A stretch of 35,649 nt of DNA from an uncultured virus (IMG/VR IMGVR_UViG_3300025417_000001) (taxonomy: Duplodnaviria; Heunggongvirae; Uroviricota; Caudoviricetes), in IMG/VR virus record IMGVR_UViG_3300025417_000001; one strand, given 5' to 3'. The first letter of the stretch is position 1. The number at the start of each line of letters is the position of its first letter. Positions 1 to 35,649 of the stretch are shown piece by piece. A program made the translations under genes and the position numbers. Under the pieces are notes generated by a model that worked only from the letters and a program-made list of their open reading frames with translations, had not been told where the DNA came from and did not search any database.

Positions 1-978
1 GCCATCGTTTCCTTGTCCAACAGTTCCTGAACCATGACTAAATAAACCACCACCACCAGAACCGCCAGATGCTGGAGCAGGCGTACTTCCATAACCTCCA
101 GCGGACCCTCCTCCAACTGCAGCAGTTAAAGCACCAAAGGTACTATTGTTACCGCTTGTTCCACCATAATTATCACTTGAAGGTGTTTGTGGGTAACCTT
201 TTCCGCCGTTACCTCCACCACCTACTACTACGTTATAACTTCCTAAAGTTAAAGGCTGCGATAGCAACGGAAGTAATCCACCTGCACCGCCACCGCCACC
301 ATTATTTCCAGCGCCACCGCCACCGCCAGCAATTAACAAAACATCCACTAGGGCTGGGCTTGGGGTTACTGAAGAGCTTGCATTAGAGTACGCAGAAGTT
401 CCGTTTGCATTAACGGCTGCAATAGTAAAAGTATAAGACGTTCCTGTTGCAAATGTTCCTGTAACAGTGAGTGGGCTAGATGTTCCAGATGTAGAAAGAG
501 AGATAGAAGGTGTGGAACTTACTGTGTAAGAAGTTATAGAAGAGCCACCTGTAGCACCAGCAGTAAATGCAAGACTGACTGTTGATGTGTTAGTTACAGT
601 TGCGGTTGGGGTTCCTGGAACATCAGGGGCTGATGTGGCAGTAATGCTATTACTAGAAGAAGATGCCGCACCTGCGCCTGAAGAGTTTGTTGCTTGGGCG
701 GTAAAAGTATATGCAGTACCAGATTGAAGACCAGTAACAGTAACAGGAGATGTACCAGTACCAGTAAAACCGCCAGGTGAAGATGTGACTGTATAACCAG
801 TTACAGGGCCGCCAGTTGCAGCGTTCCCAGTGATAGTTACAGTAGCCGCACCATTGTTATAGGCACTACCTGTTCCTATGTTAGTTGCGGTACCAATAGT
901 TGGAGCATCAGGTAAATCAAAGATAACTCTTGAAGGGTCGCTAATGCTGGCACCACGGAGGTACTTATAGTTAGCCAT
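1..978 (-). CDS. Virion fibre/adhesin with two fibronectin type III-like domains and a Gly-rich domain (3' truncated by window edge; absent from ORF track)
   Basis: ATG at 978 after AGAAAGGAA; frame open to position 1. Reads MANYKYLRG...PDAPTIGTAT...GYTVTSSPG...VTGLQSGTAYTFTAQATNSSGAG, second repeat PDVPGTPTAT...GTSYTFTIAAVNANGTS, then VDVLLIAGGGGG. Confidence 0.85.
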   Translation of the reverse strand, partial: MANYKYLRGASISDPSRVIFDLPDAPTIGTATNIGTGSAYNNGAATVTITGNAATGGPVTGYTVTSSPGGFTGTGTSPVTVTGLQSGTAYTFTAQATNSSGAGAASSSSNSITATSAPDVPGTPTATVTNTSTVSLAFTAGATGGSSITSYTVSSTPSISLSTSGTSSPLTVTGTFATGTSYTFTIAAVNANGTSAYSNASSSVTPSPALVDVLLIAGGGGGAGNNGGGGGAGGLLPLLSQPLTLGSYNVVVGGGGNGGKGYPQTPSSDNYGGTSGNNSTFGALTAAVGGGSAGGYGSTPAPASGGSGGGGLFSHGSGTVGQGNDG

Positions 979-1001
979 TAGTTTCCTTTCTTAGTATCAG
1001 G

Positions 1002-1178
1002 TTATTCGGTTGGTGTTGGGTCAATAAACTTGGTGCCGTCGTATCCCCAACCAATTAATGCGTCACCTGCTGCAATCTCTACAACAGTTTGAATTTCTGT
1101 AAGAGGTACATCAGAAGATGCTTCAGCAAGAACTATATTGATAACTTTTGAATTTTCAATAATTGCAAAGTCAGCCAT
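1002..1178 (-). CDS. 58-aa putative fibre assembly chaperone (absent from ORF track)
   Basis: GGAG RBS; MADFAIIENSKVINIVLAE...IGWGYDGTKFIDPTPTE; paralog of 2887..3072. Confidence 0.75.
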   Translation of the reverse strand: MADFAIIENSKVINIVLAEASSDVPLTEIQTVVEIAAGDALIGWGYDGTKFIDPTPTE

Positions 1179-1189
1179 TTAATATCTCC

Positions 1190-2074
1190 TTAGTAGTACA
1201 GGTAAACAATTCCATTACCGCCGTTACCTCCCTTGCCTGGAGAACCACCAGAAGTGCTACCACTTCCTCCTCCGCCACCGCCACCAGCGCCGCCATTGCC
1301 TCCATTACCGCCTTGGTTTGAGTTAGCGTAACTACCTGTTCCTCCATTGCCTGCATAACCTGCGCCACCGCCACCGCCAGGAGAGCCGTAAGAGCCGTTG
1401 CTTCCAGAAGAATTACCTCCAGTGTAAAGTCTAGAGTTTCCTCCTGCTCCCGCTGGATTATTGCCAGCAGGACCGTTGTTTGCTCCCGTTCCGCCTCCAC
1501 CACCTCCAGTTAATCCAGAACCTCCATTAGAACCACTAGAGCCAGAACCAGCAGCCCAAAAACCGCCGTCTCCACCGCCTCCAGCACCTTCAACTGCCAT
1601 GGCTTGTCCAGCAGCAGCACGTTGCATTCCGCCATTATTTGCGGTTGAAGAACCGTGTCCACCAATTGGGTACCCACCTGCACCACCACAACCAGTTCCC
1701 GTAGCATTAGAACCAGCATTCCAAACACTGTTACCGCCCAGACCACCGTTTGCACTAATATTTCCGTAAGAAGATGCGCCTCCAGAACCTCCTGTATTGG
1801 CGTTAGTTCCATACGGAGCGTTATTACCTGTTCCTCCAGAACCAATAGTTACTACAGATGTAGCAGCAGTAAATCCCCAAGCAACACCGCCACCTCCACC
1901 TCCACCAGCGCCAGAGCCACCGCCATTATTACCAGCAGCACCTCCACCTCCACCACCAACGACAATAGCAAATACAGTGTTAACGTTTGCAGGGATTGAA
2001 ATAGTATTAGAGGAGTTAGTGATAGTTTGTTGCAGCGATGCTGCTCCTGTTATTGCTGGTATTGTAATAGCCAT
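1190..2074 (-). CDS. Glycine-rich virion protein (putative polyglycine-II adhesin tip)
   Basis: AAGGAG RBS; VFAIVVGGGGGG and many GGxGG runs; ends GNGIVYLYY. Confidence 0.8.
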   Translation of the reverse strand: MAITIPAITGAASLQQTITNSSNTISIPANVNTVFAIVVGGGGGGAAGNNGGGSGAGGGGGGGVAWGFTAATSVVTIGSGGTGNNAPYGTNANTGGSGGASSYGNISANGGLGGNSVWNAGSNATGTGCGGAGGYPIGGHGSSTANNGGMQRAAAGQAMAVEGAGGGGDGGFWAAGSGSSGSNGGSGLTGGGGGGTGANNGPAGNNPAGAGGNSRLYTGGNSSGSNGSYGSPGGGGGAGYAGNGGTGSYANSNQGGNGGNGGAGGGGGGGSGSTSGGSPGKGGNGGNGIVYLYY

Positions 2075-2083
2075 GTTGTCTCC

Positions 2084-2338
2084 TTAGTAATATAAGTACA
2101 GATTAGTTCCAGAAGTACTGGATAAACAACTGTAATAGTAAATTCCATTTGTAAGAGAAAAAGAAGTATCTGCTGGAACCCATCCTTCTGCTGTGGCAGA
2201 AGTTGGTGATGCGCCAATAATTGCGTAAACAAATCCATTAGCAGATGGGATTGTTACAGAACCTGTAGAGGTAATAGTCTGTTGAAGAGTGGCAAGTTTT
2301 GTGCCACCCGCAGATACTGGGGAAAATAAAGGACTCAT
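2084..2338 (-). CDS. Short paralog of the Gly-rich protein lacking the Gly runs
   Basis: Shares LQQTIT..S..IP...V.AI and terminal YLYY with 1190..2074; AAGGAG RBS. Confidence 0.7.
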   Translation of the reverse strand: MSPLFSPVSAGGTKLATLQQTITSTGSVTIPSANGFVYAIIGASPTSATAEGWVPADTSFSLTNGIYYYSCLSSTSGTNLYLYY

Positions 2339-2347
2339 CTGTTCTCC

Positions 2348-2845
2348 TTATGCGTACTTAATAGGGCCAGCGGCAAGAATAGTGTATGTAGGAGTTGCTG
2401 CAGTCTTAACTATGGTGAATGAATAAGCATCAGTTGCTGAGGCACTTCCAGCGGTAGGAGCTGTGCCACCTGACCACTTGACTGTAACTCCTGATGTAGA
2501 ACCATCTACCTGGTATGCATTTGCATAATATGCAGTTGTTCCATTTGTTACTAGTAGGCTGCAGGTGATCGCATCTCCAGTACCTAGAGATGAAGCAAGA
2601 GTTGTACTTGAGTTGCCACGGAAGTTGACTGTGAAGTTAGATGTGGTAGATGCGGTTGAATAGTAGACACCTTGAGTTAGAGCATCATAGTTAAATGTCG
2701 CTGTAATTGCGCTGGTAGATACTGTTGTTAATTCTTTTGGCGCAACTAATTCAAGGTTAGATACAGAGGTAGAAGCAGACCCTAAAGTCAGGGTTGAAGA
2801 ACCTAGGGTTGTTGTACCGTAGGCGTTAGTTCTGGCTTTGGTCAT
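2348..2845 (-). CDS. Putative tail-fibre-associated beta-sandwich protein
   Basis: Ser/Thr-rich; TVKWSGGTAPT...DAYSFTIVKT motif typical of phage fibre C-terminal domains. Confidence 0.65.
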   Translation of the reverse strand: MTKARTNAYGTTTLGSSTLTLGSASTSVSNLELVAPKELTTVSTSAITATFNYDALTQGVYYSTASTTSNFTVNFRGNSSTTLASSLGTGDAITCSLLVTNGTTAYYANAYQVDGSTSGVTVKWSGGTAPTAGSASATDAYSFTIVKTAATPTYTILAAGPIKYA

Positions 2846-2886
2846 TTATCTTCCTTTACTATTACTGATAAATAATACTTTGTATA

Positions 2887-3072
2887 TTATTCTGTTGGAG
2901 CGTTAAAGAAGGCGCTACCATCAATTCCTGATGGGAATGTCCAACCATTAGTGTATTCAATGTATTTGCCAGGATTAGCGGCAACTACTTCATCTTCTAC
3001 ACCAACAATTACATTTACTACTTTGTTATCTTCAATAACCGCAAACTTACGGTCTTCAGGACGTAATGTCAT
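2887..3072 (-). CDS. Putative fibre assembly chaperone
   Basis: FAVIEDNKVVNVIV motif; follows a Gly-rich gene; paralog of 1002..1178. Confidence 0.7.
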   Translation of the reverse strand: MTLRPEDRKFAVIEDNKVVNVIVGVEDEVVAANPGKYIEYTNGWTFPSGIDGSAFFNAPTE

Positions 3073-3082
3073 TTATATCTCC

Positions 3083-3589
3083 TTATAACCAATACTCAAT
3101 ATCAATTTTACCGTTACCACCAGCACCGCCGTTTCCACCTGAAGGAGCAGCACCTCCACTACCGCCCGCACCAATAGCGTAAGAGATTGATGCCCCTGGA
3201 GTTGTTGAAACAATACTAGTTACAACATCGCCGCTTCCACCGTTTTTCCCAATCAATATACCAGCGTTAGAATATGGAGCAGTGCCGCCCATACCACCTT
3301 GTGCTAAGGCTCCAGTACTTCCTGTAAAAGATTGGTTTGTGTTTGCTAGGTTGGCACCAGGACCACCATTAGCAGACGTTGCTCCAGTAAAGGTAGTATT
3401 TCCACCAGCGCTTGCAGCAGTTCCGTAGTTAGCGGGGTTGGCTGGTTGTCCACCACCACCTGCACCGTACAAGGTCACGTTTACATATGTAACGCCAGCA
3501 GGTACAGTCCAAGAAGTTCCTGATGTAAGAGTTAAGCAATAACGAGTTTTGCTACCAGCAGCAGGTGCTGGATATACTGAGTAGCCCAT
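3083..3589 (-). CDS. Glycine-rich virion protein
   Basis: TSGTSWTVPAGVTYVNVTLYGAGGGG...GGNGKIDIEYW. Confidence 0.8.
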   Translation of the reverse strand: MGYSVYPAPAAGSKTRYCLTLTSGTSWTVPAGVTYVNVTLYGAGGGGQPANPANYGTAASAGGNTTFTGATSANGGPGANLANTNQSFTGSTGALAQGGMGGTAPYSNAGILIGKNGGSGDVVTSIVSTTPGASISYAIGAGGSGGAAPSGGNGGAGGNGKIDIEYWL

Positions 3590-3591
3590 GG

Positions 3592-3906
3592 TTATGCGAT
3601 CTCCACTCCACTGATGTGAAAGTTAACTGTTGTAGCGGATGCAGAGCCTTTTATTGTTTTAGGGGTTGCATTTGCCGCTAGTACTTGCTTTAAATCAAAG
3701 AACGCCGTTGTGCTCGCTGCGATTGTGGCAGCAGTCATTAAGTCAATGTTGTCTAGAGTCACAGTGAATGTCTGTGCAGATGTAGAGGTGTTAGTGACAG
3801 CGATGTTAGTTACCACCGTGGTAGTGCTTGAGTTTGGCACTGTATATAGGGTGGTTGAAGAGGTAGCCGCTGCTGCCCTCGCTAGTGATTGTGCTGTAAC
3901 TGCCAT
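3592..3906 (-). CDS. Small virion adaptor-like protein
   Basis: TTLYTVP...VVTNIAVTN...HISGVEIA; paralog of 4361..4690. Confidence 0.7.
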   Translation of the reverse strand: MAVTAQSLARAAAATSSTTLYTVPNSSTTTVVTNIAVTNTSTSAQTFTVTLDNIDLMTAATIAASTTAFFDLKQVLAANATPKTIKGSASATTVNFHISGVEIA

Positions 3907-4361
3907 TATAGAGACGCTCCCATAACTGTTAGGATTTGAAGGTCATCGCCCCAACGAACACCTGTGGTGGTGCTTGAATCGGCAATAAGTGTTTGTCGGT
4001 TGCTGCCAACTCCAACTCTTGAAATGGCGCCAGCACCAGTGGCGGCTAATAAGTCGCCCTTGGTTGTTACTGTAGCCGAAGAGATTGCAGTTGGAATAGC
4101 AAAAGGTACGAACGAAATAATTTCAACGTTATCTCCTGCAACCAGTGCGGTTAGAGAAGAGATTGTTGTTCCATCATTAGCGGCGTAATCTTGACCACGA
4201 ACTAGAAGAGAACCGTTTAAGTAGACTTCTTCTTTACCCGCCAAGTACGTCAGGGCGTTGCCACTGGCATCGTTTCCTGAAAGAGAGGTCTCGCCACCAG
4301 CAGCTACGAACCGATAACGGTTTACTGTGGAGGCTACGCCATTAACGCTAGAAATTGACAC
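3906..4361 (-). CDS. Virion structural protein (short fibre stalk)
   Basis: EVYLNGSLLVRGQDY and TTKGDLLAATG phage fibre motifs; C-terminal ILTVMGASL. Confidence 0.7.
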   Translation of the reverse strand: MSISSVNGVASTVNRYRFVAAGGETSLSGNDASGNALTYLAGKEEVYLNGSLLVRGQDYAANDGTTISSLTALVAGDNVEIISFVPFAIPTAISSATVTTKGDLLAATGAGAISRVGVGSNRQTLIADSSTTTGVRWGDDLQILTVMGASL

Positions 4362-4690
4362 TAGGAAATCTCACTTCCGAATGCGGAGAATGATAGGTTT
4401 GCAGTAGATGCGTAAACTTGAATCTTATCGCCAGATGCTAGGGTAAGACCTAGTGTTAGGGCTGTTGTGTCTGATGCAGCAACAGTAGCTCCGTATACAA
4501 TCCAGTGCTTTGAAACTGTTGAGGTATCTGCTGAAGGACGTACTGCGATGCGGTATGTAGCAGCAGATGCAGTCTGGTTACAGATAGTTACGGTAGAGAC
4601 CACAGCAGCAGCGCCAGCTGTATAAAGTGTGGTTTCTGTAGTCGCTGATGGGTTTGATTGACCCAAGACTTTATAAGTGGTAGTTGCCAT
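4361..4690 (-). CDS. Small virion adaptor-like protein
   Basis: YKVLGQSNPSATTETTLYT...FSAFGSEIS; AAGGAG RBS. Confidence 0.75.
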   Translation of the reverse strand: MATTTYKVLGQSNPSATTETTLYTAGAAAVVSTVTICNQTASAATYRIAVRPSADTSTVSKHWIVYGATVAASDTTALTLGLTLASGDKIQVYASTANLSFSAFGSEIS

Positions 4691-4746
4691 GGAACTCCTT
4701 AAAGGTGGTGTCTTTAGTATGCCCTAAAGGGCGGGGTTTGTAGGGG

Positions 4747-6003
4747 CTAAATAAAACATTCTTTGTTACGAGTAGCCAGGGCTGGATTTACCCATATCTG
4801 GTCTTGGATAAGTTCTCCCCACTCGTGTGAGGTATCCGCTAATACGAACCCTTGGGCGCGCATAAATTCAGCTACTTCTTCGCTGGTTTTGTGCTCTGGT
4901 GTGGTAGATGTTTTCTCTGTTTCTAAATGAAATAGTTTAACATCTTTTAGTCTATCTCCAAAGCCTTGAAGTACCTGCCAAGTATAACCTTCAGTATCCA
5001 CTTTAACCACATCTATATGCCCATCTACATTTTCTTTTGTTAGAAGGGTGTCCATACGAGATGATGGAACGGTTATCTGCTTAACCTTTCCTTCATAGAA
5101 CTTAGGTGGCGGATTTACTGAATGCTCTTTACTAATGATAGAGGAAGTCCCTAAGACCTCAATGTTATCTGTGTTGACTTGATTAAAGGTCACTTCCCCA
5201 TCTATCTCTGTAATAGCGCAGCAGTATGCAGCCATCCATGGGTAGCGAGCCTTAGTTATATTAAAGCAGACTGGATTGGCATCAATAACGATTGCTTTAG
5301 AACCTCTGAGCTCTTTAATAAAGTAGCTAGCATCATCACCGTCTCTGGTTCCCACATCAATAATAAGAGGAGCCTTGGCGCCAAAATACTTTCTATAGTT
5401 AGTTATTACTGGCTCAAGAGGGGAGATGTAATCAGGGGTATCATCAATAGTCTTTAGATTGTTGACAATTGCTGCCCTATACATTTGTGCAATATCTTCA
5501 TCTAGTAGTTCGCGGAAGAGATTGATGGCTTCATCTTTACGACCTACCCACCAACCAGATACGCCTTTCTCAAAGCGCAGTGCATATTCTCCTGGGTAGT
5601 CCACCCATATAGGAAGTGGGTTTTGTTTGTGTTGGGCTAGCGATAAACCTACCTCAGCAGTTGTATAAGACTCCTGCCACTTCTGCTTGCGCTCATACCA
5701 TCTAGCTAATAAGAACCATGCTTCTGGTCTACCTGGTAGAAAGGCAATAGCTTTTAGGAATAGATTAATAACAGTGTTCTCACGGTTCTTTTGGCTTTCA
5801 AAACAGAACGAAGACTTGAGCAAAGAAGCGTATACATAATCTGGATGTGAATAATATCCATACTCTGCTGTGCGTAGATAGAATGAAACAGCAGATGCTG
5901 TCTGTCCTATCTTTTCATACTCAACCGCGATATTAAAGCTAAGTACTGGGTTGAATGGGTCTTTAGAAAGAGTGATGATAAGGTCATCAATTTGCTTATA
6001 CAA
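4747..6003 (-). CDS. TPR-repeat + FkbM-family SAM-dependent methyltransferase fusion
   Basis: N-terminal TPR-like helices (AVSFYLRTAE, KAIAFLPGRPEAWFLLARWYE); C-terminal IIDVGTRDG, VIDANP, IDVVKVDTEG FkbM motifs. Confidence 0.85.
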   Translation of the reverse strand: MYKQIDDLIITLSKDPFNPVLSFNIAVEYEKIGQTASAVSFYLRTAEYGYYSHPDYVYASLLKSSFCFESQKNRENTVINLFLKAIAFLPGRPEAWFLLARWYERKQKWQESYTTAEVGLSLAQHKQNPLPIWVDYPGEYALRFEKGVSGWWVGRKDEAINLFRELLDEDIAQMYRAAIVNNLKTIDDTPDYISPLEPVITNYRKYFGAKAPLIIDVGTRDGDDASYFIKELRGSKAIVIDANPVCFNITKARYPWMAAYCCAITEIDGEVTFNQVNTDNIEVLGTSSIISKEHSVNPPPKFYEGKVKQITVPSSRMDTLLTKENVDGHIDVVKVDTEGYTWQVLQGFGDRLKDVKLFHLETEKTSTTPEHKTSEEVAEFMRAQGFVLADTSHEWGELIQDQIWVNPALATRNKECFI

Positions 6004-6994
6004 TTAGGGCCTCCTGAATCAATTCTTCTACCAAGGCGTTAGGCACATCTAGAATGAACGCCGCATTATCTTGAAAGCCAAAACTTATAAGTAAATTATC
6101 ATTGTATTTAGCTGCTCCCGCGCAGAACTCAATTTGACCATCTAGGAATGACCATGACTGTGGAGAGATGCCGATAAGGTTAAACTCCTTATCCCACACG
6201 CATAGGCGGTGGCGATAGGTACCGTTCTTTTGTTTTAGATAGTTTTTATATAGAACAACCTCATGGGTAATAGCAATGTAGTAATCACCCCAAGGGATTA
6301 ACTGGGAGCCCCCACGCTGATCCGCGTTAGCTGTCTTACCTTGTTTAACAGATACTTGTTCAGACTTAGGCTCATTAGGGTCAACCTTAACTACCTCAGT
6401 AGGAACTGTCCATTTAACATAGTGATAGTCTTTATCTAAGATAGGCATCCAGTTCTTTTCACAGTAGGATGACTCATCTATAGGCGCTGGTATTCTAATG
6501 CGAGATACTTCTTTAGCTGTCCAAGCTTCTTTATCTACTTCTAGCTCTGATAGCTCCATACGGCCTTGACCGTTGGTAGTGGTATCTCTACGAACACCTG
6601 TTCCATAATACTTACCGCCCCATTTAACTAGGCGAGCATCTTCTAATCCTACGAATGTCCAGATAGGTTTAACATCTAATTTGTTGGTGTCAATAGGGCA
6701 GTAGTTAGTAATGTTTAAATCTTCATCAAGGCGCAGAAGATAATTATCTGTAACAAGACGCTGGTCTTCTTCTGGATGTAGATAAGACAGCGGTCCCCAA
6801 ATACTAGGGAAGCGTTGATTATTTTCTGCGTGATACAGTGTGTAATTGATATGGCGCAGAATACAAAGTATTTCTCCATCATCATCTATAAAAATAGATG
6901 GGTTCATCAACCCAGTACCTTGAGTATCTTTTGATGGAATGATTAGCGGTTTTAATTTACCGCCTTTTTGTACCGATTTTTGTACCAGATTCAT
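5996..6994 (-). CDS. Five-bladed beta-propeller glyco-enzyme (GH130/GT91/GT108-like)
   Basis: Motifs NPSI, GLEDARL, EKNWMP, RGGSQL, THE, IEFCAG, SFGFQD. Confidence 0.75.
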   Translation of the reverse strand: MNLVQKSVQKGGKLKPLIIPSKDTQGTGLMNPSIFIDDDGEILCILRHINYTLYHAENNQRFPSIWGPLSYLHPEEDQRLVTDNYLLRLDEDLNITNYCPIDTNKLDVKPIWTFVGLEDARLVKWGGKYYGTGVRRDTTTNGQGRMELSELEVDKEAWTAKEVSRIRIPAPIDESSYCEKNWMPILDKDYHYVKWTVPTEVVKVDPNEPKSEQVSVKQGKTANADQRGGSQLIPWGDYYIAITHEVVLYKNYLKQKNGTYRHRLCVWDKEFNLIGISPQSWSFLDGQIEFCAGAAKYNDNLLISFGFQDNAAFILDVPNALVEELIQEALIV

Positions 6995-7000
6995 TAGAGA

Positions 7001-7006
7001 AGTGTA
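7001..7006 (-). promoter_or_regulatory. -10 element for probable leaderless transcript of the glyco-enzyme cassette
   Basis: TACACT 6 nt upstream of ATG 6994; no SD sequence in between. Confidence 0.55.
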
Positions 7007-9649
7007 CTACATACCACCATACAATAAGATTGTTACAGTTGGATCAGCAGCAGTAGTTCCAGTTAAACCTTGGATACCTTGTGTACCTTGCGTTCCAGTT
7101 GCGCCTTGAGTACCAGTTGTACCAGTTGTACCTTGCGGTCCTTGAATACCTTGAGTTCCCTGGGTACCTGTCGCACCTTGCGTTCCTGTAGCACCTTGCG
7201 CACCAGTCGTTCCCTGCGCGCCTGTTGTGCCTTGCGCACCAGTTGTTCCCTGGAATCCTTGAACGCCTTGAATACCCTGTGTACCTTGCGCTCCAGTGGT
7301 TCCCTGAGCACCAGTAGTTCCCTGTGCTCCAGTTGCGCCTTGTGTTCCTGTGGCTCCCTGTGAACCTGTAGTTCCTTGAGTTCCTTGGATACCTATGGCA
7401 CCATCAAGGTTTACTGTCCAAGATGTATATGTTCCTGAACCAAGACTTCTAGTTACAGCTACTGTTAACGCGCCAGTACTAGAGTTATAAGTGGTTACAT
7501 CTGCGTAAATAATATTTGAGCTTGTGTTAGCAATGATTACTGATTGTCCAACAGAGTAAGAAAGGTTAGTTCCTACAGTTAGAGTTTGAGCACCACTTGC
7601 TGGAAGCGTTAAAGAGGTAGTAGACGATGTTTGGTACTTATCTCCTGCAGTTCCTTGTGAACCAACGTTTCCTTGGATACCTTGGGTTCCCTGTGTTCCA
7701 GTAGCACCCTGTGTACCAGTCGCTCCTTGTGAACCAGTGGTTCCCTGTGAACCCGTTGTACCCTGAGCGCCAGTGGTTCCTTGGAAACCTTGAACCCCTT
7801 GTACGCCTTGTAATCCTTGTGTGCCTTGAGAACCTGTGGTTCCTTGTGAGCCCGTTGTTCCTTGCGCACCAGTGGCTCCTTGCGCTCCTGTTGTACCTTG
7901 GGCGCCAGTGTAACCTTGTACACCTGTTGCACCAGTAGAACCTTGAGCGCCTGTTGAACCCTGCGCACCAGTAGTTCCTTGTGAACCTGTAGTACCAGTA
8001 GCACCCTGAGCACCAGTAGAACCTGTTGAACCTTGTGTTCCCGTGGTTCCCTGTGCACCAGTTGTTCCTTGGCTACCAATAGTACCTTGGATTCCTTGTG
8101 CGCCAGTAGTTCCTTGTGCGCCTGTAGTTCCCTGAGAACCAGTGGCACCTTGGGTACCTGTTGTGCCTTGTGCCCCAGTAGTTCCTTGAGTTCCAGTAGA
8201 GCCTTGAGCACCTGTATCACCAGTTGTGCCTTGTGACCCAGTAGAGCCTGTAGAACCTTGTGTACCAGTATTGCCCTGAACTCCTTGAGTTCCAGTAGTG
8301 CCTTGTGAGCCCGTGGTACCTTGTGAGCCAGTAGTTCCTTGAGGACCAGTATTGCCCTGTGTGCCAGTGGTTCCTTGGCTACCAGTGATTCCTTGAGAAC
8401 CAGTAGAGCCTTGAATACCTACAGCTCCATCTAAGTTAACAGTCCAAGAAGCATATGTACCTGTACCAACGCTGCGGTCATTAGTAAATGTAAGTGAGCC
8501 TGAGCCTGATGTATAAGCGGTAACAGTTCCATAAACAATATGTGTTGCGTCATAAGCAACTACAAGGTTTTGTCCTACTGAGTAATTAAGGGCAGTTCCT
8601 ACTGTAATAGTTGTTGTACCACTTGAAGAGAGCGCAAAAGAAGTGGTTGAGGATGTAGCGTACCTATCGCTTGCGGTTCCTTGAACACCTTGGCTACCAG
8701 TTGTGCCCTGTGTTCCTGTAGTTCCTTGGCTTCCTGTTGTGCCTTGCGCACCAGTTGTGCCTTGAGTTCCATTAGTGCCTTGAGAACCTGTAGCACCTTG
8801 TGAACCAATAATTCCTTGGATACCTTGAATACCAGTTGTACCTTGCGAACCTGTAGAGCCAGTTGTTCCTTGGCTACCTACGATACCTTGAATGCCTTGA
8901 GCACCAGTTGTGCCTTGACTTCCAGTGATACCTTGGCTACCAGTTGTGCCTTGAACTCCTTGTGCACCAGTAGCGCCTTGTGCACCAGTCGCACCTTGTG
9001 CGCCATCAGCACCAATATAACCAGCGGTACCTTGTGCACCTGTTTGACCAGTAGCACCCTGAGTACCTGTGGTGCCCTGTGCACCCGTAGTTCCCTGCAC
9101 ACCTTGTGTACCAGTTGAACCTTGAATACCTGTTTGACCTGTAGCACCTTGAGCGCCTGTAGTTCCTTGGGCACCAATAACACCTTGTGAGCCTTGTGTT
9201 CCAAGTGCGCCTTGTGTACCTGTATATCCTTGAAGACCTTGAACACCCTGTAGTCCTTGTGTTCCTTGGGCGCCTGTGGTTCCTTGTACAGTAGGTACGT
9301 TTACATCAATTGTGTCTTGCGCGGAATGATATGTAAATGTGATGTTTGTATGAGCGCCGCTATTAAGGGCTGAAGCTACACGAGAGTTTTTAAAGTAAAG
9401 ATTTTGAACACCTTCTGATAAATCATCAGTAGAGTTAAGCGCGGATGCAGCAATAGCATCTGCGATTTCTGTGGCTAAATCAGCTGGAGTTACGGTTGCA
9501 TAATCTAAAGAATTCCATAATTTAACGCCATCACCAATTTTAAACTTACCAGTGTTGGTTTCAAAACCAATTTCACCTTGAGCAAGTTCTGGGTTATCTG
9601 CGGTCCAAGTGGTGGAGATACCACGACGTACTTGAATTCTTGTTGCCAT
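7007..9649 (-). CDS. Collagen-like fibre protein with Mtd_N-like N-terminal domain
   Basis: RIQVRRG...[23 protein letters not shown]; three long (GxQGxT)n blocks separated by two ~85-aa globular inserts. Confidence 0.9.
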
Positions 9650-9865
9650 TTAAGCATTACCTCCATCAATCGGATTAACTCCACCAAACACTGACTCTGG
9701 TGAACCGCCATCTATACTTCCGCTAGATGCTGGGTTCCAATAAGTCCCATCAAAAGCATAAACTGTTTTCTCTGTTGAGTTAAAGTATAAGTCGCCAACA
9801 TACTGACCAGTGGGGTTAGACCCACTAGCCAGCACGTTAACAGGGACTAATGCTTTTTTACTCAT
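9650..9865 (-). CDS. Small virion fibre-associated protein
   Basis: GDLYFNS...YAFDGTYW and IDGG motifs; resembles the N-terminus of 9870..12431 (GQVYFDT...VWDGTNW). Confidence 0.7.
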   Translation of the reverse strand: MSKKALVPVNVLASGSNPTGQYVGDLYFNSTEKTVYAFDGTYWNPASSGSIDGGSPESVFGGVNPIDGGNA

Positions 9866-9869
9866 TTAT

Positions 9870-12431
9870 TTACGCTTGTACTACCACTCTGTATTGCTTT
9901 CCAGTAGTAGGAGCTACTGCGAAACCAATTGTTACTGTTGAGGAAGTTACGTAAGTGATGTCAGTTACAACTTCCATTTTTGTTGCTGAATCATAGACCG
10001 CAACAATAATGTCTGTTGTTCCTAATGAGTGGGTGACTGTGAACTCTGTAGTTGACGCATCACCTGTAATGGTGGTTGAGTAAGTTCCAGCTTGACCAGA
10101 GATACCTTGGGTACCTTGGATACCGTCTGTACCTTGAACACCTTGAGAACCTGTTTGACCTTGCAAACCTTGTGTTCCCTGAACACCTGTTGCTCCATCA
10201 AGATTTACAGACCAAGCGTTATCTGCTCCGTATGTTCCAGCACCTAGGTAATCCTTAACAAGGACAGTTAGGTCAGTTCCATCATATGCAGTTACTGTTG
10301 CATGGATAAGTGTAGATTCACTTTGGGCGATTACTACGTCTTGTCCTACTGAGTAACTTAGGTCTAAGTCGTTTAGTGTGAATGTAGGAGTTGTAGAGCT
10401 TCCTAGCAGGAAGTCTGTTGAAGAGGTTGTGCGGTAACGGTCTGAGTGCCCCTGAAGACCCTGGATACCTTGGGTACCCTGAGCGCCATCAAAACCTTGG
10501 ATACCCTGTGTTCCATCAAAACCTTGGACACCTTGAGTTCCGTCAAAGCCCTGAAGACCTTGTTCTCCTTGCAGACCTTGGGTACCTTGGGTACCGTCAA
10601 ATCCTTGGATACCCTGTGTGCCGTCAAAGCCTTGGATACCTTGCGTTCCTTGTGTTCCTTGAGTACCTTGAGTTCCATCTGTGCCTTGAAGTCCTTGCTC
10701 TCCTTGAATACCTTGAGCAGCAAGTAGGTTCCAGTTTCCAGAAGAATCTGGTGCAGTAGTTGAAGTAGTTGTAAGAGCGATATAGGAAGCGCCGTTATAA
10801 GAAACTACATCGTTTTGGTAGTAAGTAGTTCCTGAGTTCCAACTTCCTTGCCATGTAAATGATGTACCAGTAACACCTTGGATACCTTGGGTACCATCGT
10901 TACCTTGAAGGCCTTGTTCTCCTTGGAGACCTTGTACGCCTTGTGTACCATCAGTTCCCTGTACGCCTTGAGCGCCAGTTTCACCTTGTAGACCTTGTGT
11001 ACCTTGTACACCAGTTGCACCATCTAGGTTGATTGTCCAAGAGTTGTATGTTCCAGAACCAATTACAGTGTGGATGTTTACTTCAAGATAATCTGAAGGT
11101 ACTGTCTCGTAGTAAGCAACAGTTCCCACCATGTAGTTGTTGATGTCGTAAGCAACTACGACGTCTTGACCTACAGAGTAAGAAAGGTCGTCATCATTTA
11201 CGTAGAAAATTACGCCATCTGCTACAGCAATATCATTTGAAGTATTAGAGGTTGTCTTGTAGCGGTCTGAATGTCCTTGAACACCTTGGACACCTTGTTC
11301 ACCTTGTACTCCTTGCGTACCATCAAATCCTTGTACGCCCTGAGTACCATCGTATCCCTGTAAACCTTGTTCGCCTTGAATACCCTGTGTACCGTCAGCA
11401 CCTTGTACACCTTGGAAACCAGTGTTACCTTGCGCTCCGTCTGTACCTTGGGCACCAGTAGCGCCTTGCGCTCCGTCAAATCCTTGTAAACCTTGCTCAC
11501 CTTGTACGCCTTGAGTTCCATCAAAACCTTGGACACCTTGAGCGCCAGTTTCTCCCTGAGCTCCTTGCATACCATCTGTGCCTTGAACACCTTGTGTTCC
11601 ATCTGTTCCTTGGACACCTTGAGCTCCATCGGTACCTTGAATACCCTGTGTTCCTTGAACACCTGTAGCACCGTCAAGGTTAACAGTCCAGTATCCACCA
11701 GTACCTGCGCCAATGTAATCTTTGATATCAACGTTAAGTTCATATGTTACGTTGTTGTAAGAAACTACTGTAGCGTGGATAAGATTTGCAATATCAGCAG
11801 CAATAACCACATCTTGACCAACTGAGTAAGAAAGGTCTGCATCAGCAAGTACGAATGTGTGGTTTGAATCAGAGCCTAGAGTGTAAGAAGTAGTAGAGGT
11901 TGTGCGATAGCGGTCTGAATGGCCTTGGATACCTTGAGCACCAGTTTCACCTTGTGCGCCTTGCATACCGTCAGTGCCTTGTAGACCTTGGGTTCCTTGT
12001 GTACCATCAAAACCTTGAAGACCTTGCTCACCTTGTACACCCTGAGCTCCGTCAGTTCCTTGAATACCTTGTGTACCATCGGTACCTTGTGCGCCTTGCG
12101 CACCATCTGTACCTTGAGCGCCTTGGGTACCGTCTGTACCTTGTGCGCCTGTTGTACCCTGAGCACCAGTTGTGCCTTGTAGACCTTGGATACCTTGAGT
12201 GCCTTGTGCACCATCAGAACCTACATAACCAGCAGCGCCTTGTGCACCTTGTGCACCTGTGCTGGTGTTAACCCAGTTTGTACCATCCCATACGCGTAGG
12301 TAATGGAGTGAAGTGTCAAAGTAAACTTGACCTATTGATGGGCTAGATGGTGGTGAAGCTAAATTCTGAATCGCTGCATTTTGCAGTTCTAATTTATTTA
12401 AATCTATGGGAGTCAGGAATTTGCGTGCCAT
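9870..12431 (-). CDS. Acidic collagen-like fibre protein with three repeated globular domains and a CBM5/12-like module
   Basis: (GxQGxD/E)n blocks; HSDRY...WxxNLDGA x3; [29 protein letters not shown] near 10720-10860. Confidence 0.9.
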
Positions 12432-12433
12432 TG

Positions 12434-12886
12434 TTATGCCTCCTCAGGCGTATTTCTTCTTAAGTAATTAAGTGCTTTTTCTAAACCTTCAATGCTATCC
12501 CCAAGAAAACCAATTCCTGAGTTGCATTTTTGGCATAACAAACCACGAACCGCACCTGTTGCGTGGTCGTGGTCAACGTATAGTGATGATGGAACAAGTT
12601 TGCAAATAGCGCAAACCCCTCCCTGCTCCATTACCATGTAGGTAAATTCTTCTGGTGTAAGTAAATATTGCTTTAACAAATGACGTTTACGGTTGTAGGC
12701 TGCGCGGTCTGGGTTTTTAATTCGCCATTCCTGCATACTTTTTTTACCAATGTTAGTGTGGCACTCCTGGCACCATGTAAGGCTGCCCTTAGAGTTGGCA
12801 CGAAAATCTTCAATAGGTTTTTCCAAGGCACACTGAGTACAGGTTTTTAAACCTGTTTCGTGCCATGAACCTAAAGGACGTGCCAC
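12434..12886 (-). CDS. Endonuclease VII-family (His-Me finger) nuclease, probably a free-standing homing endonuclease
   Basis: QGGVCAIC...[27 protein letters not shown]-terminal CxxC...CxxC. Confidence 0.9.
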
Positions 12887-12897
12887 TGTTTATCTCC

Positions 12898-13503
12898 TTA
12901 AGATAAATACGCTGTGCCTGAAAACGCGGAATAAAATGTGACCGTAAGTGAGTCCGAATTAGTATACGAAATTTCGCCTTCATAAATGGTACCAGCAGAA
13001 TCTTGAACTGTAAGGTTAGGATAAAAACCTAAATTATGATTTATTGTCCATGTGCTGCTAGGCGCACCTTGAGTGTGAATGTACGCCACACGAGATGTTC
13101 TAAAATATAGGTTTGTTGTACCTTCAGAAAGGTCATCTGTAGACCCAAGAGCACTACCTGCAATAGCATCATTTAGCTGTTGAAGGGTTACTCCTCCCCC
13201 ATCAGTTCCCTGAACACCTTGTGTTCCGATAGAACCTTGAAGTCCCTGAAGTCCTGCAGGTCCTTGTGTACCCGTGGCCCCCTGCGCACCTGTTGCGCCT
13301 TGAGCACCTCCACCTGGTCCAATAGGTCCCTGCAAACCTTGTGTTCCTTGAGCACCAGCACCAGCTGGTCCTTGTGTTCCTTGGGCGCCTTGTACACCTT
13401 TAGGCCCACCTTGTCCTACATAGACAACGTTTGGACCGCGGTTAGTACTTTGGATACCGCACACGTGTTGTACGCCAACACAGTTACATGAAGGTCTAGT
13501 CAA
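12898..13503 (-). CDS. Short collagen-like virion protein
   Basis: About 22 Gxx triplets; [13 protein letters not shown]-terminal WTINHNLG..P domain. Confidence 0.8.
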   Translation of the reverse strand: MTRPSCNCVGVQHVCGIQSTNRGPNVVYVGQGGPKGVQGAQGTQGPAGAGAQGTQGLQGPIGPGGGAQGATGAQGATGTQGPAGLQGLQGSIGTQGVQGTDGGGVTLQQLNDAIAGSALGSTDDLSEGTTNLYFRTSRVAYIHTQGAPSSTWTINHNLGFYPNLTVQDSAGTIYEGEISYTNSDSLTVTFYSAFSGTAYLS

Positions 13504-14560
13504 GTGTCACCTCTTGTGTAGTGAATACCTGACCCTTTAAAAACGTAGCTTCATATGTAGAATCTGTTGGATCAGTGGCTTGTAAATCCCAGAAAGCGCG
13601 AACAGGCATATACTCTGTATCTTGCTTTGTTAATGAAAGTGTAATTTTACTTAAGCTTTCAGAAACATAAGTTGTCTCAATATGAAACGTGGCGTAAAGA
13701 GAAGGTGCATTTGGATAGGTACGAATCTGCGCCTTGAATACAAGACCAGTGGTATCAAATGGGAAGTCAACTTCTTCGCTGTATGAGTCTCCTTGGTAAA
13801 GAATGATGTCTTGAGTCTTAACATAGCTAGGAAGCACTCTACGACCAGTCATATCATTCTGTAGATATACGCGCTCTGGCATGCGTGAATCATCAACTTC
13901 TTGAGGCATGTAGACAGGGATAAGCTTATTGGTTGTTCTAGAGACACGTCGTAGGGTGACCATCTCAATCCGCCACAAACCAATATTGAGCTGTGCGCAA
14001 AGGGTCTTATATTGGTTCCAACGGTTCTCAATCATTGAGGTCAGTTGTTGGTAACGCTGTGCGCGTGGGATTACTACCCCATCAGGCGCGGTAATGTTGA
14101 TATCAAAAGCAGCATCAGTAGCTAGAACCCATAGGGCTTCAATAACTGCAAGAATAGCTAATGGATACTCTTCAACCGCTTCAAGAGATTGAATTGTGAC
14201 ATTAGAGCCAAAAGAATCTGTGCGGTTATAGGTGTGCTGTGTAATAGCGGTATTAATAAAAGTACAAATATCATCATCTGTAAAGTAGCGGAACCTATTA
14301 CCAGTTACTAGAATGGTCGCATTAGCTGGTGGAGTATGGACAAAGTGGATAACCCCGATATCAAATTCAGCTGTATAACCAGTTGGGTAGGCCACTGGGC
14401 TGCCGTTAACATAGACGGCTAAGGTATTAATATCAATAGGTTTGCAGGGAAGTGTGTAGTCGGTTGTATAACCGTCTCCCATAGAATTAAAGGTAAATTG
14501 TTGTGGCTGATCCCCAAGCTCAAGGCGAACCCGATACGTCAGGTCACTCATATATGCCAC
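13496..14560 (-). CDS. Putative head-tail adaptor/neck protein with extra domains
   Basis: RVRLELGD, YFTDDDICTFI adaptor-like motifs; C-terminal LYQGDS..KAQIR..WDLQ..LKGQV BppU-like domain; position after capsid genes. Confidence 0.6.
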   Translation of the reverse strand: MAYMSDLTYRVRLELGDQPQQFTFNSMGDGYTTDYTLPCKPIDINTLAVYVNGSPVAYPTGYTAEFDIGVIHFVHTPPANATILVTGNRFRYFTDDDICTFINTAITQHTYNRTDSFGSNVTIQSLEAVEEYPLAILAVIEALWVLATDAAFDINITAPDGVVIPRAQRYQQLTSMIENRWNQYKTLCAQLNIGLWRIEMVTLRRVSRTTNKLIPVYMPQEVDDSRMPERVYLQNDMTGRRVLPSYVKTQDIILYQGDSYSEEVDFPFDTTGLVFKAQIRTYPNAPSLYATFHIETTYVSESLSKITLSLTKQDTEYMPVRAFWDLQATDPTDSTYEATFLKGQVFTTQEVTLD

Positions 14561-14619
14561 TTAGAACTCCTCACACTACATATCCAATGGTGTCGGAATA
14601 TTCTATAAAAATCTCTACA

Positions 14620-14650
14620 AACGAAGAAGCGGCCCCTCTCGGAGCCGCCC
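14620..14650 (-). terminator. Rho-independent terminator
   Basis: GGCGGCTCC-GAGA-GGGGCCGCT followed by TCTTCGTTT on the minus strand. Confidence 0.7.
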
Positions 14651-14669
14651 ACTTCAAAGAGAATCTATA

Positions 14670-15032
14670 TTAGATTACTCCAGCTAGATAGCCCTTTTCC
14701 TTAAGGTGTTGGGCAACTGCTTTTGTGACGCGGTACTTTTGACCTGCTTTAAAGTTGTAGTTATTTCCAGCGCCGAGGGTCATGTTTTCAATGTTTTCAA
14801 TCACGCGGATTTCAACAGAATCATCCTCTTTGCCAACAGTGATTACTTCATCAACAATAACTGTCTGGCGCTCTGGAACAGTAGCATCAATAACTTCTGT
14901 TTCCATTTTAACTTTAGCTTGAGCTGTCGCCATGGACATCTCAGCAGCACGTTCTTCCATAACGGTTGCGTTCTCTTCTAACATCTTTTCGCGAAGAACG
15001 CCTGTCGCGTCAGTGGGCTTTGCTTTAGCCAT
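14670..15032 (-). CDS. Hypothetical protein downstream of capsid gene
   Basis: GGAGGA RBS supports ATG at 15032 (MAKAKPT) rather than 15044. Confidence 0.75.
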   Translation of the reverse strand: MAKAKPTDATGVLREKMLEENATVMEERAAEMSMATAQAKVKMETEVIDATVPERQTVIVDEVITVGKEDDSVEIRVIENIENMTLGAGNNYNFKAGQKYRVTKAVAQHLKEKGYLAGVI

Positions 15033-15060
15033 TAAATCCTCCAAATTAGTATCTCGGTTG

Positions 15061-15090
15061 AATAAAGCGGGGACCGAAGTCCCCGCTCTT
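15061..15090 (-). terminator. Terminator after major capsid gene
   Basis: AGCGGGGAC-TTCG-GTCCCCGCT then TTATT; UUCG tetraloop. Confidence 0.85.
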
Positions 15091-15108
15091 TAAGCTATTT
15101 AGTTTTTA

Positions 15109-16179
15109 TTAGTTGGTTTCTGCAATGATTACAGATTGGTCTGTGATTAGGCCAAGTCCGAAGATTGAGTACCAAGCTAGAGCATGCTCACGACCGAAGT
15201 CTAGAATACCGCCATCGCGGAGTTCTACTGGAAGTGAAATAGCGTGACCGAATGCGTTATCTCCAATGAAGATAGCTGAGTAGCGGTCTGAGCCTCCGTC
15301 ACCTGTGTAGGTAGCAGGGGTTGTGTATCCTCCACCAGGTGTTACTGCTGGGTTAGCAACAGCTGTATCTGTGGTGTAAGAAGAACCAGCTCCACCAGCG
15401 ACCTTAAGAACTTGAGTTGTCTCAATGAATACGGTGTCGTATAGACGTCCGATTTCACCAAGCATGAAGTTTCCTGGAGCTGCGTACTTTGTGACTTCAA
15501 TGAATTCTGGATTGTCACGAAGCTTACGGCTTTGGTGTGGGTGAACGAAGCAAACGTAGGTTTCGCCCAACCTTGGGATGTTCTTGGTTGCTAGGGTCTC
15601 AACTGCGTCCTTGACTGTGTGTGGTGTCAAGTAGTAGGTGCCTGTCATTGAGGCGCGAGAAGTTCCCTTTGTACCATCTGCGTACCAGTTGTTAACAGCT
15701 GATAGGTTTGAACGGTCTTCACCGTAGATGGTTGATGTAGCAGCATATAGTGTGTCGCGTGAAAGCTGATCTAGATAGATAGCCATGTTACGACCTAGAA
15801 GACGTGAAGCAGAAGCCATTACGTCGTCAAATGAAGCGTTCAACAATAGTTCTGAAACAGCAAGAGCATATCCGTGCTCTGATACTGTGATTGAGAATTG
15901 TTGTGCTGTTAGAGCGTTAGTTGCCATACGGACACCTTCAACAAGAGGTGAAGCGAATCCGAGGTTGTTGTAACGCATGAAGTTGATTTGAAGACCTGGT
16001 GCAACACCTAGTTCAGTCTTCTTTACCGCAAATTGCTCAAAGCGAAGAATTGGCATGGCCTGGAAAAGGATTTCCTTTGACCAAATTGTTTGAATCGCTT
16101 GAGTCAGTTGGGTATTTGTACCTGAGTACGCTGTTGGTGACGCGGCAAGGTTGCCTGTACCTGTAATACCTGATGCCAT
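15109..16179 (-). CDS. Major capsid protein (N4-gp56-like, HK97 fold)
   Basis: 356 aa; LVEGV, YVCFVHPHQ, GEIGRLYDTVFIET, DFGRE..LAWY motifs; follows scaffold; strong RBS and terminator. Confidence 0.9.
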   Translation of the reverse strand: MASGITGTGNLAASPTAYSGTNTQLTQAIQTIWSKEILFQAMPILRFEQFAVKKTELGVAPGLQINFMRYNNLGFASPLVEGVRMATNALTAQQFSITVSEHGYALAVSELLLNASFDDVMASASRLLGRNMAIYLDQLSRDTLYAATSTIYGEDRSNLSAVNNWYADGTKGTSRASMTGTYYLTPHTVKDAVETLATKNIPRLGETYVCFVHPHQSRKLRDNPEFIEVTKYAAPGNFMLGEIGRLYDTVFIETTQVLKVAGGAGSSYTTDTAVANPAVTPGGGYTTPATYTGDGGSDRYSAIFIGDNAFGHAISLPVELRDGGILDFGREHALAWYSIFGLGLITDQSVIIAETN

Positions 16180-16218
16180 TTAGCTATGACTCCTTGATAG
16201 TAGTTTGTAGGTTGGTTT

Positions 16219-17010
16219 TTAACCCAGTAGCCCGCTGCTGCGTCCTTGAGCACGAGGGCTCAAAATACGATTGCGGTATTTGGCGTATTCGTTCATCGGC
16301 ATGGCTGCAATTTCATCAGCCGTAGGCATACGTTGTTCCGAATTAGTTTCCAGTGGTCCAGCGGGTGGCAGGGTTGCCCTAGTTCCCACTTGTTCTCTGC
16401 GTTGCTGAGTTAGGGCAGCTTGCGCAGATTCTAAAATACTTGAAGAGCGTTCCTTTAATTGTTCAACGCTTTGATTGATTTCTTCAGGAGTATTACCCTG
16501 AACAAAGTCAATTAGTTGCGGAATAATATTGTCGCGTTCTTGTTCAAGTATTTGTTGGCGATAAGATTGCAGATTTGCAAACTCTCTTTCGCGCTCCAGA
16601 AGAGCGAAGGCCCGTTCGCGTTCCTGACGCTCACGCTCCAACTGCTCTCGCAACTCATCAGCTGTCAACTTAATTAGGTCCTTGGCGTTCAAGTCCTTTT
16701 CAAGCTTAGCTTTTTCTTTTTCCGCTTTCTTAGCTGAATCTTCAGCTTCCTTAGCGGCTTTACGAGCTGCTTTTTCTTCTTTCTCTTTCTTAAGAGCAAG
16801 AACTTCATCCTTTAATCTTTCAATCTCAGGATAGAGCTTATCTTTCTCTTGAGAACGCACTTTTGCTAAATCTTCATCAGTATAAAACTTTGAAGACTTA
16901 GTTTCAGTTGTAGTAACAGTAGGCGCATCAACGCCCGACACATTTACAACTGGAGCGGTATTAGCTTCTGCTTCAAAAGCAGCAGCCATTTGTTCTGCAG
17001 TTTCTGACAT
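16219..17010 (-). CDS. Capsid scaffolding protein
   Basis: E/K/R-rich coiled coil; YTDEDLAKVR; C-terminal IAAMPMNEYAKYR; lies between portal and capsid. Confidence 0.8.
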   Translation of the reverse strand: MSETAEQMAAAFEAEANTAPVVNVSGVDAPTVTTTETKSSKFYTDEDLAKVRSQEKDKLYPEIERLKDEVLALKKEKEEKAARKAAKEAEDSAKKAEKEKAKLEKDLNAKDLIKLTADELREQLERERQERERAFALLEREREFANLQSYRQQILEQERDNIIPQLIDFVQGNTPEEINQSVEQLKERSSSILESAQAALTQQRREQVGTRATLPPAGPLETNSEQRMPTADEIAAMPMNEYAKYRNRILSPRAQGRSSGLLG

Positions 17011-17134
17011 TCTTATGTCCTTATCCTAGGGGTCGTTTTCCGAATTGGGCTTTGGGCCCGTAGCACATGTGACCTAACGTTTATTAGTATCTTTATTTTG
17101 ACAACATAGTACGAAATTGTCTGTATAAATCAGT

Positions 17135-18853
17135 TTATTTCTCGTACTCTTGCGGCACCCTTCGTTGAGGAAGTTTTGTACCGTAAGCATCTGTGACTAG
17201 ACGGTTGCGAACCTGTTGGTCGCCCATCTGTGCAGCAACTGTTGCCTCGTCAAGAACGACTGGCTCTGTAGGTTGCATTGGAACTTGACCGCCAGAAGCA
17301 CCAGTGCCCATAACTGGGGTACCAGGCTTACCTGGCTCACCTGGCATAGAACCAGTTAAAGCGGCGATATCTTGTTCAATTTGAGTTTGAATAAGCTTAA
17401 GTGCGCCATCAGCGAGTGCATCATCTTGAAGTTCTTGACGAATCTCTGTGAGCTTCTCTGCTGGGAATTCTTCTCCAAGAGTACGGAGAGCGCCTTCCTT
17501 TGATTCAAGACCAAGAGATAGCTTGCTTTGGATTTCGTTAAGAGCAATAAGCTTATCTAGAGGTAGTGGTTGTGGGAAGTGAACATAAGAGCGAAAAGTG
17601 AGTGGATCGTTAGGGTCTAGCTTTGCAAGCTGACCTAACTTAAGAGGAGTGGTATTTGCATTAGGGTCCCAAGTAAATGTCTCTGGTTCTTTCAAAGCAA
17701 GGTTAAGAAGAATCAATTCATTAACGCGCTCTAGACCATGTGCATATTGAATAATCTTTTGGTGGTAGCGGTTCATCAAAGGTTGGAACTGAATAGAGAG
17801 CGCAACACCAGATGTGTTAGAGATAGGTTGTGCTTGTCCTAGCGCGGTTTCAGGTACACCGATCATTTCGTGCATAGACTTCTTCATCATAGCGAGGAAT
17901 TCCATTGCACCCTTTAGGCCTTGCGAACCACCTTCAAGATTTTCAACTTTGGCGTCTTTTGGAAGTCCGCCCCAGACTTTGTTAGCGCCTTTTTCCAACT
18001 GAGAAGCCTTAGCACCGATGATGACCGTAACGGGCGCCGCATGATAATTAACAATGTCAGCAATGTCAGTAGCAGTCTCATTGTAAGCTCGGTTAATATT
18101 GATAATGTCATAGCAATCGCTAAGACCCCAAGGGCTACCACTGATACGAACATTTGGAATATGAATAACAGGAATAGTGCCAAGCGGATTAGGGCGCGAG
18201 TCAATAAGTTCGTCATTAATGTATTCTTCAATGATGTCATCAGTCAAGATTTCCGTGTAGGTAAATACTTGACGAGTACCTTCCAATGAAGTACCCCAAA
18301 AACGATACTTAAGCTTAAACCGAATAAGGCGCTCGCGGTCATGTGGATGGAACTCAGGGAAAGCGAAGGAAGAATTAAGAGGAAGGATACGGACCCGACC
18401 AGGGTGAGTACGACCAGCAGGGTCAGTGTAGGCCTCTTCGTAAGCCACTTTGATAAAGCAATCACCAGACACCGTTCCTTGCTGTCCAATTTCCCATAGG
18501 ACTGTAGCTTTGTTGTTATCTACTTCCCAAACTCTTTCAAGTAGGTCAGGGACGATAGCTTCAGTTTCTTTTGGTGAACGGAAGTTAACACCCTTACCAA
18601 AGGTAAAGTTAATTAAGAAATCTGAGAAGGCGCGATAATAGTTCAGCACCATTTGGGTTTCGCCAGTTTGACGGCGATAAGAATAATGATGGCCTAGATA
18701 CATAGCCCAGTTAAGGCTGTAACGGTTTAGGCGAGGACCGTGGACTTCAAATTCTTCGTCAGCTAATTCAACAAGTCCCAATGGGGAAATGGAAATAGTG
18801 AGGTCAGATGAAGCTGCGCGATAACTCGGAGGCGAGAAATCAATACCGCTCAC
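17135..18853 (-). CDS. Portal protein (SPP1 gp6-like)
   Basis: ~570 aa; NPLGTIPVIHIPN..PWGLSD, SGVALSIQF motifs; GAGGTG RBS favours GTG at 18853. Confidence 0.9.
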   Translation of the reverse strand: MSGIDFSPPSYRAASSDLTISISPLGLVELADEEFEVHGPRLNRYSLNWAMYLGHHYSYRRQTGETQMVLNYYRAFSDFLINFTFGKGVNFRSPKETEAIVPDLLERVWEVDNNKATVLWEIGQQGTVSGDCFIKVAYEEAYTDPAGRTHPGRVRILPLNSSFAFPEFHPHDRERLIRFKLKYRFWGTSLEGTRQVFTYTEILTDDIIEEYINDELIDSRPNPLGTIPVIHIPNVRISGSPWGLSDCYDIININRAYNETATDIADIVNYHAAPVTVIIGAKASQLEKGANKVWGGLPKDAKVENLEGGSQGLKGAMEFLAMMKKSMHEMIGVPETALGQAQPISNTSGVALSIQFQPLMNRYHQKIIQYAHGLERVNELILLNLALKEPETFTWDPNANTTPLKLGQLAKLDPNDPLTFRSYVHFPQPLPLDKLIALNEIQSKLSLGLESKEGALRTLGEEFPAEKLTEIRQELQDDALADGALKLIQTQIEQDIAALTGSMPGEPGKPGTPVMGTGASGGQVPMQPTEPVVLDEATVAAQMGDQQVRNRLVTDAYGTKLPQRRVPQEYEK

Positions 18854-18921
18854 CAATCACCTCTTTCCGTAAGAGCTAAAGGGTACCACCAAATGTCTAC
18901 TTATAAATAAGGCGACACGCT

Positions 18922-19230
18922 TTATCTAAAGCGTTCTCCTCTGATGCTGTTGATACCAATATTTTTAGTTACTTTTGCTTTTTCCATCGCTTCTTTCTTG
19001 TCGCGTTCCTCTTGAACGTAATCGCGGAAACGAGGGTCTATATCTTTTTTAGAAGGCACAAATTTGCCGCCCATTTGTACATAACGAGAATGTACCCAGT
19101 GAGCAGCAGCAGGAGATGGATATGTACGAAAACGAGAACGTGCTTGAGTTGTAAGCATGTTCCATAATTTTGGATTAGCGGGTTCTTGCTTAGGACCCTT
19201 TTTAACTTCTTTACCTGCGATTAGCGCCAT
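18922..19230 (-). CDS. Hypothetical basic protein
   Basis: PANPKLW...YPSPAAAHWVHSRYVQMGGKF; AGGA RBS. Confidence 0.75.
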   Translation of the reverse strand: MALIAGKEVKKGPKQEPANPKLWNMLTTQARSRFRTYPSPAAAHWVHSRYVQMGGKFVPSKKDIDPRFRDYVQEERDKKEAMEKAKVTKNIGINSIRGERFR

Positions 19231-19301
19231 AGTTAATTCCTAAGAATAGCCCTGCTCCCTGACGAGGGTGGTGGTACAGAGAGCAGGAACTCTATTGTTT
19301 A

Positions 19302-19700
19302 TTAGTCGCGAACGACTGCAGCGTTGCCAGCTTCTTGGTGAGAACCATTGCGGAGAACTTCCTCAATGCGGTTGTCACCGTGGTCTGCGAAACCACCAGC
19401 TGCGAACTCAGAAAGATGTGATGGAGCTTCTACCCATGCAGCAGAACCAACATGTGCGCGTTCACGCATTGTCTCTTCTGGTAGCTTCTCAAAAACATTT
19501 TGATTACGGTTTGGACGACCTGCTGCAGGAACATATCCTTGCATAGCGCCCTTTGTGAATTCCTGTGGAACGTCTGTGTCTGTTGCAATTCCTTCTTCAA
19601 AGCGAAGAGGTCCGCGTTGTCCTGGTGTAGCTGGAGACACCTTGCGGTCGTAGACAGTTCCTGGACGTTCTGGGAACTTTGGGTCTGGTGCGATTGTCAT
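19302..19700 (-). CDS. Hypothetical protein between terminase and portal
   Basis: AGGAG RBS; RGPLRFEEGIATDTDVP. Confidence 0.75.
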   Translation of the reverse strand: MTIAPDPKFPERPGTVYDRKVSPATPGQRGPLRFEEGIATDTDVPQEFTKGAMQGYVPAAGRPNRNQNVFEKLPEETMRERAHVGSAAWVEAPSHLSEFAAGGFADHGDNRIEEVLRNGSHQEAGNAAVVRD

Positions 19701-19777
19701 TTATAACTCCTAAAGTTTGAAGTACTTCATGTAAAAGTTTGACCTGTCTTGAGTCAAATTTCAGCCTAAACGGATAA

Positions 19778-21361
19778 CTATCTAAAAAATGGAGATGAGG
19801 ATACTTCTATCTGAGGCATAGTCATTTCCATAGTCAAAGAGCAGGCAATAGCCAAGCTATCGGCATAATCGTCGTGGGCGTGGGCTTCATCAGGAGCTTT
19901 AGCCAAGAAGTTAGGTCCAGTGAACTTGGTCTCTAGGTCAGTCATCTGCTGGTAGAAACGCTTCCATGTTCTAGTGCGACGAGTCTTAGCGTGTGCAGGC
20001 CAACCAACCATCTCTCTATCAATAAGCGCTTTAAGATGCTTCCAACGCTTTGACTGTTCAGGTTGACTACTACCAATAGCAATAACTTCTGCTCTTGGAA
20101 GAAGAAGTTTCATACGTTGGGCTACTGCGTCACCAACACCGTTAGCATCAATGCCAACATACATAACATCGTAGTTTTCTAAAAACTTAGTAATCTGGAA
20201 GTACTGGTCTTCCCAGTCATCACCTTGAATCTCAAGCCAGTTGAGAATGCGGTGGTCAAAGTATCCGAACTCGTCTGGTCTATCCCAGTCCACCCACACT
20301 ACAGTTACAACAGTAGAGTCAATTTTACGCGCTGGGTCAATACCTACAACAACAGGTGTACGGTGCCAAGCACGGACAATCTCTTGAGATGTATCTCCAA
20401 GTTTATCCATAATGTTGGATGTAACGAACATACCGCGTTCAAGAAGCCACTTACAGCAATATGACATCTGGAACTCATCAGACTCTTCACCGATGCGCAG
20501 CATTTCTTTCTTAATGAACTTTGCGTAGTTAGCGTTGCATTTTGCTACATCACGCCAGTCCCATTCAAAGTGGTTCTGCCTTTTACCACGGGTAGTTTGA
20601 CGGCGTTTATTTAATTGGATTGATTTATAAAAGTTGTTCTTATGTGTGGTTGGGGTACCAGTTTTAACCATGGTTCCTGAGTAGTACGCCAACATAGGAG
20701 AGATAGATTTAGAAACTACAAAGTCATCTGCTTCTTGGCACTCGTCAATAACAATGAGATGGAAAGACTTAGATTCAATCTTTGCCCGTGGGTTAGCGGT
20801 CATCATCATAAGAGATGAGCCAGAGTTCTTTAGTTTAATTTGGCGTGTAACTCCTGGAACTCTACCAAGGGAGTCATCAATCTCAGGGTCACCAAGAATT
20901 TCTAATGCGCGCTCAGAGGTAAGACGATTAACAGTTCTACCAAATAGGGTTTCTACCTGACCTTCAACTGGAGCAAACATACCAATCCAAATACCGTTAG
21001 AGAACTTACCTAATAGGTCTGGATACATCTTTGCAAGGCGCGGTAATAGCACCATCAATGCAGCTACAGTATTAGCAATAGTCTCTGACTTACCTGACTG
21101 ACGAGCGGCAAGGGCTGTGATTTCTTCACCATCGTTAATTAGTATAGATTCAATAATGCGACGAGCAAGTGGCATTTGATACGGGTGAAGCTCATGGCCT
21201 ACTAACGCTGTTTGAAATTGAATACAGCGGTCAACGATTTTCTTTACAAACTCTGCAGAGAGTTCATCAAGTTCTATTTCCTCGTCTTCTGGTGGAAGTT
21301 CTTCGCCTTCAACCTCATCGGGAAAAAACTCTTCCTCATCGTCTTCTAATAAATTCTCCAT
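19778..21361 (-). CDS. terL: Terminase large subunit
   Basis: Walker A ARQSGKS, Walker B LIVIDECQE, coupling motif TGTP, RNase H-like VGIDPA and HDDYADS. Confidence 0.95.
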   Translation of the reverse strand: MENLLEDDEEEFFPDEVEGEELPPEDEEIELDELSAEFVKKIVDRCIQFQTALVGHELHPYQMPLARRIIESILINDGEEITALAARQSGKSETIANTVAALMVLLPRLAKMYPDLLGKFSNGIWIGMFAPVEGQVETLFGRTVNRLTSERALEILGDPEIDDSLGRVPGVTRQIKLKNSGSSLMMMTANPRAKIESKSFHLIVIDECQEADDFVVSKSISPMLAYYSGTMVKTGTPTTHKNNFYKSIQLNKRRQTTRGKRQNHFEWDWRDVAKCNANYAKFIKKEMLRIGEESDEFQMSYCCKWLLERGMFVTSNIMDKLGDTSQEIVRAWHRTPVVVGIDPARKIDSTVVTVVWVDWDRPDEFGYFDHRILNWLEIQGDDWEDQYFQITKFLENYDVMYVGIDANGVGDAVAQRMKLLLPRAEVIAIGSSQPEQSKRWKHLKALIDREMVGWPAHAKTRRTRTWKRFYQQMTDLETKFTGPNFLAKAPDEAHAHDDYADSLAIACSLTMEMTMPQIEVSSSPFFR

Positions 21362-21381
21362 ATTAGTCCCTAGTCTAAGTT

Positions 21382-21446
21382 AAAACAATAAGCCTGAGTC
21401 GTTAAACCCAGGCTAGTTGTTGCCACTACGGGGAGAGAAGAGAGGC
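21382..21446 (-). ncRNA. Candidate small RNA or attenuating leader upstream of terL
   Basis: TGT-TATACT at 21461-21453; GCC-[UCUCUUCUCUCCCCGUAGU]-GGC hairpin, then terminator-like hairpin 21414-21391 and UAUUGUUUU. Confidence 0.5.
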
Positions 21447-21452
21447 AGGAAT

Positions 21453-21461
21453 AGTATAACA
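21453..21461 (-). promoter_or_regulatory. Extended -10 promoter upstream of candidate sRNA/terL
   Basis: TGT-TATACT. Confidence 0.6.
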
Positions 21462-21480
21462 AAAATGTAGACAAATCCAC

Positions 21481-21732
21481 TTACAGCGGTGGGCGTGTCA
21501 TGCGTTTATATAACTCCTCTACAACCGCGTGTAGAGCTTCTGCACCTTGCCTAGCCTCAGTTAAATAAGCTTCATCCCGCGACTTTTGATAACCAGATAG
21601 GCATCTACCAACTTCATAAATAGCTTGGTCAGTCCACATTTCTAATTCAGCAGTAGGTATTTTAGATACGCGCTTGGCTACCTTTTCTGAAAACGGTTTT
21701 GTCCAAGTCGTAGACTTTTTAAAAAGTTTCAT
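21481..21732 (-). CDS. Hypothetical helical protein (terminase small subunit candidate by position only)
   Basis: Directly upstream of terL; start uncertain (21732 or 21762). Confidence 0.55.
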   Translation of the reverse strand: MKLFKKSTTWTKPFSEKVAKRVSKIPTAELEMWTDQAIYEVGRCLSGYQKSRDEAYLTEARQGAEALHAVVEELYKRMTRPPL

Positions 21733-22009
21733 CAAATAGACCATCCTCAGGCTTCCAAGCAACTCTAGACTTCATAGCCTCAGATAATAGCGCATCAATC
21801 TTTTCATCGTCTTCCCACGTAATAGCGGGGGTATGGTAGAAGATACCTAGGTAAAAACCTGGAGTAGTAAATGGGCATCTAAAGACTAAGCATTTACCTT
21901 TGCGGTAAGGCATTTCTGTTTCTTGAGTTGTTCCTACTTCAATTATTGGAAGTGGCTTCTTGTGGTAATACCGTAGTGTTCCTGCGTATAGTGGCCCGAA
22001 TGTTTTCAT
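21719..22009 (-). CDS. Hypothetical protein
   Basis: ATG at 22009 just after the upstream stop (MKTFGPLY...). Confidence 0.65.
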   Translation of the reverse strand: MKTFGPLYAGTLRYYHKKPLPIIEVGTTQETEMPYRKGKCLVFRCPFTTPGFYLGIFYHTPAITWEDDEKIDALLSEAMKSRVAWKPEDGLFDETF

Positions 22010-22010
22010 T

Positions 22011-22520
22011 TTAACTCTTTTGTATGCGGCTGGATATCTGTGCAAGACCACTAATTTGGGCCATAGCAGCGGCAGACATACCCGTTAAATCTGCTGGTCC
22101 ATTGGAAGAACTAGCATTTTCTAAGGTAGGTAAATAGTCATTAGTTGATGAGCTACTAGATAAACCCATCCACACATCTGTTCCAACATCATTGTATTGC
22201 CACCAAGTGTTATCTCTAAACACTATGTAAACAACTTTAGTATTTGAGTTGTAGGCAATTGCTAAAGCGCGGGGGCGAGAAGGTTTTTGAGTAGGAGCTG
22301 TCTCAGTAATTAATCCCACATCGGTTGTAGTACTAGAACTATTAGATAATGGGTCATTAGATGCTAAGAGTGAAAACGCCGTAATGTCTGGGTCATTAGG
22401 TATTTCTATATCTTGGTAATCAAGTGCTTCTTGATCCCATGCATATGTAGAACTAAAGTCTCTAGTCTCACGAAGAGCTTGTTCCATTAACTTCTTTAAT
22501 TCAGAGCGCTTACTAACCAT
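22011..22520 (-). CDS. KTSC-domain protein
   Basis: AIAYNSNTKVVYIVFRDNTWWQYNDV..DVWMGL..SSS..DYL matches the KTSC pattern. Confidence 0.7.
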   Translation of the reverse strand: MVSKRSELKKLMEQALRETRDFSSTYAWDQEALDYQDIEIPNDPDITAFSLLASNDPLSNSSSTTTDVGLITETAPTQKPSRPRALAIAYNSNTKVVYIVFRDNTWWQYNDVGTDVWMGLSSSSSTNDYLPTLENASSSNGPADLTGMSAAAMAQISGLAQISSRIQKS

Positions 22521-22783
22521 TAGTCCTCACAAATGTGGTCTTGTGTTTCCGTCTCCAGAACTCTAACTAAACATACGCTACAGCGCAAGTAACGGGGGGG
22601 TTTAAAGTTATTTTGTACCGTGGCGCCCTGATTAAAATCTGAACCATCTTCTCCATAAGCCTGGTCATAGTCATAGATGATTTCAGGTTCGGCAAGCAAT
22701 TCTGGTGAGAATGGACCACGAGGGGTCATGACGCGGTCTGGTACTGGGTGAACTTGTACGGCTTGGTGTTTAATTATCTTCAT
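22520..22783 (-). CDS. Hypothetical protein with C-terminal CxxC..HxC Zn motif
   Basis: RCSVC...HICED; probable ATG at 22783. Confidence 0.65.
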   Translation of the reverse strand: MKIIKHQAVQVHPVPDRVMTPRGPFSPELLAEPEIIYDYDQAYGEDGSDFNQGATVQNNFKPPRYLRCSVCLVRVLETETQDHICED

Positions 22784-22985
22784 CTGCATCAGCCTTCTTA
22801 GGCGCAGATGTTTTCTTTTTTGCAGACTTGTCTTGTTCAATAGGTGCCATTAAGGGAAAATGACCAGCTTCAGCGCGGTCACGCAACCAATGTGGAAGAC
22901 AAGATGTGCAGTAGTGGGCTGGATTAACTCCAGGATCAGCTGCCGTATATTGTGCGGGATTAGCGCAGTTGTCGCACTTTAACAT
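22770..22985 (-). CDS. Small Zn-finger protein
   Basis: CDNC...YCTSCLP; AGGAGG RBS. Confidence 0.75.
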   Translation of the reverse strand: MLKCDNCANPAQYTAADPGVNPAHYCTSCLPHWLRDRAEAGHFPLMAPIEQDKSAKKKTSAPKKADADEDN

Positions 22986-23020
22986 GTAGTCCTCCTAAAA
23001 TCAGAATACCAGTATAGACG

Positions 23021-23050
23021 AAAAAAGGTGGTCAGCACACGCTGACCACC
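23021..23050 (-). terminator. Rho-independent terminator
   Basis: GGTGGTCAGC-GTGT-GCTGACCACC followed by TTTTTT. Confidence 0.9.
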
Positions 23051-23063
23051 TAGTTTCTATAAT

Positions 23064-23351
23064 TTACTTATTGTTTTGTGCAATTGTCTTTTCAGCGTCA
23101 GAAATACCTGCAGAAATTCCTTGAGCCACAACAGCCTCTGGAAGTCCTGTCTTTGCTGAGATGATGTTTGCAACTGACTTAGGATTTAGCTTAGCAAGAG
23201 CTGGGCCAACTAAACCTGCTGCAAGTGCCCAAAGGACTGACTTGTAATCGTGGTGTCCTGGAGTCTTTAAGGTAACGCCAATAATACCTACGGCAGTACC
23301 TGCTGAAGCGTATACATAGTGCTCAACTAGAGCAAGAACTTTCTTATCCAT
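23064..23351 (-). CDS. Holin-like two-TM membrane protein
   Basis: Two hydrophobic segments, then ALAKLNPK. Confidence 0.55.
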   Translation of the reverse strand: MDKKVLALVEHYVYASAGTAVGIIGVTLKTPGHHDYKSVLWALAAGLVGPALAKLNPKSVANIISAKTGLPEAVVAQGISAGISDAEKTIAQNNK

Positions 23352-23368
23352 TTATCTCTCTTTCGTTA

Positions 23369-23384
23369 TGTGGGGTACCCCACA
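23369..23384. repeat. Perfect 16-bp palindrome
   Basis: TGTGGGGTACCCCACA, directly downstream of minus-strand TGC-TACAGT (23398-23390). Confidence 0.8.
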
Positions 23385-23398
23385 GAACTACTGTAGCA

Positions 23399-23653
23399 CT
23401 ATTCGCCTTCTTCTACGTGTTGCTCAAACCGCCCCTCAAGCTTAGCAACTTTCTCACCAATCTTAAGCTGGTCAGTACGTAGCTCTTTTAGCATAGGGAT
23501 GATATCTTTATTAATACGGTCATGAATAGATGCACCACCGTTAGGGCGCAGTTCAGATAAATACTTTTTTACTAGCCATTTGACGCCTGCTGCAGCGGCG
23601 ACTAAAATACCAATCTCAGCTGATGTTACGCCAATCCATGCATCAATGCTCAA
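23399..23653 (-). CDS. Actinophage-type single-TM protein with coiled-coil tail
   Basis: N-terminal TM; LSELRPNGGASIHDRI motif; TTG start. Confidence 0.7.
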   Translation of the reverse strand: MSIDAWIGVTSAEIGILVAAAAGVKWLVKKYLSELRPNGGASIHDRINKDIIPMLKELRTDQLKIGEKVAKLEGRFEQHVEEGE

Positions 23654-23864
23654 TGTATTTCCATTCTGTGTGATTTATCTAATACAGAATGGTTGTCCGT
23701 GTAAATGCCCCAAAATATGCGATTTCATACAATTTTACACATAAAAAAATAAATTATTTGTTAAAGATGCGCATTTAGACTTGACAATGCTTGTAACTCT
23801 TTGGTTTGCTAGTACATGACAGAAACATTAGAAATAATGTTTTCGCCAACTGAGAGGAGCAGCG

Positions 23865-24398
23865 ATGCTCAATATCAGAATTAATCTAACGATTAATCTA
23901 AAAAAAGTAGGTGCAGGGCTGTTAGCGGGGCTGATCTTTATGGCTCATCTAGTGACACCAGCTTATGCAGTTACAGCAGCGATAAAGGCAGAGACGCCTA
24001 CAACGGTATCTCTCCAGTTCCTTACTGTAACTACTACGCAAGCCCAAGCCGCACTAGACTTGGCTAGCCCTACCGTCAAATACTTTGACCCACAGGCAAT
24101 TGCATTTCTCACTACTTACTCCCAAGGATGGAGTAGAGCAGAGTGGGCATGCCTAAATAACTTATGGAATAGCGAAAGCCACTTCAATCCCAAAGCGCTT
24201 AATATGAGCACCCGTGCTTTTGGCATTGCTCAATTCTTACCTACAACGTGGGGAAACTACAACGTAGTAAAGACACTAAGTGCTAAGCTTCAAATTCAAT
24301 ACGGCCTACGATACGTACAAAAAAGATATGGGAGTATAAATGACCCAGCAGGTGCATGTAATGCATGGAGATTCCACCAAAAGAACGGGTGGTATTGA
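23865..24398 (+). CDS. Secreted lytic transglycosylase-like (SLT/Rpf-like) protein
   Basis: Signal peptide ending PAYA; EWACLNNLWNSES.FNPKA...AFGIAQFL...QIQYGLRYVQKRYG...AW.FHQKNGWY. Confidence 0.85.
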   Translation: MLNIRINLTINLKKVGAGLLAGLIFMAHLVTPAYAVTAAIKAETPTTVSLQFLTVTTTQAQAALDLASPTVKYFDPQAIAFLTTYSQGWSRAEWACLNNLWNSESHFNPKALNMSTRAFGIAQFLPTTWGNYNVVKTLSAKLQIQYGLRYVQKRYGSINDPAGACNAWRFHQKNGWY

Positions 24399-24642
24399 AG
24401 CACCGTACTTTGACGGAAGTCAGGTTTGTGCACAAGTAGACCCAGAACTATTCTTTCCAGAAGGTTCAATGGAGTCTGTGGTAAACCTTAAAATGGTTAA
24501 ACCTTTATGCAAGAGTTGCGAGTTCATGGACCCGTGTCTCAAGTACGCATTAGCTAACCCAGAGCTGCAAGGTATTTGGGCAGGCACTACTGAGACAGAA
24601 CGTAGAATTATGAGAAGGCGCAAAAGAAGAATAGCTGTATAG
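24361..24642 (+). CDS. whiB: WhiB-family Fe-S transcription factor
   Basis: CAQVDPELFFPE...CKSC....C...GIWAGTTETER, basic tail; start uncertain (24340 or 24361). Confidence 0.93.
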   Translation: MHGDSTKRTGGIEAPYFDGSQVCAQVDPELFFPEGSMESVVNLKMVKPLCKSCEFMDPCLKYALANPELQGIWAGTTETERRIMRRRKRRIAV

Positions 24643-24643
24643 C

Positions 24644-24673
24644 AAAAAGCCCCCGATTGCTCGGGGGCTTTTT
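24644..24673. terminator. Bidirectional terminator between convergent genes
   Basis: AAAAA-GCCCCCGA-TTGC-TCGGGGGC-TTTTT. Confidence 0.92.
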
Positions 24674-24686
24674 TGTTTGTGTTGGA

Positions 24687-25778
24687 TTATGATGCGAAGT
24701 AAGGTGTGATCTGTACAGTGTCTCCAGCTGAAACTGAAGCTGTAGCAGGTCCCTTGTTCTGTGAGTAGATTGTTCCCGCACGAGCAGCAACCTTTGCAGT
24801 GTTTCCTGAAAGACCGCTGTGTGTTGTGATATCTGCGTGTGTCTTTGCAAAACGGAAGTTATTAGCATCTGGGACAACTGTAATGGTATATGTTCCATTA
24901 AGGTCAGCGTCGTATGCTGAAGAACCTGAACCGTTAGTTAGACCAGCTATTGTTACAACATCGCCAACCTTGTATCCGTGAGCTGTTGCAGTCACAGATG
25001 CTACGTTAGATGTTAGTGTAATTGCTGAGATAACTGGGGTAAACGCTGATTGAACTGATACAACAAGTTCAGAATCTTGTAGAGCATCTGTAGCTAGGGC
25101 AGTTGTAAGTCCAAGTACGTTAGGCACCTTTACGTAGTCAGTTCCAGAAACATAAGCACCATCATTTGCAGTTACTTCGTCTGTGTAACGAGCTGTACCT
25201 GAGATGTTGATATATGTTCCAGTTCCTGAACCAGACACTGTGAATGTGTAACGGTTTGCTGATGCAACAGTTTGGTTGGTTCCATCAAGACCTGTACCAG
25301 TAATGTTTACTGTATCTCCAGCAACTAAGAAGTTGTTTGGAGCTGTGTAGGTCTGTGTGCTTCCGTCACCAGATGCTTGTGTAATACGATACACAGCTTG
25401 GTGGGTGCTTGAGAATTGAGGATAACTTGCGTAAGCAGATTCGGCAATTTCGTGTCCGTCTGGCTTTACTTTAATTGCAATTCCGTTGTTAAGAGTTTTT
25501 GTGATGCTTCCGTAAGCCAAGCTTTGAGAGGCTACCTTAGTGGTCTGTGACCAGCCAGTATCTCCTGTGCTTCCACCTGTGTTTGATACAGATGCATTAC
25601 GAACATCGTTTGGTTGTAGTGGGAAGTTTCCCCACGCACGATCAACGACAACATTGCCAGCAGAGTCTGTAGCATGTCCGTCGTTATTGGTGCCGCCAGC
25701 TTGGGCCGCAATAGTTACAGCATATAATCCTGTAGCTTTTGGGTCACCTTGAGCAGCAGGTGATGAATAACTTGACAT
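24687..25778 (-). CDS. Putative virion protein with a split PASTA-like domain and two small beta-barrel repeats
   Basis: VKVPNVLGLTTALATDALQDSELVV...AGTIYSQ...VSAGDTVQI; repeats NFLVAGDTVNITG and HGYKVGDVVTIAG. Confidence 0.65.
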   Translation of the reverse strand: MSSYSSPAAQGDPKATGLYAVTIAAQAGGTNNDGHATDSAGNVVVDRAWGNFPLQPNDVRNASVSNTGGSTGDTGWSQTTKVASQSLAYGSITKTLNNGIAIKVKPDGHEIAESAYASYPQFSSTHQAVYRITQASGDGSTQTYTAPNNFLVAGDTVNITGTGLDGTNQTVASANRYTFTVSGSGTGTYINISGTARYTDEVTANDGAYVSGTDYVKVPNVLGLTTALATDALQDSELVVSVQSAFTPVISAITLTSNVASVTATAHGYKVGDVVTIAGLTNGSGSSAYDADLNGTYTITVVPDANNFRFAKTHADITTHSGLSGNTAKVAARAGTIYSQNKGPATASVSAGDTVQITPYFAS

Positions 25779-25805
25779 TAGTTTTCCTTTATCTAGATAA
25801 AAGTA

Positions 25806-26081
25806 TTAACAGTCCCATGCGCGCAGAGATTTGTTAATACGGCTGTTAGGGTCATTAGCGGTCTTAGAGGACGTATTTTGTTTCTTCATACCTTCCATGC
25901 GAGCACAAAAGGATTTGCGACGAGCAGCAGACTTAGGTGATTTCTTTGCCTGCTCTTTTTTTACGGGTGGTTTAAGATTACTACCTGGGTGGGCCTTTTC
26001 GTATGACTTACGTCCTTTTTCATTTAGGCCGCCCTTAGGATTTTTACCTGATGAACGTTGCCATGCTTCTGATTTTGCCAT
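25806..26081 (-). CDS. DUF6321-like basic phage protein
   Basis: GKNPKGGLNEKGRKSY...RRKSFCARM...DPNSRINKSLRAWDC. Confidence 0.8.
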   Translation of the reverse strand: MAKSEAWQRSSGKNPKGGLNEKGRKSYEKAHPGSNLKPPVKKEQAKKSPKSAARRKSFCARMEGMKKQNTSSKTANDPNSRINKSLRAWDC

Positions 26082-26082
26082 G

Positions 26083-26568
26083 TTATGCTCCCATAATCAT
26101 CATGCTGAATGAGTTTGAACCATCTCCACCGCCAGTATTGGCAGTTCCATTAATAAGACCATTTGCATCTACGTAACCGACTACGTTGCCGTTGGCGTCT
26201 TGAAATTCAACAAGGTTTGCAGTTTGACCCGCCACCGCTTTTACAATTAAACCCTTAGTTGTAGAGTTGTTAGGGATGATGGTGTTAGAACCATCAGCGG
26301 CTTTACGAAGATACTGAGTGTGTGAATCTGCAACAACGCCTGTTTCAACGTTTGCAATACGAGCAGAAACTGTAGAAAATGATGTGGATGCGCTTACAAA
26401 GGCGTCACTGCTTGAAGGTGTTGTAGAAAGGGCTGGGTTAGCTCCAAGAGCTGATTCAATAGCTACAACTTCTTCTTGGATAGCATTTGGGTGACCAGCG
26501 TCAATAACCTCAGTTACGTTGACATGGGTAGGGAAGACCTTAACAGAGTTTGGATACGAAGCTGTCAT
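26083..26568 (-). CDS. Virion structural protein
   Basis: ASYP...HPNAIQEEVVAIESALG; HTQYL; C-terminal MMIMGA. Confidence 0.7.
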   Translation of the reverse strand: MTASYPNSVKVFPTHVNVTEVIDAGHPNAIQEEVVAIESALGANPALSTTPSSSDAFVSASTSFSTVSARIANVETGVVADSHTQYLRKAADGSNTIIPNNSTTKGLIVKAVAGQTANLVEFQDANGNVVGYVDANGLINGTANTGGGDGSNSFSMMIMGA

Positions 26569-26610
26569 GAAGGGCCTTTCAGTAGATATTTAAGTTTACA
26601 GGCTAAACGG

Positions 26611-26772
26611 TTAGTTTTGGTGCTCTCCGTTAGGTCCTCTTCCAGCATTACGATATTGGGCAATTCTTGGTCGTTCTTGGGAATTTAAGAACATACGACG
26701 AATTCCAAACCGCGAATCTTGTATAGTCACTTTTTGGGCTTTAGGTTGTTTAAATTCTGTTTTACGCTTCAT
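26611..26772 (-). CDS. 53-aa basic microprotein (absent from ORF track)
   Basis: MKRKTEFKQPKAQKVTIQDSRFGIRRMFLNSQERPRIAQYRNAGRGPNGEHQN; ATGA overlap with upstream ORF. Confidence 0.65.
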   Translation of the reverse strand: MKRKTEFKQPKAQKVTIQDSRFGIRRMFLNSQERPRIAQYRNAGRGPNGEHQN

Positions 26773-26936
26773 GGTGTCCAGCGATTCCATTGCTTAGCAT
26801 TTGTTATTTTGCCTTTTATAGGGGAAGTAATAATCCCAACGCGGGTAATGCCTTCTCTAAATTGTCTGCTTTTATTAGAGGCTTGAACTGGCGATGTTAC
26901 GTCAGACTTAACGCCAGAAGACTTTTTCTTTCTCAT
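26769..26936 (-). CDS. 55-aa basic microprotein (absent from ORF track)
   Basis: MRKKKSSGVKSD...KSRQFREG...KQWNRWTP; ATGA overlaps at both ends. Confidence 0.65.
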   Translation of the reverse strand: MRKKKSSGVKSDVTSPVQASNKSRQFREGITRVGIITSPIKGKITNAKQWNRWTP

Positions 26937-27388
26937 GAAGCACTAGAGCGCTTATCTGTTACTGAGAACTGGCGTGGGGTAAAGGTGTCTTCTAGATTAA
27001 CCGCTGGAGTAGAAGGCTTAGATGATGATTTACTTTCTCTTGCTCTTACAGCTTCTCTTTGAGCAGTAGAAAGCTTTACTGGCTTACCCGTGTCTGCACT
27101 GATAGAATGTGTAGCGTTAGGGCCCTTAGTAATAGGCTTAGGCCGTGTAGACCCTACTTTTGCTGGAGAAGGGTTTTTCTTTGGTGCATTAGGAAACTCT
27201 ACTTTTGGAGTTGGACTATCGCTACCTTTAGGGCCGCCTTCACGTGATGTTTCTTTTTTAGAAGGTTTACCTTTACCAGTAACTTTAGAAGTAGATTTTT
27301 TAAATGCCGCAGACTTTTTGATACCCGCTTTTACAATGCCACCAATAGCTGATGCAGCTTCAAGTTCTACAGAGCGTTTAGTAGTCAT
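26933..27388 (-). CDS. Lys/Ser/Pro-rich basic disordered protein
   Basis: Composition; TAGAAT 6 nt before ATG. Confidence 0.65.
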   Translation of the reverse strand: MTTKRSVELEAASAIGGIVKAGIKKSAAFKKSTSKVTGKGKPSKKETSREGGPKGSDSPTPKVEFPNAPKKNPSPAKVGSTRPKPITKGPNATHSISADTGKPVKLSTAQREAVRARESKSSSKPSTPAVNLEDTFTPRQFSVTDKRSSAS

Positions 27389-27482
27389 GTTCTGATTCTA
27401 AGTGTTTTTCCTCGCAGGAACGTGCTAAAGAGGGGACTACAAAAGTCTTACCGCAAATAGCACATTCCCAACGATTAGGCAT
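27378..27482 (-). CDS. 34-aa Zn-finger microprotein (absent from ORF track)
   Basis: MPNRWECAICGKTFVVPSLARSCEEKHLESEHDY; TAATG overlap with endolysin stop. Confidence 0.7.
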   Translation of the reverse strand: MPNRWECAICGKTFVVPSLARSCEEKHLESEHDY

Positions 27483-28279
27483 TATGCGTGGTTAAAGATT
27501 TCCTGCCAAGTGGTAGGTCCCACAATGCCGTTAGCATCTAGAGATGGATGCGCTGCTTGAATAGCCATGATTGCTTTTTTAGTTGCTGGGCCATATTGAC
27601 CATCTGCATCTAAATCAAGCGCCATTTGAATTAGCTTGACGTTATCTCCGCTATCTCCTGGCTTAATTGTTCCAGGGAATCCTGGGGCAGGCTTAGCTGG
27701 GGCTGGTGTTGCTGGGTGAGCAACAGTTGCACCTGCATAGTTAGGGCGACCAAAGCCAACAACTGAAGCCCATAGATGGCGCTTGTTGTCAACTTTGTAT
27801 CCACGAACGTTAGATGCAACTTCTCCACCATTGTTTGGTGAGCCCTTAGGCTTGTTATCTGGAGAAGTGTTTCCTTCTACAGTTGTAATTGTTCCATCGC
27901 CATTGTCCTTAAGAACAACTGCAACGTGTTGAATAGGGCTTGTAGGTAGTGCGTGAGGTACAAAAGAGAAGTAAATTAAATCTCCTGGTTGTGGGTGAGC
28001 ATCTGCAGCATCTGCCCATGCTCCAGCAGACTTAAATGCTGCTGCGCCTGATGGTGTGTAAACAGTATTAGGAATTGTTACTCCTGCTTGCTTAGCGCAC
28101 CACATCATGAAGCTTCCGCACCATGCTTGTCCATCATGACCTGTGAACTTGCCGTAATCGGTTTCGTTATCTTTTGGTCCTTCAATAACCCCAACTTGAG
28201 ATAGAGCTACTTCTAGAAAACGAGCAGCTGTTCCTGGTTGCGCATTAGTTACTGGTGGTACTGGTTTTGCTTGTCCCAT
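27482..28279 (-). CDS. Endolysin: CHAP amidase/peptidase + peptidoglycan-binding domain
   Basis: AWCGSFMMW (Cys), PQPGDLIYF, HVAVV (His), TVEGNT; C-terminal GDSGDNVKLIQ..ADGQYGPAT..NGIVGPTTW. Confidence 0.92.
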   Translation of the reverse strand: MGQAKPVPPVTNAQPGTAARFLEVALSQVGVIEGPKDNETDYGKFTGHDGQAWCGSFMMWCAKQAGVTIPNTVYTPSGAAAFKSAGAWADAADAHPQPGDLIYFSFVPHALPTSPIQHVAVVLKDNGDGTITTVEGNTSPDNKPKGSPNNGGEVASNVRGYKVDNKRHLWASVVGFGRPNYAGATVAHPATPAPAKPAPGFPGTIKPGDSGDNVKLIQMALDLDADGQYGPATKKAIMAIQAAHPSLDANGIVGPTTWQEIFNHA

Positions 28280-28288
28280 TATTACTCC

Positions 28289-28741
28289 TTAATTATAGTT
28301 AGGGTCAATTACTGCTGGTGTCGGTGCTTCGGCTGGAACTGAAGCCGCATCAACTGGTGTTGGTGCAGTAGCTGCTGGGGCATCTGCCACAGGTGCAGAA
28401 GCAGCTGGTGCTGCAGGTGCAATAGAACCGTCTGTTCCAATTGTGATAGCTGTTCCTGATTGACGTGCTTCTACTTGTAGATCAGCTGCAGTCTTGGCTT
28501 GTGTATCAATTGCAGAAAATGCTGCGTTGATTTCGTCAAGAGTTAGCTTTCCATCATCCATAAAGCCACGAGCAAGTTTTTCAACTACTGCTGCAACAGC
28601 GGTGATCCCTGCAACGCTCATTGCCTTAATGGTTGAGACACCTGCTACAGCACCAGCACCGATAACTCCAAGAGCACTAGCGGTGAAGGCTGCGACAATG
28701 CGCATTAATACGTTCCAAAATAATTTCATACCGTCTTTCAT
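28289..28741 (-). CDS. Two-TM membrane protein (holin candidate) with partial EF-hand-like motif and Ala/Pro tail
   Basis: Hydrophobic N-half; DDGKLTLDEI; adjacent to endolysin. Confidence 0.6.
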   Translation of the reverse strand: MKDGMKLFWNVLMRIVAAFTASALGVIGAGAVAGVSTIKAMSVAGITAVAAVVEKLARGFMDDGKLTLDEINAAFSAIDTQAKTAADLQVEARQSGTAITIGTDGSIAPAAPAASAPVADAPAATAPTPVDAASVPAEAPTPAVIDPNYN

Positions 28742-28923
28742 TATTTCTCCTTAGGGTTGCGAAGGCGTAGTGTAAGAACCCATACTGCAAATGATGCAAG
28801 GGTTATTTTTCCAATTACGGTTTTTGCTGAACCAGTTAAGACTAGCCACGCAGAGAATAACCCTACGAATGTCCAAATCTCGCTGAAAAAATCAGCTGAT
28901 ATGTCTTTGAAGAACTGCTTCAT
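28741..28923 (-). CDS. 60-aa two-TM membrane protein
   Basis: IWTFVGLFSAWLVL and ITLASFAVWVLTL; translationally coupled to neighbours. Confidence 0.75.
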   Translation of the reverse strand: MKQFFKDISADFFSEIWTFVGLFSAWLVLTGSAKTVIGKITLASFAVWVLTLRLRNPKEK

Positions 28924-31365
28924 TTATCTCCCGAACTTCCTTCTAACTGCGGCGATAACGGTCGTTAACACCAAAATCTTTTTAGCTTTCTTACGAGTAA
29001 CAGGGCTCATGTCATTTCCGATGTTAGCCATAGCAACGAACGCGTGGTTAAGTGCTTGAACTCCAGGCACAGCAGCAATGGCTCCTGTTACTGGTTGTTC
29101 AATTACTGGGACAGCAACGTCAGGTGCATTAAATGTTGTTCCGCCTGGTTGTCCGATAAATGTACTTGCAATTGTAATTGCATCGGCGGGGATTGGGAGA
29201 CCTGAACCAGGAGGAGGAGCAGGTGGTGTTAGCTTTCCATCTTCACCCACAACTTGCGGTGCTGATTTAGTTCCAAAAAACTCAATACCGCCGTTTTCAA
29301 CACCTGCTTGGTCTACCTGAACATGGGGTACCAAAACTTCTGCAGGTGCAACTTTAGGTGTAGTATCAGACAATTGATCAGGGCTATTAGATACAAGCCC
29401 AGGAACTACAGGAGGTTGCGGTGCAGGACTTGGTGCAGGTGCTGGAGCGGGCGCAGGAGCGGGTGCAGGCGCTGGCAAAGGAGCAGGTTGCGGTGCTGGG
29501 GCTGGTTGTGGCTCTGGTTGCGGAACTGGCTGAGGATCAGGAGTAGGCTGTGGAGCAGGAGCAGAATCAGGTTGCGGAGTATCTGGAGCGGCGGGCGCAG
29601 CAGGCGCTGGAGAAGGCTTTGGCAAAGGAGGCTGCGCGACAGGCTCAGGAGCGGGAGCCGTGGGCGTCGGAGTCAATAGCAGAACCACCGATTGCGCAAC
29701 AGAAGTTACAGTAGTAGCAGCATCGTTCACTGCTGCAGTTGCAGTATCTGCAAGTGATTCAGCAGAAGCAAGAAGAGATGTCGCAGTATCTTCCGTAACT
29801 TGTAAAACTGTTTGAGCAGTAGCTAACTGTGCAGTAGCAGAATCATAGTTTGCTTGTGCAGTTGCTTGTACTGTTTGTTGTATAGTTAATGCGTTTTGCG
29901 CGGTTAAAAGTGCATTTTGATATGTTGCAAGGGTATTTGTATCAGAATTAAGAATTGATTTAGCAGCGTCTGCAGCAGCAACCAAGGCTGGGTCTTGAAC
30001 AGTACTGCTTACTAAATGACTATAGTTAACTGAAGTAGGGGATGTAAAGTATTGGTTATTTACCATCCATCCTAAAGTAACCCCAGCACCACCGCCGTTT
30101 TCATAATACCAAAGCGTTATAGCTTGAGTTTTATTAGTAGAAACATCTATAGGAGCGCTATAACCACTCCAGTTTAATCCTTGGTCTCTCCAGTTATTTA
30201 CCGCTAAATTTCCATTTATATAAAGTCTAGAGCCGTCATCTGAATAGACCGCGTATTTAATGGTGTTCATACTTGGGTCTACAGTTATCTGTCCTGTGAA
30301 TTTAACTATTACATGGTCGGATAAGCCAGAGTTAAGAATCTGACCACTTCCCCAGTTAAAGTTGATTGTTGGAACAGTCAAAGTTTCTATTGGTGTTGCG
30401 TTTGCTGCAGGCAAGGCTGGTGAAGAACCATTTGCCGCCGCATACACTTGAGCAACTAATCCTGGGGCTGAAACAGTTCCAGTTACAGCAGAGTTAGCAG
30501 CAGCTGCTTGAGCATTTGTCAAATTGACAGTATCTGTTGCAACCACAGCGGTTTGGGTATCTACATTAGATTGGGCCAAATCTACATTAGATTGGGCTGT
30601 AGCCGTATTTGTCTCTTCTGTAGATAGGGTAGCTTGGGCATCAGCCACAACAGCCGTGGCGCTATCTACCCCAGCTTGGGCTACGACTACGACATCTGCG
30701 GCGTTCTTAGCGGCTGTGAGGGCATCCTGAGCCGTTTGAAGGGCATCTTGGGCGCCTTGTACGGCTACTGTGGCACTATCCACCATAGATTGGGCTTCAG
30801 GATTATTTGCCACCTGATTTACTACATCTGGCAAAGTTTGCAAAGTAGCAGTAGCAGAATCAACGGCGTTCTGTAGAGTAGACTGAGCAGTGGTTATTTG
30901 ATTAGATACAGAGGTTAAAGATGTGGCGAAAGTATCGGAAAATGAAACAGGAGATTGCGGAGCTGAAGAGGGTTGCGTTTGATTACCAGAAAGACTGGCA
31001 TCGGATGATGAATCTTGTGAAAGCGATGGATTTAGAACTTGAGCACTATCAAGAGTTGAATCAGAGGTTGATGAAAGACTTGAAGAAGAGGAAGAAGAAG
31101 TAGATGGCTGTACTTGAGATTCTACTAACACTGTTGAGTCTGATTGGACTTGCTGCGTATCTGACGTACTTAGAGTGGAAGATGTCGCATCCGAATTGGA
31201 TGAAAGATTCTGAGACTGCTCAGAAGCAGTCGTTAAAGAATCTGCAGCGTTAGCTTTTGTAGGCAAGCCAAAAGTTAGGCAGAAGAGAACGGCACCTCCG
31301 CCAAGGCCTAAGTGAACCAGTTTTTTATTGTCAACGAATTGTGCTGCGAGATTGCGCAGTTTAAT
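28924..31365 (-). CDS. Large exported surface protein: signal peptide, Ser-rich region, coiled-coil stalk, PA14 domain, Pro-rich spacer, C-terminal hydrophobic anchor
   Basis: PA14 motifs INFNWGSG, SDDGSRLYING, YYENGGGAGVTLGW; in-frame extension upstream of 31266 encodes a signal peptide, probable ATT start at 31365. Confidence 0.8.
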   Translation of the reverse strand: MKLRNLAAQFVDNKKLVHLGLGGGAVLFCLTFGLPTKANAADSLTTASEQSQNLSSNSDATSSTLSTSDTQQVQSDSTVLVESQVQPSTSSSSSSSLSSTSDSTLDSAQVLNPSLSQDSSSDASLSGNQTQPSSAPQSPVSFSDTFATSLTSVSNQITTAQSTLQNAVDSATATLQTLPDVVNQVANNPEAQSMVDSATVAVQGAQDALQTAQDALTAAKNAADVVVVAQAGVDSATAVVADAQATLSTEETNTATAQSNVDLAQSNVDTQTAVVATDTVNLTNAQAAAANSAVTGTVSAPGLVAQVYAAANGSSPALPAANATPIETLTVPTINFNWGSGQILNSGLSDHVIVKFTGQITVDPSMNTIKYAVYSDDGSRLYINGNLAVNNWRDQGLNWSGYSAPIDVSTNKTQAITLWYYENGGGAGVTLGWMVNNQYFTSPTSVNYSHLVSSTVQDPALVAAADAAKSILNSDTNTLATYQNALLTAQNALTIQQTVQATAQANYDSATAQLATAQTVLQVTEDTATSLLASAESLADTATAAVNDAATTVTSVAQSVVLLLTPTPTAPAPEPVAQPPLPKPSPAPAAPAAPDTPQPDSAPAPQPTPDPQPVPQPEPQPAPAPQPAPLPAPAPAPAPAPAPAPSPAPQPPVVPGLVSNSPDQLSDTTPKVAPAEVLVPHVQVDQAGVENGGIEFFGTKSAPQVVGEDGKLTPPAPPPGSGLPIPADAITIASTFIGQPGGTTFNAPDVAVPVIEQPVTGAIAAVPGVQALNHAFVAMANIGNDMSPVTRKKAKKILVLTTVIAAVRRKFGR

Positions 31366-31393
31366 TTTTAATCTCTCCCCAGAGTGTCAAAGA

Positions 31394-31594
31394 CTATTTT
31401 ATCAAATTAAATTCGCCCTCAGGGTCAAACACATGATTTGCTTTTAGTATTAACTCTGTTCCTGCTTGTCGTGCGTGATGCCCACAGAATAATAACTCAC
31501 CTGTTGTAAATGTAGCTACAACTTTTGCAGCAGCGCCGCAAGAATCACAACGGTCCGCTAGCGTTAGTTCACGCGTAGTTACCGTTGTTGTCAT
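31394..31594 (-). CDS. Actinobacterial small Zn-binding protein (DUF7455-like)
   Basis: LTLADRCDSCGAAA...GELLFCGHHAR. Confidence 0.8.
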   Translation of the reverse strand: MTTTVTTRELTLADRCDSCGAAAKVVATFTTGELLFCGHHARQAGTELILKANHVFDPEGEFNLIK

Positions 31595-31743
31595 TACTTG
31601 TCCTTTTCTTTCTTTTCTTGTGCTAAAAAGTGTTGTGCCATTTCATTTTGCTTTTCAGCTGTCCATTCCCAATTTGGGTCTTCTGAACCTTCATATGGAT
31701 CAAATTGGCTTTCTGTACGCTTATCTTCTAAATGACGCTTCAT
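31594..31743 (-). CDS. 49-aa hypothetical protein (absent from ORF track)
   Basis: MKRHLEDKRTESQFDPYEGSEDPNWEWTAEKQNEMAQHFLAQEKKEKDK; TAATG overlap with next gene. Confidence 0.65.
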   Translation of the reverse strand: MKRHLEDKRTESQFDPYEGSEDPNWEWTAEKQNEMAQHFLAQEKKEKDK

Positions 31744-31748
31744 GTAAC

Positions 31749-32024
31749 TCATGCAACACCACTTCCCGCGCCTGTTATTCCCGCACCTGCTGCAGCACCA
31801 GCGCCTGAACTCATACTAGCACCTTCTGCAGCTTCTTGTGAAGGAGTCTCACCCATTTCTGAACTAGGTGATTCGCTATTTTCATAATTAGACATAGGGG
31901 ATTCAGCACCAAATGTACCGACAACACCACTACCGCCAATAGTTAAATAAGAAGGATTAACAACATCCCATGTACCGCGGTTAGGAAATTGTTCTGCATA
32001 TTTAAATTTTTTAGAAATCTTCAT
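31749..32024 (-). CDS. Hypothetical protein
   Basis: ATGA coupling; acidic and Gly/Ala-rich tail. Confidence 0.6.
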   Translation of the reverse strand: MKISKKFKYAEQFPNRGTWDVVNPSYLTIGGSGVVGTFGAESPMSNYENSESPSSEMGETPSQEAAEGASMSSGAGAAAGAGITGAGSGVA

Positions 32025-32386
32025 ACTTTCTTCGCCTTAATCCCGTGCTTCTTGAACATCTTAACATTCTTGGACTTATCATCATAAGCTTTTTTAACAT
32101 TAAACTGCTTAGAGATTTCTGTATTTAAAACATGTGCTTTTTCGCGGTAATCTGGTTCAGTATTATGTTCAGGACGAACGTGTAGTTCAGCCTTACCTAG
32201 CCCATGCTTCTTCAACCAGTGCTCTGTTCCAGCCTTCTTACCTTCTGATTCTCCGCTTAAAACGATGACATGTTCTTTCTTTTCATCTTTTAGCGCTTTC
32301 TTAAGAACCTTCTTGTTAGACTTTCCAGAACCCTTATCTCTAAGAGTGTCATTGAAGTCAAAGATTACAGCGTTCTTTTTAGACAT
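32021..32386 (-). CDS. HAD-fold protein resembling the T4 PNK 3'-phosphatase domain, with altered motifs
   Basis: AVIFDFNDTL, VIVLSGE, TEHWLKKHG, RP...D...K, AYDD...VKMF. Confidence 0.75.
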   Translation of the reverse strand: MSKKNAVIFDFNDTLRDKGSGKSNKKVLKKALKDEKKEHVIVLSGESEGKKAGTEHWLKKHGLGKAELHVRPEHNTEPDYREKAHVLNTEISKQFNVKKAYDDKSKNVKMFKKHGIKAKKV

Positions 32387-32577
32387 TATGCCTGGTTCAT
32401 CTTTCTTTGGCGCAAAATTTCTTCTCCGCCAATTTCAATGTTACGTGGCATAACTGCGCCAGTACCAGGGCTCTTAAGAGCAGTCTTACCATCTGGCATC
32501 ATGACTACGTTGTAATGCCCAAAATCACGCACGTTCTGTGCGCCAGTATCTTTAAACTGTAGTTCGCTTGGGTTCAC
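32386..32577 (-). CDS. Hypothetical protein
   Basis: Coupled ORF; AGGAG RBS. Confidence 0.6.
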   Translation of the reverse strand: MNPSELQFKDTGAQNVRDFGHYNVVMMPDGKTALKSPGTGAVMPRNIEIGGEEILRQRKMNQA

Positions 32578-32864
32578 TTCTCGTTCTCCTTCTTACCAGC
32601 ACGGCGCTTGTTTTCTTTAGCAACATTCTTTCCGTGCTTCATAGCGCGAAGGTTGCCCTTACCATCATTGTTCTTATTGTTATCTTTGTGGTCTACATCT
32701 GTATCGCGGGAAAGTTTTCCATTCTTAGACTCATAATCAGCACGAGCCTTATTCTTGGAAGTGGTAACCCACTTATCGCCTACCTTCTTCTTGTAGACAT
32801 AAATAGGGCGTCCGCCATTTTCTTTAGAACCTTTGTAAGGTCCAAACTTCTTTGTCTCAGCCAT
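32574..32864 (-). CDS. Small HNH-motif protein
   Basis: DVDHKDNNKNNDGKGNLRAM...N. Confidence 0.7.
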   Translation of the reverse strand: MAETKKFGPYKGSKENGGRPIYVYKKKVGDKWVTTSKNKARADYESKNGKLSRDTDVDHKDNNKNNDGKGNLRAMKHGKNVAKENKRRAGKKENEK

Positions 32865-33022
32865 TACTTCTTCTTTTTCTTGGCAACAGCCATGTTGTCA
32901 ACTAAATTAGGATATGGGCGTCCAGCAGCTTTGGCACGTGCCTTAGCAGCAGACTTCTTAGCTGGTGAGAGCTTCTTGTCCTTTTTTGTTGGGTCAGGGG
33001 TTTCCCATACTTTTTTAGCCAT
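32864..33022 (-). CDS. 52-aa Lys/Ala-rich protein (absent from ORF track)
   Basis: MAKKVWETPDPTKKDKKLSPAKKSAAKARAKAAGRPYPNLVDNMAVAKKKK. Confidence 0.75.
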   Translation of the reverse strand: MAKKVWETPDPTKKDKKLSPAKKSAAKARAKAAGRPYPNLVDNMAVAKKKKK

Positions 33023-33209
33023 TTTTCTTATGCCAATCCTTTACAGACTTAACGCCTTGTTTGACGGTCTTTACTTTACCCTTGCTCTTCTTTGTTAAAT
33101 CAATCTTGTCATACTTGCCCTTGTTTCCCGCGTGGTCAACAATGACATCGCCCTTTTTGTTCTTCTTGATGGTATGGCCTTCGCCAGCTACCTTAATTGT
33201 CTTAGCCAT
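33015..33209 (-). CDS. Lys-rich small protein
   Basis: GGAG RBS; very high Lys content. Confidence 0.7.
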   Translation of the reverse strand: MAKTIKVAGEGHTIKKNKKGDVIVDHAGNKGKYDKIDLTKKSKGKVKTVKQGVKSVKDWHKKNG

Positions 33210-33398
33210 TTATGCTCCAATCGGGCTAGTACCTAGAGTGATACTAGGAGTGTTATCGCGGGTGTTCGTAGGTGCGGTCATCCCCTTTTCCATCTCTGTA
33301 GTACGAGCTGTCGCATCAGAAACGGCGGTTGTAGGGGTTGGCTTACTATCTGTTGTTACATCAGATGTAACAGGTGAAGTAACTAGATAATCGTTCAT
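33210..33398 (-). CDS. Thr-rich small protein
   Basis: Coupled ORF in operon. Confidence 0.6.
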   Translation of the reverse strand: MNDYLVTSPVTSDVTTDSKPTPTTAVSDATARTTEMEKGMTAPTNTRDNTPSITLGTSPIGA

Positions 33399-33637
33399 CG
33401 CATATCCATATTCCGTTTTGAGCGGTTAAGAATATCCGCTGATTGTTCAGATACATTATATCGTCCATATGAAGGGCGAGGACCATCATACTGACCAACG
33501 TGTACTACACGAAACTCATTAAGGCGGCTACGCTTAGGCTTAAGGCCTTTAGGACCTTTAGGGCTCTGATTCTTCTTAGGGGTGAACTCACCAAGAGCGC
33601 GCTCTGCTTTACTTCTTCCCCATGCTGGATCACTCAT
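33395..33637 (-). CDS. Basic hypothetical protein
   Basis: ATGA overlaps at both ends. Confidence 0.6.
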   Translation of the reverse strand: MSDPAWGRSKAERALGEFTPKKNQSPKGPKGLKPKRSRLNEFRVVHVGQYDGPRPSYGRYNVSEQSADILNRSKRNMDMR

Positions 33638-33726
33638 CTTTTAGCCTCACATACACAATTACATAGTTCGGATACGCATACGCCTAAATCCATCTCATGA
33701 CCGCACTTCTTGCAGTATAAGATCAT
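33634..33726 (-). CDS. 30-aa Cys-rich microprotein (absent from ORF track)
   Basis: MILYCKKCGHEMDLGVCVSELCNCVCEAKR; ATGA overlaps at both ends. Confidence 0.7.
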   Translation of the reverse strand: MILYCKKCGHEMDLGVCVSELCNCVCEAKR

Positions 33727-33953
33727 AGCTTTATATTATTCTCTCTTCTGTACTCTACGTAAGCATCAAAGAGCATCTCAATTAAGACCTTGGACTTATC
33801 CTTGTGTTTCGCGGTGAAGTGGTCGGACCATGCTTGGGCATTGAACTTAATGCTTGCACAGCCATTATTGATATCGTCCCAGCAAATCTTAGCGAACTTA
33901 GAGGTTGGGGTATCTAAGTCTATCTGCTCAAAGAGCCAAGTAATAAATCTCAT
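33723..33953 (-). CDS. Small helical protein, YozE/SAM-like
   Basis: FITWLFEQ...TPTSKFAK...D...FDAYVEY resembles the YozE pattern. Confidence 0.5.
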   Translation of the reverse strand: MRFITWLFEQIDLDTPTSKFAKICWDDINNGCASIKFNAQAWSDHFTAKHKDKSKVLIEMLFDAYVEYRRENNIKL

Positions 33954-34540
33954 GAGACTATGTTTTGCCCAGAGTCCTCTATAACAACTCCATTATTGTC
34001 TCTGTGGGCGTTGCTCATATCAGAGCCACTTCCACTATTAAACTCACCACGATTACGGCGGCGGTAGGTGGATGCATTTTTTATAGTATCTGAATAAGCA
34101 ACAGGAACAAGAGTATCTGGATTGTCATGTAAAGCAGCGGCAATACGATGGTGCCCACCTAATACATAAGGTTGCTCTCCAGAGCCAGAGTCTTTGAATT
34201 GTAGAGAGACGGGGTGCTTTATTCCTTGGCGCTTAATGGATTGCGAAAGCGTTTCTCCAAGTGTTATGTTTCTAGAGTTTCCAGGAGCGCCTCTATTGGC
34301 CTCCATTGCTTTACGCGCCCATACATCTTCGGCGGTTTCGCCCGCATGCACATCGCCTGGAAGAGGTTCGTATTCGGATACTATTTGTCCCGCGGTTTTC
34401 CAGATGGCAAGTTGTTCTGCTTTATCTTCTTGAAGCGATTTGATTTTGTCAACAGGACCACCAGGAACAATATTTAGTGGTTGACGAACGCCAGTAACTC
34501 CAGGAATAGTTCCTTGTTGAAATTCTGAATTACGTGCCAT
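33950..34540 (-). CDS. ParB/sulfiredoxin-like domain protein
   Basis: LSQSIKRQGIKHPV...YVLGGHHRIAAA...LVPV. Confidence 0.75.
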   Translation of the reverse strand: MARNSEFQQGTIPGVTGVRQPLNIVPGGPVDKIKSLQEDKAEQLAIWKTAGQIVSEYEPLPGDVHAGETAEDVWARKAMEANRGAPGNSRNITLGETLSQSIKRQGIKHPVSLQFKDSGSGEQPYVLGGHHRIAAALHDNPDTLVPVAYSDTIKNASTYRRRNRGEFNSGSGSDMSNAHRDNNGVVIEDSGQNIVS

Positions 34541-34547
34541 AAGTTGA

Positions 34548-34556
34548 AGTATGACA
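34548..34556 (-). promoter_or_regulatory. Extended -10 for probable leaderless transcript
   Basis: TGT-CATACT 7 nt upstream of ATG 34540; no SD. Confidence 0.5.
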
Positions 34557-34605
34557 TCCTAGCTATTTCTTTGCGAGGCAAAAATAGCGTACTTACACCA
34601 GCTTG

Positions 34606-34683
34606 TTATTTGGTGTGGTGGTCTCTTCCATGTATGAAGCCAATGACTATTCCTAGGAAGAAGCCAATATATGCTTTTATCAT
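34606..34683 (-). CDS. 25-aa single-TM micropeptide
   Basis: MIKAYIGFFLGIVIGFIHGRDHHTK; GAGGA RBS, ATGA overlap. Confidence 0.5.
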   Translation of the reverse strand: MIKAYIGFFLGIVIGFIHGRDHHTK

Positions 34684-34757
34684 CTGCGTCCTCTGAGTAT
34701 ATTCATCGCGGTTGCGGTGGTGATTATTACTATTACATATCCCAGTATCTCTTTCAA
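34680..34757 (-). CDS. 25-aa single-TM micropeptide
   Basis: MKEILGYVIVIITTATAMNILRGRR; TTG start overlapping the upstream TGA. Confidence 0.45.
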   Translation of the reverse strand: MKEILGYVIVIITTATAMNILRGRR

Positions 34758-34828
34758 TGCATTACCTTCACAATCGCGGTTACTAAGAGGGCTATTCCTA
34801 GGAGAGTATAGAAAGTCTTATCGCTCAT
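34754..34828 (-). CDS. 24-aa single-TM micropeptide
   Basis: MSDKTFYTLLGIALLVTAIVKVMH; ATGA overlap. Confidence 0.5.
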   Translation of the reverse strand: MSDKTFYTLLGIALLVTAIVKVMH

Positions 34829-34998
34829 TTTAATCTCTTTAGTATAGATACTAGGAAGGGACCAAACCAGAACTGCCACCCAGCATCAGAGCCATCTTTA
34901 TAAATTTTCTTACCTGATTTGATAGTTCTTTTTACTACATGGGGATTGTTGAGGTTATCAAACAAAACCTTTGGCGGCTTTATTACAGATATATTCAT
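34825..34998 (-). CDS. 57-aa hypothetical protein (absent from ORF track)
   Basis: MNISVIKPPK...GWQFWFGPFLVSILKRLK; ATGA overlaps at both ends. Confidence 0.55.
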   Translation of the reverse strand: MNISVIKPPKVLFDNLNNPHVVKRTIKSGKKIYKDGSDAGWQFWFGPFLVSILKRLK

Positions 34999-35177
34999 CT
35001 TGACCTTAATTCTTGCTCTAGACGATTTCCTTCTCTTTGGGCATCTTCTTGGGTATCAAACTTATCAATAACCATCATGGATGTCCTGCCGTTATCCCAT
35101 ATATCTACTAGACAGACCTCCCAGGTTCCTTCGTTCTGCCCTACTGAATAAAAGCTCTTTAATGGTGTTGAACTCAC
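34995..35177 (-). CDS. Hypothetical protein
   Basis: GTG start overlapping upstream TGA. Confidence 0.55.
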   Translation of the reverse strand: MSSTPLKSFYSVGQNEGTWEVCLVDIWDNGRTSMMVIDKFDTQEDAQREGNRLEQELRSR

Positions 35178-35299
35178 TCTAACCCCTTCATAGTATCCCT
35201 ACAGGATTTTACATCTATGGCTTCATTTACTGCCCTGCACTTTACACAGTGCCACCCAGCAAAAGCACGATAGACGATTCTATGTCCGTTTACAATCAT
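35174..35299 (-). CDS. 41-aa CxxC microprotein (absent from ORF track)
   Basis: MIVNGHRIVYRAFAGWHCVKCRAVNEAIDVKSCRDTMKGLE; GAGGA RBS, ATGA overlap. Confidence 0.55.
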   Translation of the reverse strand: MIVNGHRIVYRAFAGWHCVKCRAVNEAIDVKSCRDTMKGLE

Positions 35300-35529
35300 T
35301 CCAATACATCCTCAATAGCTTGGATAGTTGGGCAGGGGTAAAGGTAGTTCTTATTCAACTCATCATGGTCGTTAGGCTCTAGGCAGTGAGAACATTGATT
35401 TCTCCAGTCAGGAGTATGTAATTCCACTACTGCACGTAGGGAATAAAGTATTGGGATTGCACCAAATGTTAGGCTAGGTGAATAAGTAAGAGATGGTGTT
35501 AGTCTTGCTAACAGTTCATCGTGGGTCAT
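35296..35529 (-). CDS. Actinophage-type small Zn-binding protein
   Basis: LRAVVELH.P...CSHC...YPCPTIQAI. Confidence 0.7.
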   Translation of the reverse strand: MTHDELLARLTPSLTYSPSLTFGAIPILYSLRAVVELHTPDWRNQCSHCLEPNDHDELNKNYLYPCPTIQAIEDVLE

Positions 35530-35648
35530 TTCAGCACCTTCTCAAAAGCCTTTTCAACTAGGGCAATAGCAATAAATTGTGGAATAAACTCAAAAGTTCC
35601 ACCTTCTGTTTCTATTGGATAAGTTGTAGTTGCAGAGAGCAATCCAAC
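35526..35648 (-). CDS. 3' end of a hypothetical gene (truncated by window edge)
   Basis: Open frame ...TYPIETEGGTFEFIPQFIAIALVEKAFEKVLK, ATGA overlap with next gene. Confidence 0.5.
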   Translation of the reverse strand, partial: VGLLSATTTYPIETEGGTFEFIPQFIAIALVEKAFEKVLK

Positions 35649-35649
35649 A

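Follow-up and report, generated by a model that had tools for sequence, protein, structure and literature searches.

A conserved cassette of extended -10 box, hairpin and terminator in front of terL in freshwater whiB-carrying phages: a candidate small-RNA gene and attenuator

The nut sites of phage lambda, on which N acts, and the put sites of HK022 act as nascent RNA, in which a promoter-proximal hairpin is combined with a pyrimidine-rich element, and are located upstream of terminators. The 6S RNA of lambda is about 194 nt long. Phage morons are autonomous units of promoter, gene and terminator that are inserted between late genes. Amongst the small RNAs of Gram-positive bacteria without Hfq, RoxS and the staphylococcal RsaE carry C-rich loops and pair with their targets without a chaperone. 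Chaperone-independent pairing by C-rich loops has also been reported for the 6C sRNA of Actinobacteria (PMC6486639). In lambdoid phages, the late leader of the order PR'-6S RNA-tR' yields a short terminated RNA by default, and its Stx-phage form, StxS, has been described to act in trans as well (PMC7547250). A catalogue of structured RNAs from IMG/VR contains unnamed motifs at most 25 bp upstream of terminase genes, which are neither described nor analysed in the catalogue text (PMC10690425). Its entries include DNAVirus_3210 (48 nt, 203 sequences, 134 of them freshwater) and DNAVirus_1274 (49 nt, 10 lake sequences), and 12 of the 14 "psiM2_ORF9 terminase" motifs examined are marine or from the human gut (PMC10690425).

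Here we describe a cassette that lies directly upstream of terL in an uncultured tailed phage (IMG/VR record IMGVR_UViG_3300025417_000001), of which a stretch of 35,649 nucleotides, the window, was analysed. The cassette occupies 21461-21381 on the minus strand, as do all of the parts given below, and consists of an extended -10 promoter box, a short 5' hairpin and an intrinsic terminator. It had been predicted to be a complete mini transcription unit on the terL strand, and the extended -10, the hairpin, the terminator and the U-rich tail are indeed all present. The extended -10 box (TGT-TATACT, TGTTATACT; 21453-21461) has TGn followed by TAnnnT, an arrangement that is rarer in the window than expected (72 TGnTAnnnT sites against 99.7 +/- 11.3). 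The predicted RNA of approximately 64-66 nt would begin with the G of GCC and include the whole U-rich tail (21381-21446), both ends being inferred. According to RNA folding, its 5'-terminal stem P1 (21421-21447) is formed by UGCC (21447-21444) and GGCA (21424-21421), which enclose a 19-nt loop with UCUCUUCUCUCCCC; the CU-rich tract CCTCTCTTCTCTCCCC (21430-21445) is the single-stranded part under the strongest sequence constraint. P2 (21391-21414), a hairpin of 10 pairs of which 5 are G-C, is called as an intrinsic terminator on the minus strand only and is followed directly by the U-rich tail TATTGTTTTA (21381-21390; CTTTTTGTTTT in most relatives), and in the relatives it is lengthened by an A-rich linker that pairs with this tail. 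The terL ATG at 21361 is found 19 nt downstream of the tail, close to the 20 nt noted at first. The RNA fold z-score was -4.28 for the minus strand and -1.83 for the plus strand, and a covariance model matched 21381-21447 with 80.2 bits, the second-best match in the window reaching 13.5 bits. A 36-codon frame at 21370-21480 was rejected as protein-coding, since indels of 1-2 nt among the relatives break it.

Further upstream, the alignment revealed a box, GGATTTGTCTAC (21467-21478), that occurs as a single exact copy within the window and corresponds to a near-palindrome, ATTTGTCGACAA(A/T)T, in most relatives. In most of them this near-palindrome (ATTTGTCGACAAAT) is positioned immediately upstream of the -10, and it may be an operator. 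Since it is missing from one sub-lineage (L029, L022, L063 and L076), it is placed outside the minimal unit.

The first gene past the cassette is terL itself (19778-21361), which encodes the large terminase subunit (PHROG 2 at 9e-33; Pfam Terminase_6C). Its Shine-Dalgarno (SD) box, TAGACTAGGG (21368-21377; TARACTARGG in relatives), doubles as a -10-like TAnACT hexamer. Amongst 81 loci the spacing between this box and the ATG is 9-10 nt in 60, 8 nt in 5, 15 nt in 4 and 23 nt in 2, while the box was not found in 5; in the remaining 5, which belong to two lineages without an SD, the spacing to the terL ATG is exactly 6 nt. On the other side of the cassette there is a small gene of 83 aa (21481-21732), with homologues in 156 loci, the stop codon of which is 119 nt before terL in the window. 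The AlphaFold2 model of its product (pLDDT 87) has three helices, for which no informative match was found in the PDB, and an assignment as the small terminase is therefore unsupported.

Comparison with a sister clade indicates how the cassette came to lie between these two genes. The element was found in none of the 83 sister-clade loci and in none of 4 near-complete genomes, and in all 80 of the loci compared there the end of the upstream gene and the start of terL share 1-14 nt, whereas in the element clade the two genes are separated by a gap of 99-149 nt in 77 loci and of 318 nt in 2. Since the element is missing where the genes overlap, the unit is an insertion of 100-150 bp, which a single clade of whiB-carrying freshwater actinophages gained at the junction of the small conserved gene with terL. 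Furthermore, since the genes overlap and are coupled in the sister clade, the insertion would have needed a new translation start for terL.

Within the element clade the cassette is strictly positioned. Of 80 loci with a related terL, the covariance model located it in this position in 79, the 80th being without upstream DNA, and it matched 13 of 14 further loci, the 14th holding a diverged copy that was recognised by eye. All five long contigs have one strong copy per genome (36-86 bits; next match at most 23 bits), and the element always lies directly before terL, with no other placement found. Amongst the relatives the RNA would be approximately 62-70 nt long, with a P1 of 3-6 bp and a single-stranded CU-rich loop of 18-24 nt. 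A loose pattern scan of viral contigs retrieved 80 loci of which just one was genuine, a strict pattern had no match in 185,579 species genomes, and no Rfam 15 family, 6C included, reached its gathering score, with nothing relevant at E values up to 10. Cultured phages gave no DNA match; the nearest terL amongst them is that of Streptomyces phage BRock (53% identity), and neither BRock nor LuckySocke nor Bacillus phage BCD7 carries the element.

Both helices are maintained by compensatory changes. In P2 these affect 10 of 12 pairs, 96.5% of the cells are paired, and none of 500 shuffles equalled the score. The proposal that the G-U pairs of the terminator fit only the minus strand was borne out, as around 70 wobble-pair cells would become mismatches on the opposite strand. 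In P1, two lineages have replaced GCC/GGC by ACC/GGU, the outer pairs covary (CUGCC/GGCAG, UUGCC/GGCAA), and L018 has GCCGCG/CGUGGC where L385 has ACCGCG/CGUGGU. The -10 box retains TAnnnT in all 65 unique relatives with variable inner bases; a canonical TGn is present in 48, among which there are 12 different hexamers, and most of the 17 others have the TG shifted by one base. The distance from the end of the box to the P1 arm is 6-7 nt in 51 of 63. The mean majority fraction is 0.97 and 0.96 in the stem arms, 0.84 in the U-rich tail and 0.87 in the loop, compared with synonymous values of 0.62 at terL third codon positions and 0.44 in the upstream gene. The loop had been described as exposed and C/U-rich, and its conservation named as a check; both hold, with a predicted mean unpaired probability of 0.82 over 50 unique RNAs and the excess over synonymous sites just given, which supports purifying selection on the loop. 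Conservation together with covariation in 79 of the 80 loci that have a related terL shows that the unit is more than a chance arrangement.

These properties make it very improbable that the RNA is functionless, be it a "linker" kept by recombination at a module boundary or simply a -10-like box that arose by chance beside the upstream operon's terminator. Phage module junctions can be conserved at the DNA level, and the upstream operon probably ends at the terminator of the cassette too, as between 23026 and 21414 no further minus-strand terminator was called. This reading is nevertheless disfavoured by the compensatory changes in both helices, by wobble pairs that suit one strand only, by a loop more conserved than the synonymous sites of both flanking genes, and by the -10 box, whose pattern of conservation and constant spacing from P1 speak against chance.

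More than 600 relatives of this terL were matched in IMG/VR, and the carriers are a very large group of freshwater phages, sampled worldwide. They have whiB, and one related contig is part of a Nanopelagicaceae genome bin, so the hosts may be small freshwater actinobacteria. The 151 genomes of the order of that bin yielded only terminator-shaped matches to the element, of at most 32 bits, and P2 has the same shape as the intrinsic terminators in these genomes. A limited literature search found no RNA-based regulation in small freshwater actinobacteria.

The loop had been put forward as an anti-SD sequence that would repress envelope genes in trans, and this part of the original prediction fared unevenly. 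The sequence GGGGAGAGA at 31380-31372, 6 nt before an in-frame ATT of the PA14 gene, is indeed a perfect 9-nt complement of the loop. As a general anti-SD, however, the loop is unconvincing. It is without the CCUCC core of the host anti-SD (the candidate-host 16S 3' end is CACCUCCUUUCU), and across 46 phage ribosome binding sites (RBSs) its mean energy was -7.28 kcal/mol, no better than the -7.71 kcal/mol of 300 permuted loops, with 7 RBSs at -10 or below against 9.9 for the permutations. The accompanying caution that short SD matches can arise by chance was thus well placed, with the PA14 RBS as the sole outlier of the 46, equalled by 2.3% of the permutations. This RBS also tops the window at -19.2, the following sites scoring -18.8 and -18.7, but the homologous site is outside the top 15 in the complete relative G002. 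In what is a small sample, the SD of the PA14 gene is G-rich in all three element-bearing genomes, yet it is also purine-rich (AGAGGAGA) in the single element-free genome that has the gene, and a homologue was present in only 3 of 28 further contigs. Pairing had also been proposed for a holin-like gene and for the transglycosylase gene. The motifs are in place, AAGAGAG preceding the gene at 23351 and GAGAGG preceding the transglycosylase gene, but the latter is complementary to the loop over just 5-6 nt; this gene is present in 3 of 3 element-bearing and 0 of 3 element-free genomes.

Other candidate partners gave no clearer signal. A 14-nt loop complement with at most one mismatch occurs in just 48 of 151 candidate-host genomes, a reversed control matching many too, and no site for the loop is common to all 151. 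Pairing of the loop with the GA-rich start of terL was rejected: the energies differ between the element clade (-14.5 kcal/mol) and the sister clade (-13.3 kcal/mol), but control regions shift by the same amount and the pairing is therefore not specific. Over the stretch between P1 and the ATG, the consensus fold from RNAalifold contains P1 and P2 alone, with neither a pairing of the loop with the SD region of terL nor a mutually exclusive antiterminator structure. Two complete element-bearing genomes share 41 ORFs that are missing from three element-free genomes; 7 of these match the window, 5 of the 7 in frames for which Pfam and PHROG name no RNA-binding domain.

Natural variants of the terminator hint at read-through. 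The U tract is kept in 93 of 94 loci and is missing just in L385, which retains the promoter, P1, the loop and the hairpin and has rebuilt the helix extension as GGUU/AACC. In four contigs (L079, L080, L410 and L412), a tRNA-Thr gene begins 1 nt past the U-rich tail. Since tRNA genes abut the terminator in these contigs and L385 is without a U tract, some read-through would be needed. The attenuation of terminase that had been offered as an additional or alternative role is consistent both with the anatomy and with these variants.

Taken together, we tentatively favour, at somewhat below even confidence, a gene for a small RNA that at the same time serves terL as an attenuator. The extended -10 would be active as a promoter, with an RNA of approximately 62-70 nt starting 6-7 nt further on. 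P1 would display the CU-rich loop in single-stranded form and would be followed by a short linker and a host-type terminator whose end is about 20 nt upstream of the start codon of terL. Most transcripts, whether they come from the cassette promoter or from the upstream genes, would halt at this terminator, producing a discrete small RNA, and the invariant CU loop would be its working surface, pairing in trans with purine-rich RNA in a chaperone-free manner like the C-rich loops of 6C or RsaE. The fraction that reads through would supply terL mRNA, and since it feeds terL the cassette would also be an attenuator, uncoupling terL from a gene to which it was formerly translationally coupled.

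The fixed position before terL, the abutting tRNA-Thr genes and the loss of the U tract in L385 would be explained by a cis-acting leader no less readily than by an RNA acting in trans. The main rival reading, somewhat less probable than the favoured one, is a cis-acting late-gene switch of the PR'-6S RNA-tR' leader or nut type, in which polymerase would start at the promoter and halt at the terminator until a phage or host factor reading P1 with its CU loop, or the near-palindrome, would make the polymerase terminator-resistant and open terL and the structural genes, the short RNA being a by-product. The order of promoter, terminator and terL, with 19 nt from tail to ATG, is consistent with such a leader, as are the single copy per genome at an invariant position, the read-through required for the tRNA genes, the persistence of L385 and the near-palindrome that most relatives carry immediately before the -10. 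In the window, G002 and G003 the transglycosylase-WhiB operon is preceded by a second leader, again with promoter, covarying hairpin and U run, and for the late promoter of Stx and lambda phages the design itself is established (PMC7547250). On the other hand, Pfam and PHROG identified no Q-, N- or RinA/ArpU-like protein in the 48 ORFs of the window, which is a weak objection since the window covers just part of a genome of roughly 100 kb. The initially transcribed region, variable bases followed by GCCUCUC, has no -10-like pause repeat (TAnnnT), the consensus fold offers no alternative antiterminator pairing, and the near-palindrome is missing from one sub-lineage. Mimicry of boxA was also rejected, since the rrn leader boxA of four candidate-host genomes (CCUUGAGAACUCAACAG) is unlike the CU loop.

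It is rather improbable that the cassette is a mere structured 5' UTR, in which an internal promoter serves terL, P1 and P2 guard the mRNA against 5'-end-dependent decay or help ribosome loading, and P2 is no terminator in vivo. P1 does begin at the predicted 5' end, L385 has kept everything but the U tract, the two lineages without a terL SD retain the element, and the insertion would have had to bring a new terL translation start. However, stability by itself would leave an invariant loop of 16-18 nt unexplained, pairing of the loop with the SD region was not found, and a conserved U tract directly after a hairpin of the terminator form used in the candidate host order argues against this reading. 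The length of this conserved single-stranded tract exceeds that of usual sRNA seeds, and the phage RBSs and candidate-host genomes yielded no RNA target for it; both points would fit a decoy in which the C-rich, G-poor unstructured loop titrates an RNA-binding protein of the host or the phage, such as a cold-shock protein, a defence sensor, ribosomal protein S1 or Rho, the last of which loads on YC-rich RNA and has a preference for unstructured, C-rich RNA. We regard the decoy as quite improbable, since no partner is known, Pfam and PHROG named no RNA-binding domain in the window frames matched by 5 of the 7 element-linked ORFs, and the fixed position before terL would be unexplained.

The small-RNA gene and attenuator remains the reading that we prefer. 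Small freshwater actinobacteria, the suggested hosts, are hard to culture. A strictly conserved, covarying cassette at the entrance to the packaging genes is a concrete handle on the timing or dosage of late genes in these phages, and the sister clade with its overlapping genes provides a natural comparison with and without the element. If the loop does act in trans, it would give phages an equivalent of the C-rich-loop sRNAs found in Hfq-less bacteria. A more far-reaching proposal, which we consider unlikely, is that P1 and the CU loop form the RNA half of a new system by which actinobacterial phages achieve antitermination or host takeover, either as a nut-like site timing the packaging and structural genes or as an abundant riboregulator capturing purine-rich RNAs of an abundant Hfq-less freshwater host.

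Of the described systems, the lambdoid late leader shares with the cassette a promoter that has an intrinsic terminator within about 65 nt, immediately ahead of late or packaging genes (PMC7547250). The cassette differs in that neither a Q-binding element nor a sigma-dependent pause signal turned up in it and the 48 window ORFs yielded no Q-like protein, in that its host would be an actinobacterium, and in that the unit was inserted between formerly overlapping genes; compared with lambda 6S, its RNA is also much shorter and unrelated in sequence. With nut and put it shares a promoter-proximal hairpin with a pyrimidine-rich element upstream of a terminator, but its CU loop differs from the candidate-host boxA, the scanned ORFs contain no N-like protein, and the terminator follows at once, inside the same 65 nt. 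Like 6C and RsaE it would give a short RNA that ends in a terminator and carries a C-rich loop, theirs pairing, as described for 6C, with G-rich SD-like mRNA sites (PMC6486639). In contrast to 6C, which has two C-rich loops, the cassette has one large CU loop, is phage-encoded and has no Rfam match, and unlike both 6C and RsaE its loop yielded no conserved target. The catalogued motifs DNAVirus_3210 and DNAVirus_1274, compared by their table entries, could overlap with the element (PMC10690425). Like a moron, finally, the cassette owns a promoter and a terminator and sits between genes that overlap in its relatives (99-149 nt apart with the element, overlapping by 1-14 nt without it), but its product would be an RNA and not a protein, and rather than occurring sporadically it is fixed in a whole clade.

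The cassette lies on the minus strand between the stop of an 83-aa ORF (21481-21732) and the terL ATG (21361), where every anatomical item listed in the original prediction was found. This interval opens with the box GGATTTGTCTAC, followed by an extended -10 box, TGT-TATACT (21461-21453), six further bases and the 5'-terminal stem P1, in which UGCC and GGCA close a 19-nt CU-rich loop, UCUCUUCUCUCCCCGUAGU. After a 6-nt linker comes the terminator hairpin of 10 pairs (21414-21391) and directly after it the tail UAUUGUUUUA, with CUUAGACUAGGGACUAAU leading to the AUG of terL. For RNA from the minus strand the folding energy is -23.3 kcal/mol (z = -4.28, 0/200 shuffles as good), while the plus-strand fold reaches a z of only -1.83. 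Across 50 unique RNAs, the terminator hairpin was part of the minimum-energy fold in 45 and the CU tract had a mean unpaired probability of 0.82.

Comparison with relatives indicates that the element is real and strongly conserved and represents a new family of phage RNA elements. In IMG/VR, at least 600 relatives were matched through terL, and the best 80 were retained as loci. The 140-nt intergenic stretch used as a BLASTN query matched 60 of these 80, and a covariance model built on 41 sequences found the element in 79, in each case as a single copy in terL orientation and immediately ahead of that gene; the sole locus without a match has merely ~20 nt of upstream DNA. The model also detected the element in 13 of 14 additional contigs, the fourteenth (L385) having a diverged copy recognised by eye. 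There is a single copy in the window (80.2 bits, with the runner-up at 13.5) and one strong copy in each of five long contigs, of which two have a completeness rating of 100%. Only 1 of 80 fetched loci chosen by a loose pattern contained the element, so the model is specific.

Within the terminator helix and its A/U extension, compensatory changes occur in 10 of 12 pairs and 96.5% of cells pair, falling to about 50% when the partner is shifted by one column; 0/500 shuffles matched any of five covariation measures. About 70 of the cells are G-U or U-G pairs that would be mismatches on the opposite strand, which assigns the structure to RNA of the terL sense, as had been predicted from the window. 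P1 was read by hand, the covariance model's own alignment misregistering this stem. It changes from GCC/GGC to ACC/GGU in two lineages, and its outer pair covaries as well (CUGCC/GGCAG versus UUGCC/GGCAA); the stem is GCCGCG/CGUGGC in L018 and ACCGCG/CGUGGU in L385. In a set of 65 unique sequences, the majority base made up a fraction of 0.97 and 0.96 in the P1 arms and 0.92 and 0.84 in the terminator arms. The CU loop reached 0.87, against 0.62 for third codon positions of terL and 0.44 for those of the upstream gene; values were 0.62 in the linker and 0.58 in the spacer that follows the -10 box. A coding reading of the tract was ruled out by indels of one or two bases within it.

The element is absent from two genome-bin relatives with terL 77-78% identical, from all 80 IMG/VR loci of the clade around them and, anywhere in the sequence, from four near-complete genomes of this sister clade. 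There, the homologue of the 83-aa gene shares 1-14 nt with the start of terL (80/80 loci), whereas in the element clade the two genes are separated, by 99-149 nt at 77 loci and by 318 nt at two others. The cassette was therefore inserted between two genes that had been translationally coupled; the gene upstream of terL likewise abuts it in Bacillus phage BCD7. With the insertion came a predicted promoter and terminator as well as a new region for ribosome binding at terL. For the 83-aa protein a three-helix bundle is predicted (pLDDT 87), structural and sequence searches gave no informative match, and its identification as the small terminase was accordingly not adopted.

The -10 box reads T-A-n-n-n-T in 65/65 unique sequences. 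A canonical TGn precedes it in 48, which carry twelve distinct hexamers, and in most of the other 17 the TG is displaced by one base. Since 6-7 nt separate the end of the box from the G of GCC in 51/63, the RNA would start with the P1 arm. On both strands of the whole window TGnTAnnnT is rarer than expected (72 sites against 99.7 +/- 11.3; 100/100 shuffles had at least 72), a depletion that fits a working host promoter signal and may reflect selection against stray promoters.

Since only 19 nt separate the end of the tail from the terL ATG, the terL mRNA must either cross the terminator or start inside those 19 nt. In one sub-lineage tRNA-Thr(UGU) and tRNA-Asn(GUU) are inserted ahead of terL (L079 2692-2843; L080; L410 892-1043; L412 898-1049), with tRNA-Thr starting one base past the tail; this leaves no room for a promoter, so these tRNAs require read-through. 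The diverged copy in L385 (960-1100), the sole contig of this type found in IMG/VR, retains promoter, P1, loop and hairpin, with the extension rebuilt as GGUU/AACC and no U tract. After the terminator, the box TARACTARGG (21368-21377 in the window, minus strand) is strongly conserved in relatives and is the terL Shine-Dalgarno (SD) sequence, its hexamer ending 9-10 nt before the ATG in 60 of 81 loci measured. It includes a TAnACT hexamer, also present in 31 of the 48 -10 boxes upstream that have canonical TGn, and in two lineages without an SD this hexamer stands exactly 6 nt from the terL ATG, a spacing that would fit a second promoter giving a leaderless terL mRNA.

We tentatively favour the cassette as a small-RNA gene that also attenuates transcription into terL. 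Promoter, 65-nt RNA and terminator would have been inserted as one block, the invariant accessible loop would be part of the small RNA, and the block would necessarily attenuate transcription into terL. The transglycosylase-WhiB operon has a leader of like design, both in the window (23740-23870, plus; WhiB gene at 24340-24642, plus) and in two element-bearing relatives, G002 (about 97160-97295, plus) and G003 (about 88015-88140, minus). It comprises TTGACA with TGnTAnnnT, a hairpin present as three different covarying sequences, a U run and the invariant SD ACTGAGAGGAGCAGCGATG, and the transglycosylase gene is found in 3/3 element-bearing genomes versus 0/3 element-free complete genomes. The existence of this second terminator-bearing leader, together with the fixed position of the element and the need for read-through, would suit antitermination by a dedicated factor, as at lambda PR'-tR' or a nut site, with the terminated RNA as a mere by-product; however, Pfam/PHROG scans of the window ORFs gave no recognisable antiterminator, neither a pause signal nor an alternative structure was found, and the loop is unlike boxA. 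We regard such a switch as the main alternative, somewhat less probable than the small-RNA gene. It is rather improbable that the cassette has a pure 5'-UTR role and quite improbable that the RNA is a protein decoy, while an RNA without function is scarcely credible.

The original prediction, sound on anatomy, is for the most part unsupported as to targets, and a general anti-SD role of the loop finds no support. The prediction had proposed a loop that pairs with SD sequences, but the loop contains CCUCU without CCUCC, the usual SD of the phage being AAGGAG, and the 16S rRNA 3' end is CACCUCCUUUCU in four candidate-host genomes examined. Over 46 start regions its mean duplex energy of -7.28 kcal/mol did not improve on the -7.71 of 300 same-letter permutations, with 7 regions at -10 or below versus 9.9 expected. 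Its complement is not shared across the candidate host order (matches in 48/151 genomes), and the GA-rich terL start showed no special match. A specific target is possible. The site singled out earlier, the strong SD GGGGAGAGA before the gene for a PA14-domain secreted protein, is the best and the only one to outdo most permutations (-19.2, equalled by 2.3% of them); it also ranks first along the entire minus strand, with the next sites close at -18.8 and -18.7, but in G002 the homologous site is outside the top 15. The homologues have G-rich SDs (GGGGGG in G002, GGGAGAG in G003), the lone element-free genome that carries the gene shows AGAGGAGA in the SD position, and the gene was detected in just 3/28 further contigs. 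A clear signal peptide of the PA14-domain protein is encoded ahead of the first ATG/GTG/TTG, and the protein's start in the window is apparently ATT (31365) or CTG (31359), 6 nt past the SD, with the gene's own box, TGATAAAAT, at 31404-31396 (minus). Homologues start at TTG, ATG or ATA/ATT; the start regions are 31359-31404 (minus) in the window and, in relative contigs, about 3100-3140 (L214, minus), about 1320-1345 (L213, plus) and 1385-1410 (L320, plus).

The window represents part of the genome of a tailed phage, in which terL (19778-21361, minus; PHROG 2 at 9e-33, Pfam Terminase_6C) is followed downstream on the same strand by portal, scaffold, capsid and collagen-like fibre genes identified in Pfam/PHROG scans. 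Among cultured phages, Streptomyces phage BRock has the closest terL (53% identity), and G+C is ~44%. Three contigs of the group (L227, L228, L229) were binned in MAGs of Candidatus Nanopelagicaceae, Saccharimonadales and Armatimonadota; since these are unrelated phyla, bin membership is weak host evidence. The window reads as a freshwater actinophage, a host assignment that we infer. Terminator-like hairpins stand directly after the major capsid gene (15050-15085, minus) and after the next gene (14627-14650, minus), and terminators after capsid-type genes are the usual dosing arrangement in structural operons. Downstream of terL, two small genes are separated by a gap that holds an 11-pair hairpin with a C-rich loop, CCUGCUCUCUG ... 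CAGGGAGCAGG (19231-19301, minus).

No Rfam family matches the element, and no homologue was found in genomes of the candidate host order. A term search of a phage sRNA review gave no actinobacterial or terminase-linked case (PMC12197685). An IMG/VR catalogue holds 8,495 unnamed motifs, some no more than 25 bp from terminase genes; of the 14 'psiM2_ORF9' motifs checked, 12 are marine or gut, and two freshwater entries, compared by description only, could overlap the element, whose motif may be catalogued already, yet without description (PMC10690425). As a self-contained inserted gene unit the cassette has the layout of a phage moron, differing in its RNA product. We propose that the element works in the manner of the lambda/Stx late leader (PMC7547250) or of C-rich-loop sRNAs such as 6C (PMC6486639); it belongs to neither group.
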